A stretch of 64,000 bases of DNA. It comes from Blastocladiella emersonii ATCC 22665 (Eukaryota > Fungi > Blastocladiomycota). The stretch covers positions 1,674,001 to 1,738,000 of the forward strand of contig JANHCV010000004.1 of NCBI GenBank assembly GCA_025594325.1. The letters are read 5' to 3'. Positions 1 to 64,000 of the stretch are shown one piece after another. Numbering within the stretch: position 1 is the first letter of the stretch; each line of letters begins with the position of its first letter. A program made the translations under genes and the position numbers. Under the pieces are notes generated by a model, which did no database searches, was not told where the DNA came from, and saw only the letters and a list, made by a program, of their open reading frames with translations.

Positions 1-299
1 TTCCAGGATCAGCGAGGGCTCGCCGTGGTCTCTCAACACACACCATGCTCACCGCGACGCCGCGAGGATTGCGACGCGATGGGCTAGCGAGCTCGACCGA
101 CAGGAACAACGGCGCTTGCGAGTTCCGGTGATGGGAACGCGTGCGCGGCGGGCAGCGGGGGAGTGACATCAGCGGCGCGAACTAATGAAATGGTGGCGCA
201 GCCACGGCAAGGTAACGTCATGTCCTCGCTCTGATCTGAAACGGACCTGAAACAGCAACGCTACGGTTTGTGGACGGTCATTCACCTGTCAATGTCAAG

Positions 300-371
300 G
301 GGGCTGTAGCTCAGTGGTAGAGCGTCTGCTTTGCATGCAGAAGGCCTCGAGTTCGATCCTCGACTGCTCCA
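300..371 (+). tRNA. tRNA-Ala (anticodon TGC), intronless
   Basis: GGGGCTG...CTGCTCC-A acceptor stem with the G3:U70 alanine identity pair and one U6-U67 mismatch. D arm TAGCTCAGTGGTAGAGC. Anticodon stem TCTGC/GCAGA with loop TT-TGC-AT (TGC at 332-334). T arm GAGTTCGATCCTC. Confidence 0.97.
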
Positions 372-372
372 C

Positions 373-379
373 TTTTCTT
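373..379 (+). terminator. Pol III oligo-T terminator of tRNA-Ala
   Basis: TTTTCTT 2 nt after the discriminator base. Confidence 0.6.
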
Positions 380-663
380 GTTCGTACTTTTGCCCCTGGA
401 TCATCGCAAGCAACCGCACGGACCTGACCAACCCGGCCGGCCCGCAGGGGACCAAGACCGGCGGCTTTGACGCACCGAGCCGACGAAGACCCATGAACTT
501 TCTCCACCTCCTTTGCGGCAGATCACTTAACGCTCGACACTGATCGGCCATCGAGCGCCACTGGCGCACCGCGTAACCTCTGACGCACTGGCGCCACAGG
601 CCATCCGAGTTTCGCGGCTCACGGATCCTTGGCCACCGTGCCCCGCGACCACGGCCACGGCCA

Positions 664-669
664 TATAAA
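664..669 (+). promoter_or_regulatory. TATA box of the secreted-protein gene
   Basis: TATAAA about 65 nt upstream of ATG 731 in otherwise GC-rich sequence. Confidence 0.6.
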
Positions 670-730
670 GCCAGCGTGTCTCTCCTCCCGCAACCCTGCA
701 AACGGCTGGCCGTCCCACGCAATCATCATC

Positions 731-1603
731 ATGCGCTCGATCCTCGTCTCCGTCCTCCTCGCCATCCTGGCCGCGGCCATGGGCGTCAACGCCCGCTTCG
801 GCCAAGAGAAGCCCTCGATCCTCGACGAGGTCGGCGCGCTGTCCAAGCTGCCCGGCGTGCCCGCCGACGGCCGCTTCAACCAGCTGCAGGCTAGCCTGAT
901 CAACGCGCTCCTTGCCGCTGGACCGGCGTGCGGCGTCGCGACCGCCGCGGACGAGGTGCGCTTCACTCGACCGCTACCCATCACCCTTCGCCATCGCTGA
1001 CCCGCCCTCTCCTCCACGATCCAGATCCTCGACCGGTGCAAACAATTCGGCTGTACATCCACCGCACTCCCGCTCGCGCGCAAGCTCATGGCCCTCGAGA
1101 AGAACTTCAACCCGTTCAACGACGGCGCCGCTCCGAACCTGTGCGACGACGCGGTACTGCCCAAGTCGCCCGAGCTGCGCTGCATCGTGCCCGCCATCGA
1201 CCCCGCCGCGGGCGGCAAGGGCGGGATCTCGGCCGCCGAGTACAATGCCAAGGCCGCCGCGCGGCTGCAGGACGCGCTTGCGGGCCGCGTCACCGCCGCG
1301 GCGTGCGCGGGCAAGTCAGTCCGTCAGCTGGCGGTGGATCTTGGGCTCAGGGACTGTGTTGGTTGCGCGCAGCTCGCTGCGGGCGGGTCGACTGTCACGG
1401 CCACTGCAAGCGCGACGGCGACGGCCGCACCTGGCACCGAAACGTGTGCGCCCGCGCAGACGGTGACGCGCACGGTCACCGTGACCGTGGACGCGGCCAC
1501 GACCACGGCCGACTCGCTCAGCCCGACGGATGCGGCGTGCCCGCTGCGCAAGACGGCGACCGTGACCAAGACTGTGACCGTCGACGCTCCCGCTCGCACC
1601 TGA
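731..1603 (+). CDS. Secreted fungal protein of unknown function (RFGQE / EKNFNPF / LRxIVPxIDP family) with a Thr/Ala-rich C-terminal tail, about 267 aa
   Basis: Signal peptide MRSILVSVLLAILAAAMGVNA followed by RFGQE. Phase-0 intron 956-1024 (GTGCGC..GCTGAC..CAG) joins exon 1 in frame to the 1088-1603 ORF. GC3-rich codons. Family motifs recalled from uncharacterised fungal secreted proteins. Confidence 0.85.
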
Positions 1604-1630
1604 GCTGCCGCTGAAATACATGAGATTCAT

Positions 1631-3248
1631 TCAATGACGCCCGTGGTGGTGCTCATTGGTCTTGAGCACCTTCCCCAGCTTGCCCGCGATCGCGCGCGGA
1701 TCCCACCCGAGCCCCTTGACGCGCGCGATCCCCGGCCACCGTGCCATCCACGCCATGTCGAGCCCGCGCTCCACGAGCTTGCCGTCGCGGACGTACGCGA
1801 CCTCGACCGCGCCGCCGCCATCGTCCTTCATCTCGCGGCGGCCCGAGCCGTTGTCGTCCACGACCTGGTGCAGGAACGCGCGCGTGCGGCGGTAGAACCA
1901 CGTTGCGTCGCGCGAGAACGGGAGCGCGAGCGGGAAGATGTGGACCTGGTGCTCGTGCACGTCGTGGACCAGGACGGGCGGCGCGCCGGGGATCCGCGCG
2001 AGGTTCGCGGCGAGCAGGACGTTCGGGTCGAGCAGCAGCTCGTCGGTGCCCGTCGAGATGTAGATGGGCGGGAGCGCGGGGGCGCCGGCGCGCCCTTGGT
2101 CCACGACGGCCGAGACGAGGTGCTCGGACGCCGTCATCTCGGCGTGGTCCGCGCGCCCGCAGTACATGGACACCGGGTCGATGGTGCGGTCCGGGCCGCC
2201 CGTGTGTAGGAAGTCGTAGTCGAGGTTCTGCGTGTAGCTCGGCAGGTCCTGCGCCATGTCCGACCACGGCGAAATGAGCACCGCGCCACCCGGCTGTGCG
2301 TACCCGTGGTCGCGCAGGAACAGGAGCAGGGAGATGGCCATGTTCCCGCCCGCGCTGTCGCCCATCACCGTGATGTACTCGGGCGCGATGCCCTCGGTCT
2401 CGGTCAGGTACAGGTACGCGGCCACGGCGTCGTGCAGCGCGTCGGGGAATGCGCATTCGGGCGATAGGCGGTACTCTCTACGGGACAGGCGAGTGAGCGA
2501 ACGTGCCGTGTAAAAAGTGCAAGGGAGCGTACACGCTGAAGACGCGGCGGTCGACGGCGCGGACCAGCGGGCCGAGCAGCGGGCGGTAGCTCGCGACGGT
2601 GCAAAAGACGAACGCGCCGCCGTGAAAGTAGAGCACGACGCGTTTCGGGTCGCACGTCGGGGTCTCCGGGGTCATCCACTCGCCCGTCACCTTCCACGGC
2701 GAGGCGAGGTCGCCGCGAGGGTAGCGTGTCGGGAGCGACGAGCGGGCCACCACGGCGTCGCCGACCTTCTTGCTCTGCGACGGCGGCGCCACGACGCTCG
2801 CGGGATCCTTGCCCTCCGGCACGACCTCGAGCTTCGCGGTCCACTCGCGCGGCTCCAGCTTGATCCCGCGGAGCTGGGACATGATCACGCTCCCGCCGAG
2901 ATTGACCGCCGCCGCCATAATCGCCCGAAGCTGCGGGATCGTGATCTCCTGGCGCTCGAGGAAGCTGCGCATCGTGCGGATCACCGAGTTGACAAGGCGT
3001 GACCGGTTCGGCCGGTCGGGCGCTGCCGCGAGCGACTGTAGAAGCACGGGGAACTGCCGCATGCCGATCTTGAACACGTCGCGGACCACGTCGCGCGAGA
3101 GACCGCTCAGTGGAGACGGAGGGTCTTTGTCTGGCGGCGGCGAGCGGTTCAGGTGCAGCGGGGTTTGCGAGAACCGCCGCGCCGCGTGAGAGGCGACACG
3201 GGCGCGCGAAGCAAGTGCAGGGCGAGCAAGGCGGGTATACATGTTCAT
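1631..3248 (-). CDS. Alpha/beta hydrolase, hormone-sensitive-lipase (Abhydrolase_3) family, copy 1; possible mitochondrial presequence
   Basis: FHGGAF oxyanion motif, V(E)YRL across intron 2478-2532, GDSAGG nucleophile, DELLLD, HIFPL. Arg/Ala-rich N-terminus without acidic residues. Confidence 0.92.
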
Positions 3249-3392
3249 TCGAATGGCATTGCAGAGAGTTGTTTCAACTCGTTGTGCGGGACTGTTGGGG
3301 TTGGTAGAAAGGGAGGAGGGGAGCCGTCACGCGGGGGCGACCATCGCGTCGCGCGCACGCCGATCACTCACACAATCACTCGCTCTATTCGT

Positions 3393-4848
3393 CTAGCTGC
3401 ACAGGTCGAGATCGGGGATCAAAACCTGGTCACCGCCGATGCACGGAGACCAGCCGTTCATGCCGCCCTTGACTTTGCGGATCCCGGGCCACCGCGGAAG
3501 CCAGGCAGCCTCGAGCCCGCGGCCGTTGATGTGGCCGTTCTGGATCAGCGTCACCTGGTACCCGGGCGTGTCGTTACTGGCGGGGACAACGTGGTTGACG
3601 AAATGCGCGAACCGCTGGTGGAACACGGCCGCGCCCTTGACGTTCGGCGTCATGAACGGGAAGATGTGGACCTCGTACTCGAAAATGTCGTGAACGACGA
3701 CACTCGGCCCGCCGAACATGCGGATCAGGCAGCTGCCGTACAGGATGTGCGCGTCGAGCATCATCTCGTCGCCGCCCGACACCATGTACGTCGGCGGCAT
3801 CGTCTGGAAGTGGCTGCCCGGGTCGCAGATCGGCGACACGAGCCGCTCCGTCTTGGCCATCGCCTCGCGCTCGTCCGCCGTGCGGTGCGCGCCCAGGTAC
3901 ATGGCCACGGCGTCGAGATTCGCGCCGCCCTCGGCGTGCTTGCTGAAGCCACCGAGAATGTCGTAGACGAGGTGCTCTTTCTCGCTCGGCAAGTCGTGCG
4001 TCATGTCGACCCACGGCGAGATGAGAACTTGGGCCGCGGGCGTCGGTAGCTGCAGGTCGCGGAGGAACATGGTCAGGATGCTCGCGAGGTTCCCGCCCGC
4101 GCTGTCGCCCGCCACGACGATGTTCTCGGCGGGAATCTTCTCGACCTGGGTGAGGTACAGGAAGGCCGAGACCGCGTCGTGGAGCGCCGCGGGGAATGGG
4201 TGCTCGGGCGCAAGTCGGTATTCGCTGGAAGAACCGGCCAAGATTAGCAGGGATGCAGGAGGAAACCGTCAGATGCGAGGGATCGTACACGTTAAAGAAC
4301 CGCAGCCCGATCGCCTTGACGAGCGGCGCGAGGAACTTGCGGTACCCGGAGACGTCGTTCATAATGTACGCGCCGCCGTGGAAGAAGAGCACGACGCGCC
4401 CGTCCTTCGGTTCACCGGGTTTGAACGACTTGAGCGCCATCCACTCGCCCGACACGTCCCACACGCGCGGCGCGTCGGCGGACGCATACTTGTCGTGGAC
4501 GTATGGGTCAACGCGGACCACGGGCAGGTCGCCCGACGTCGGCGCGTCGCCAAGAGCGGCGGTCCAGCGTTTGGCCGTGTACGAAAAGCCGCGTGGCGGT
4601 GAGGCGTTGTCCTTTTGAAGCTCGCGCACGCCGTGGAGCGACAGGCCTTTGGCCGAGAGCAGAGTCTGCGCGCCACGGACGATGGCTTCCGTGGTCCGCG
4701 ACCGGTGCGGGCGATCGGAACCCTTCAACAGCCCGCCAACCGCGGCGTTCGCGACGCGTGACAGGACGCGCAGCTTGAGCTTGAGCGGGAGGCTCTCCTC
4801 GTTGCTGGACATGGAGGCGTGCTGGTGCTTCTTGCGCTGGTTCTTCAT
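3393..4848 (-). CDS. Alpha/beta hydrolase, HSL family, copy 2
   Basis: FHGGAY, intron 4225-4288 at the same phase-2 position as in copy 1, EYRLAPEHPFPAA, GDSAGGN, DEMMLD, HIFPF. Confidence 0.93.
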
Positions 4849-5543
4849 GAGGATTGCATGTAGTCTAGCATGGAGGAGACGACATGGGAGGAAGCGGGGG
4901 AGCCACGTCGTGTTTTGAAGCGCGACTGCTTGCTGATGGCGGCGGCGTCGCCGCCTTCCGTACTCGCGTTTGCGCCCTTATAACCGAATCACATCCAGGA
5001 TTATCGCGACCTTCGCCGAAAGCCATCTCCGCTTAAGCAATCCGAGTACATGGCGACGTTGACACTCCGTTAGTTTCGCACCTCGCGCTGAAAGGGCTTG
5101 GTGACTTCACGGATCGGTGCATGCTGTACTGCAGCTACTCGTTCGCATCCCGCAATCATGGATGGCGGCACATTTCCCGTGACACCGACTGATGTTAAGT
5201 GCTCACGGGTGCGTCTGGGCGTCGCGCTTCGCCTTGAAGCCGCCTTGGACAGACGGGTGGTCAACGGCAGGTGCGACGCGTCGTGTTTCAAGTTTGCGTG
5301 ACTCCGCGTCGCGTCTCGCGCCTCACGGCCGACCGATCACCCTGTCCATCAACGCTCACATCCAAGCTCGCTCCAGCGGTATTTCATGGGAGCGGCGGGA
5401 AACCGTGTCCCTCACGGCAGCTCAGGTCTGTGCGGCGGATCATGACACGAAGCCGGGAGATTACAGGAACGTGGCTCTCATTTTGGTCTTCCAAAAATCA
5501 ATCACTCGACTCGTCTCAGTCCACGACAAAAGCGACCACGGTC

Positions 5544-6024
5544 TCAACAGCCCTTGTTGAACTCGACGCAGGAGCCGTCGCGGTCATAGTCGCCGTCAAA
5601 GTACCAGTTGATGTACCCGCCGCTCCGAGCAGCTCGAGGTTGAAGGGCTTGTCGCCGTAGTAGACGTCGTACCCGATCGTGTTGCAGATCGTGTACGGGT
5701 GGCGCACCTCGATGTGCATGTGGTTGTACTTACCGCCGACGTTGTGCTTGGACGCGATGCACGCGGCCGCCGAGCGCCAGCCCTTGTCGAGCAACGCCTG
5801 GACGACCTTGGCGATGGCCTCGTCGCGCGGGCCGGGGAGCGCCGTGCCCTACCCGTTGATGTTGATCTCGCCGTTCTCGATCTTCTTGGCGAGGGTGCAG
5901 ATGCCCTCGACGACGGCGAGCATGCTCAGCATGCTTTAGGCAAGTGGTGGGGGCGGCGCGGGCGGCGCGGTGAGTCTCGGGTTCCGGCCTACGCGCGCGC
6001 GGCTGTCGTCGTCGCGCTCGACAT
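5544..6024 (-). pseudogene. Disrupted gene for a small GDGG(Y/F)INW-motif protein (resembles the Bacillus YvgO-like / fungal small-protein family)
   Basis: Continuous GC3-rich frame MLSMLAVVEGICTLAKKIENGEINING*GTALPGPRDEAIAK...TIGYDVYYGDKPFNLELL with an in-frame TAG at 5849-5851. A 1-nt deletion near 5620-5626 shifts into GGYINWYFDGDYDRDGSCVEFNKGC* (TGA 5544-5546). The putative first intron has a weak AAG acceptor. Family assignment is from memory. Confidence 0.7.
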
Positions 6025-6730
6025 GCATGGTGTGGTGTGGAGGGCGGTAGGGCGCGGTGGCGGTGGGTGCGGGCGTTAAAGGCCGGCCTTGCTTGATGCT
6101 GACGTCGCTCCTCAAGAGATGCTGAGGATCCGGGGGATCTTATACCCGCCGGGCGAGAACTCGCCTCCCCGCCGCCACACACACGACGACCACCGCGACG
6201 ATGGCCCCCCGCCGCGGCGATGCCAGCCCCCTCACACCAACTTATCCACGTCGGCGTTGCTCATCCTGTATGAGGAGACCGTCCGCTTCGATTGGAGGTG
6301 CTCGAAAGCCGGGCGTGCGCTACGCGGCGGACGCGCACCCAGTTCTAGGGCTCGCTGCCCTCGATCGACGCGGACGGGGACGCGCGTTGCTTGCCCATCG
6401 CCAGCGTTGCCGCCGCCGCATTTGCGGCCGCCATGTAACCGCAGTTTTCCAGGTGCTTGAGTCGGAGTCCCTGAGCGAACGCGGACCTTCCCTTTCCAGC
6501 ACTGCGGCACCAGCGTCAAAACTTCCAGTTTCCACCTCGATCTGGAGGAACGCGGCTCGCCAACGCGGACCCGAGGCGGCGCCATAGTGTGGGCGCGACG
6601 CGCCACACTTGCCGGGCGTCCAGCTGGCCGCTACGGCATTCCTCTACTCGTCAACGACTTGCACAGTAGGCCATCGCATCAAAAAGTCATCTATGTGTAT
6701 GCTGCTCTCGTCCGGGAACATGAGGTAGCT

Positions 6731-8192
6731 CTACTCGGCCGAATCGGGGATCAGCGAGTCCAGGGCCGCCGCAGTCGGCGCCCAGTCGAGGTCCTTGACC
6801 GCCTTGATCCCGTCCCAGCGCGCGAGCCACGCCTCCTCGGCGCCGCGCGCGATGATCTTGCCGGCCTCGAAGATGGTCGCCTGCACGCCCGCGGCGCTGG
6901 GCGCCGTCACGACGTGGTTGGCAAAGTACGCTGCGCGCTCGCGGAACCGCGCCGCGTCCGCGCTGTCGGGCGTCATGAACGGGAATACGTGCACGTTGTA
7001 CAGCGAGATGTCGTGGACGAGCACGCTGGGCGCGCCGGGGATCCGCGACAGGTTGGCGGCGAACAGGATGTTCGAGTCGAGCAGCATCTCGTCGCCGCCC
7101 GTCGCGATGAAGGTCGGCGGCAGGGCGCGCGACGCGTGGCCCACGTCGGCGATCGGGGACACGAAGCGCTCGGTCTTGACGATCGCGACCTGCTCCTCGT
7201 GCGACCGGTGCGCGCCGAGGTACATGGACACGGCGTTGAAGTCGCCGCCGCCCTCGGCCGACTTGCTGAACCCGCCGAGAATGTCGTACTCGGCGTGCTC
7301 CTTCTCGCTCGGCAGATCGTGCAGCATGTCGACCCACGGCGAGATCAGGATCTGTGCCGCCGGCATCGCGTGGCCGTGGTCGCGGAGGAACATGGTCAGG
7401 ATGTTCGCGAGGTTCCCGCCGGCGCTGTCGCCCGCGACGATGACGTTCTCGGCGGGGATCTTCTCGACCTGCGTGAGGTAGAAGAAGGCCGAAATGGCGT
7501 CGTCGAGCGCGGCGGGGAACGGGTGCTCGGGCGCCAGCCGGTACTCGCTACGTGGACGAGCAATACGTTAGTCGAGCCATCTCGGGTCGGGAGAGTGCAG
7601 AAACGTACACGCTGAAGAGACGTATTCCCATCTCCTTGACGAGCGGCGCGAGGAACGCGCGGTACCCGGCCACGTCGTTGAGGATGTACGCGCCGCCGTG
7701 GAAGAAGAGCACGACGCGCTCGTTCTTCGGGTCGGCAGCCTCGAACCCCTTGGGCGCCATCCACTCGCCCCACAGGTCCCACGACCGCGGTGCGTCCGCC
7801 GACGCGTACTTTTCGTGGACCGGCGACTCGAAGCGGACGACGGGCAGGTCGCCCGACGTCGGCGCGTCGCCGAGCGCCGCGGTCCACTCCTTTTTGTCAA
7901 AGTCGAACCCGCGCGGCATCGGCGCCATGCCGTTCTGCAGGCCGCGCGCGCGGTGGACCGTGATCCCCTTGGCCGACATCATGGCCTGCGCGCCGCGCAC
8001 GAACGCCTCGGTCTTGCGGCTCCGGTGCGGGCGGGTGGGGCCGCCGACGAGGCCGCCGATGGCCGCGCGAGCGACGCGGGACAGGACACGCAGCTTGAAG
8101 CCGAGCGGGATGTGCTCCTCGGCCGTCGGGACCGCGCGGGTCTCGGTGATGGGGATCTCCGTGGGCGTCGCCGAGTTCTCCGTTGTCGTCAT
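6731..8192 (-). CDS. Alpha/beta hydrolase, HSL family, copy 3
   Basis: FHGGAY, intron 7548-7608 at the same position as in copies 1 and 2, EYRLAPEHPFPAA, GDSAGGN, DEMLLD, HVFPF. Closely similar to copy 2 (TAALGDAPTSGDLPVVR is shared). Confidence 0.93.
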
Positions 8193-8440
8193 GTTTACAT
8201 GCAAGTCTATGCTCTTGAGGAGCTAGAGCGGCGGGCGAGGGCGCCGCCGGTTTTGAGGGGACCCGAGTCGCCCGGGTCGATGGAAACCCTTCCGCCTTAC
8301 GTGGCGCTGGCGCCGGCGCCGCCTCGGCCCGCGATTGCCGAGCCGGATATAAATGTACAGGTGGGGGCCGACCACTGGGGCCACGTATTGTGGGGCATCA
8401 TGTATGAAAATGTGGGAGTGTGATGTAGTGGGTGATGGGG

Positions 8441-9669
8441 TTACAGGTCGAGGTCGGCGTCCGGATCGTCGTCGTCAAAGTCATCCTCGAGATCCAGCTC
8501 GTAGTGGATCACACCGCTACTGACGCTCGAGCTGGAGCTAGCGGTGCCGGGCTGGTCCGAGATCTGCATCTTCATGAACGGCAACACGACGCGCTCCTTG
8601 GCCTCGCGCTGGCGGTCCGTGAGCCGGAGGTTGAACGAGAGCCCAGCGGTCGGGTCCGTCGCGTCGGACTTGGACGACGCTGCGGCAGCGACGGGCGCGG
8701 CGAGGGTGGCTGCCGCAGTCGCGGCGGTCGCTGCAGTGGCAAACGAGACGGTGCGACCCGCTGGTGGTGCTCCGTCCGCGTTGCCCTGCTCGGGGAACGG
8801 CGCGATGCAAGCACTCGGTGGCGAGCCCGCGGTCCGAAGCACGACCGATTCGCGTACAAGCTTGCCCGAGCGCAGCCGCCGGCTGTAGACGTGCACCACG
8901 ACGGCGCTCGCGTCGTTGGCCTGCGTATCAAGCCCGAGATCGTGCGCCGCACGATCCACGACGACGCGGAGCTCGCGCGTCGCCTGGTGGTAGTTGGCGA
9001 TCGTAAGCGTCGTCGGCGCAATGTACGCGAGACTCTCAGCGAGCTCGGCGCTGCTGAACGGCGCGAACCGCTCGCTGGCACCAAAAACGAGCGTGGAAGT
9101 GCCAGGCAGGATCGAGGTGACGATACCGTTGAGGTCCCGCGCAAGCGATGGTGGCGAAGGGGCCACGAGTGCGAGGGTGGCGACGTGGTCGATCACGACG
9201 AGGGTGTTTGGGTCTAGACGATGCACGCGGGTCAGCGTAGTCGATTACTTGTGGATGAGCGGGACTGTGCACCTCGGGAAACCGCCTTCTCGAGCGGCTG
9301 CGCGACCGCTGACCGGAAGAAGCTCGCGTCCGAGGTGAACGGCAGTAAAGAGCCCACGTCAATCAGCGTCAGGAGCGATGCGTCCTTGCTCGCAGCAGTT
9401 CCCTGGCCGAGAAGCTTCTGCCACGTCGCGACCGAGTGCTCGACGCAGAAGACAACGACGCGCTGCTGGCTACACATCGTTCATTGATCAGAAACATACA
9501 CGATGACCCCTTAAAGCCTCAGTATGCACCGTGCAAGGCTGGCTCGCGCAAACTCGACGACAACGGGGAGGCCCGACTGGGCGACCGAGTCAAACACAGC
9601 GACGCAGGGCGTCGCCTCCTTGCCGGCGATGAGCCGCTCCAAATGCGTTTGCTTAAATGTTGCAGTCAT
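8441..9669 (-). CDS. ELP5: Elongator complex subunit 5 (Elp5/Iki1)
   Basis: Exons joined over introns 9470-9529 and 9214-9272. N-terminal VAVFDSVAQSGLPVVVEF. Diagnostic C-terminus FNLRLTDRQREAKERVVLPF...IHYELDLEDDFDDDDPDADLDL. Confidence 0.88.
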
Positions 9670-9922
9670 TCGTTTTCATAGCACTACGCGGTCGCTTGGG
9701 AGAGGGTCGGCCGCCTCGAACGAAAACTCGAGAGACAGGCGATACAAAACACGTGAGGTGGTTTCGAATGATTCTTGACCGCTTTGTGCGCTCGACGTCT
9801 CACGCTCCCGCGCAATACCGCACTGAATGCCCATGAAACTTTTGGAATAGGCGCAACTTGCTGCATCGAATCCAGAACTACTATCTCCGTCATTATCGCG
9901 CATCTGGCTCGTTCCCGAAACC

Positions 9923-11622
9923 ATGTCGACGTACTCTGCCCGCGACACGCACAAGGCGAGCTCGCAGGCCGACTCGCGGTACCGGTACACGAGCACCGGG
10001 CCGCAGCGCAAGAACCGCATCTCGTACTTTTACGACGACGATGTGTCGACCATCCACTACGGTGTACGCGCTGCGCTCTGCGGGGTCCGCAGCACGAGCC
10101 CGTGCTGACGCTGCTGTCTGTCTCTCCCGCATCCAGAAACGGCACCCGATGAAGCCGCAGCGCATGACGCTCACGCACGAGCTCGTCTTGCACTACGGGC
10201 TGCACGAGCGCCTCGAAATGTACGAGCCGCGCATGGCGACCGAGGAGGAGCTCAAGCAGTTCCACGTCGCCGACTACATTGATTTTCTGCGCACGTACGT
10301 TTCGTTGCGCGCACCTGCTGTCTCAGTGGGGAAACCGCGCTGACCCAACTGCTGCGCGGCGCCGTAGAGTGACCCCCGACAACATCAATGCGTTCAAGGA
10401 CACGCTGAGCCGGTTCAACGTGGGCGACGACTGCCCGATCTTCCACGACCTGTACAAGTTCTGCCGCATCTCGGCGGGCGGGTCGATCGAGGCGGCGCGC
10501 CGCATCAACGTCGGGTCGTCGGACATTGCCATCAACTGGAGCGGCGGGCTGCACCACGCCAAGAAGATCGAGGCGTCCGGGTTCTGCTACGTCAACGACA
10601 TTGTGCTGGCCATCATGGAGCTGCTGCGGTGCCACGCGCGTGTGCTGTACATTGACATTGACGTGCACCACGGCGACGGCGTGCAGGACGCCTTTGCCAA
10701 GACGGACCGCGTCATGACCGTGTCGTTCCACCGGTTCGGCCCCACCAGCGACGGCGGCGAGTTCTTCCCGGGCACCGGCGCCATCGACGAGGTCGGCCAC
10801 GGCCGCGGCAAGTACTACTCGGTCAACGTGCCGCTCAAGGCCGGCATGGACGACGCGACGTACGTGGCGCTGTTCAAGGACGTGATGAACAAGGTCATGG
10901 AAGTGTACCGCCCCGGCGCGGTCGTGATCCAGTGTGGCGCCGACTCGCTCGGGTGCGACCGGCTCGGGACCTTCTGCCTGTCGATCGAGGGCCACGGGCA
11001 GTGTGTCGAGTACATGAAGACGTTCGACGTGCCGCTGATCGTCCTGGGCGGCGGCGGGTACACGGTGCGCAACGTGGCGCGGTGCTGGGCCAACGAGACG
11101 GCGCTGCTCGTCAACGCCAAGCTGCCCAACGCGATCCCGCCGCACGCCTTCCTCGACTTTTACGGGCCCGACTTCAAGCTGCACCCGCGCATCCACGACC
11201 AGCTGCGCAACGAGAACACGCCCGAGGACCTGACGCGCATCCGCGCCGCCATCTTCGAGCAGCTGCGCTACATCATCCACGCGCCCTCGGTCCAGATGCA
11301 TCACGTCCCGCCGTCCATTGACGCCATGACCGAGGACGGATGGGCCGCCCAGCGCGAACGCCAGCTCGAGCTCCAGGCCGATCTCGACGCCAAGGCGCGA
11401 CTTGGCATGCACAACGGCGGCAAGTACGCCGAGAACGACTACTACCGCGACGAGGCCGACCACGACGAGGAAGGCGGCGGCGGCGACGATTTCGCGCGGT
11501 GGGCGCGGGCACAAGCCGCCGCGGCAGCAGCGGCAGCCGGATCGTCCTCGTCGGGCGCAGGCACCTCGAGCTCAAGCGCGCCAGATGCCATGGACGTGGA
11601 CAAGGCGGCAGGAGCATCCTAG
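9923..11622 (+). CDS. HOS2: Class I histone deacetylase, Hos2/HDAC3 type
   Basis: Introns 10064-10136 and 10295-10367. HPMKPQR, AINWSGGLHHAKKIEASGFCYVND, YIDIDVHHGDGV, QCGADSLGCDRLG and GGGGY catalytic Tyr are all intact. The NWSGG/MTLTH pattern favours Hos2/HDAC3 over Rpd3. Confidence 0.95.
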
Positions 11623-11771
11623 TTTGAATTTAATTACTTCTTCACAGTTGTGTCCTGACCCTGAACAGAAGAAAACAAGGCAAGAGGTAGTACTCAGAAT
11701 GACGAGGTGTATTGAGCAGCGCGCGTCATCAAGAGCAGCGTCGTATCGTTTGAAGGGGGGAAGGGGAGACC

Positions 11772-12733
11772 TTACTCGACGTTGGTGGTCTGGAGACCCT
11801 TGAACGAGTCGACGGCGACGTACTCGACGAGGGCGTACATGCGCTCGGCGGCCTTCTCGTCGTCGTTGCGCTTGCGCGAGATGCGGAGGCGCATGCGGTG
11901 GGGCACCGACTTGACACCGCGCTCCCAGACGGCGACGTTGAGCTCGGGGGCGAGACGGATGTCCTTGGTGCCCATGTGCTTGGCGGCGAACTCGCGGATG
12001 GCCTTGATGGCCTTGGGGGCACGCTTCTTGAACGAGCTGTGGTCGGGGGAGCGAGTGCGGGGTCAGGATGCGGTCTAGTTTTCGCGAGTGGGCGGGCCAA
12101 GAGCGCAAGTTTGGCGTCGAGGCCAGGCGGCGGCGACCCGGCGGGTCAGGAGCCGAGTGCAAGTGCAAGTGGGACGTAGGGAGCCGGATCGAGATGCGAT
12201 CACGGCGACCGGCGACGCGGGAAGTCGCATGGGCTCGGAAAACGAGCGGCCGAGCGGCGGCGTGCGCGACGCTGCATGCGATTGAGCGGGTGTCGACCGC
12301 ACGCAGCGACGCGCGAGCAACAAACAAGACCAGAACCCCATGTTTCTCACCCGGCGCATTGGCCGTCTCCCCGGCACCACGATCGCCTCCCGAGGGAAGC
12401 CGACCGGGTGACGAGGTTGAGTAGACGGCCAACTATGAGCCCTGCCCGCGAGGAGCATGCGGCTCACGTCCCAGTGCACTCACACATCGGCCTCTGACCC
12501 AACCGAGACGCACGCACGCCGCGACCGTCCGCCTGACGGGCAACCCGCGCGACACCGGAGCGCAGCGACGGGGAGCCCACGGCTTCGGGCACGCGAACGG
12601 CGGGGCGCAGCGGAGGGGATCAAGGGGAACCAGATGCAGATACGGACGTGCCGAACACCGAGCGGTGCAGGTGGATGGTGTACTCGCGGGTAACAACCTC
12701 CTCGGAAGCGGAACGCTTGAAGCCCTTGACCAT
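11772..12733 (-). CDS. RPL31: 60S ribosomal protein eL31
   Basis: Exon 1 [28 protein letters not shown](T), 611-nt intron 12037-12647, exon 2 [33 protein letters not shown]...[12 protein letters not shown]. Confidence 0.97.
12338..12468 (-). ncRNA. Candidate structured intronic RNA (possible H/ACA snoRNA or splicing-regulatory element) in the RPL31 intron
   Basis: Perfect inverted repeats of 10 bp (12423-12432/12359-12368), 8 bp (12404-12411/12347-12354) and 6 bp (12461-12466/12436-12441). ACA lies 3 nt after the last helix on the transcribed strand. No clear H box was found. Confidence 0.35.
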
Positions 12734-14061
12734 TTTTGACTGCGAGGCGAGCGGACGGGCGGATGGTTGCGCGTGGTCAGCTCGGGGTTTCACGGTGGTG
12801 GCGGCCGTCTCGGCAGCGCCTGCCGGCTGGGCATTCGTCCGTTCGGCGGCGGCGGCGGGCGGGCAGGCGCTGCGCTGATGCATGGCAGTTACATGGGGTG
12901 TCGTACTTACGACTAGTGGGGGTTTTCCGAGTATGACGGGGAGGGCGAGCAGGCTATCTTGAACGCAAGCGGTTTGACCCACCGAGAGCGTGGCGCCGCC
13001 CGACAGCGCGCCTTCCCGTTGGTCGAGAATCACATGTGGCTCAGCCACAGCAAAGGGACTCTCTTCGCTTCACGCGCTCGCAAAGCACTGCTCACCCACG
13101 CTCCAGTGTGATCTCCAATGCAATCCTGACCATTTACATGTGAACTTGTCGCAGCGCTCGTGCAGCGCTCGTGCAGCGCCGAACCCAAGGCAAGGTCGCT
13201 CGAGGACGGCGCGCACACGATGACGGCCCGGCCCGTACTGCACTTGGTCCCGCTCACCGAGGGACCCGGCGTGGATCGCGATGCGCAACGTGTCGTTGTT
13301 GCCCCATTGCGGCGAGATGATGATGCGCCCGCAGAGCTTGTTCGCTTCGGCGTCGCCTGGCGCTTCGGCCACGGCGACCGGCCGCGCGAGGTCTGCGCCT
13401 GCGGACTCGCTGAACTGCAGCTGAATCGAGTGATTCGTGAGGACCCTGGCCTTGGACGCGATCTCAGTTGCCGCATTCGCCCGATCGCGGTCGCGCTGGC
13501 GTGACAGCTGCTTCCTCTTGGGGCTACGTGCTGGGCACGGCGCGGGTTTGCCAAACCCGCTCGTCGCGCTTTGCCCGGTCCTGTGGATCCCTCGCACGCT
13601 TCCGCTCATATGCGGTCCGCCGCCGCACCGCAGCTGCCGCGTCTCGCCGCGCCTTGGCCGTCGCCCTCCGCTGCACGCGCTTGTACTGCATTGTCTGCGA
13701 TCCGTCGGCGTAGTGGGGACCTGCAAGAAGGAAGCCGTACAGGCTAGCGTCGAGCTCGCGCCTTTGGCGACGAACGAACATAGCGCGAGGCGATGGCGCA
13801 GCGTAGGGTGGTGGCGGGTCGCGACCTCGCACGGCGAGACCTGTACAGGCGCGCTGCACGCGATGCCAAGGTCGCTGTACACGAGCAGGTATATCACAGG
13901 CGCAAGAACCCGCGCGACGATAGGATCTCGGCTTAGTACTCGAGGAAGCTGGGAAACAAGCGGCCTCAAGTTACTTGAGAGCGACGCATCGGAAGGCTTG
14001 CGCCACACCCCGGGGAGACACGGGCATCGAAACGCGTCTATGAGTGATATCGGACAGGAAT

Positions 14062-14616
14062 TTACAGGTAGCGCTTGGCGAGGGTGCGGACCTTGACGTC
14101 AAAGGCTGGGCTGGTGATGGGCGCGTTGACCTCGTAGAAGGGGTTGAGCATGGCCTTGATGTACAGCTCGTACACGTCTCCGAAGAAGCCGCGGATCCCG
14201 TCCTCGTTCTTGGCCGTGTGCAACAGCATGAACCGGACATCTGGAGGCGGGTGGGTGGTGAGCAGGTGGTCCACCTCATGTGTGGCGCAGCGAGAGGACG
14301 AGGTGACGTACTTCCTGCCGTGACAAAGGCGCTCACGAACCAGTCGTTGAACTTGTCGACGATGCGCAGGTACGTGTTCGGGGTCGTCCACATGGCGTCG
14401 TCCACAAAGTCGAGGGCGGCGTGCAGCACAAACTGGTGCAAGTGCTTGCCGTCGTCCTACGCACACGAGCGAGAACCCACACAACAACCGAGTTCAGCAT
14501 GGCGCGAGAGGCTCGCAGTGGGACGAGCAGGCGGCAGCTACCTTGAGCGGGTTGCCGATCGCGGCCTCGTAGATGGGGCTGTCGCGGGTCCCGATGATGG
14601 CAAAGTAGTAGCTCAT
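14062..14616 (-). CDS. TRS20: TRAPP complex subunit Trs20/TRAPPC2 (sedlin)
   Basis: [18 protein letters not shown]; [17 protein letters not shown]...[20 protein letters not shown]; RFMLLH...[18 protein letters not shown]. Introns 14457-14541 and 14241-14311. Confidence 0.96.
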
Positions 14617-14905
14617 GGCGCGTGTTTCGCGTTGCGTCGAGTCCGGCGGCGCTGCGTGCAGAGATACATGGACGCCCGTGGCGGTTTGGGTAATGAGGAC
14701 CACCGGCGGCGTGCAGCCGACGCGAAAAAGAGGCGACGCGCCCAGCATCGGGTCAGGTGAGCGAGGCTGACTGCTTCTCGTCGCTCTTCGCTCGCCGCGC
14801 ACTTTTCGCGGCCGGCCGCTCGTCGCTTCCCACTGGTCTCCGCAGCATCCAGCGCGCCGCGGTCAGTCCACCCCTGCCGCGCCGCCCGACTCGCCGCAAC
14901 GCACC

Positions 14906-16528
14906 ATGGCGGACTTTATGCGCAAGATGATCCAGGAGATGATGGGGGAGGAGGCGCTGGACGGGCGCACCCACACGTCCATCTCGTTCGACAACCCGCG
15001 CGTGTGCCGCGGCCACCTCGAGGGCGTGTGCCTGCACGAGCTCTTCTTCAACACGGTACGCACACGTCGCTTGATTGCCCACGAACGCGCGCGCGCTGAC
15101 ACCCGCCCGCAATCCGTAGAAACTCGACCGCGGCGACTGCACCAAGATCCACTCGGCCAAGCTCAAGGCCGAGTACGAGGCGGCCAAGGAGCAGGGCAAG
15201 GACGTGAGCTTCATCGAGCACGAGCTGGAGCGCGAGCTCGCCGTGCTCGTGGCCGACTGCGACCGCCGCATCCGCAACGCCAACGAGCGCGTCGCGCAGG
15301 ACGTGGCCCCGCCGCGCATGGGCCAGCTGGTGCGTCGTCCACTGCGTGTTTGGTCTCGTCGCAGCCTCGCTAACCCCCCTGCGCGTGTGTAGCAAGACGA
15401 GATTGCGCGGCTCGAGAAGATCATCCACGACATGGCGACCGAGTCCGAGAAGCTCGGCGAGGAGGGCGAGGTCGAAAGGGCCATGGAGCTCACCGACAAG
15501 ATTGACGAGGTCAAGAAGGAGAAGGCCGACAAGGAGGTGCGTGTGCCTCGCGTCGCGCTCGGGACCGAGGCGTATGACTGACGTCCCTGCACCCCCGACG
15601 TGTAGACGGAACTCCGGTCCATGACGATGCTCGAGACGAGCTCCAACCAGCGGATGCGCGTGTGCGAGATCTGCGGCGCGTTCCTCGCGGCCACCGACGA
15701 GGACCGTAGGTCCGTTTACCCCTCGCCCTGTCCCCGCGCGGACCGAACCCATCGCTAACGGCCCACCAACCGTGTAGAATCGCGGACCACTTTGTGGGCA
15801 AGATGCACGTGGGGTACGATAAGGTGCGCACGGTTCTCAACGCTCTCCGCACGCGGCTGCGCGGGTACCGCGGCGGCGCCCCCGCTCCGCGCGGCATCAG
15901 CGGGTCGCGCGATGGCGGCGACCGGGCACCGGCTGACCGCTCCTCGTCGTACCGGCGCCGGTCGCGGTCCAGATCGCGCTCGCGCGACCGGTGGAACAGC
16001 GGCGGCGGCGGCCCGCGCCGCGGCGGATACGACGACCGCGACCGGTATGGCTACGGCGGCGGCGGCGGCCGCGGTGACTACCGCGACCGCGGCGACCGTT
16101 ACGGCTACGACCGGTACAGCTACGGCGGTGGGCGCGACCGGGACCGCGATCGCGGCGGCCGCGGTGGCGACTATCGGTATGGCGGCGGCGGCGACTCGCG
16201 CGGCGGGTCGTACCGCGGGCGTGACCGGTCGCGGTCGCGGTCCCCGCCGGCGCGCGGGTCCAGCACGCGCAGCGTGTCGCGGTCCATCAGCCCGCCGCGC
16301 AGCACGACCAGCAGCAACCCCGGCACCGGATCCGGTCCTCGCAGCAGCGCGCTCGGCTCGGCGCCCGAAGGTGCGCGTCTCCCTGCTCCCTCTGCTGCGG
16401 CTTCCGCCGCGTCCCTGTCCGCGGCGAGCTCGGCGGTGCCCGGCTCCTCGACCGCGCCCCTCGCCCTCGCCCCAGCACGCGGCAACAACGACGACGATGA
16501 CGCCGACAAGGAGGAGGGTGAGCTGTAA
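14906..16528 (+). CDS. LUC7: U1 snRNP-associated protein Luc7 with RS/RD-rich tail
   Basis: Two zinc fingers (VCRGHLEGVCLHELFFNT..GDCTKIH and VCEICGAFL..DHFVGKMHVGY), four short introns, Arg/Ser/Gly/Asp-rich C-terminus. Confidence 0.94.
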
Positions 16529-16756
16529 GGCTCCCCACCCTCACTCGTTCAAGCTCAAGCACGATCCGTCTCGCCCAGGCCCAGAGGTGCGCCCCCACGA
16601 CTGAAGCTCACACCCCACCGCACCTCTGCTCCCGGACACACTTTTGCTCTGCTCGCCTAGGCGCCCGCTCCGGTTCCTGATATACACGCTCTCCCGCGCT
16701 CCATCGCCGCATGTGTGCTACGCTAAGGGTTGATCTATTGGACGATGAGGAGACTG

Positions 16757-17209
16757 CTACTGCGAGGTCTCCTTGGCCCACTCGGCGGGCGTCTTGGTGC
16801 GCAGCTGCAGGGCGTGCAGGCCGGCGCGCAGCTCGTCGCCGAGCACCTCGTAGATGAGGCGGTGGCGGGCGATGAGGGGCTGTATGCGGGGTCAGCTCGA
16901 GCACCGTGAGGGAGAGAAACGAGGAAAACGCACCTTGCCCAGGAACACGGGCGACACGACCGTGACGCGGAAGTGGGTCTCGACGGGCTTGAGCCCCTTC
17001 ATGGCGGCGTGCCCCGCGTGCTTGCTGCTGTCGTCGAGGATCTCGAGCACCTCGGGCGCGCACGCCGCCGTCAGCTTGACGTGGATCTGCTCGGCGACCG
17101 AGCCGGCCGGGTACGAGGCAGCGGGAGCGGCAGCGGCGGTGGTCGACATGGTGGCGGCACGGAGAGCCGACGACGTTGTTGCGGTCAGTGAGCGGGCGAG
17201 AGCGAACAT
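16757..17209 (-). CDS. BOL1: BolA-family protein with a mitochondrial presequence (Bol1-like)
   Basis: LEILDDSSKHAGH...ETHFRVTVVSPVFLGK, intron 16880-16933, then PLIARHRLIYEVLGDELRAGLHALQLRTKTP. Confidence 0.9.
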
Positions 17210-17410
17210 GGCGGCGGCGAAGGATCGATCGGACAAGGAAGGGGGAGCACGGGCACGCCAGCTGGCCGACCCGCCGGCCGACCCGCCTGGCCGACGCGCG
17301 GCGGGACGCGTGGTGTTGACTTCGCGCCCGCCGCCCCTCCCCCCTCTCCCTACTCACGCCAAGACGCCGACGCAGCGCAGGCGCACGCAGCTCCCCGCAA
17401 CGCACCGACC

Positions 17411-20400
17411 ATGTCGCAAATGGACCTCAGCATCGCGCCGCCCGAGGAGCAGATGCGCATCCTCCAGGAGGGCCTCGGGCGCGTCAAGGCGCACGCCTTC
17501 CACATGCGCAAGAGCCTGGTGCGTTCCGGTTGCGCTCTTGGGACGCGGGCAAGCCTAACGACCGCGCCCATACCCACAGGACGCCGACCGCATCATGGAG
17601 TCGGTCAAGCACGCGCTCGAGATGGTGGCCGAGCTGCGCATCGGCGCGCTGACGCCGAAAAACTACTACGAGCTGTACATGCTGGCCTTCGACAACCTGC
17701 GCTACATGGCCTCGGTGCTGACCGACGCGCACCGCGCCGGCCGCTGCAACCTCGCCGAGCTGTACGAGCTCGTCCAGTACTCGGCCACCATCGTCCCGCG
17801 CCTCTACATGATGATCACCGTCGGCTCCGCCTACATGCCCATTGGCGAGACCCCGATCCGTGTCATCCTGCGCGACCTCATCGACATGTCGCGCGGCGTC
17901 CAGCACCCGGTCCGCGGCCTCTTCCTAAGACACTACCTCAGCAGCATGACCAAGGACTACCTCCCCGAGTCCGCTCCGCCCGTCTTTGACTCAGCACCGC
18001 CGAGCCCCGTGCTCGGGCCCGAGGACCCTGCGGCCGAGTCGGCGGCGGCCGCGGCGGTGCCTGCCCCTGCCAGTCCCGACGCGGATGCTGCCGCCGATGC
18101 CAGCGCTGCTGTTCTCCCCGTCGACGACGCTGGCGCCGCCGCGACCACCAGCGGCGACGCTGCTGTCTCTGCCGCCGCCCCCGCGACGAGCCAGCTCGAG
18201 TCGGTCCCGACCTCGCCCGCCACCCAGTCCCCACCCACCCTCCCGCCGCCTCCCTACGCCACCGGCACCGCGATCCCCGAGCGGTCGCCGACCTTCCACG
18301 GCACCGTGGACGACTCGATCGGGTTCGTGATGCAGAACTTTGTCGAGATGAACAAGCTGTGGGTGCGGCTGCAGCACCAGGGGTCGCTCAAGGACCGCGA
18401 GCGGCGCGAGGCCGAGCGGCGCGAGCTGCGGATCCTGGTCGGCACCAACATTGTGCGGCTCAGCCAGCTCGAGGCCGTCGACCTGCGCATGTACAAGACC
18501 AAGATCCTGCCGCCCATCCTCGACCAGATCATCAACTGCCGCGACGTGATCGCCCAGGAGTACCTCATGGAGGTCATCATCCAGGTCTTCCCCGACTCGT
18601 TCCACCTCCGCGCCCTCGAGCCCATCCTCGCCGTCACGGCGCAGCTCCAGGCCCAGGTCAATATCAAGACCATCATCGTCGCCCTCATCGACCGCCTCCG
18701 CGCGTTCGCCGCCGAGCGGCAATCTGCCGCCGCTGCTGCTGCTGCTGCCGCTGGCACCGCCACCGCGGCGGCGGGGGCCGAGGAGGAAGAGGACGGGATC
18801 CCCGAGAACCTGCACCTGTTCGACGTGTTCTGGGGCCAGATCACGCAGGTGATCACGGCGCGGCCGGACCTCGGCATCATGGACATCTCGTCGCTGCTGC
18901 TGTCGCTGATCCAGCTGTCGGTCGCGTGCTACCCGGACCAGATCGCGTACGTGGACCAGATCCTGCGGTTCGCGCGCGAGCAGGTGCTCAAGGTCGTGGG
19001 CACGTCCGAGCTCGGCCAGGCCGCGACCGTGGCCAACTTCCAGGCGCTCCTGCTCGCCCCGCTGCAGCAGCCCATCGGCGTCGCCGGGATCAACAGCGCG
19101 GGGTCCCCCGCCCGGTCCATCATGTGGATCCTCCAGCTGCCCAACGACGCCCAGGCGTTCCGCGAGCTCCTCGCCATGCAGCCGTACACGACGCGCCACG
19201 CCGTCGCCCTGTTCATGGTCACGCACCTCGTCCGCCAGCGCGCCCAGATCGACGCCGAGAACCACCTCGTCGCCCTCGTCGAGTGCATCCAGGTCATGGT
19301 CAAGGACCAAAAGGACGGCCCGCTGTGGAAGAACACGGGCCTGTTCGTCGAGCGCGAGGCCCTCGGCAACCTGCACGCCGGGTACCGCACGGGCAGCGCG
19401 TCGGCGGGCGCCGCGGGGCTCGCGGCGGAAGAGGCCGAGAAGCGGCGCGAGCAGCTCGACGAGCTCGCCCTCGAGCAGTCGCAGGTCGCCAAGTTTGTGT
19501 CCCTGATCTACCACCCCGACACGGGCGTCCACGCGCAGCTGCTGTCGGTGGCGCGAAAGTACCTCGCCGAGGGCGGCGGGTTCCGCCTCAAGCACACGTT
19601 CCCGGCGCTGCTGTACCAGGCGGTCCGCGTGATTGACCGGATCGCCATCAAGCACGCGGCGGCGGGCACCGAGATCGGGACCACCATGGCGCCCGGCGCC
19701 CGCGAGACCGAGCTCATGAACATGTTCAAGTACGTGCACCAGGTCGTCACCGCGGTGCAGCACAAGTCGGACGACGTGGTGCTCGCGACGCAGCTGTTCC
19801 TGGTTGCGGCACGCGCGGCCGACCGCGTCGTGCTCGAGGAGATCGCGTACGAGTTCTTTGTGTCGGCGCTCACCGTGTACGAGGAGTGCATCAACGACTC
19901 GCGGGTCCAGTTCACGACGCTGACCAGCATCGTCAACACGCTGCTCGAGTGCACCGTGTTCGCCGTCGACAACTACGACACGCTCAGCACCAAGTGCACG
20001 CTGCACGCGTCGCGGCTGCTGAAGCGGCCCGACCAGTGCCGCGCCGTCGTGCAGTGCAGCCACCTGTTCTGGCCCGCGGCGCCCACGTCGCGGCTCGAGT
20101 ACCGCGACGCGAAACGCGTGCTCGAGTGTCTCCAGAAGGCGCTCAAGTTCGCCGACGCGTGCCTCGACTCGGTCATGAACGTCGAGCTGCTCGTCGAGAC
20201 GCTCGTCCGGTACATCTACTTCTACGAGAAGGGGTGCCCGCTCGTCGCCGTCAAGCACATCAACGGGCTCCTCGAGCTCATCGCCACCAACCTCGCCAAC
20301 CTCCAGGACGCGGCCCGCGCAGGCGACAACGAGCCGCTCATCAACGGCAACAACATCAACCTGTACCGCGGGTTCTCGGCGTCGTCGCTCGTCGGACTCG

Positions 20401-20600
20401 ATGTCGGCGGCGGGTCCTCGGCTGTCGCGGGCGCGGTTGCCGCGGGTGGCGGTGCCGCTGGGATCAACAACCTTCACGCCGTCGCCAGCCACTTCCGCCG
20501 TACCTGCGCCATGCTCGTCGACCGCAAGAGCAATCCACCAAAGACGCTCGGCGAGGGGCCGCTGTACAACGAGATCGTGGTGCCACAGGTCTCGCAGTAG
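17411..20600 (+). CDS. VPS35: Retromer subunit Vps35 with an Ala/Pro-rich insertion
   Basis: Intron 17519-17579. LTPKNYYELYM, ELVQY..IVPRLYMMITVG, RGVQHPVRGLFLRHYL, NFVEMNKLWVRLQHQG, LLKRPDQCRAV..CSHLFW, KRVLECLQKALK. Low-complexity insert at about 17960-18300. Confidence 0.97.
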
Positions 20601-20689
20601 TGGAGCGTTTTGTTCGTGTGTGTGATTCCCTTCAGTGTCGTTCCCAGTTTTCCGCTTGCGCAAATCAATCAATCATTCATTACCGAATC

Positions 20690-23003
20690 TCACAGTTCAG
20701 TTGGTGGCGACCACGGATCGGGCGGAGCAGGTTGCGTGGGAGCGGCGGCCATCGACGTGGCCATGGCCAGGGCCGGCGGCAGCGCGACCGTCGCCTCGCT
20801 GCACATGCGCGCCAGCGACGAGCCCTCGTCGAGCCATCCCTACACACACCCTTCGTGTCAGACGCAGCCTCCCACCATCAACAATACCGTAGACGATTCG
20901 TACCCGAACCTTGTTCCGCATCACAGCGCGGCGATACTCGCGCCACCGCGCGTCCTTGGCCTCGCGGACGTGCTCGCGCCAGTACCGCCAGTACCGCCTT
21001 GGCACGAGTTTGGCCGCGAGCGTGTCGGCGCGCGCGTTCAGCTCGCGATCCTTGGCCTCGCGCGCGGCGCGACGGGACCGGGACGCGGACAGCCACCGCG
21101 CGACCGCGGAACGCTGGAGCGCCGTCTCGCGGTGTGCGGCAGCGACCCGCGCGGCCTCGCGCTGGCCACGCGCGAACACCGACCACGCCGCGACCGCGGC
21201 GCGGAGCACCCGCGCAGCCGCGAACGTCTCGGCGCGGCGGACCCGTTCCGCATCGATCTCGCGGACCCGCATGCACCACGCCCGGACCGCGGCGCGTGCA
21301 CATCCCCGCCTTGCTACCTCGTCCACGACCGCGCGCATCCGGCGCTGCTGCTCGACGAACCGGCGCCATGGTCTTAGGCCGCGGAAGAGGAGCGCGGCGC
21401 GGTCGGCGTGCGCGACGGCGCGCTGGTGCTGCGCGCGGCGGTGCTCGCGTTCCTGCTCGGCGGCGGCGGCCAATCGCGCGGCCTCGTCGCGCCGACGCTG
21501 CGCTTCTTGTCGCGCCAACGTCTCGGCTTCGAGGGCCGCGAGACGCGCGGCTTCTTTTGCGCGGGATTCGGCTTCGGCTTGCCGCGCGAGGCGCGCGGAT
21601 TTGAGTTCTTGCCGGCGGCGCTCGCGCTCTTGCATGTGTGACAGGAAGGCGGGCGGGTCGGGCAGCGGTGGGGCGGCGGCTCGAGGAGCTGGTTTCGCGT
21701 GTTGCTGATGAGAGGTCGTGGACCGCGGCGCCGTTGAGGGCGGCCGCGACAGCGTGGTCGGGGCCGGCGATAACGACGACGCCGGCTGCTGCTGCTGCGT
21801 CTTCTTCTCGCGCAGCTGGGCGAGGAACCGCTCGACCTTGCGGCGGCGCTCCGAGTGGACGCTCGCGAGCGCGGCCTCGTGCTTCGCCGTGGCCGTGAAT
21901 GCGGTCCATGCGACGAACGCGCGCGACAGGACCGTCAGCCGGTGGTGCCGCACCGCGCGCGACTCGCGCTCGGCTTGCCGGCGGAGACGGGCCGCGGCGG
22001 CTTTGGCTTCTCTGAATGCGGAGGGTGGGTGAGCTGAGAAGTGGGACGGTGGTCGAGGGTCGGACGACGTACCGCTCGCGGCGCTGGTCCATGGCGCGCG
22101 CGGCCCAGGTCTTGAAGTACCGGCGTTGCCGCAGCCAGCGCGACTGCGCCTCGGCACGGACGAGTGTGTCGGACAGCCGCCGGACTAGGTGGCGCCAGGC
22201 GAGGAAGACAGTCTACTCGCTCAGGCGAGAGTGAGCGGCTTCAGCAGCACCCGCGACACGGGGGGAAAACGCACCATGACCCGCCGCTTATCCTTGACCG
22301 CACAATACTCGGCGACGCGCGCCTCAATCTCCCTCTCCCGCGCATCGGCGCGCTGCATCTCGATCTCAGCCTTCTCGAGCGCGATCTTATCCGCGAGAAC
22401 CTGCTTGACTTTCGCAGCCGCCTCCTCGTCGCGGCGCTGGCGGTCGACCAGCTCGCGTTTCCGCTCCTCGAGCGCGCGCTGCTGCGCCGTGATCTGGTCC
22501 TGCAGCTGCACGTCGTCGGCGCGGATCGCCATGTACGGCGCGATCCCGGCAGCCACAGCCTCGGATTGACTCGCGCGCAGCTTCTTGAGCTCCATGGTCC
22601 GGCGCAGGCGGTTCATGCGCTTCTTGGCCGTGGGTGGCGGCGGCGGGGACGGGCTCCTCGCGAGGAGGAGTGAGGGTGGGGCGGGGTCGGGCGTGATGTC
22701 GACGCGCATCGCGGCGAGCAGCGAGTCGAGGTCGTCTAGCGTCACGTCCGTCGAGGCGGAGGAGATGGACGAGCGGGTTCCCTTCTTCTTCATCCTTGGC
22801 TTCGCCGGGCCGCCGCCGGTGTACGACGTGCTCCCGTCCCACTCGGCGTCCCAAGCGGAAATGTCAATGTGGCAGCGCTCGAGCGCCTGCAGCGTCGGGT
22901 TGGCGTTAAGGTACTCGAGGCGGACCAGGTCGAGCGTCCCGCCGAACGTCGGCCGCGGGTTGCCCGACTCGTCGAGCAGGTCGTCATAGTCGCTGTATAA
23001 CAT
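20690..23003 (-). CDS. CCDC191: Coiled-coil protein, CCDC191 (KIAA1407)-like
   Basis: Sfi1-like repeats (VFLAWRHLV, YFKTWA, FVAWTAF, LRPWRRFV, YWRYWRE), FLSHMQERERRRQE coiled coil and C-terminal NKVRGWL. Three introns are inferred at about 22212-22277, 22012-22071 and 20840-20902. Assignment from recalled motifs. Confidence 0.7.
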
Positions 23004-23255
23004 CTCTTAGTCCATTGGCTCCATTTGGTTCATGGCCACAACCCAGTGGAAGGGAGAGGTCGGGCCATCGGATACGGCGAGGCGCGAGACGCGTCGTGGA
23101 GCGCGTCGAGCCACACGTGCCGGGCGCCGCCGACCAATTTTCGTTTCGCTCTCTCGCTCCCCCCGCACGTTCCCTCTCCATCGCTGCCCCTCCCTCGGCA
23201 ACGTGAAGCAAACCACTCCCTGCAACGCATCGAGCTCTGAAAACGTATCAACGCC

Positions 23256-24597
23256 ATGCCAGCCAAGACGTTCACCTACGCCGGGTGGACCTTCACCTCG
23301 GAACACAATCCGATCTCGAACGCCGCCGAGATTGACGAGTATGCCATGCCCACTGTCTCGTACATGGAACCTCGGCTTACACAGTCCCACCACCACCATC
23401 CCGGTTAGGACCCTCGAGTGGCTCGAGGCGCGGGCCAAGGCCGCGAGCAACGGCACCGCGCCGGCGCCAGGCCTGCACACGGTCCCTGAGATGTACTTTG
23501 GCTCGAACCGCATGACCGTCAAGCACAACACGAGCGGGCTGCAGCTCACCTTCGAGCCGCGCGACGCCCTCGCGCGCGTCGAGGTCGGGCCCGAGGGCAA
23601 GCGGTGGAAGAACATCAAGGTCGCCGCCGCGCAGACGTGGCAGCGCCGTATCGACCAGCAGCGCAGCCAGCGCCGTGGCGGGCCCGGGGCGGCGGCTGGG
23701 CGGCCACCGGTGCAGCACGCGGACAGCGGGCTGGCGCTCAACGGGTGCGCGCCTTGGGTGTCGTTTGAGGGTTGGCGAGAACTCACTGGCGAGCGAATGT
23801 AGTGATGAGAACCCGTACTACGACACGCAAACCGACGACATCCACACGACGCCCAAGCCGTATGACTGGACCTTCTCGACTGACTACGTGGGCGACGTGG
23901 CGAGCGGTACGGTCGAGCGCACCGACCAGGAGATCCCGCTCGACAAGCTGCGCGTCCGCGAGCCGATCCTGTTCTTTGACGAGAACGTGCTGTTCGAGGA
24001 CGAGCTCGGCGACAATGGCGTGTCCAAGTACTCGATCAAGATCGTACGCTTCTCCCTCACGATCACCCCGCCCCCACCCCGGCGCTGACTATCGCGACCG
24101 TGTAGCGCGTGATGCCGTCAGGCTTCTTCATCCTGGCACGCCAGTTCCTCCGCGTCGACAACGTCATGTTCGCGCTGCACGACACGCGCCTGTACCACGC
24201 GTTCGGCACCACGTCGCTGCTGCGCGAGTACTCTGCGCGGTCCGTCGACTACGCGGCGATCCGCGACCGCGCCGTCGCCGAGGCTGGGCCCTCGCCCGTG
24301 TCCGTGTCGCCCATGCTCGCGCGCCGGCCCATGGTCGCCGCCACGCCGTCGCGGTCCTCGCTCTCACCCGGAATCCGCATGCCGCCGACGCTCAGCGTGG
24401 ACCCGCTCGGTGCGCATCCCGCGACGACTTCTCCAGTCGGTGGTGTTGCGGGTGCGGCGCCAGGAGCGAACGAGTGGGCCGAGCCCGACCCGGCGGTCGC
24501 CAACCTCATGGTCGACGAGCAGTGGGTCACGCAGGCGATCCCGGCGCTCGGCGAGCCCACCGAGCTGCGCAAGGAGCGCGTTCTGTGGACCGTCTGA
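23256..24597 (+). CDS. TIP41: TIP41-like (TIPRL) PP2A/TOR-pathway regulator
   Basis: VPEMYFGSN, KPYDWTFSTDY, IPLDKLRVREPILFFDENVLFEDELGDNGVS, RVMPSGFFILARQFLRVDNVMFALHDTRLYH. Three short introns. Confidence 0.95.
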
Positions 24598-24678
24598 GTG
24601 TGGAGTATTTCACAGTTTTGTCTTCTGCCGTGCGCAACAACAAGAAGGATATACAAGAAGAGCCCCTGCGCGATCTAC

Positions 24679-25458
24679 CTACTGCTTGGGCGCGGGTCGC
24701 ACGAGCCCGACCCACCGCGGGTCCGTGTCGGGGTCAGCCAGCTCGGCGGGCGTGACCTCGCGCTCCTCGAGCGTGCGCACGACGCGTGCCGGGTTACCGA
24801 CGGCGACGCTCATCCCCGGCACGTCTTTCGTGACGACGCTGCCGGCGCCAACGGTGGTCCCGTCGCCGATCGTCACGCCCGACGTGACCACGACGTTGCC
24901 GCCGAGCCACACGTTGCTGCCGATGGTGATGGGGCGGCCGAACTCGGGGCCCTTGGTCCCGTTGCGCACCGCGGGCGACAGCGGGTGTTCGGCCGCGTAC
25001 ACGGACACGTTCGGGCCGAGCAGCACCTTGTCGCCGAACCGCACCGGGCACACGTCCAGGATCACCGCGTTGAAGTTGATGAACACGTCCTTGCCGAACG
25101 AGATGTACGAGCCCTACGCGGATGCGGACCGTCAGCCGCGCGTTCTATGTCCAACCGTGCAACCGGCAAGAGGGCGTACGTAGTCGCACTTGAACGGCGC
25201 CTCGATCCACGGCATCTCGTCGTCGGCGAGGTGCGCGACGCCCGGCCCGAACAGCGCGCGCATCACGCGGATCTGGCCCGTGCGGTCGTTCGGGTCGAGC
25301 TCGTCGTTGTACTCGCGCAGCAGCGCCCGCGTCCGCACCCGCTCCGCCGCGATCGCCGGGTGGAAACCGTGGTACAGCTGGCCCGCGAGCATCCGGTCGC
25401 GCTCCTCGCTCGGCACGAGGTGCGGGTCCGTGGTAGCGGTGGCGGAGGTCGATGACAT
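24679..25458 (-). CDS. Maltose/galactoside O-acetyltransferase (Mac plus hexapeptide repeat)
   Basis: ERDRMLAGQLY, WIEAPFKCDY-intron-GSYISFG..VFINFNAVILD, LGPNVSVYAAEHP, GPEFGRPITIGSNVWLGGNVVVTSGVTIGDG..VGAGSVVTKDVP. Confidence 0.95.
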
Positions 25459-26825
25459 GACAGTGCGGCGGGTCGTGGTCAGGGACAGCGAGAGGAGCGG
25501 GCGCGCTTTGTACGCCCCCCGCCGCCGCCGCGGCTTCACCAACGGTCGGAAATAGACGGCCGCTGCATCGTCCGCTTCATGTGATCCATGGTTGAGAGAG
25601 GAAGGAGGCCCGTTGTTCGTTCGGAGGGTGGGAACGCAGCGGCCCGTGTTGACGTGGCAGCGTGCGACCGGCTCGAGCCGGCTCAACTGCCGCCGCGCCG
25701 CGCCACACCAAGCGCGGGTCGGCGCGACTAATCAGCGGCGTGGGACTCACCGCCGTCGGTCGCGCCGCTGCGTTGGCCAGCTTGCCGCTCGCTCTCCTCG
25801 CTGATGTTCCCCACGCTAACATCTCATCGCATGACATGCTGCATTCTCATGGAACGGGTCTAGACATGGATCGCCCGAGCTCTTGCGTCTTTTGTTTGTG
25901 ATCCGAGCACTCGCGCTATCGAGTCTGACCGCCGTGCGGTGTCGAACTGTTCATCGATCTTGGCTTATCTCAAGTGCATCAAGGCGTACATGGGGACGCA
26001 TTAACGTGCTCTCGACCTCGGCGCCAAAGGCTGCGAACCGGTACACGGCCTCCTGTTCAAGATCCTAAGGCGTCGTGTATGCCCAGTCACGATCCGATGC
26101 TTCCTCCAACTGGCTCCGGTCGATTCTTCTGAGTCTACTCGCCGCCTATGCTCGCGTCGGCACGGATTGAAGTTGTTTCATCCAGGGTCGCCCATGCGAA
26201 GGCGGAATCGACTTAGCTGCGCAAACTCGACCTGGACCATTTCCGGGTTGTGCGCGAATGCCCAATGCTGTCCTACGTCGTGAGAGGAGGGTTGTTTTTC
26301 TTCGTGGCTCATCCAATCTTTCGTCACACGCTTGACCTACACGGGAAAAGAAGCGCGTGCACTCGCAACTCCTTGGCCCGCACTGGCCGATAAACGACTC
26401 AAAGCATCTCTGCCACTTACAAACTCTACACCAAGCTGAGGATCAACACCAAACTCGGTCCGTGATCGCGCGCACGCGTCGGCCACCTCGCACTCTTGCT
26501 GTCCAACTTGGCTTGCTCCTGTACCCAGCGCCTACGACGCGCTTTTAACAGCTCTCGTTGTCAGCGTGCGCTCATCGCTCATCGCTCCCGCCCGCTATGC
26601 GCACCTCGCGTGCCCTGATAACCCGGGCGGGAGCGATAGGCGCCGCGAGGTGTCGACGAGGCTGCGCGCGTCGCATCCACGGGCTCTCATTGCTCAAGAA
26701 CTTGGTCGGCGTTCGGGTGCTCGGTGCCAATCGGGCGCGTGCGCGCGGTCATGGATCGATCAACGTTGGGTTCGCATCGCATGTTTGCTCTAGAATCAGA
26801 TCATATTTCTACTCGTGCTCGGCCC

Positions 26826-28192
26826 CTATCCGCGAAACCGCTCGTTGAAGGCCACGTCCCACTCGCCCTCGACGCAGTAGAAGCACACGTCGACGTTGTT
26901 GGGCTGCAGCCGCTTGCGCTCTGTCATGAGCTTGCTCCAGACGTGGCACGTGCACCCGTCGTCGTACCCGTTGCCCGGGGCGTTCTCGTCGGCCTCGTGC
27001 ATGCCGTACGGCGTGCCGTCGTGGAACTCGTTCCCCCACACGGCGAGCGTTTCGAGGGTGCGGTTCAGGCCCATGAGGACGTGGGCGAGCGCGAGCAGGG
27101 CGTCGGACCCGGCGCCGACGTGGTCGACGTACAGCGCCGACAGCCAGATATTGTCCTTGAGCGTGCGCACGAGCGCGCCCAGGCCGCGGCTCCCGAGCGC
27201 GTTGTGCGACAGCCGCACCGTCTGCATCGCCGGGTGGCTCACGAGCGTCTGGGCGAGCGCCTCGGCGCCGTCCTGCATGATCCGGTTGCTCGACAGGTCG
27301 AGCGACTCGAGCTTGGTCGCGGCCGCGAGCGCGGGAGCGAGGTGCTCGGTCACGTCAAAGTCCTCGACGTTCAGCTTGGCGATCCCGAGCTCCGTCAGCT
27401 TCCGGTTCACGGCCAGCATGTGCGCGAGGTGACGCACGAAGTCGCCGTGCAGCGACGGCGCACGGTGCTGCGCCGCGCCCGCGTTGTCGGCAATGTCGAG
27501 CGACTTGAGGCTCGTGTTGCTCTGCATCACGGTGCACAGCGCGATCAGCGCGGGGAGCGCGAGGTCGCACTTGGCGAGACGCAGCCGGCTCAGCGTACAG
27601 TTCACCTGCAGCATGCCGGCCAGCGCCATGCCGCCCTCCTGGCCCAGCGCGTTGTGGCTCAGGTCCAGCGACGACAGCGTCTGGTTCACGGTCAGCGACT
27701 CGGCCAGCAGGCTGCCCGCGGTCGGGCCCAGGTTGTTGCTCGCGAGCACGAGTTCCTGGAGCGTCTTGGTTTCCTACACGCGCGAGAGAGTGGTGAGCAC
27801 ACTCTCCATCGTCGCGCCCACGATGAGATCCGAACCCGCAACCACTTGGCGAGAATCGCGCCGCCGCGGTCCGTGAGGTGGTTGAAGCTGAGGTCGAGCG
27901 TGGTCAGGAAATCCTTGCCGTTGAAGGGGATGATGAGCACGTCGAGGTAGTCGTCGGTGATGCGGTGCTGGCGCAGCTCGGCATGGTTGCCGCGGAGCAG
28001 GAAGGCCTGCGGCGTCTGGCCATCGTCGATGCACTTGGCCAGCTGCTGCTGCAGGAACGGGATCTGGTACGCGCTGCGCCGCGCGCACTGCACGTTGTAT
28101 CCCTGGATTGCGAGGCGTTAGCCGGCGTGTCGGGCGCGCTTCATGGCGGTGCAGGGACTGACCTCGAGGTAATCGATTACATGGAGCGACAT
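26826..28192 (-). CDS. LRRC34: Leucine-rich-repeat protein, LRRC34-like (RI-type LRRs)
   Basis: LRGNH..HRITD, LDLSFNHLTDRGG, repeated LxxLxLxxNxLG motifs and the LRRC34-type ending LAVWGNEF...LQPNNVDVCFYCVEG. Short first exon MSLHVIDYLE; two introns. Confidence 0.8.
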
Positions 28193-28936
28193 GGTGGCGG
28201 CTGTGGGCGGATTACGCGTGAGCAACTCGGAAGATCACGGCCGGCGAGCTCACGAGGCAGGGCCGGCGCGTGCGTGCGAGACAGCGACGCGACGCGTGAA
28301 CTTGCGAGACGCGTGACGAGAACGTGCTCACGGCTTCCGCGCTTCCCGCGTTTCAGGCTGCGCGGGGACGCAAACCGTTGACGCCGCTGCGCCCGCGTCC
28401 TCGCTCCCCTCGACTCCCCTCGCCCTCTGCGACCACCGTCAAGTCCCCTCACGCAACTTGCTGCATTCGACGCGCCTCGCGCTGCACCAGCCTCGCCGAC
28501 CTCGTATGTCGCGCCGTCGCCGAGTCGCCGATGCATCGCACTGACACCCCGCCCGCCCGCTGCTCTCCAGGCTTCCAAGCTTTTCTTTTCTCAAGTCGCC
28601 CCGGTCCTCGTACCCACCGCGCACCCACACACACCCTCCTCGCCGTTTTCCTGCTTTCTGCTGCACCGATAGTCCGCCTGGTACGACGATCCCGCGCGCC
28701 CCTGATCTGCTCTCGCCTCGCCGCCAGCTCACACGACCCCGTCCGCGCGCACTCTCTAGGGATTATCGGCGTCCACGACAAAGCTGGCTAAACTCCAAGT
28801 CGTCATTCTTTTCTGCTCGGGAGACTTTCTCACGAGCTCGCCGCCCTCCAAGAAGGCCCGCAATCCCCCCTCCCGCACTGCTGCCGCCGGTGCCCTCCTC
28901 CTCGCCTCGTAACCCCACACCCACACCCCCGCCACC

Positions 28937-29858
28937 ATGCGCTCCACCAACTCGGCCGTCGACATTGCCCTGACCATGTTACCCTGGAACGGCAATGGCT
29001 CGAGTAATCGCGGCGCGGCGGTTGCCGCTGCCCCTCGCGCCGCCGCAACCGTCGCTGCCCACGCTTCCTCGGGCGGGCCCGCCGCCGCCGCCATCCCCTC
29101 CTCGCCTACCGCCACGGCTACGGGCACGTCGGACGCCCCGGCCGTCGCCTGCAACCTGTTCCGCTTCGCGGGCGCCCGCCAGACCAACTACCGCTACGCG
29201 CTGGGTAAGGAAATCGGGTGGTGCGTTTGACACCCCCTTGCGCGAGGCGGGCGCGCCCGGCGGGGGCGGGGCGCGCTACGCCACGGCGGCGGGGGCGGTG
29301 TCGACGGCTGTGTCGGGTTCGGGTTCCGGTGCGGGCAAGTTCGGGCTCGCTGCTGCCTCGGCCGTCGTCGCTGCCGCTGCGGCCCTGCCCACCGCGACCG
29401 CCACGGCCACGGGTCCGTCGGCGACCGAGCTCGCGTACCGGCGCCACGTGCAGCTCGCGTGCATCGACTTCCTGCTCGCGCAGTTTGCCGGGACGCCGCT
29501 GGCCGATGAGCTCGCAGTGGCGCCCGCGGCGATCCTGTCGTCGGCCATGGTCATCACGGTGGCGGGGCTGCCCGCGCCCATCTACGCGGCGACCACGCAC
29601 GACGGCGTCATGTTCGCGCACCTGGCGTTCGGCGCGTCGCCCCTCGCGCTGCGCAACCCCGACACGTTCCGGTCCCTGATCGTGGCGATTCTCGAGCTCG
29701 CCGAGGACACGCTCGCGTGCGCGCAGGTCGTGATCCGCGTCGACCCCAAGGAGGCCGAGCTCGCCCTCGCGCTCCGCTACGTCGGGTTCGACGTGGTCTC
29801 GCCCGCCGTCATGGCGCACGACCCCGCGCAGTCGGTGCTCCTGGTCTACGAGGTGTGA
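28937..29858 (+). CDS. OAZ1: Ornithine decarboxylase antizyme, decoded by a +1 programmed ribosomal frameshift (predicted 306 aa)
   Basis: ORF1 28937-29230 ends ...YRYALGKEIGWCV* (TGG TGC GTT TGA). ORF2 in the +1 frame has no initiator nearby and continues D-T-P-L... to FRSLIVAILELAEDTLACAQVVIRVD..LRYVGFDVVSP..LLVYEV, the antizyme domain signature. Confidence 0.93.
29219..29278 (+). promoter_or_regulatory. +1 frameshift cassette (TGG TGC GTT TGA C) with a candidate 3' stimulatory structure
   Basis: W-C-x-stop context typical of antizymes. Downstream CCCCC (29233-37) can pair with GGGGG (29262-66), and GCGCGCCC (29251-58) with GGGCGCGC (29269-76). Confidence 0.75.
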
Positions 29859-30010
29859 GCGCATCGTGCCGTGTCGCTGGTGGTGCCGCTGCCTTTGTTT
29901 GTCGTTTGCCCGTTCCCGCCCTTTTTTCTTTTGCCTGTTTTCCCCCCGGTTTGTATGTCTATCCAAAATCAAATCACTGTTGTTCATCCACGTCCGTGCC
30001 CTCTCCCTCT

Positions 30011-30577
30011 TCAATCGCTGCCCGCCATGAGCCCCGCGACGAGCTGGTCGAGCGCGGACCGGAACGCCACGTTGGTGATGAGCGCGTGTGGTGGGACCGA
30101 GTTATCGACGGGCTTCTTCTTGGTGCGCACGAGGCTCGGCCCCGGCGTGGTCGCCGCGAGCGGGTTCTTGGCCACGTGCTCGACGTAGATGTCGCGGTAG
30201 ATGGCGCGCAGTACGTCGCGCACCGCCTGCGTGTCGACGCCCGTGCCCGTGATCATGACCAGCTTCAGTGACGTCGGCGTCTCGTAGTAGTGCAGCTTGT
30301 AGTGCGACGTGCTGAAGGCCAGGAATGGGGCGTCGGAGCTACAGTTCGGGGCGGTGGCGGGGTCAGCGGTAGTGAGGGTTTGAAGGAGGGGGAGGGGGGC
30401 GTACGCAGGCTCGCGGCGCAGCTTGTTGACGAGGTTGCGCGCCGAGTAGATGACGCCGTAGACGAGCTTGTTCTGCTCGCTCGCGTCGAGCGCGCCCGCC
30501 ACGGCCGTGGCCTGCGCGTAGTCGCCGTGGTAGATGCAGTCGCAGTGCCGGTCGAAGATGTGCAGGCTGTAGATCAT
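30011..30577 (-). CDS. BET5: TRAPP complex subunit Bet5/TRAPPC1
   Basis: MIYSLHIFDRHCDCIY, EQNKLVYGVIYSARNLVNKL, FSTSHYKLHYYETPTSLKLVMIT, LRAIYRDIYVEHVAKNPL. One probable in-frame intron at about 30340-30405. Confidence 0.95.
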   Translation of the reverse strand: MIYSLHIFDRHCDCIYHGDYAQATAVAGALDASEQNKLVYGVIYSARNLVNKLRREPAYAPLPLLQTLTTADPATAPNCSSDAPFLAFSTSHYKLHYYETPTSLKLVMITGTGVDTQAVRDVLRAIYRDIYVEHVAKNPLAATTPGPSLVRTKKKPVDNSVPPHALITNVAFRSALDQLVAGLMAGSD

Positions 30578-30782
30578 GTTTCAGCAAGTCGGGTGGTCCG
30601 CTCAGGGTCAGAGATTCATGGAAGGGCGGGTTTAGGGAGCGCCAGGTGTGGCGGAGGCGGGCACGAAGGGCGAGCGAGCGACGCGACCGCTGCTGTGGCG
30701 CCGCTCACATCACCTGATGCTCAAAGCGCGTCCTTGAACGCTCGCCGGCCGTGGTCTGGGCTCTCTACAGCACCGCCCTGCC

Positions 30783-32397
30783 ATGAATCAGAACGGAAAG
30801 AGTAGCCGCAACGGGCCGCCGGGGCTCGAGGCCTTCGTGAGCCCGGCCACGTTCCGGCCGCTGCCAAATGTACTCGGCGACGTCGTATCCAGCGAGCAGG
30901 CTTGGGGCTCATGCGATACTCCGAATGTAGCCGCTCCCGCTCGACGTGGCTGTGGCCAAGCACTTGAGTCCTGCTGCCGCGCAGCTGAAGCGGTCGTTCA
31001 CGATGCACGACCTCGCCGATCAGTCGAATCCCGTCGAGTTTTGCCACGTGCGCCTGGTCTCTCCGTAGTTCGGCTAGGCCCGTGCCCTAACGCGTTCGTT
31101 CGAGACTCTAGACGTTCCGCTGCTACAAGCTGCTCGAGGACTACACGCGGACCACGCTGCAGGCGACCCCGGCCGCCGACGAGCACCGCGCGACGATCAT
31201 GACGCTGTGGTACCACCGCATCGAGTCTCTGATCCGCCTCGACCTCATCGGCGTCGCGCTTGCCGAGTCCAAGGCGCTCGACCTCCCGCGCAACCCGCTT
31301 GCGTCGTGGGGCCTGCGCATCCTCGCCGCCCGCCTCCCCGCGCTCGGCGGCGACGCGTACCTGTCCGTTGACCTGTTCCACCGCCAGCTCACGGCCCTCG
31401 CGCAGCCGGGCGTGACGTCGCTGGCGGCCTCGCAATCGGCGCGCGTTGCGCTCGAGATCCGCCGCCAGCTCGTGACCGTCGTCGCGCACGACCTGCACGA
31501 CCCGCGGCTCCTCGACCAGCTCATCGCGTCCTTCCCGACCCCCGAAACCTCCGAGTGCGTGCCCGCGACCCTCGTCGCCGCGTGGTGGGCCGACCTCGCG
31601 CTCGTCGCGACCGCCGTCAGCCTGTTCCCGCGCGCCGAGGCGTTCCTCGCCAAGATCGACGCGCTCGGGACCGAGTACGCGGGGCTCGCCAACTTTGTGC
31701 GGTAAGCTCTTCCGCCTTGAAATTTTGAGCGCCGCGGCACTGACCCCGCGCGCGCTTCGCGTGTAGCGGCACCCTCCTCGCCGCGCGCGGCTCGCACCCG
31801 CAGGCCAGCCGCGTGTGGGACGACCTGGTCGCGCAGCTCAAGGCCGCGAGCGAGCGCATCCGCGCGTTCGAGGCCGCCAACCCGGACGCGCCGCCCGCGC
31901 TCGGCGACGCGGACGAGACGACGGGCGCGCCGGCGCCCATGAACGCCCAGCTGCGCGTCTCGGACTCGCTGCCCACGCTCCTCGCCGACCTGCCCGCCAG
32001 CGACCACGACGCCACACCGCCGCACGACGCGCTAGTACCCACCGCGGCCGAGTACGCCGCGGACCTGGCGTGGATCGCGCCGCTGCTCCCGCTCGTCGAC
32101 GCGATCGCGAACAACGCGATTGTCGCGCGCCAGTACACGGCGCCCGACGGCGCCATGGCGGCGGTGAACGGTGAGTCCTCGGCGCTCGACCAGCTCACGG
32201 CGGTCGCGCGGCGCGCCGGGTACACGGGGTCGGCCGTCGTCAGCAACCTCGCGGCGTGGATCGAGGTCACGCCGCCCGCCCGCCCGCCGCGGCCGCCAGC
32301 GACGGCGACGACTGTTCTCGACCGGAAGCGCGACGAGCTCGTCGCGATGATCCGGGCGACGGATGCGCCGGCGGTCGCGGCGATGCGGATGGGGTAG
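30783..32397 (+). CDS. TRAPPC12: TRAPPC12-like subunit
   Basis: FRPLP N-terminal motif; LWYHRIESLIRLDL...SWGLRILAARLP (compare WFTRLALLVKL...PFSMRILHAEL); C-terminal IANNAIVARQY and VVSNLAAWIEV...RKRDELV. Introns at about 30870-30930, 31049-31128 and 31702-31766. Assignment from recalled motifs. Confidence 0.72.
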
Positions 32398-32539
32398 CGG
32401 GGATTGAAGTGGTGGTGGTGTTCAACCGTGGAATTGATAGTTTTCAAGCCATGAGCGACGCGCGTGCGAGACAAATCTGCGGCCTGAAAGCCGGCACTTC
32501 GTCGCCGCCCCCTTGTGTTACCGCTAGTCTCAAGTCACT

Positions 32540-33850
32540 ATGTCACGAATGGACCACGAAGCTCATGCATTGGCTCTCCCGGGCGGGTGGCCGCACAGCG
32601 CCGTTGTGGATCCGGCCGAAATCGATACTTTGGATGAGGGACCGACCTCGCGCCCCTCTTCGCCAGTTTCGACGCCAGAAGCCCACGAGAAGCCATCGTG
32701 CGGAATGCTGGACCAAACTATGCAACTTTTCGAGCTTGCTGGGCCTAATCCAGAGGGCGCACGTGGAACGTTTGGTCTTGACGCGACACCAGTTCGTACA
32801 GCTGCTCCGCGCGCAGTTGATGGCGACCTTGATCTTTCAACCGCACCTCATCTTGAAGCAGGCTCCTTAATTGCATCTGCGCAAGACTCGTCTCACTCTA
32901 GCAGAACCTCGATGTCTCTGCGGCCGCGGAGCCCTCGCTTAGTCGTGGTCCGCTACCCCGAGCCTGTTCCCCCGCATCGCTGCGACTCGGCCGGGACTGG
33001 GTCCATCGAAAACCTCGCGTCATCGTCGTCGGCGTGCCCTGATCAGCTTGCTCGCCCAGTCTCGCCCAAACGACCCGTCTTTGCCGCACCGTCTATGGAG
33101 CGGCCGAAATCGCCGACTCCCGTCAATGGTCGAGTTGTAGCTCGGCCGGCGAGTCCAAGTTCTCAATCATCGCGCACCGTGGAGACCAAGACGCCCTTTC
33201 CCGCCGCGGCCTCCTCTGCATCGCTCCGTGAGACGCTTGCTCATGTCCTTGATCGCTTCACCGCAGCTCGCGTGCAATACCAAGCGCATCTAGCAACGGA
33301 GCCGCCCACGCTCGGAGTCTTACTCTCGGCCTCATTCCGCGGATCCACCGGCGTGCCATCGTGCCGCACACCCCGAGCCTTTCTTGACAATCTTACGCTC
33401 CCTTCCATCGAGCGCGACGCGATTGCTCCCGAGTTTGCTGTTCACGTCGTCGGATGGCTCGAGCGCGAGTCAAAGTCGGCGCGACTTGACGCTAGCCCGC
33501 CGGTCCTCGCGATTCCTGCTTTCGCGGCTTCGCTTGCCCGAGCCGACCATGACGGGCAACTTACTTCTACTCTCGTCATTCATCTGATCGCCTCACTCGA
33601 TCTTTTCAGGTTCGTTTTTGAGGGGGCGAGTTGGAGCGATGGTGGAATCCCGCGTCGCGCTGCCTGTTTGATCGACCTCCTGGTGCGGATCATGCTTGCG
33701 CCCGAGACGGCGCTGCGGTGTCCCGAGTTGCGACCGTCCGAGCTTCTTGACCTGATTCAAGTTGCGCTGAACCGAACGAACCAAGGATCCGTGCTGCGGC
33801 GCCAAGTGAAGCTCGCGCTCGACGCGGTCGCTGCCGAGCGTGGTGAGTGA
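32540..33850 (+). CDS. Hypothetical protein, 436 aa (disordered N-half, helical C-half)
   Basis: Long ORF, but with weaker GC3 bias than neighbouring genes and no recognisable motif. It may continue through an unresolved intron into 33902-34093. Confidence 0.45.
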   Translation: MSRMDHEAHALALPGGWPHSAVVDPAEIDTLDEGPTSRPSSPVSTPEAHEKPSCGMLDQTMQLFELAGPNPEGARGTFGLDATPVRTAAPRAVDGDLDLSTAPHLEAGSLIASAQDSSHSSRTSMSLRPRSPRLVVVRYPEPVPPHRCDSAGTGSIENLASSSSACPDQLARPVSPKRPVFAAPSMERPKSPTPVNGRVVARPASPSSQSSRTVETKTPFPAAASSASLRETLAHVLDRFTAARVQYQAHLATEPPTLGVLLSASFRGSTGVPSCRTPRAFLDNLTLPSIERDAIAPEFAVHVVGWLERESKSARLDASPPVLAIPAFAASLARADHDGQLTSTLVIHLIASLDLFRFVFEGASWSDGGIPRRAACLIDLLVRIMLAPETALRCPELRPSELLDLIQVALNRTNQGSVLRRQVKLALDAVAAERGE

Positions 33851-34629
33851 CTGCTCGCGCAAGCCTGATGTGTCTGAGAATAAAGCCAGAGGTAGAATAA
33901 CATGATTTTCTCTCACTGGGCCACGAATATCGGCCGAGTCGTTCTGAGATTGTTCAAGCGACACCCGGACCTCTTCGCTCGCTCGCTCACGCGTATTCAC
34001 AAGCTTCTGTACAAGAGAGCTGATGTCAAAATCGAAGCAAATTTTGGGTTGAATCTAAAACAGTACTTGGACGAGCCGCTGAGACCTACCTGACTGACGT
34101 AGTTCGCGGCCATTTGAGCCCGCATCGCGCCTTTCGGAAGTGTTTGCGTGTCTAGGCAAACCCTACCTACGTGCTGCTTATTTGCGTGACTTGGGTGTGA
34201 TGTTTTGCAACGTGAATTGTGTAAGAAGAGGGACGTCGTTACGAGTACCGTGTTAAGTTGACGCGTTGCGCCACTCATGTGAATCATGATCGAGGTTCTT
34301 TCGCACCTCCATGCGGCGAGTTGTTCGAGTGGACGGACGAGCTTGCGTAGGTCGGCTTCTATGAGGCGCGAGAAGCGCGGGACGATGGTGTAAACCAAGT
34401 AACAATGACACAGTCGAGGTGTTGGTGGTTCTTTAGAGTGAATATATCTGTCCTATGTATTCAATCACGTATCTCCCGTCATGCCTCGGACCTGCGATTA
34501 AACCTTGCAGCGTTGCCAAGCGTCCGAGTCGTATCGCGTTTACCAAGTAAGGTCTCGCATTCAAAGTCAGACACGAAAAAAGGGCAGCTGCATGCCTGTC
34601 CGGGCGCTTGGTGAGTATCATGCTCTTTG

Positions 34630-34945
34630 AATTAGAGATTAGGCGCATCCCTCCGAGACTCACGGCCCAGACCCAACAATTTTGCGTGTAGAGCATCGCG
34701 AACACGGCCGTGATCGCGTACCAGGACCCCCCTTGTAAGCGCTTTCTCTCCACTTGGATCCATGTATGTAGCTGCTGAACCTATAGGCACAGAGAAGCTA
34801 CAAACTACTTTGCTGATAGCAACACATCACCCACGCTATCGCCACCGTCACCGAACGCACAGAGGATTGGGTCCTCTCGACGATGTTCACGGTCCTCAAC
34901 CTCACGCGGCTGCATCGTACGTGCGAAACGGCGATGCAAGCGTCA
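34630..34945 (+). pseudogene. Deleted, start-less relic of the 7TM gene at 49707-50795
   Basis: Nucleotide similarity to 49500-49725 (GCATCGCGAACACGGCCGTGATCGC; ACACATCAC..CGCTATCGCCACC). The paralog's ATGGCCGAACTCACTGAGG has become GTCACCGAACGCACAGAGG. It is then fused directly to the TM3 segment TTCACGGTCCTCAAC.TCACGCG.CTGCA matching about 50028-50060. Confidence 0.85.
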
Positions 34946-35077
34946 GTTCCTCACAACCGCCACAATAGAGTCCTTGGTCATGGCAAAGTCGAGGTTGCCG
35001 ATGAGAGAAGGAGGCCCTTGAACTTGCTTCACTTAGTCGCAACATGCTGAACCCGTCTCGGTGCGTACGAGTGCGTA

Positions 35078-35322
35078 TGACGGCGTGAGGCGGGATCACG
35101 ACGACGCGGACGGACGCGATGGCCGTCGGACATGACAGCAGCGGAAGCGTTCGCCGCGAGAGAGTGGTCAGTCAGACCGTCGCGCGAGTACCTGGTCGAG
35201 ACACATACGCAGTTGGCTTCTAGGGCAGAGCGCAGGGCGAGCAAGTCGTGAGTGATCGGTCATGTTCGCACGAATGAGAGATCCAGCGCGACACGTCCCG
35301 GGTTGACGTTGACCTGCGACCC
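35078..35322 (+). repeat. ~245-bp dispersed direct repeat, copy A (partner 39397-39634)
   Basis: Shared blocks TGACGGCGTGAGGCGGGATCACGA, CGCGATGGCCGTCGGACATGACAGCAGCGGAAGCG, GAGTACCTGGTCGA, TTCTAGGGCAG, GTGAGTGATCGG, GACACGTCCC, GACCTGCGACCC. Confidence 0.9.
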
Positions 35323-38300
35323 CGCCGCGTGACGCGTGACGCTCTCCGCCGACTTGAGCTGGTCGTTCGCGTCGCGGCGCGTCGTGTCATGGCTGGCTGG
35401 AGCTTGGTGGTCGTCGACTGACGGGGAAGACCACCGCGCGCGCGTGGTGTTGTCGCGGAAGTTGCAGAAGTCGAGTTGCAGAAGCCGAGTCGCAGTTGTT
35501 GAGAGCACCGTGTTGAGCGTGAGCTTGACCATGGACAGCAGTCAATGATCGAGATGGCGGCAGCCGTTGCAGTTCTGGAACGACCGACGTCGAGGCACCC
35601 CGCCGCTTGAAGTAGTCGAAGCAGCGGAAGTTGAGCTTCGACGAGGGCAACAAGTGCGTGAGGCTCAGCCCGGCTCGACCCGGCGCCGTGCGTATCGGTT
35701 AGTTGAGAAGTCGTGGTGTTGTGCTCGCCCTAGCTCCGAGCGACGCGTCAGTCACGATTCTGTGGGCGGCAGCGAGCACATTGCGCGTACCATAAGCTAC
35801 CCCGCGGCTCGCTTGAACTCGATGCGCGTGGTCTTGGGGATGGACGACGATGCCCAGCTTGGACTCCTACTTCTTGCTGAACGACCCCGTGGCCCAAGCG
35901 GGTCATGATGGTCACGACCATGGCCAAGGCCGCGCGCTGGATCTGGATCAGCGAGCGAGTCCTCGAACGAGTCCTCGAGCGGGAACTTGAACGAGTGCGT
36001 ATGTTGAGCTCCTTGATGGGCGCGGGCTGGCCCACGCCCAATGCTGCTGCTGCTGCTGGCCTTGAACGCGCGCCTGCTGGTTCTCGGGTCGTCGTGTGTT
36101 GCCAAGGATCACGAGTCGCCGGAATGGAGAGTCACGGCGAGGATCAGCAACAGCAAGATGTAAGTAGTCATCGGTGATAGTTTTCGTGGTGACCGACGAC
36201 GAAGCGACGGACAACACGTACCATCCATCCATCATCCATGCAGGGCAATGTACGCCGCCCGCCGTCTTGGACTCGCGCCGCGCTGCGCGGTCAGTCGAGC
36301 GTCGAGCGTTGAGCGTCATGCCGTACGTTGAACGTGAGCGTTGAGCGCGGCCGACTTAAGGCGTCGTTGTAGCTTGTTGTTGCAGTAGTAGTCGAGCGAC
36401 TCGGTCCGTCGAACTTGCGCGCACAACCCCCGCCGCGGGCAGCCGCGCAACGGTTACTACAGGATCGGTCGTGGGTAAGCGATGAGTGCATGGCGGCCAC
36501 TACGAGACCATGAAAAAAAAAACTCGTACCGTCGCTCTGCTTGAGGCAAACCGCCGAGAGGAAGCGGCCTTGCTGCGAGAACTGGGCGAGAAACACGAGG
36601 AGCAGTTGATGGTCGCGGAACAGCCCGCCATCGCCGCAGCCAGTACGCCCGAGTGCGAGCTTAAAGTTGTCGCTGCTACGCGGAAGCCGCCGACCCAGGT
36701 CAGTGACAAGCCGAGCGATGGATGTCGTGAAAACGCGCGTACCGTCACCGAGCCACTGTCGCCGCAATCTGGATCCACGCGATCCGCGTTGAGTTTGACC
36801 TGCATCTTGACGCATCGATCCCGGACGGCGGCGCGGTTCGATGACAGCGCCGCGAGTCGGAGCACGTACCAGCCGGACGTTGAGGAGGTAGAGCGTGAAT
36901 GCCTGCCTGGAATGACGTGCGCCGCGTTAGCAGACGTCGCGGAGCGTGCCCTAGTCGTACCGGATGTAGCAAAAGCGCCGCCGAACATGACCGAGGACGC
37001 GAGGAGCGGGATGAGTCGCGTCGAGTCGAGTCGAGTCGCGTCGCGTTCCGTCAACGCCGCAGTTGCTGCTGTTGCTGACTCGGGACTACGTATGGTTGCA
37101 GATTCGAGGTCACTCATCTCGTGGGCGAGCGGGCGGCGGTCAATGGCCATCAGCGTACCGCGTGGATCCCAGTCGCCTGCACACCGGGTACTCGCCACGA
37201 GCGTGACGAGCTACCGCTGCTGATGCTGCGAGCTCGTGAAACTCGAAGAACAAGAGCAGTAGGTTGATCGTTGCGGCGCGCCGTGGAAGCGCTCATTCCG
37301 CACCACCACCGCAATCGAGTTCTTGGCCACGGCAAAGTCGAGGTCGGCGAGGAGGAGAGCGAGACCCTTGAGCTTGACCCGCCGAACTGCGACGCGCCGC
37401 CGAGCCCATATCGGAGTGGAAAGAGTAGTCGCAGTTGCCTGACGATGCTCGCGGCCGCGGAAGAAGTGCGTCGGGCTGGTCGTCGCGTGTTACGGTCTGT
37501 CTTGTTGAATCCCACTAGACTCGGGGGCGAATCGTCAGCATCCGTGGCAAGTAATCGAGCGAGGGAGCAGCTTGTCGCGTACCCACCCACCAAAGCATCG
37601 CTCGCCACCCGAGTTTTGGTCGCCGTGCTGCGCGGCAAGCTTGCTGGCGAGTAGCGGAACCGGGTCGACGTGGAGGAAAAAGAGCTTGACGCGCGCGCCT
37701 CAGCCTTGTTGACTACGGCGTCGATGCGATGCTCGAGAAGCGGATGGTCGCCATCGTTGGATTGCCGCCGTTTCGACTCGGAGCACGATGGACCGCGCGT
37801 CAGACCTAATGCAGCGCAACGAGCGAGCAAGGCGTGAATGATCGATCATCGGCTTATGAGCGGGGGTTGCGGCGACCATGAGAACACGTTCCATGCTGGA
37901 CAATGACCTGCGCGCTTCCGCCGCTGCCGACACGAGCACGACGACGACCACTTGGACTCGAGCGTGCGCGCGCGGAGCTCGTGAATGAGAGTCGTTGATT
38001 CGTGTCGCGCGCTCCGAGCTCGATCATGTCGCGCGCGGGGTCATGAGCCATAGTCGATGCTCTCCGCGGCCATGGCCACGGCGCGAGGCCACAGACACGT
38101 GCTGCTGGGCTGGACGATGGCGAACGCGAAGCGTGGCGAAGCGTCGAGGTTGCCGAAGCAGCACATGAGCGACCACGAGGAAGATGATCTGGACACGCTT
38201 GAGGAAAAAGGAAGAGCGCTGGTGGAGATACAATCGATCGACAGCCCTCGTTGCTCAAGCGAGCAGCGCCTACTCGCAGGAACCAAGTTCGCGCGCGTCA

Positions 38301-39396
38301 GCCCGCCGTATTCGCAACCACGACGCGCAAAAGAGGTGGAGCGTGGAGTACCGTCGCGGAAACAAGTCGTTGTCGTCGTGAAGCACCGCTGGTCGCGGCA
38401 ACGGCGTCGAGGATGGACGCGAGTACAAGCGCGGAGGAAGAAGAACTTGAAGCAGGTCGAGTCGGCTACACGGCGGATGCACTCGCGCGGCTCGGTCAGT
38501 ATGATCCGCCGTGCGGACGGTCTCGTCTCGTCTCGTCTCGGCCACGCGTACCGATATCATCGAGTTGCTGTGTGATCCGCCCGCGGCCGCGGTTCTCCTT
38601 GAGCTTGATCTCGTCTCGGTCGACGCGTACATGACTTGGAAGCGGTGGTGGAGATTGGCGATGCAGCCGAGGCCGTCCGTGTACGTGTATGAGTACGAGG
38701 CGAGCAAAGCAGCTGCCGCGGACGAGCGAGCAACGACGCGGTAGCTCGTCGTTACGCTGAGCGCGCGCACGTACAAACACGAGTCGGGTCGATGCGAGCG
38801 AGGAGAAGTAGCGCGGCTTCCATCTACTAACGGTCGTGGAGAACAGACGTCAGCGATCCCGGATTCGCGCGCACGGGTGTGGTGGAGGGAAAGATGAGGG
38901 CGTCACGTTCCAGGTCTGCTACTCGAGTGCTGCTGAGTGTCGGTCGACTCGTTGGTGCCGTAGATCGTCGTCTCTCGTGGATCGTGATGAGCTCGCAGCC
39001 GAACGTCCCGCCGTTCATCTTGATCGTGTAGTTCGTGGCCGTCGCCTCTGCTACACGAAGCCGAAGTTGCTGACGATCACCGAGTCGTAGCCCTTGATCT
39101 CGCGGTCGAGATGCGCGCTCGAGTGCGCGCCGTGGTAGTCGTCAGAGTAGTCGTAGCTGCTGCTGTCGCGCTCTGACGGACCTCGGCCGGCCGTGTTCCG
39201 TTCGGGCAGAATCCATTCCTCTAGACTCGAGCAACGCGTCATTTTTCCCGTGACGACGCGGCGGCAGGAGATCGGTAGCGTACCTTCGGAGTGGTAGTAC
39301 CACCGCCCACTGGCGCAGCGGCGGCGGCGGACGCGAACACGGCAATGTCGGCTTGGCGGGGCGCGGATGATGTTGACCTGGATCGACTTGAAGCGC

Positions 39397-39634
39397 TGAC
39401 GGCGTGAGGCGGGATCACGATGTTGCGTGCGCACGCGATGGCCGTCGGACATGACAGCAGCGGAAGCGATCGCGAGAGTGGTCAGTCGGACCGTCGCGTG
39501 AGTACCTGGTCGAAGCACACACGATGGGTTTCTAGGGCAGCGCGACGAGCGTGCAAGTTGTGAGTGATCGGCTGTGCTCACCGCGGTATGCGACCTAAAG
39601 TGACACGTCCCAGGTTGAGGGTGACCTGCGACCC
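39397..39634 (+). repeat. ~240-bp dispersed direct repeat, copy B (partner 35078-35322)
   Basis: See copy A. Confidence 0.9.
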
Positions 39635-42352
39635 TGGAGCCTTAGTCGAGCGACTTGGGCCCTTGCACTTGCGCACGGGCAGAGCCACGCAATTCTTACT
39701 CCAACGGATGCTCGTGAGTGGGGGCGTCGGTCATGACGAAGCCGTAGTTGCGTACCGTCGTCCACGGAAGGCGAGCTTGCCCCTACACGAACAGCGACGC
39801 TCATGTCAGTTCGTGCCGTGCAACGGGTCTTGGATGCACGCGTACCGGGACACCGGGATGGACCCGCTCGCTGCTATCACGCGATCCATGTTGAGCTCGA
39901 CCTGCTTCTTGACTTACAGGTCACTCGGCCAGGGCGACGCGACGCGACGCGATGCGTGTGCGGCCGGAGCGATGTCGGCAAAGATGCGTCCCGCCCTCAC
40001 GTGTGTAGCGAGCCTGATGTCGGGACCGGCGCGAGGTTGTCGGGTGCGGTTGCCGGTCGTTGCGGGCCCGACTGACCGGCCATGAGGGAGAACTCCTCGA
40101 TGCCGCCGCCGTCTGGACGGACACGCGTAGCGTCAGTAGACATCTCGGCGCGTGCACCTTGTGTACCGGAGGTACAGCAGCCGAGCACGAGTGTAGCGCG
40201 ACGCTCGAGATGCAGGCGTTGAGCGCCGACCGGTCGGCATACACATGCTGACGCGCAAGTCAGTTCTGGTTCCGATCGGCGGCCGTGGCCGTGCGCGTAC
40301 CGAGCTTGAGCCCCTGCTGGGGCGTAGCCCTGAAGGGCGTAGCGACGCCGTGTCACTCGTCGTGCGGCGAGTAGTCGCGCTACGCGCTACGCGGAACGCT
40401 GGAACGCGCCCAGTGACAATGCGTCGACGGTGCCCACGCGTGTTGGCAGGCGTGCGCCCGGGTACGAATGGCGTGCACGTCGAGCGAGTTTGCGTGGTGA
40501 TGCAGAAGCGCGAGGTGGAAGGCGGGGAGTCGATAGCGTCAAGGAGTCAACCGGTTCGAAGAAGGAGCGTTGCCCGTAATGCGTAGGCGCGACGCGTTTC
40601 TGGAGACAAGCGTGACCGGCGCGCGCGCACGCTTCAAGGCGTCGCGTCTCCCACGGCCGCGAGACAATGCGTGACTTTCATGTGGCACTGTGACGCGGCA
40701 ACTTTCGCCCCGCACAGTTTTACCATGAATGCAAGGGCTTCCAACAAGTCGTGGTACTAGAGGCACTCGCACCATTTCGAACCAGAGGTCGCCCCGATCG
40801 CCTGCCGCCTCGGCACGCTCGGGAAGCTGTTTGCCGGTTTCGGTAGCCAGCGAGCATGAGAACTCCACCTTGGGCCCAGCTAGACGTCGTCCATGATACG
40901 CTGAGCCAGTCACGCGAGGAGATCCGCCTGCCGTCGCGTCGCCGCCCTGCGCCCGATCGCCACTGCTCTGCACTCGCACTGCAGACCTGCTCACATCCAC
41001 AACTCATCCACTCCAAGGCGCCCACAACCGACCGGGTTCCACAACCCGATCAGTGTCGCGGCTCCCCGTCCGCTTCGACCTCACGCGGGCCACTTGCCAC
41101 CGCGGCGCCAGTGGCCCCAACAGCGGCAGTCTTACATGTTGCTCCATGAGTCCGAGAGAAAGAGTTGGAATGAAGAGCGCTTCAACTGCTTCCCACAAGG
41201 ACGCGTTCCGTGCAACGCGCACGCAGTTGCCCCTTTACACGCGCCGCGTGTGAACACCGCGAACGCGGTCCGCGTTGGCTCACGCGATCGTCCCGCTTCC
41301 GTCTTCGCAATACGCTCGTAAAGCGTGTCCGAGCGTTGCTTCGCCGTTGTCCTGGCAGCTGCTCTCGCGGTGAGGCGTCGACGTGCCCGAGGCCGCCCAT
41401 GAACGCCGCGCCGAGCCAGCCGACGTCGTCTCACCCCTCACACCGATCTGCCGCGAACGCATCTAATGAAAACCAACCGCAACTTGCTGCATTTTGTCTT
41501 CCAGCTGTTCATGACTTTGTGGTTGTCGCGGACTGGCAGAATCCGGTGTTGACCGTGCAGCGCCTGAGTGCGCATGCCGCGCTCAGCAGGTTGGTCGGAT
41601 GGGCGTTCCCGCGCTCAGTGATCGGGCACAGCGGCATTGAGTCGTATGAGATCAAGGCGGTTGTGGACGGGCTTCACGGCGACTACCAGCGCGTCAAAGA
41701 GTTGCTGTACAAGCTTGAGAAGCGCCCGTTGACAAGCTGCGCGACGAAACGGCTGTCGCTGTCGCGATCACGTTGTTTAGTCCTTGGATCGCGCTCGGCG
41801 GTGCGGCCTCACTACGGCGCTGTTCTAAAGCTTGCGCGCCACGTTCGTCGCGCTTGGTACAACGCAGGAGGTCTTCGCGGGCAAGACGGGTAACCATTGG
41901 CGGCAGCTTCGGCCTCGGCAAGAACGCCGCCGCCATCGCGGCCGACCTCATGGAGAAGGCCGAGTCGTTTGTCGTCGGCCGCACGAGGGCCTGCCGCTGC
42001 TCGTCTCGGGCCGCGTCCAGGCGCCGCCCCGCGTGTTTGAGTGTAGTTCGAGCGCGCGCCAACCGCGCTGCATCGCCGCCCATCATGTATCATAACCCAT
42101 CCTGATGATCGTTAGATTGACCAAATTCATTCCGTGCGTTTCTGACCTGCCCTTTCCCATGTCGAGCGTGGTGCGCGCGGTGCGAACGGCCTTGAAACGC
42201 GACGCGATGTGGCTCAACTCGGCCAGCCGCTGCGCCACCTCGGGCTGACCCCCCTCGGACCACTCACCGCCTTGCTCATCTTGCTGTTCATAAGGGCGAC
42301 TGACTGGAACGGCGAGGATCGAAGAAGCTGAGAGCTCACTGAGCAGCTACGC

Positions 42353-42359
42353 TATAAAA
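42353..42359 (+). promoter_or_regulatory. TATA box
   Basis: TATAAAA about 95 nt upstream of ATG 42451. Confidence 0.6.
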
Positions 42360-42450
42360 CTCGGCCGAGCCCCCGCTCTCCTCCAGCTCCGCTTTCTAAC
42401 CTTCAACAGGATTCTCTCTCGACACAGACTCTGTTCCCCATACAACCACC

Positions 42451-43434
42451 ATGTCTGCCTCGATTGTTCTTGCTGCCCCCGTCTCGTCGTCGCCCAAGTC
42501 GCCCGTGTCCTCGGTCAAGCACTCGCTCCGCGTCGTGGTCGCTCCCGCGAACGGCACCAGTAGCTGCAACGTGCCCGACAACAAGGTCGCCGACAACAAG
42601 TGCGTTGTCGACTCGACGCCGACCCCCACGGTCGGCTCCCTCAAGGACCGGTTCGAGCAGCTCGCGTCTGCTCCCGGCTCGCCCACCAGCACCAGCCCGC
42701 GCTTGGCCTGCTCGCGGTCCTCGTACCAGGTCAACGTCGCCAATGTCGCCGGCAACAACGGCCAGCTCGTGCAGGGCGACTCCGCCAAGTCCAAGTCGGT
42801 TACGGCCGGTCCCGCGACGGCGGCGGCGGTCGTGCTCGAGTCGCTCGCCGGCGCAAATGTGGCAACCCTGCGCGCTTCCTTCGAGCCCACGGCCGCCGCT
42901 GTGGCTGCTGTCGCTCCCGTTACCCCGACTACCGAAGTTCCGGCTGCCGTCGACACCCTCGCGTCGACTGCGGCGCACGTCAAGGAGATGGGCTCGTGCC
43001 CCGCCCCTGTCGCTCCCATTCCCACCGAGAAGAAGCGTGGCACCGCTGGCAAAGTGCTGCGTTGGGTCCGCCGCCGTGCTGGCCACCGTGGCAGTGCGTC
43101 TCCGGCCGCGGTGGATCCCGAGGTGAAGGTGGTGGCGGCGGCGACGGAGGCCGTCGAGGCGAGCGTTATCAGCGGCGTCGGCTCGAACCTGGCCGTTCTC
43201 TCGGCCGAGCTCGGGTCCGATCAGACGCTGGTCGACAACCACGAGTCGATCTCCCGCTGGTCGTCCTTCAAGGCCCGGATCGGCAGCCTCCTGGGCGGTG
43301 CATCCAGTACCGTCAAGGCGTCCGCCGTTTCGTCCGAGTTCAAGCCGCACCCGATCAAGCGTGGCGGCGTCAAGGTTCTACCAACCACCCCGTCGCCTGT
43401 CGTGGTCCTGCGGTCCGCTGCCCTTGTTTCTTGA
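42451..43434 (+). CDS. Intronless orphan protein, 327 aa, Ser/Ala/Val/Pro-rich and probably disordered
   Basis: TATA box upstream, ACCACC-ATG context, GC3-rich codons, AT-rich 3' flank. Short motifs VGSLKDRFEQL, VATLRASFE and GGVKVLP. Confidence 0.8.
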   Translation: MSASIVLAAPVSSSPKSPVSSVKHSLRVVVAPANGTSSCNVPDNKVADNKCVVDSTPTPTVGSLKDRFEQLASAPGSPTSTSPRLACSRSSYQVNVANVAGNNGQLVQGDSAKSKSVTAGPATAAAVVLESLAGANVATLRASFEPTAAAVAAVAPVTPTTEVPAAVDTLASTAAHVKEMGSCPAPVAPIPTEKKRGTAGKVLRWVRRRAGHRGSASPAAVDPEVKVVAAATEAVEASVISGVGSNLAVLSAELGSDQTLVDNHESISRWSSFKARIGSLLGGASSTVKASAVSSEFKPHPIKRGGVKVLPTTPSPVVVLRSAALVS

Positions 43435-43562
43435 GTCTTCTCTTTTGTGTTTCAGTTCATGATACCTATCATCTAAACCGAAATCTCTCACATTTGCCTG
43501 TTTCGCGTGTAATTTGATCTCTACTTGTGTTCGTTCATTCTTTCGCGATGACCAGTTGACCT

Positions 43563-43975
43563 TGACATTGTGATGCGGTCCATGAATCGAATGTGAGTAA
43601 CATGTACCGGTGAGCTTTGATCATGTCATAACTGCAGCATGCTGTCGAGCCGGAGGCCATGTGAAAAGCGTCGCGTTGTTCACGTCGCGGCTGCGCCACC
43701 CAGGGCTAAGCCACCGCCACCGCCACTCGGTCGCCCCGCCGCTTTCTGCTTCCACGGCTTCCCTTCCGCTTGCATCTCCTTATCTCAGGTCGCCGTTTAC
43801 AACGGGCTGTGCGCCGGATTCCGGGAGGATTTGCAGCGGACGCTGACCGCACCCGCAGCTTTCCGGTAGAACGACGGCGCGCTGCGGCGCCGCCCCCACG
43901 TCGTTGGACCACGCGCCGTGGAAGTCGCCGCTATGCCTAGGATCCAGCGTGGGACTCTTCCCCCACGAAGACTCA
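43563..43975 (+). repeat. ~410-bp direct repeat, copy 1 (LTR-like TG...CA ends; partner 46195-46601)
   Basis: Shared blocks CATAACTGCAGCATGCTGTCGAGCCGG, GAAAAGCGTCGCGTTG, GCGGCTGCGCCACCC, GCAGCGGACGCTGACCGCACC.GCAGCTTTCCGGTAGAACGACGGCGCGC, ACGAAGACTCA. Confidence 0.9.
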
Positions 43976-44122
43976 GCGACTATTGACTCAATGGCTAAGA
44001 CGTGACCCTGACCTGATGATACGATGGTATGAGCAGAAAACACATCCTATAACCATGAACAAACACTGTGTGATCGAGAGTAAACCATGCAGAACACGCG
44101 GAGGGCAGCGAGCGCGCGTGCT

Positions 44123-44656
44123 TCTCCATTCACCCGCGCCCTGAGCCCCCAAGGGGACCGAGCCAGAAGCGCAGGGGAGAAGACACGCGACGGCACACAC
44201 GTTTCGTCTCCATTCACCCGCGTCCCGAGCCTCCATGGAGACCGAGCCGGACGACGCGGGGGAGAGTACTCGGCGGCGGCCACGGCTTGACGGCGGCCTC
44301 GCGTCACGATTGCGCTTTCGTCTCCATTTACCCGCGTCCCGAGCCTCCATGGAGACCTAGCCGGACGACGCGGGGGAGAGTACTCGGCGGCCTCGCACAC
44401 GTCCCGGGCCACTCCGTTCACCTGCGCCTCGAGCCCCCATGGGGGCCTAGCCGAGAACGCAGGGGAGAGCCCGTTTGCGACCACCTCTCGCGCATGTTCG
44501 TCTCCATTAACCCACGTCCCGAGCCCCCAAGGGGACCGAGCCGGTGACGCAGGGGAGAGTACTAGGCGGCAGGGATAGCGGCCTCGTGTGTGCTTTCGTC
44601 TCCATATACCCGCGCCCCGAACCCCCATGGGGGTCTAGCCGGGAGCGCGGGGGAGA
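44123..44656 (-). ncRNA. Tandem array of six ~58-nt covarying hairpin elements separated by variable linkers
   Basis: Cores at 44123-44180, 44207-44265, 44321-44379, 44411-44468, 44501-44558 and 44599-44656. All 17 inner base pairs are kept in all six copies on the minus strand, through six two-sided compensatory changes and G-U wobbles. The repeat itself is certain; the RNA interpretation is inferred. Confidence 0.7.
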
Positions 44657-46194
44657 GTACTCGGCGGCGGAATCGTGCGAGAGGACCGGCCGACTGCTCG
44701 TGGTGCTGCCACTCTTCTTGATCTGCGACGCGGTACCGCGCACGACTGCTGCGACACGATCGAGTCGCGCCGGACAGTTGAGGCCGGGCGGAGGACCGAG
44801 TTCTTGACGATGATGGTCTTGAGGTCTCAGCAGTCGCGGACACGTCGAGGCTGATGATGAAACACGACGCGCGACAGCGACCGCGACCGCGGCGGATCGA
44901 GTTGAACGAGCGTGCGCCTTGGCCTGGCCTTGCCGCAAAGCTTGGTCATGGTGACCGGAACTTGGTCTCGATGGTAGTTGTGGTGGCCGCGCGTCGATAC
45001 ACTACACGGCGAGAGTCGTGTATTAAAGATCCGAGTGCGTGGTGTGAGAGCGCGTCGTGATCGTACCTGTCGCGATACAACGCCGAGAACCGAGACTGGA
45101 GCTTGGGCAGGGCGACGAGTGTCTCGGCCAGCTCGACGTGAACTCGATGCCGAGCACGCCTTGGCCGTGATCCAGATCATGTCGATGGGTCAAGAGGGGG
45201 CGGGCGGAACTTGAGCACCGTCGTGGCCGTCATGTTGCGACGAGTGCAGCAGGTCCTTGAGGCGTCGCCGAGCCGTGGTCGTTGATGATCATGTGGCCGA
45301 CACGAAGGGGGATGCACAAGGCCGATCGAGTTGATATCATGGTGGACGGTGAAGATTTTATGAGCCCGAGAGGCAGCAGGAGCGACGGGAGCTCGAGTAT
45401 TTGTACGGCTGCGGGGTGTGCACACTGTAAGCACCGTGGCTGTCTGAGCAAGAAACTTGGTGCAAAACCAGCCTTTTTTGCACAAAACCCCGCATAACAG
45501 GAAAATGGCACAGTATTGTCTCGCACCACGACGGGCGAGCATCGCTGTTCCGTCGGAGCGGCTCGAGGCGGGTGCGCCCGCCATCGCGCCGCGGCGAGGA
45601 AATCCTCGATCGGTGCCGCCTGCGACGCAAAAAGTGCGAGACGGTGCCAAGAACCGTCCCGTCAGCGTCGGAGTGGCTCACGATGAGTCGCAGCCTGCGG
45701 AAGGAGGGAGACGCCGTGCGCGAGACGTGGCGCGACGCGTCCGACCGTCAGGTGACTTTCACGTGCACGATGCGAGACACTTTTGCAACGACGCGTTTGC
45801 GAGACAATACTTCGTGCACTCAAACGAAGTCATGGTCTTAACTTGTTACACGCGTTCGTTTGATGATGTTTCCGTTCGACGAAGCGTCGCGTCGCGTCGC
45901 GTCTTGCCGCGTTGTCTCGACTTGGGCCCGCGCTGCCTCAATGACACGACGCGGACTGCCCAGTGTGGTTAGTCGACACAATTAAGTCAACACTGCTTCT
46001 ATTTGCCGCAGGGACGCTATGAGAGTCTACTGCCCGTCCGACCCTGAGGTCCTTACTCTCGCTTGACGACTCGCCACGCGGTGGGGAAGCTTGACGCGAC
46101 GATACCGTTTTCCTGATGAAAACCAGCGACGACATGTGCGAGAAAGCTATATTGTTGTATCGCGCACGGTCCACTCATCCATCGACTTTGGCTT

Positions 46195-46601
46195 TGACGT
46201 TATGATGCGTTCCGTGATTCAGGTGCGAGTAACGTGTACCGTTGAGCTCCGATCAAGGCATAACTGCAGCATGCTGTCGAGCCGGTGGCCATTTGAAAAG
46301 CGTCGCGTTGCTCACGCAGCGGCTGCGCCACCCGGGGCTGAGCCACCGCCACTCGGACGCGCGTTGCGCGACGTTGCTTCCCGCTTCGCTCCCGCTTGCG
46401 TCGCGCTTTCTAAGGTCGCGTTCGACAGTGCACGGTTCACCGGATTCTGGGAGGATCCGCAGCGGACGCTGACCGCACCTGCAGCTTTCCGGTAGAACGA
46501 CGGCGCGCGGCGGTGCGTCCCCACTTCTGTGAACCGCACCCCGGGACGCCTCACCGCCACGCCTATGCTCTGGAGTCGAACGCTTCGCACACGAAGACTC
46601 A
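46195..46601 (+). repeat. ~410-bp direct repeat, copy 2 (partner 43563-43975)
   Basis: See copy 1. It ends 30 nt before the TATA box of the Q/S-rich gene. Confidence 0.9.
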
Positions 46602-46630
46602 AGGAATAGGTCGCACGCAGCGCCGAGTGC

Positions 46631-46636
46631 TATAAG
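46631..46636 (+). promoter_or_regulatory. TATA-like box
   Basis: TATAAG about 100 nt upstream of ATG 46734. Confidence 0.5.
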
Positions 46637-46733
46637 TACGGGCCGCTCCCCCGCTTCCTCAGACCGAGTACCGAGTTGATCATCAGCTCCTCGTTCAACG
46701 ACACCACGCCCACACTGCCAACACATCCTCGAG

Positions 46734-47195
46734 ATGACCTTCGGCCCGATTTTCATCCCTGCCGTCCAGTCGCTGTCCCAGTCGCAGTTCCAGGGCCAGT
46801 GGGGCGGCAACGGCGCCCAGCAGCAGTCCCAGTCGCAGTCGCAGTCGCAGTTCCAGGGCCACAACTCGGTCGATCCCGCGCAGCAGCAGTCCCAGTCCCA
46901 GTCGCAGACCCAGTTTGGCGACCACGGCGCGCAGTCGCAGGCCCAGTCGCAGTGGCAGCAGAACCACGGCAGCGACGCCTTCCAGGCCCAGAACCAGTGG
47001 CAGCAGCAGGGCCAGACGGGCAACCACAGCTCGGTCGACCACGGCGGCCTGTTCAGCGGCGACCCGTCCACCTGGGACCCGTCGCCCGCGGACGGCGGCG
47101 ACTTCCACATCCTGCCCGTGTTCGACCACCCCAACGGCGTCGACTTTGGCAGCGACGCCACGGCCATCCTGCCCATCCACAACGGCCTCGCGTAA
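46734..47195 (+). CDS. Small Q/S/G-rich low-complexity (prion-like) protein, 153 aa
   Basis: Strong GC3 codon bias (CAG/TCG/TCC). Repeats of QQQSQSQSQ(S/T)QF. Acidic/aromatic C-terminal third. TATA box upstream. Confidence 0.85.
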   Translation: MTFGPIFIPAVQSLSQSQFQGQWGGNGAQQQSQSQSQSQFQGHNSVDPAQQQSQSQSQTQFGDHGAQSQAQSQWQQNHGSDAFQAQNQWQQQGQTGNHSSVDHGGLFSGDPSTWDPSPADGGDFHILPVFDHPNGVDFGSDATAILPIHNGLA

Positions 47196-48288
47196 GCGTC
47201 GCCGTCACGCCACCGCGGGCACTCCCGAGGTCGCTATTTGCTCTGAGAGCGCCTTGTACATAAAACTTGTCATGTTTCTCGATATCATATTTACCACATC
47301 GTCCTTCATGACATGTTGATCGCGTGCGGAAGCGAGAGAGAGAACGCGTCGCGGGCGCCACTCGAGGAGTGGAAGGCTCTTGAACTGTGCTTCCCCGCTC
47401 GCTGGACACCATGTAACGCTACCAACTTGACATGGAACCTCATGCAACGGGCTGCCGGTCGCCCGAAACCGTCTGCCGAGCCGTTGGCCCTCGATCGCTG
47501 CGTGTTAGTCGGCTCGACCCTCCGTGAGCGGCCTTCCCACGGCGTCGCACCCATATCACACTCTCAGCCGTTCAGTGCCCGACCGCTATATGCTCTGCCG
47601 ACATTGAGCTCGTCCTAGCTTATGGAGCGCATCGCTTGGCCTCCGCCTCGGCGTGCCGCGGGCCCGAGTGCGTTCGCCAGCACCCGCGATCGCGGCTCCT
47701 GGCGCCGCGACAGCGCCGCTGGCGCCAACAACGACGATTCTACCTCATTCAGCAGCTTTGCGCGCCGCGCGACGGCTCTTCGCACCTGGGCCTCGTCGTT
47801 GCCGTCTGCTTCGGCCACGGACATGAATAGGACCGCATCCAAAGCCTCGTGTATGTCGAATTGCCTCCTTCGGCGCTTGATCCGCTCGGTATCTTGACGA
47901 CCATGCTGGTAACTAGCCTGAACCTTCTTCAACAAGACTGGATGGTGCAAGTTTGGCGACAATTGCCGCTACTCACACGATTTCTCCCTAGTGGATCGCG
48001 AACCGGGCAAGAGTACGCGCTCCGGCTTCGTCGGCAGCGAATCAAGCGTTTTCTAACAGTCGTTCGCCTCCCAACGTGTAGCGCACCAGCAGCAGTGCGT
48101 CCACTTCCTCCGCGGCAACTGCCGCCACGGCGATCGGTGCCACTTCTCGCACGACGTTGGCCCCTCTTCGTCCATCGTCTTCTCCGCGGCTGCCTCGCCC
48201 AGGAGTACTGTTTGCACCATCGGTGACATTGCCAATGCGGTCCGCGACGTGATTCGGGCTCCAACCACGGCCGAGAGCCCCCGGGCGG

Positions 48289-49118
48289 TTGTACGTCATG
48301 CCGTCGCCCGCTCCTTCCAGTAGGCTCGTCGTCGTCAGCGACGCCGACCTGTGGCCGTTTGGTCTTGCTGACCTCGACGGGCAGCGGGCCGCCAAGTTCC
48401 TCGCCGAGGTCCTGCGCCAACTCGAGGATGATCCAGCTGGGTTGCTCTTCGCCCTCAATGCCGATTGCCGTGTCCTACGCGCCCTTCGCGAACTCGCACG
48501 CTGCGACGTCTACTCTACCAACCCGTACCTGGTCGGTGGCGAGCCGCTCTCGTTCCAGAACGTCCTGATGCCGCTCTCCTACGCCATTCTGCACCAGGCG
48601 CTCGAGGTGTCGACGCTCTTCGACAAGGTCGCGCTCGTCCGCGACACCGTGATCGACGCGACGGCAAACCTCGTCCGCCAGTTCCTCAAGTGCGCCCGCG
48701 CTGCCCTCAACACGCGCTCGCTCGTGGCACCCATGGCGCTCGAATACAACGACGACGATGTCGGCGCCAATTTCAGCCGTTCTCGTTTGCTTAGGCATTC
48801 ACGCCGATGCTCAAATACGTGCAACTCGTTGCGGCGCGCGACCCTGAACCGGCCGAGCTCAACGTGGTCCGCACCGCGCTCAAGGACGTCGAGAGCCTCA
48901 TTGACACATGCGAGCCCCTCGTCGACATGGAGGGCGACGACGCGTTCGCCGCCTTCGGGTCGCCGCGCGCCGTCGAGCTCGTCCGTGAGCTCCTCGCCAA
49001 GGCCGAGCACGCGCTCGCCGCTGCCGTCACGATTACTTCAACACGGACGACGTTGAACGAGCGACAACGTCATGCGACGACGTGCTGGGGAAGCTCAGCA
49101 GCTACGTCAGGCTTGTGA
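48289..49118 (+). pseudogene. Truncated gene fragment resembling the N-terminal region of fungal NFX1-type/ZNFX1-like SF1 helicases
   Basis: GC3-rich coding segment LLFALN...LRALRELARC...EPLSFQNVLMPL...STLFDKVALVRDTV, followed by a frame break at about 48760-48800. No helicase motifs follow. The resemblance (LSFQRVxLPL) is from memory only. Confidence 0.4.
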
Positions 49119-49706
49119 GATTCATGTATACACGCATCTTTCGCTGCTCTGTCGGATACACATGTCCAGCGCACCGCAGCCAGAGTTTTGGGTGGACCTT
49201 CGCAGTCGCCCCGTATGCCCACGCTCAAACTTGCACGCCTGCTGTGTGGTCACCGAGCAAGTGGGTCAGCGCGTGAGTACTCCGAGCAAGGGAGACTCCC
49301 GCTTTTGAGGTGAGAAGCGACAAAAATACTCGGCCTTGAGGCCACGCGCACGGATTCGGCAAGTCGCCGGGCCACACGTCGCGTGGCGCGACGCGTCTCG
49401 CACCCGTCACGTGATGTCTCGCGGTCAAATTCGGCCACGGAAGCAGGGCGGCTGCCCGGCCGTTCGGGCGTTTGGTGGGAGACATGCTCTTTGTTCGTCG
49501 AGAACAGGTACGTTCATCCGAAACTCACGGTCCGGATCAACGTCTTTTGCGTGAGAGGCATCGCGAACACGGCCGTGATCGCACACCAGGATTCCCCCCT
49601 GTGAGCCCCTTCGCTCCACCTGGATCAATGTATCTGCTGAACGAAGCATCAAGTAACTGCAAAGCCTCATTGCTGATATCGACACATCACCTGCGCTATC
49701 GCCACC

Positions 49707-50795
49707 ATGGCCGAACTCACTGAGGTTCGAGCGAGCCGAGTCGAAACCATACGACGAGCTCACACTCGCACGCACGAGTAGCAAGTGCTCCAATGGAGCC
49801 CCGTGAGTTTCTTCATGGGCGTGAACGTATGCATGTTTGCGAACACGACCAATCTCTGCATCTCGCTGTACCGAAAGAAGAAGTCTCGCTTCTTCCTGGC
49901 ACTCGCCGTCCTCTCGGCGTGTCGCATCGCCCACTGCGTTTTGATCCCGGTGCTCATCCGAGACGTTGGGATCGTGGGGCAGTGGTTGACACTCGCCACG
50001 TATCTGCAATGGGTTTTATCGACGGGGTTCACGGTCCTCAACATCACGCGCCTGCACCGAATGTGCGGAACGGCCATGCCGCGCGTCGTTCGCACGCTGG
50101 CGGTGCTGTCGGGGCTCTCGATCACCGTTTGCGGCGTGGCCGTGATCTGGTACCACGTCGTGCTGGCGACGTACGGGTTTAGCCCGCTGCTGCGTGCGCC
50201 GCGGACCATGATCGGCCGTACGTGTTTGATATCGCTGCTGTAAGCGGGACACTGATCGAGCGATCGTGTAGTGTGGGACCTGAGCGACGGGATCATCAAC
50301 GCGGCCATCAGCCTGACGTTCGTGATCCACCTGCAGAACCTGATCGCGGGCACGGCGGGGATGCCGACGATGCGGACGGGGATCGTCAAGCTGATCCACC
50401 GGGTGCAGATCATGCTCGCTTGCGAGTGCGTGCTCATCGTCATGGCCAACATTCTCCGCCTCATCAACACCCGGTGGGATCCCAACTGGGTCAGCATTCT
50501 CTTCGCCGAGTCGATCCGCCAGCGCATCTACTGCGTGTTCCTCAAGAGTCTGCACCGCGTCATGTCGAGTTCGGTCAAGTCGACGACGGGCGGCGGCGGG
50601 CACTCGCAGACGGCGTCCAACACGGGCCGCGGCTCCTCGACGACACAACAGTCGAGCGTGGCGCAGTCGCACGCGCACAACACGTCGGGTGACCTCCTGC
50701 GGCGCGTTCCGTCCGACGTCAAGACGCAGGAGGGGACGGGCACGCTGCTCAAGCCGCCGACGCTGCAGAAGTCGGCGCTGGCGTCGCCCTCCTGA
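49707..50795 (+). CDS. Uncharacterised 7-transmembrane (GPCR-like) protein, family copy 1
   Basis: Micro-exon MAELTE, introns 49725-49781 and 50218-50271. Seven hydrophobic segments, TM7-region motif WDPNWVSILFAESIRQR, Ser/Thr-rich cytoplasmic tail. Confidence 0.85.
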
Positions 50796-51654
50796 TTCCG
50801 TTATGGATGTGTTTATCGGGTGGCGGTAGTAGTCGATTAGTTGTTCATAAAGTATGGGTATGGTCGCGTAGTTCAAGTGCACGTGAGCGCGCCTCAGCCA
50901 CTCGTGCGAGCGTGGGACTCGGCGTCCCATGCCCGTGTCGAGAAGCATGCTCAGTGCGCCGATCTCCTTTTCTCTTCGCCATGGACCGCTTCGGTCACCG
51001 AGACCATGTCCATCACGCTGATCTTCCACTCCACTTGTCAGCTCGGAGCGCGAAGAATTCGTGCGATCCTGCTTCGGATCATGTCGAGGATCAGGCCACA
51101 CGCGTTGCGGTGTCCGGGTTCGCACGTCAAAACGGTGCGCAGCGAGGCGGGCCCACGTTGACCGCGGCGCGGTTCCCACGGGAAGTGCGATCGGCAAGGC
51201 CAAATGACAAGCGACGAGGCACCGGTTCTCGCTCCCTCGCGCGAGAGGTCGGGCGAGGCGAGGAGGCGAGCAGCGCCGGCGTCCGCGCACTCCTTCTCTT
51301 CGCGGAAGGCGGACCGGGCCCGCTCTGCACCTTGGACTCTGTGACTCTGACGCGGATCGACCCCGGCGAGGTCGATGGCCGGCTAGCTCCCTTCCCCGCC
51401 CGACGCTCTACCCTCACCTGCTGTGGTCGAATCCGATCACCCAGCGACGCATCTGCGGCGGCGCCTCTCGTGTCCGCGTTTCGAACCGCCACAGGCACCG
51501 GGTTCCGTTGCGCTGCTCGCGCCCACCGTTGCTCGCGGCGGCGCCCGACGCCCACGCTCCCCATTGCCGCGCCGCGTCGTGCTGCGCTGCGAATTCCGTG
51601 CGTCCTGCCCATTCGAGCCCGCGACGCTAGCTCCACCCGTTCGTTCCCGCCGCG

Positions 51655-53706
51655 ATGCTCGGCGAATCGCTCGAGTCGCCGCCGCGCCGGCCCGCGGGCG
51701 CCGCCGCTCCTCCTCCTTCGGCGCTTCCCACGCCGCCGTCCCCGCTCGCCCATCGGCCCGCCCACCATGCATCACCACCAGCTCATGCAACGGCCTCGCA
51801 CCACCACTATGCATCGACACTCGCGCCGGGGAAGCTCGCGTCTGCTGCCATGACCGCGACCGCCGCAGCTCCACCGCCGCCCGCCGTCGCCGAGTGGGCC
51901 GCGTGGATCGAGAGCCTCGTCGACGCACGGCTCCGCGCCATCGCGCCCGCGGCGGCATCGCCGTCGCCCGACTCGGCGGTCTCGCGGCCGTCGCGGCGGC
52001 AGGCGCACCACCGACGCGCGAGGCCGTGCCCGCCTCCGCCTCATCCGTCAGCACCTGCCGTTGCGGCGACGACGGTCTCAGTCGCCGTCGATCCACCACC
52101 CGCACCCAACGGGATCGCGCACGCTGTCGCTGGAGACAGCGACGACGGCTGGATCGACGTGCCGGATGACGGTGAGAGCTCGGCCGCCGACCGCCGCACC
52201 GCCGTCGCCGTCCACCACGCGGCACCTCCGGCTCGGGCACGCCCGCCGCCGCCTCAACCAGTACAACCTCAACCGGCACCTGCGACAGCCGCTGCAGCGT
52301 CACGCAGCCCATCCCCATCCTCGGCGGCGCGGCCCATGACCGTCGACCAGCTGCACGCGCTGTTCACCAAGTTCAAGGCGACTCGCGAGCGCAAGTACGC
52401 CCAGCTCGTCACCCACGTCCGCGCCGTGCAGGTCCTCGTCGCCCAGTGCTTTCTCGAGATCGAGGAGCTCAAGGCGCGTGGCAGCGGCCCCCCAAATCCT
52501 GCTGCACCGGCCGCTGCGACCGTCTCGTTCGCCGGCCTGCCCGACCAACCGACGGCAGCCCGCGTCCCGCCCGCGCGCCCGCCGCGCTCGTCCCCGCCCG
52601 CGCCGCCGCTCGCGCACCCGGACCTGTCGCCGAACGGGAGCAGTCCGCCGGCACCGCGCCTGTTCCCTGCCGCTCCCGTCGCCGCACCGGGCGCGTCGGC
52701 GTCGGGCAGCACCGCCACCCCCGCCGCCACGGGCCCGAGCATGCAGACCAGCACCATGGCCGCGCTAGCCCAGCTGCTCGAAATGTCCAGCCCGCTCATC
52801 TCGTCCTCGACCAAGCAGCCCGGCGGGAACGGGCAGCGGCACCACCGCGCGGTGGCCGAGTCGCTGATCGACGGCGTCGCCCCGCCACCCCCACCGTCTG
52901 CTGCCCCGACGCGCCGCGGATGGCCGGCTACCGCCGCTGTCTCGCGCCCGCTGCTGCTGAGCACTGGGAACAGCCCGCGATCGCCAAGGGTCCGGATCGC
53001 CGTGCCGGGGAGTACCGGGAGCCCGCGCGTCCGCAGCGCGGGGCTCGCGTCGCACCACCACCACGCCGCGACGGCGCGTAGGTCGACGACGGGAAGCGGG
53101 CTCGCGACCCCGTCGCTCCGCGCGCAGTCGCTCGGCGGGAGCGTGGACATGGCGGGCGAGGCGGGCGGGTACGCGGCGCCCCCGCCCCCACCGCCACTGC
53201 CGGCATCAGCGCGGAAACGCGTGTCGATCGAGACGCCTCCACCACCACCATCATCCAGCGCCGGCGGCGCAGCGACATGGACAACGCCGCCTTCAGCCCC
53301 ACCACCACGGTCTCAACAACAGCAAGAGACCCGCGCCGCGCTCACCGCCGCCTTCGCCCCGCCGACGTCGTCGCGCAGCGCCGTGGCCGGGCGCGGCGGG
53401 TCGTCGAGCTGGCCCACCGGGTACTCCGACCACCGGCAGGCCGCGGCGCCGATGTACCACGGGTACCAGCCGGCGGCGGCCCAGCACGCGCGGTACGCGT
53501 CCACGGCTTCGGCGCCGTCATCGGGATCGCCGGCGCCGCCACATCTCGCGTGGCCGTCGCTGTCGCGGCACGCCATGGGACACTACGGCAGTGGTTCGGA
53601 GTCGGGGACGCCGCCGCAGCCGCCACCATCCCAAGCGCAGGCGCAGCAGCATCGGCCGCGACAGCAGTACCCGCCACAACCGCCACCAGCAAGCGGGCGA
53701 GGATGA
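51655..53706 (+). CDS. Pro/Ala/Ser-rich disordered protein with a central coiled coil, 683 aa
   Basis: Long ORF with GC3 bias. Helical islands WAAWIESLVDARL and MTVDQLHALFTKFKATRERKYAQLVTHVRAVQVLVAQCFLEIEELK. No family recognised. Confidence 0.7.
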   Translation: MLGESLESPPRRPAGAAAPPPSALPTPPSPLAHRPAHHASPPAHATASHHHYASTLAPGKLASAAMTATAAAPPPPAVAEWAAWIESLVDARLRAIAPAAASPSPDSAVSRPSRRQAHHRRARPCPPPPHPSAPAVAATTVSVAVDPPPAPNGIAHAVAGDSDDGWIDVPDDGESSAADRRTAVAVHHAAPPARARPPPPQPVQPQPAPATAAAASRSPSPSSAARPMTVDQLHALFTKFKATRERKYAQLVTHVRAVQVLVAQCFLEIEELKARGSGPPNPAAPAAATVSFAGLPDQPTAARVPPARPPRSSPPAPPLAHPDLSPNGSSPPAPRLFPAAPVAAPGASASGSTATPAATGPSMQTSTMAALAQLLEMSSPLISSSTKQPGGNGQRHHRAVAESLIDGVAPPPPPSAAPTRRGWPATAAVSRPLLLSTGNSPRSPRVRIAVPGSTGSPRVRSAGLASHHHHAATARRSTTGSGLATPSLRAQSLGGSVDMAGEAGGYAAPPPPPPLPASARKRVSIETPPPPPSSSAGGAATWTTPPSAPPPRSQQQQETRAALTAAFAPPTSSRSAVAGRGGSSSWPTGYSDHRQAAAPMYHGYQPAAAQHARYASTASAPSSGSPAPPHLAWPSLSRHAMGHYGSGSESGTPPQPPPSQAQAQQHRPRQQYPPQPPPASGRG

Positions 53707-53790
53707 TGCTGTCGACGATGATGATGTTGCCTAACCGTCATATATTCCATCTGCACCCCCACAACACTTATCAGTACACTCGCCCTCCAC

Positions 53791-55646
53791 TCAGTTCCCC
53801 CCTTCCGCAAGATGCTCCAGCACGCCCGACTCAACGATTCCGCGCCAATCCTCGCGGCGCATCGCGCCGACGGGTCCTGCGACCGCCTGCACCATTTCCT
53901 TGACGTACGCGGGCCGGCGCATGCCCACGAGCGTGGCCCCGGGGACGTGTGCGCGCGCGCCGCCCTGGACTAGCGCCAGGCTCACGGTCGGCAGCGGCGC
54001 GTCGCGCGGCCACCGGTTCGGCGCGTACAGCGCCAGCAGGTCGCGCGACGAGCGGTGGTGCACGACGCCCGCGGCGTGGGCGAGTGCGGTTAGGGTGCTG
54101 GTGAGCGCGGTCAGGGTCTACAATGTTACGGGAGTGTGAGACGTGGAGCTGGGAGTGCGAAAGGAGAGTTGCGTACGGCGAGATAGTCCTTGACCCACGC
54201 GTCCACCTCCTCGCGCGCCGCGGGCTCAGCGGCCGCGATCAGCTTGGCGGTATCCTCGCGCGCGGCGGCGAGGACCTGGCGCTCGAGGTAGAAGCGCGCG
54301 CCGACCTCGTTCGCCAGCAGCTTGTCGAGGGTCTCGGGCAGCACGCCGCCCCACAGGAACCGGTTGGCGAGTTCCGAGTCGTCGACTACATGGGGCAGGG
54401 TCAGGCGCTGGTTCGGGACGCGACGGGGAAAAGCGGACGCACCCTGCTCAATGAGCGTCTCCTCGAGCGTCGCGAGCTTGGTCAGGTGCTGGGACAGCTC
54501 CTCGGTGAGCGCGTTGGTGTCGAGGTCGCCGTCGGGCAGCTGCAGGTGCGCGTACTGCGGGTCGACCGAGGTCGCGAGCCGCAGCACGCCGCGCGGCGAG
54601 ATGGCCGTGATCAGCCGGTGCGTGAACAGGGCCAGGTCGTGTTCCTACACGGACGGCTCGCGCTGTGAGACTCTCTGCTGTTCGAAAGAAGGCCGAAGTG
54701 CAGCGCACCATGACGCGGTCAAGGAACTTGTCCTCGAGAAACCTGGTCTCGCACAGGTTCGCCGGCACCTGGACGCCGTGCCAGTACTTGCTGAGATCAC
54801 TCGACTTCGCGAGCACCGCGTCAGGGATCGCCCACCGCGCGTCCGTGGACGTGACGCCGAACCCGCCGATCCGCCCGGCCTCGCACTCGGTTGCGAGGTA
54901 CTCGAAGGTGCGCGCGAGCTGCGTCTCGAGCTGCGCGGCCGTCATGCCGCCCGCGAGCATGCGCTCGGGGCAGTTGAGCATGAACAGGTCAACCTTATTC
55001 ACGCCGAGCCGGCCGAGACTTCCGTCGAGCTGCGCCTTGATCGCGGCGGGATCCACCGTGTGCCCGACGGCGCCCGCGCCCGACCCGACGGCGTGCACGG
55101 CGTCCGGGTTCACGCCCGCGCGCGCCAGCTCCTCGGCGACGTGCGGCGTCACGAACCCGGCTTTCGTGATCAGGTACACGCTGTCGCGCTTGGGCGCAGC
55201 GGGACCGCGGAGCAGGGCGCCGACCGCGCGCTCGCTCGCACCGTCGCCAAAGTGCGCGGCCGTGTCAATCACGTTGACGCCCGCGCTCACGGCGTCGCCG
55301 AGCGCGCGCATGTGGTCGGGCGTCGCCTCGTTGATCCGGTACGCGCCGAACCCGAGCGTCGAGATCACCTGGCCTGCAGCGCGGCGTTGTCGTTGGTGTG
55401 AGTGGGGCACGGCGAAAGACCGAGGAAAGGCAGGCAGCACCCACCCGTCTTGGGGATCCGGTTGACAAAGTCGCCCGCCGCGCCAAACTCCTCGTCGGGC
55501 TCGCCGCCGAACAGCGTCGTCGCGGTCCGCCGCGGCGATACGAGGAGCGGGCGGATGGCGCGGCCCGCGAGTGGCCTGGTTCGCGCGACGAAGGCGGCAG
55601 TGGCTCGGCGACGCGTGGCCGCGAGCGAGTGCATGGTGCGATACAT
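53791..55646 (-). CDS. Aldo-keto reductase-fold protein (large bacterial-like subtype), possible mitochondrial presequence, catalytic Tyr/His substituted
   Basis: ISTLGFGAYR, GVNVIDTAAHFGDGASE, LITKAG, QLDGSLGRLGVNKVDLFMLNCPE, GGFGVTS, GATLVGMRRPAYV. About three introns are inferred. Confidence 0.85.
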
Positions 55647-55826
55647 GGTTTGTGTAGAGGATCAGGGAGAGAGGAGAGAGGGAGGGTGAGGTCCGCGGAC
55701 TTGTCCTTGGCGAGCGATCTCTCGAGCGTCACGCTGCCGACGACGTTCCTCGCACCCGACCCCACCACGAAGCACATCTCCTTTGGGCCAGGGCGCACTG
55801 CGACTCCCTGCACTCGGCGGCCCACC

Positions 55827-58800
55827 ATGATGAATCCCGCGACCAAGGACTTTATGGGGAAACCCGCGCCGCCGGGCTACATCGCCGGGCTGGGCCGAGG
55901 GTGAGTTCCTCCCTGATGCGCGATCGATGAACGGAATGGGCCCTGACCGCGATCCCTCTTCGCGCGTGTGTAGAGCGACGGGCTTCACGACGCGGTCCGA
56001 CATCGGTCCGGCGCGCGAGGCCTCGCTCGCGGCGCTGCAAAAGGACCGCGAGCAGGGCGACGGCGGCGCTGGCGGCGACGACGAGCGGTTCGCCGATGAC
56101 CCGGACAACGAAACGGGTCTGTTCAACTCGCTGCCGTACGAGGCCGACGACGAGGAGGCGGACCGCGCGTTCGGCGCCGTCGACGACCGCATGGCCGCGC
56201 GTCGCAACAAGCAGCGCGTGCAGCGCGAGAACGAGCTCAAGAAGACGCTGGCGCGCGAGCGGCCAAAGATCACCGAGCAGTTTGCCGACGCCAAGCGCGA
56301 GCTGGCGAGTGTCTCGCTCGAGGAGTGGGACGCGATCCCTGACGCGACCAACCTGTCGCGCCGGAAGACGAAAAAGGACCTCGGCCGCGAGCGGTTCGTC
56401 CCCGTCCCTGACTCGGTCCTGTCGGGCGCACGCGCCTCGGTCGAGGTCTCCAGCACCGTCGTCGACGGCACCAAGACCGACTTTGTCGAGATGGGCGAGG
56501 CGCGCGACCGCGTACTCGGCGTCAAGCTGGACCAGGTCTCCGACTCGGTCTCGGGCCAGACCGTCGTCGACCCCAAGGGGTACCTCACCGACCTCAACTC
56601 CATGGGCGTCAAGTCCATGTCCGACATCAGGTCCGTGCCTTCCATCCCGCGCAGTTCTCTTCGACTGACGGACCCGCTGCGCGAGTGTAGCGATATCAAG
56701 AAGGCGCGGTTGCTGCTCAAGTCCCTCACCACGACCAACCCGACCAACTCGGAGGGCTGGATCGGGTACGCGCGCATGGAGGAGCTCGCCGGCCGCCTCG
56801 TCCAGGCCCGCTCCATCATCGCCAAGGGCTGCGAGAACTGCCCCAAGAGCGAGGACGTGTGGCTCGAGGCCGCGCGACTCAACGTACGTTTTTTTTTTGT
56901 TGCTGTTGCAATCGCTCACTCGACCTCCATCTGACTTTCCCAACTCGCGTCCGTGTAGACCATCGACAACGCCAAGGTGATCCTCGCGCGCGCCGCGCTG
57001 CAGCTGCCGAATAGCGTCAAGATCTGGCAGCACGCGGCCAACCTCGAGGCCAACGCCGACGTGCGCAAGCGCGTGATCCGGCGCGCGCTCGAGAAGATCC
57101 CCAAGTCGGTGACGCTGTGGCGCGCCGCCATCGACCTCGAGGAGACGGCCGGCGACGCCCTCATCATGCTGCGCCAGGCCGTGCAGCAGATCCCGCAGGA
57201 GGTGGACATGTGGCTGACGCTCGCCAAGCTCGAGACCTACGACAACGCCCGCAAGGTTCTCAACACGGCTCGCAAGCAGATCCCGACGTCGCACGAGATC
57301 TGGATCGCTGCCGGTATGCTCGAGGAGTCCCAGGGCAACGTCGCGAGCGTCAACATGATCATCAGCAAGGGGATCCAGACGCTCGCCGCCAAGGGGTTCA
57401 CCATGTCCCGCGAAAAGTGGCTCGACGAGGCCGTCGCGTGCGAGGAGGCCGAGGCCGTGCATACCTGCCGCGCCATCATGTACGCTTTGCGGTACTGCCT
57501 GGCTCGTACAAGCCCGCTGACTGGAGTCCGCGTGCGCGTGTAGCTCCAACACGATCGGTCTCGAGCTCGAGCAGGAGGACTGGAAATCGACGTGGGTCGC
57601 TGACGCCGAATCGGTACGCCTCCACCGCTACGCACCACGTCGCCCGGCAACTGACACCCGCTCTCCTGCGCTCCCCGTAGTGCATCGCCAAGAAGCACAT
57701 CGAGTGCGCGCGCGCCATCTACAAGCACGCGGTCGCACACCTGCCGACGAAAAAGTCCCTCTGGCGCTCGGCGGCCTTCCTGGAGATGGAGCACGGCACG
57801 CGGGACGCGCTGCTCGCGCTCCTCGAGTCGGCCGTGGCGCAGGTCCCGCACGACGAGGTGCTGTGGCTCATGGCGGCCAAGGAGCAGTGGAAGGCGGGCG
57901 ACCTCGACGCGGCGCGCAAGACCCTGGTGCGCGCGTTCCAGGCCAACCCGTCGTCGCCCGAGATCTGGCTCGCCGCCGTCAAGCTCGAGCAGGAGAACGG
58001 CGAGTACGACCGCGCCCAGGCCTTCCTCACGCGCGCTCGGCAGCAGGCCGGCAAGGAGCCCCGCGTCTGGATGAAGTCGGCCGTCCTCGAGCGCATCCGC
58101 GGGGATCTCGGAGCCGCGATCGACCTGCTTAAGGTCGCTGTTGAGCGGTTCCCCACGTACGCCAAGCTGTGGATGATCTGGGGCCAGATCGAGGAGCAGC
58201 GCGGCAACATTGCTGCGGCGCGCAACGTGTTCGAGATGGCGGTACGTTCGCTACCTCGCTGAACGCGCGGCCCATCTCTCCACTCACTTTCTTGCCTTCA
58301 CTCCCGTCTAGTTCAAGCACGCGCCCAAGTCGATCCCACTATGGATCTGCGCGGCGCAGCTCGAGGAGCGCGCCGGGATCCTCGCTCGGTCGCGCGCGCT
58401 CCTCGACCGCGCGCGGCTCATCAACCCGAACACGCCGGCGCTGTGGCACGAGGCGATTGACATGGAGCACCGCGCGGGGAACACGGCCATGGCGCGGTCG
58501 CTCATGTCCAAGTCGCTGCAGGAGTGCCCGACGTCGGGCCTGCTGTGGGGCCAGTCCATCTTCCTCGAGCAGCGGCCCGCGCGCCGCGCGCGGTCCGTCG
58601 ACGCCCTCAAGCGGTGCGGCGAGTCGGACGCGGCCGTCATCCTCGCGGTCGCGCGCTTCTTCTGGACCGAGCGCAAGCTCGACAAGGCGCGCAACTGGCT
58701 CGAGCGCGCGGTCCTCGCCGACGCAGACAACGGCGACGCGTGGGCGTACTGGTACCGGTTCGAGGTCGAGCACGGGACGGCCGAGCAGCAGAACGAGGTC

Positions 58801-58935
58801 GCCACGCGGTGTATCGCGGCCGCGCCCAAGCACGGGATCGTGTGGCCGCGCGTCGCCAAGGACGTGGCGAACGTGCGCAAGTCGGTCGAGGACGTGCTCC
58901 ACCTCGTCGCGGCGCAGGTTTCGGCGACGACGTGA
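55827..58935 (+). CDS. PRP6: U5 snRNP/tri-snRNP splicing factor Prp6
   Basis: PAPPGYIAGLGRG-intron-ATGFTTRSDIGPAR, VVDPKGYLTDLNS, DIKKARLLLKS...NPTN..GWIG.ARMEE, many HAT repeats, DNGDAWAYWY, PKHGIVW..VAKD. About six short introns. Confidence 0.97.
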
Positions 58936-59074
58936 TATCGGGGGTCCGATAGATGGATCTAATAAATATATGTAAGCGTTGCTACTCCTAGTAAATACCA
59001 CGGGACGGCTACGCGAGCGGCTGCAGCGAGTGCGTCGACGCCTTGGCCGTGCGCTGCACGGTCGCGTTGGTGCT

Positions 59075-59981
59075 CTAGTCTGCGCCGGTCTTGCTCTGCG
59101 ACGACTTGCTCGACGTCGCCTTGCCCGACTTGTTTGTCGGCGTGGTCATGACGAGCAGATGCTCCATGAAGCTAGAAGTGGGCGCCATCAGTCAGCGGTC
59201 GGACGGGTGGGTCGCGACAGCCGCGAACGTACATGGAGAAGGCGCGCAGACGGAAGCTCTCGGCAAAGTAGATGGAGGACCGCTGAGGGTCCCAGACCGT
59301 CGACCCGGCGAACCCGGTCGTGACCATAATCATGAGCGAGCTCGGCGCCGCGAGCATCGTGGCGAGCTGCGCGTGCGCCGACGGCGTCAACCGCAGAACG
59401 TTGAGGTGGTAGACGAACGCCGCGGCTACGAGCGTGTGCTGGATCGCGTCCGCGACAAAGTAGGCGGCATTGAGGGGGCGCGTCGGCAGGTCGGTGCGCG
59501 TGCCGGTGATGGACAGGAGCGACGTGACGCGTGAGGCGAACGACAGACCGATGGTGCAGAGGGCCGTGAACCAGAGCGTGCGCAGGAGCCACTTGCGCGA
59601 GCCGGCGAGCAGGATTTGCAGCCTACACGGACGGGAGGTGTGAGGGCTGGTCGAGGGGGGCGTGGCGAACAACACGGACCGAGCGACATCAAATACGGTA
59701 AACGCGACCTGACAGGCCCACGCGATGACGAGCTGCGCGAGGTAGACCGGCAGCACGTTCTCCGGTATTCCCATGTACACGGCCTCGAGGATGTGCGAGA
59801 CGAACCGGCCGAACGCGATCAAGCCGAGGCCGACGTGCGCCCACGAGCCGTGCTCCTTGTGCACTTGGTAACAGTGCCATGTCGTCAGGAGGTGGACGCA
59901 GACATTGGCTCCCGTGAAAAACGACTCGGAACTCCAGATGTAATAGGTCTCGGTCAGCCCGGTGATGTTGCCTGCAGTCAT
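59075..59981 (-). CDS. 7TM family copy 2 (more divergent, shortened TM6 region)
   Basis: YYIWSSESFFTGANV, VADAIQHTLVAAAFVYHL, WDPQRSSIYFAESFRLRAF. Two introns; Ser/Lys-rich tail ending TAG at 59075-59077. Confidence 0.75.
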
Positions 59982-60358
59982 TGCTGCGAGTTCATTCAAC
60001 GATTAATTGAGCGTGCACAAGCTCCTGAGGTTCCAGAAAAATAGGCCGCGCGATTTGCGAGACTCGCCAGTGCGATCGCAAGAACAGGCAAGCGCGCTCC
60101 GAAGCCGCGGAAAACGCGTCTCGCACCCGGCACGTGACGCGAGACGCGTCTCCCACGTCACGTGCGGCCTGCGAGACACTTTCGTGCGGGTCCAGAATCG
60201 CGCGAAGCTTGTTTTTTTCCGGCTCAATCAACGCCTTATTTTCGCACGTCTCCCGCGCGGACTTGACGCATGGCGCTCGAGGCGCCCTGTCCGATCAAGG
60301 GCGACGACTTGCGCACAGGCTCGCCTCCTTGTCGGCTCCTCGGACTTGATGAAACACA

Positions 60359-61484
60359 ATGGGAATACTCACACGTAACAACTACTACTGGTCGCCGTCG
60401 TCTTTCATCCTCGGCATCAACGTTATTATCTATGCATCGACGATCTGGACGGGCCTCGTGCTGTACCTCGAGAAGCGCTCGCGGTTCTTCGCGGCGCTCA
60501 TCTGCATCGCCCTGCTACGGCTCCTCGACGCAGCTCTCTGGCCGGCGCTGTACTGGCTCGACCTGGGCGACGCATGGCCCCATCTCGTCGCGTTTCAGCA
60601 GTCCGTGGAATGGCTATGCCAGATCTCATTCATCGCGCTCAACTTTGCGCGACTCTGGCAAATGTGCTCTCGCGCGATGCCCCGCACGCTCAAGGCCTTG
60701 ACGGTGCCCGTCGGCATCTCGGTCGGGCTGTCCACGGCGCTCGTCATCATGGGCGTACAGGGCGCGCTTTCGCCCGAGGTCACTGACGAGATCATCCTTC
60801 GGGTCAACAGCACTTATGCGGGTACGCCCTAGGGCTACCGAGACTTCTCCTCGCCCCCTGCCCTGAACACATAACCTCCGTGTAGTCTACTCGATCTTTG
60901 ACGCCGTCATCAACGCGGTGATCTCGTCTCTCTTCGTCTACCACCTCCACAGCATCATCAACCTGACCTCGTCGCACGTCAAGCGGCGCGGGCTGCCCGA
61001 GCTGCTGCGCAACGTGCGAATCATGCTGGCCGCCGAGTGCATCCTCGTCGTCGTCATGAACATTGTTCGGTTGTCGGGCAAGGACTGGGATCCCCAGTTC
61101 GGCGGGTACAGCTCTGCCTTGCTGGTGTGACTCGGCTGGAACTAACGGGGCGCGTTTCGTCCAGGTCGTTCTTCGCCGAGGCCTTCCGGCTCCGCGCCTT
61201 CGTGTCGTGCGTATCCCTCGGACCTTCGATACGATTCACCGGCCCTGCATGCTGACCTTCACGTTTACCGTAGCTTCCTCGACGCGCTCAGCACCATCAT
61301 GAAGCGCAACACGTCATCGTCCCAGGTGAGCGGCGGCAGCACGCCGGCCCTCACGCGCAACGCGTCCGTCAAGAAGCTCTCGGAGCGCGTGCGGAACAAG
61401 GTCAAGAACATCATGCACTCGGACGCACCGAGCGCCGCGGCGCTGCAGACCGCGCGGCTGAGCCGGTCCGAGCTAGATATGTAG
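60359..61484 (+). CDS. 7TM family copy 3
   Basis: YYWSPSSFILGINV, KRSRFFAAL, LNFARLWQMC, YSIFDAVINAVISSLFVYHL, IMLAAECILVVVMN, WDPQFGG-SFFAEAFRLRAF. Three introns (about 60822-60885, 61108-61164, 61206-61272). Confidence 0.85.
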
Positions 61485-61767
61485 GATCCGGCGGTGTTAC
61501 ATCATAAAATAGATATTTAGTAAACGCGAGACGTGAGAGTAGCGTTGAATCCAGAAAATCACGACGGAGTCGCACGGGAGAGATCAAAATTCACAAAGTC
61601 TCGCAGCGACGCGTCAGTCGCGAGGACGCGCGACTTTCGTGCAAATTTGCACGCATACAGTATCAGTTCTTCAGGTCAAAAAAGGCTATCGAGTCAATCA
61701 GAAAGAGGGGAAGGATGTAAGGTACGCGAGACGCGAGGCCCACTTACGCCGCGGATCACATCAACGA

Positions 61768-63146
61768 TCAGCCGCGCTGCGCGAACCACCTTTCCTCAAG
61801 CGACTCTTCGGGCTGGAGGAACGGGTGGCAGAGCAGGGTCTCGATATCCGCACGGGCTTCGGGGTCGCGCTGAAGGCACAATTGGATGCAGTCGACGACG
61901 AGCGCCGTGCGCTCGAACTGCACGTCAGGAGTGCTGACCTGAACGTGGAGCGACGCCGGGTTCGCGCCGTCGCGGCCCAAGGGACCATGTACCAGCGCGT
62001 CGAGCGCGCTTGGGGTCATGCCGCGACGGATCCGGGGGTACGCGATTGGGTACTCGGGGCTGGCGATGTAGCTGAGTTTCTCCTCCGTCGTCAGCTTAGA
62101 AAACGGCGCGCACCCGTACAGAAGCTGGTACAGGATGCACCCGATCGACCACACGTCGGCCTTGGTGGTGAGCGGCGTGGCCGTCTTGGGCGCGTCCACG
62201 GGCGTTTCGTCTGCTGTTGATGAGGACGAAGCCGACGCGATAACCATGTTGTCCCGTTGCGTGTGCGCGTTGACAAGAATAGCCTCGGGCGACATGTAGT
62301 CCACGGCGCCAGCTTGCGAGTTGAGGTTGGCCGTGGCCATGTTGCTGGCCGCGGTCCTCATGATCCCAAGGTCGATGAGCTTCAGCTCGGACTTGACGAC
62401 GACAAAGCTGGCGGGCTTGAGGCTGCCGTGGATGATCTCGTGTCGGTGCAGTTCGTTCACAATCTCTACCATGCTACGCCAGTAGTAGCGAATGAAGTCG
62501 AGGTCAATGGGCCTCTCGGCGCGGAGCTCCATCAGCTTGGCCATGTCCATCTCGCCCAGCTCCATGACCAGGTACAACCGCCGTGACTCGAGGTGGACCT
62601 CGTGCGTAACGCTGTCCCTGCTGTCCGCGTTGAGCCGGATACGCTTACTACACGCGTAACGTGGCATAGGCGCGTGAATGAGCAATTGAGGCTGAGTTTA
62701 TCCAGCGTGATGTGCGCAATCAAGCGGTAAACGTACATGGCGATGGGCTTCGTCCCCTCTGGGAACGCCTGGAACACGAGCGACCTCCTGCCCTCGCCCT
62801 GGCGCTCGCCCATCCCGACCATGTCGCCGTACTTGTACTTGTACTTGCGACCGCGGATCCACACCACGTACCGCTTCTTCTCAGGCGACATCTCCGTCGT
62901 CACCCGCGCGGGCAGGTTGAGCTTGCGGATCGGGATCGCGGCCCTTGGGGCAGTGGCTGGCAGGTCGTCGTCGGCGACGGTCTCCGACGTTCCGTGTGCG
63001 CTGCTCTCGGAGGTGGTCCGTGCACGTTTCGCCGCGCGATGAGCGCCGGACGCGGTGTCAGGCGTGGAGGCCGGGTCGGTGGCCGGCGTGCTTTCGCTGC
63101 CTCCGCAGCGATTTTAAGAGGGATTTCGCGTCGGCAAGTTGGACAT
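61768..63146 (-). pseudogene. Degenerate Mps1/TTK-like kinase (pseudokinase or pseudogene)
   Basis: LYLVMELGEMDM, DLDFIRYYWRSM, LKLIDLGI, SQAGAVDYMSPEAIL and ADVWSIGCILYQLLYG.APF are Mps1-specific. However HSDLKPAN has become HGSLKPAS, about 20 aa are missing after alphaC, and there is an in-frame TAA at 63114-63116. Intron 62648-62736 restores PIAIK. Confidence 0.8.
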
Positions 63147-63390
63147 GATGACGCGGATTTTGCCGGATTGTAGATCATCTATTGGACGGGACGAGAGGTC
63201 GTGCGCGCTGCTTGCGTGCATGCGGGCTGGACGCGGACGACCATGGCCGTGTGCTCAGCCGCAAACGTGACCGGCGTGCCGATGACCAACGCGCGAGCCC
63301 ATCCCATCCTCACCTCGTCTCACGCTGAGGTTCTTGAGTCAATGATGATGGACTACCTTTATATATACAATTCAATCCCACCCGCCACCC

Positions 63391-64000
63391 TTAATCCGCG
63401 TTCGGCGGCGCCGTAATCCAAATAGACCGCGGGGTGCTTGGCCGCGTGTCGACGTACGGGCTGTGCGGGTCGAGTCGCGCCGTCGACGTCGTGTGGAGCG
63501 CGGAGATGGACCCGGTCGACTTAGTCGGGGACAGGTGCGCGGTACTGGCGAGCTGCGATGTCGAGCCCGTCCCGCCGTCGTGGCTCGCGCCGCCGTGGCT
63601 CCGATGCCCGCCACCGCCGCTGTGCGTGTTGCTGACGCGCGAGTGCATGAGGTCCGCGAGCCCGGCGAGGAAGCTATAGGGGTTGGCGTCAGCCTAATTG
63701 GACTGTCATCGGGGCGAGGGACACGTACCCGCAGAAGCAGCGAAGCCGAAACGCTTCCGCAAAGTAGGCGGACGACCACTGCGGATCCCACGTCGACGAG
63801 GACAGCTGCGCGATGTTGACGCCGATGACGAGGGCGCTTTCGGCGACGAGAAGCAGCGTGACGTGGCGCAGAAGCTTGGAGAAGCCCTCGCGGAACGTCG
63901 GCATGCCAGCCTTGGGCTTGGTGATGGTATGGAGGTGCAGGATGAAGGCGGCGGCGATAATCCCGTTGACGAACGCGTCGACGACCGAGTAGCTCGAGTA
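63391..64000 (-). CDS. 7TM family copy 4, 3' part (5' end lies outside the window)
   Basis: YSVVDAFVNGIIAAAFILHL, LLLVAESALVIGVN, WDPQWSSAYFAEAFRLRCFC. Intron at about 63676-63727, then a Ser/Thr/His/Gly-rich tail. Confidence 0.85.

Follow-up and report, generated by a model that had tools for sequence, protein, structure and literature searches.

Six hairpin units on the minus strand of the Blastocladiella emersonii ATCC 22665 genome, lying within a 64,000-nucleotide stretch of DNA that was analyzed as a whole (hereafter the window), are most likely the terminal part of a structured RNA gene that has not been described before. Judged from pairing, strand bias, and rates of change, the gene may produce a non-coding RNA of the minus strand whose hairpins serve as putative multivalent protein-binding sites, and we put forward this role for the hairpins as a tentative one.

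A repeat search of the window recovered six copies at 44117-44669, with start-to-start distances of 84, 114, 90, 90, and 98 nt and linkers of 25-55 nt between the cores, and the cores fall where a first-pass annotation of this DNA had placed them (array A; Table 1). The common minus-strand fold described in that annotation was likewise seen in all six units, which are identical in architecture: stems of 5 + 8 + 4 + 5 bp (22 bp), bulges of 1-2 nt, 4 nt, and a U-rich 5 nt, and a CAUG or CUUG loop. An RNAalifold consensus, obtained unprompted, is essentially the same fold, and the 22-bp bulged stem is present in all 17 units found in the genome. A minimum-free-energy fold of the whole array pairs arms from different units because the repeats are similar and self-complementary, and it is uninformative on co-transcriptional folding.

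At the base of the stem, AGUAC on the 5' side and CGAA(A) on the 3' side accompany units 2, 3, 5, and 6 and their orthologues, bearing out the earlier report of these flanks at four units, while in units 1 and 4 5-10 Watson-Crick pairs stand in their place and are kept across arrays. Unit C2 carries an extra C-G pair between the stem and the AGUAC/CGAA module. These swaps, with a plain helix in units 1 and 4 where the other units carry the module, suggest that the two flanking strands face each other, and they fit a predicted loop-E-like internal loop in which the pair adjoining the stem would be C-C. The loop E/sarcin-ricin (bulged-G) motif occurs in 5S rRNA, 28S rRNA, and PSTVd; AGUA opposite GAA at the base of units 2, 3, 5, and 6 is like it, whereas the stem-side closing pair would be C-C in B. 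emersonii and not C-G. A lower stem beneath the AGUAC/CGAA loop was considered and set aside as unconvincing, with merely two to three possible pairs.

Table 1. Hairpin units, arrays, and surrounding features. Coordinates are window positions unless a contig is named; C16 positions 1674001-1738000 are the window.
Feature	Coordinates	Core	Strand	Description
Unit 6	44588-44668	44599-44657	-	First in minus-strand order; base AGUAC/CGAAA (loop-E-like); A-U at 39:52
Unit 5	44490-44570	44501-44559	-	Tandem U-G/G-U wobbles at 21:62 and 22:61; loop-E-like base
Unit 4	44400-44480	44411-44469	-	Base extended by GGGC/GCCC, not AGUAC/CGAA; U-A at 31:56 and 21:62
Unit 3	44310-44390	44321-44379	-	U-A at 42:49
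Unit 2	44196-44276	44207-44265	-	Recent 114-bp tandem duplicate of unit 3; absent from array C
Unit 1	44112-44190	44123-44181	-	Last in minus-strand order; base extended by ~8 Watson-Crick pairs; U-A at 32:55
Array A	44112-44668 (C16)		-	Six units
Array B	C16:1364710-1365265			R1 model match
Array C	C1:2779192-2779666			R1 model match; units C1-C5
AT-richer segment	43976-44111		-	~130 bp downstream of array; candidate 3'-end/termination region
Non-coding leader	44669-45500		-	Between promoter-like block and array; patches conserved with locus C
Promoter-like block	45501-45811		.	GCGAGAC x5, ACGCGT, TCACGTG, inverted repeat; A-C homology ends here

The first-pass annotation had proposed a covariance-model search of the genome, and a model built from the units (R1) and run against the whole assembly (32.65 Mb, 21 contigs) found exactly 17 units, scoring 80-99 bits, in three paralogous arrays. 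Arrays A and B are parts of a segmental duplication of 7 kb, in which window 39175-46180 and C16:1359779-1366779 are 92.35% identical, and the homology between A and C is a colinear stretch of ~1.7 kb alone (44104-45805). The nearest relatives of the units are found by position (A1/B1/C1, A4/B4/C3, A5/B5/C4, and A6/B6/C5), at 81-99% identity and at 98% for unit 6 and its array C orthologue, and units within one array are 61-83% identical except for units 2 and 3 at ~90%. In that pair, identity is 97% over the 76-nt repeat copy and 91% over the aligned unit of 81 nt; array C has a single unit in its place. This grouping by position and not by array indicates that the three arrays arose as whole-array duplications of a five-unit ancestor, evidently without homogenization since. 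At locus C, a 4.2-kb gap between real genes is non-coding and contains the conserved unit by itself, a short way downstream of an S1/P1 nuclease gene (H9P43_001034). A link to the nuclease was rejected, since the gene sits beside array C alone and no remnant of it occurs near arrays A and B, and we treat the adjacency as coincidence.

We aligned all 17 units, giving 374 pair cells over 22 pairs, and compared them with 500 column shuffles and with slid partners. In the alignment, 99.2% of the cells are paired, against 95.0% in the shuffles, none of which reached the observed value, and 31-62% with slid partners. Two-sided changes occur at 7 of the 22 pairs, a number equalled in 4 of the 500 shuffles. 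They include each of the six that had been claimed from array A, namely C-G to U-A at 21:62, 31:56, and 32:55 (units 4 and 1), U-A versus C-G at 25:58 and 42:49, and G-C to A-U at 39:52 (unit 6), with a seventh among the 17 units. Helices 2-4 are fully paired in every unit; the 17 inner pairs, annotated as intact in six copies, are thus unbroken throughout the genome, and the outermost pair, 14:74, is the only one ever broken. Because the 17 units are related to one another, changes were also counted between orthologous units. All changes in the 17 inner pairs retain pairing in this comparison, and the C-G to U-A double change at 21:62 (A4 against B4), which postdates the A/B duplication, makes up two of only five differences between the A and B cores.

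The fold is specific to the minus strand, as had been claimed from array A. G-U pairs fill 47 cells at eight pair positions and A-C combinations fill none (binomial p = 0.008), the G-U at 34:53, which adjoins the 4-nt bulge, is found unchanged in all 17 units and not just in the six where it had been noticed, and the minus strand is the more stable in every unit (mean -31.9 vs -27.4 kcal/mol). Several unpaired residues are also invariant in 17 of 17 units: C44, U46, and G47 in the loop, G38, which closes the 4-nt bulge, and U65 and A68 in the U-rich bulge. Their constancy points to probable sequence-specific recognition besides recognition of shape. The first 7-8 nt of the 5' arm, starting with U, are the same in every unit, and covariation is confined to the apical half. 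These patterns support selection on a single-stranded fold of the minus strand rather than minisatellite drift, a conclusion that the first-pass annotation had reached from one array and that the two further paralogous arrays strengthen.

The hairpin cores are under purifying selection. Between arrays A and B, 5 of 354 core sites differ (1.4%), compared with 10 of 180 linker sites and 216 of 2577 flanking sites (8.4%), and the cores are distinguished from the flanks at p = 8e-8 and from the linkers at p = 0.01 (Fisher). Identity along the A/B duplicate is mosaic, with a 100% identical patch at 39.4-40.2 kb; gene conversion therefore occurs there, which weakens the A/B comparison but not that between A and C. 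In the latter, identity is 89% in the cores (11% divergence), 82% in the linkers, 71% in the 5' block (45501-45811), and 63.5% over the aligned columns of the leader (46% counting gaps), and the outer flanks, at 37-40%, are at the random level.

The conserved sequence is non-coding. No codon-position GC signal was found across 43450-46700, where the three positions differ by at most 0.18, whereas real genes in the window have a GC3 of ~0.94 (0.94 in Vps35) and a GC2 of ~0.43; within the array, the GC content of the three codon positions varies little, staying between 0.63 and 0.73. A protein-coding tandem repeat would explain why the array is crossed by long ORFs on both strands (193 aa on the minus strand, 157 aa on the plus strand), with five units spanned, why four of the spacings (84, 114, 90, and 90 nt) are divisible by three, and why Pfam DUF7241 gives a weak, sub-threshold match (23.4 bits against a cut-off of 27, with 19 residues covered). 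However, no ORF is common to the three arrays, every frame being broken in at least one of them, the unit spacing of array C does not run in threes, and the translated array has no match among 1.84 billion protein representatives. Together with the flat codon-position GC, these results effectively refute a coding origin. Nor did the translated array ORF correspond to any exact protein record.

The first-pass annotation could not match the hairpins to hammerhead, HDV-like, twister, hairpin ribozyme, tRNA, SRP, or CRISPR repeats, and no Rfam family, with the pistol, hatchet, snoRNA, and miRNA families among those covered, reaches its gathering score at the array. In the whole window the sole gathering-score match in Rfam 15 is a tRNA at 300-371; at E <= 10 the interval 43900-44900 yields only mir-202 (16.8 bits vs a gathering score of 51) and CRISPR-DR20 (15.2 vs 42), and 44600-46300 yields nothing relevant. 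A CRISPR array was rejected on the grounds that the units are mostly 61-83% identical, that the 25-55-nt linkers are conserved between arrays, and that the genome is eukaryotic. A Fanzor/TnpB guide (omega RNA) was also rejected: the genome has 36 PF07282 matches, none of them in the window, in the duplicated segment, or near array C, and the match nearest array B (C16:1357892) is outside the 7-kb duplicate. Individual Pol III genes were discarded as well, as the linkers are without T-runs and array B does not share the one that follows array A.

Relatives were also sought beyond B. emersonii. A DNA pattern of the invariant columns matches all six units of array A and has no match in metagenome, viral, or prokaryote genome contigs, and a search with R1 of 57.7 kb at the S1/P1 orthologue loci of Catenaria anguillulae and Allomyces javanicus gave a best score of 11.3 bits (E = 0.5). 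The hairpin family thus appears, so far, to be known from the B. emersonii genome alone, and as no orthologue was found outside it, the conservation described here is conservation among paralogues.

On the minus strand, a conserved, gene-like non-coding unit of ~1.7 kb has array A at its 3' end. The first-pass annotation had considered that the array might belong to the 3' part of a minus-strand gene, now decayed, at 44.7-45.4 kb; the 3'-terminal placement stands, but no codon-position GC signal is present in that interval. At the other end of the unit, the promoter-like block has one GCGAGAC copy on the minus strand (45518-45524) and four on the plus strand, and it holds a perfect 14-nt inverted repeat (45512-45525 and 45798-45811). 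Elsewhere in the window, at 49.4 and 60.1 kb, there are very similar modules of these motifs, and single copies stand upstream of genes, in gene-sense orientation, at 32466 and 5313, with further copies at 28276/28304. On the strength of this likeness and of the gene-upstream copies, we read 45501-45811 as a probable promoter region, with motifs of mixed orientation, four of the five GCGAGAC copies pointing away from the array. Beyond the array, the AT-richer segment holds CATGAACAAACAC (44054-44066), a sequence that arrays B and C preserve in part, and is convergent with the end (43975) of a neighboring multi-copy element. Taken together, the three loci fit a small family of predicted non-coding genes, each with a promoter-like block, a weakly constrained leader, and a constrained array of five to six hairpins.

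From these features we infer transcription, the two ends of the transcript, and protein binding. A lineage-specific non-coding gene on the minus strand would start near the promoter-like block, at ~45.5-45.8 kb, cross the poorly constrained leader of ~0.8 kb, enter the 560-nt array, whose six hairpins would be its 3' module, and end in the AT-richer stretch at ~44.0-44.1 kb. Each unit would fold locally into a 22-bp bulged hairpin on a loop-E-like or Watson-Crick base, the units would each be a docking site for the same RNA-binding protein, one that recognizes structure as well as sequence, and the RNA could then serve as a multivalent scaffold, a sponge, or a localization RNA. We propose docking sites because pairing, the invariant G-U, and unpaired residues (loop C.UG, bulge G, and bulge U..A) are kept across 17 units at three loci. 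A multivalent protein-binding RNA is favored because both arms are conserved along with loop and bulge residues, because the features of individual units are old, and because copy number has been kept. No candidate binding protein is linked to the three loci.

Multivalent protein docking in non-coding Pol II transcripts is exemplified by the Xist A-repeat and by the 3' stem-loops of roX1 and roX2 (roX boxes). Like these, the array repeats a short conserved hairpin core several times, has linkers that vary, and is located towards one end of the proposed transcript, and of the features expected of an lncRNA stem-loop module, array A shows the repeat architecture and the non-coding status. Unlike them, the B. 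emersonii hairpins are longer (22 bp, with three bulges), have no sequence or Rfam relation to either, and belong to an early-diverging fungus. In sponge RNAs of the CsrB/RsmZ type, repeated hairpins share unpaired residues and copy number sets binding capacity. The resemblance here is that many similar short hairpins with the same unpaired residues lie on one RNA, in this case a predicted one, whereas CsrB and RsmZ are bacterial and without homology to the array, and the B. emersonii hairpins are much longer and have conserved internal bulges.

The main rival to a protein-binding RNA is a polycistronic precursor that is cut at the hairpin bases to release hairpin RNAs of ~60-80 nt or milRNA-like RNAs of ~21-24 nt loaded into Argonaute, which we consider less likely. 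The Dicer-substrate cluster suggested in the first-pass annotation is of this kind, and part of that suggestion stands: the genome has four Piwi-domain Argonaute loci, and the 22-bp upper stem falls within the ~21-24 bp expected of a duplex. The layout, with six ~60-nt hairpins at 84-114-nt spacing and variable spacers, resembles that of a polycistronic miRNA or snoRNA cluster, the constant start of the 5' arm and the apical covariation also speak for a precursor, and the conserved stem-base motifs could mark cut sites. As in miR-17~92 and fungal milRNA clusters, about six paralogous hairpins of ~60 nt lie within ~0.6-0.8 kb and combine a ~22-bp stem with a conserved 5' end of the 5' arm. On the processing enzymes the reading is weaker, neither Dicer nor Drosha nor RdRP having been detected in B. 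emersonii. In a genome profile search that scores exons singly, and that divergent genes can escape, no canonical RNase III Dicer was found, the sole RNase III-domain gene being a small one that resembles the mitochondrial ribosomal protein mL44, and Dicer_dimer scored a sub-threshold 21.9 bits. RdRP gave no match in the genome, with a control that was also silent, and because exons are scored singly we take the absence of both Dicer and RdRP as provisional. A survey has recorded the loss of Dicer in some species of Blastocladiomycota (PMC12663654). The small RNAs of such a precursor might arise without canonical Dicer, but its conservation is of another kind from that of miRNA paralogues, in which the guide arm is constrained and the other arm and the loop may vary; here all 17 units keep both arms, three loop residues out of four, and several residues of the bulges. 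A 4-nt loop such as that of the array is small for known Dicer or Drosha substrates, and the mir-202 score is well short of gathering. Slightly less likely again, in our estimate, is a three-locus family of undescribed structured non-coding RNA whose hairpins either feed an Argonaute pathway independent of canonical Dicer or nucleate a multivalent RNA-protein assembly peculiar to this zoosporic fungus.

Two further readings dispense with a functional RNA, and we hold both to be improbable. In one, the array is a non-functional hairpin satellite or old foldback repeat whose pairing is kept by gene conversion from arm to arm or copy to copy, and its setting would suit this: the arrays lie in gene-poor, partly duplicated sequence, conversion patches mark the A/B duplicate, and the family is confined to one species within the collections searched. 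Yet arm-to-arm conversion, which the first-pass annotation had named as a null model, produces perfect palindromes and would erase asymmetric bulges and wobbles; it is excluded as the source of the pairing, as the asymmetric bulges and the invariant G-U persist in all 17 units and the wobbles are all of the minus-strand type. Copy-to-copy homogenization is contradicted by the clustering of units by position across arrays, and core identity is still 89% between A and C, where the outer flanks match no better than random sequence. The other, which we rate lower still, is that the fold acts in single-stranded DNA, where a recombinase, an HUH nuclease, or a replication factor would recognize the hairpin on one strand only. 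Because folded single-stranded DNA sites also tolerate G-T wobbles and extrahelical bases, strand bias alone does not separate RNA from DNA. Integron attC sites, the folded single-stranded DNA recombination sites that lie between bacterial gene cassettes and are used with an integrase, resemble the array in that structure prevails over sequence, the fold is strand-specific, bases are extrahelical, and sites occur in arrays; the B. emersonii loci differ in being eukaryotic and in having neither integrase nor gene cassettes. The recognition hairpins of an HUH/Helitron-type nuclease that the first-pass annotation had envisaged found no positional support, since the 13 Helitron_like_N matches in the genome include none near the arrays, of which there are only three loci, and no Helitron Rep lies near any of them. 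Fanzor/TnpB genes are outside the duplicated segment and absent from the vicinity of arrays A and C, the three loci are static and colinear and show neither terminal repeats nor target duplications nor traces of mobility, and the LTR-like repeats around array A belong to the neighboring multi-copy element.

To our knowledge, the early-diverging flagellated fungi have yielded very few structured non-coding RNAs, and our literature search found none from Blastocladiomycota; for B. emersonii itself it found ESTs and no RNA-seq study. If the protein-binding or precursor RNA proposed here is real, it would give Blastocladiomycota its first described family of structured regulatory RNA and would offer an entry to RNA-protein or small-RNA biology in a lineage with Argonautes and no detectable canonical Dicer. 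The comparative evidence is unusually clean for a single genome, combining covariation, wobble bias, and slower change than the flanks, and the candidate transcription unit is defined closely enough to be directly testable. Should the unit prove not to be transcribed, a strand-specific fold at the DNA level would be the reading that this evidence suggests, and such a fold would be rarer still in a eukaryote.

Finally, the neighbor of array A is a repeat in its own right. Direct repeats of ~420 bp on either side of the array (43556-43975 and 46188-46601) had raised the prospect of an LTR or TRIM carrier, which was rejected: they are the tail of a 1.68-kb element (42300-43975), array B is without the right repeat, and array C is without both. 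The element matches more than 25 other stretches without an array; about seven of these, on contig C16, are near full length, and some twenty others, on C15, C11, and C16, are partial.

Arrays A and B, the window's six-unit hairpin array and its counterpart on the same contig, lie within a 7-kb segmental duplication whose two copies are ~354 kb apart. The copies are 100% identical over 39.4-40.2 kb but 85-90% identical over the rest of their length, and this mosaic suggests patchy gene conversion between them. Array C, on contig C1, shares a 4.5-kb spacer with an S1/P1 nuclease gene, and this spacer separates 3.6-kb inverted repeats of 99.9% identity, each of which carries an identical 520-aa MFS transporter gene.

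The 1.68-kb element beside array A belongs to a multi-copy family, for which a genome search listed ~7 near-full-length copies on contig C16 (82-90% identity) and ~20 partial matches on C15, C11, and C16 (68-78% identity); a partial copy of the element's tail is also present in the window. With a GC3 of 0.8-0.93, the coding signal of the ORF in this element is moderate, and a match to the ORF is lacking in Pfam. GCGAGAC, ACGCGT (MCB-like), and (T)CACGTG are combined in a recurring intergenic module, single copies of which are found upstream of genes and in the orientation of the gene, and this module probably serves widely as a promoter element in B. emersonii.

The genome holds four Argonaute (Piwi-domain) loci, while neither a canonical Dicer nor an RdRP was detected in a whole-genome search that scores exons singly and can miss divergent genes. 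The only RNase III-domain gene in the genome looks like mitochondrial ribosomal protein mL44, and a match to Dicer_dimer was sub-threshold.

Coordinates of features in the window (plain positions), on contigs (C), and in stretches of C1 around array C (L)
Feature	Position	Strand
7-kb duplication, copy with array A	39175-46180	
7-kb duplication, copy with array B	C16:1359779-1366779	
1.68-kb element	42300-43975	
ORF of 1.68-kb element	42451-43434	plus
Partial copy of element tail	46188-46601	
Intergenic module	45501-45811, 49395-49422, 60057-60177, 28276-28310, 32466	
3.6-kb inverted repeats	C1:2774687-2778304 (L011:5687-9304), C1:2782829-2786446 (L013:3829-7446)	
S1/P1 nuclease gene	L013:2444-3301	minus
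Argonaute loci	C17:1404132, C17:1586553, C11:2504843, C20:476549	
RNase III-domain gene	C1:2959691-2960185	
Dicer_dimer match	C16:1047555	
Q-S-rich ORF	46734-47195	

In a further ORF in the window, which is rich in Q-S repeats, the GC signal by codon position is very strong, with a GC3 of 0.96-0.97; part of this signal may be due to the tandem GCAGTC hexamer repeats of the ORF.
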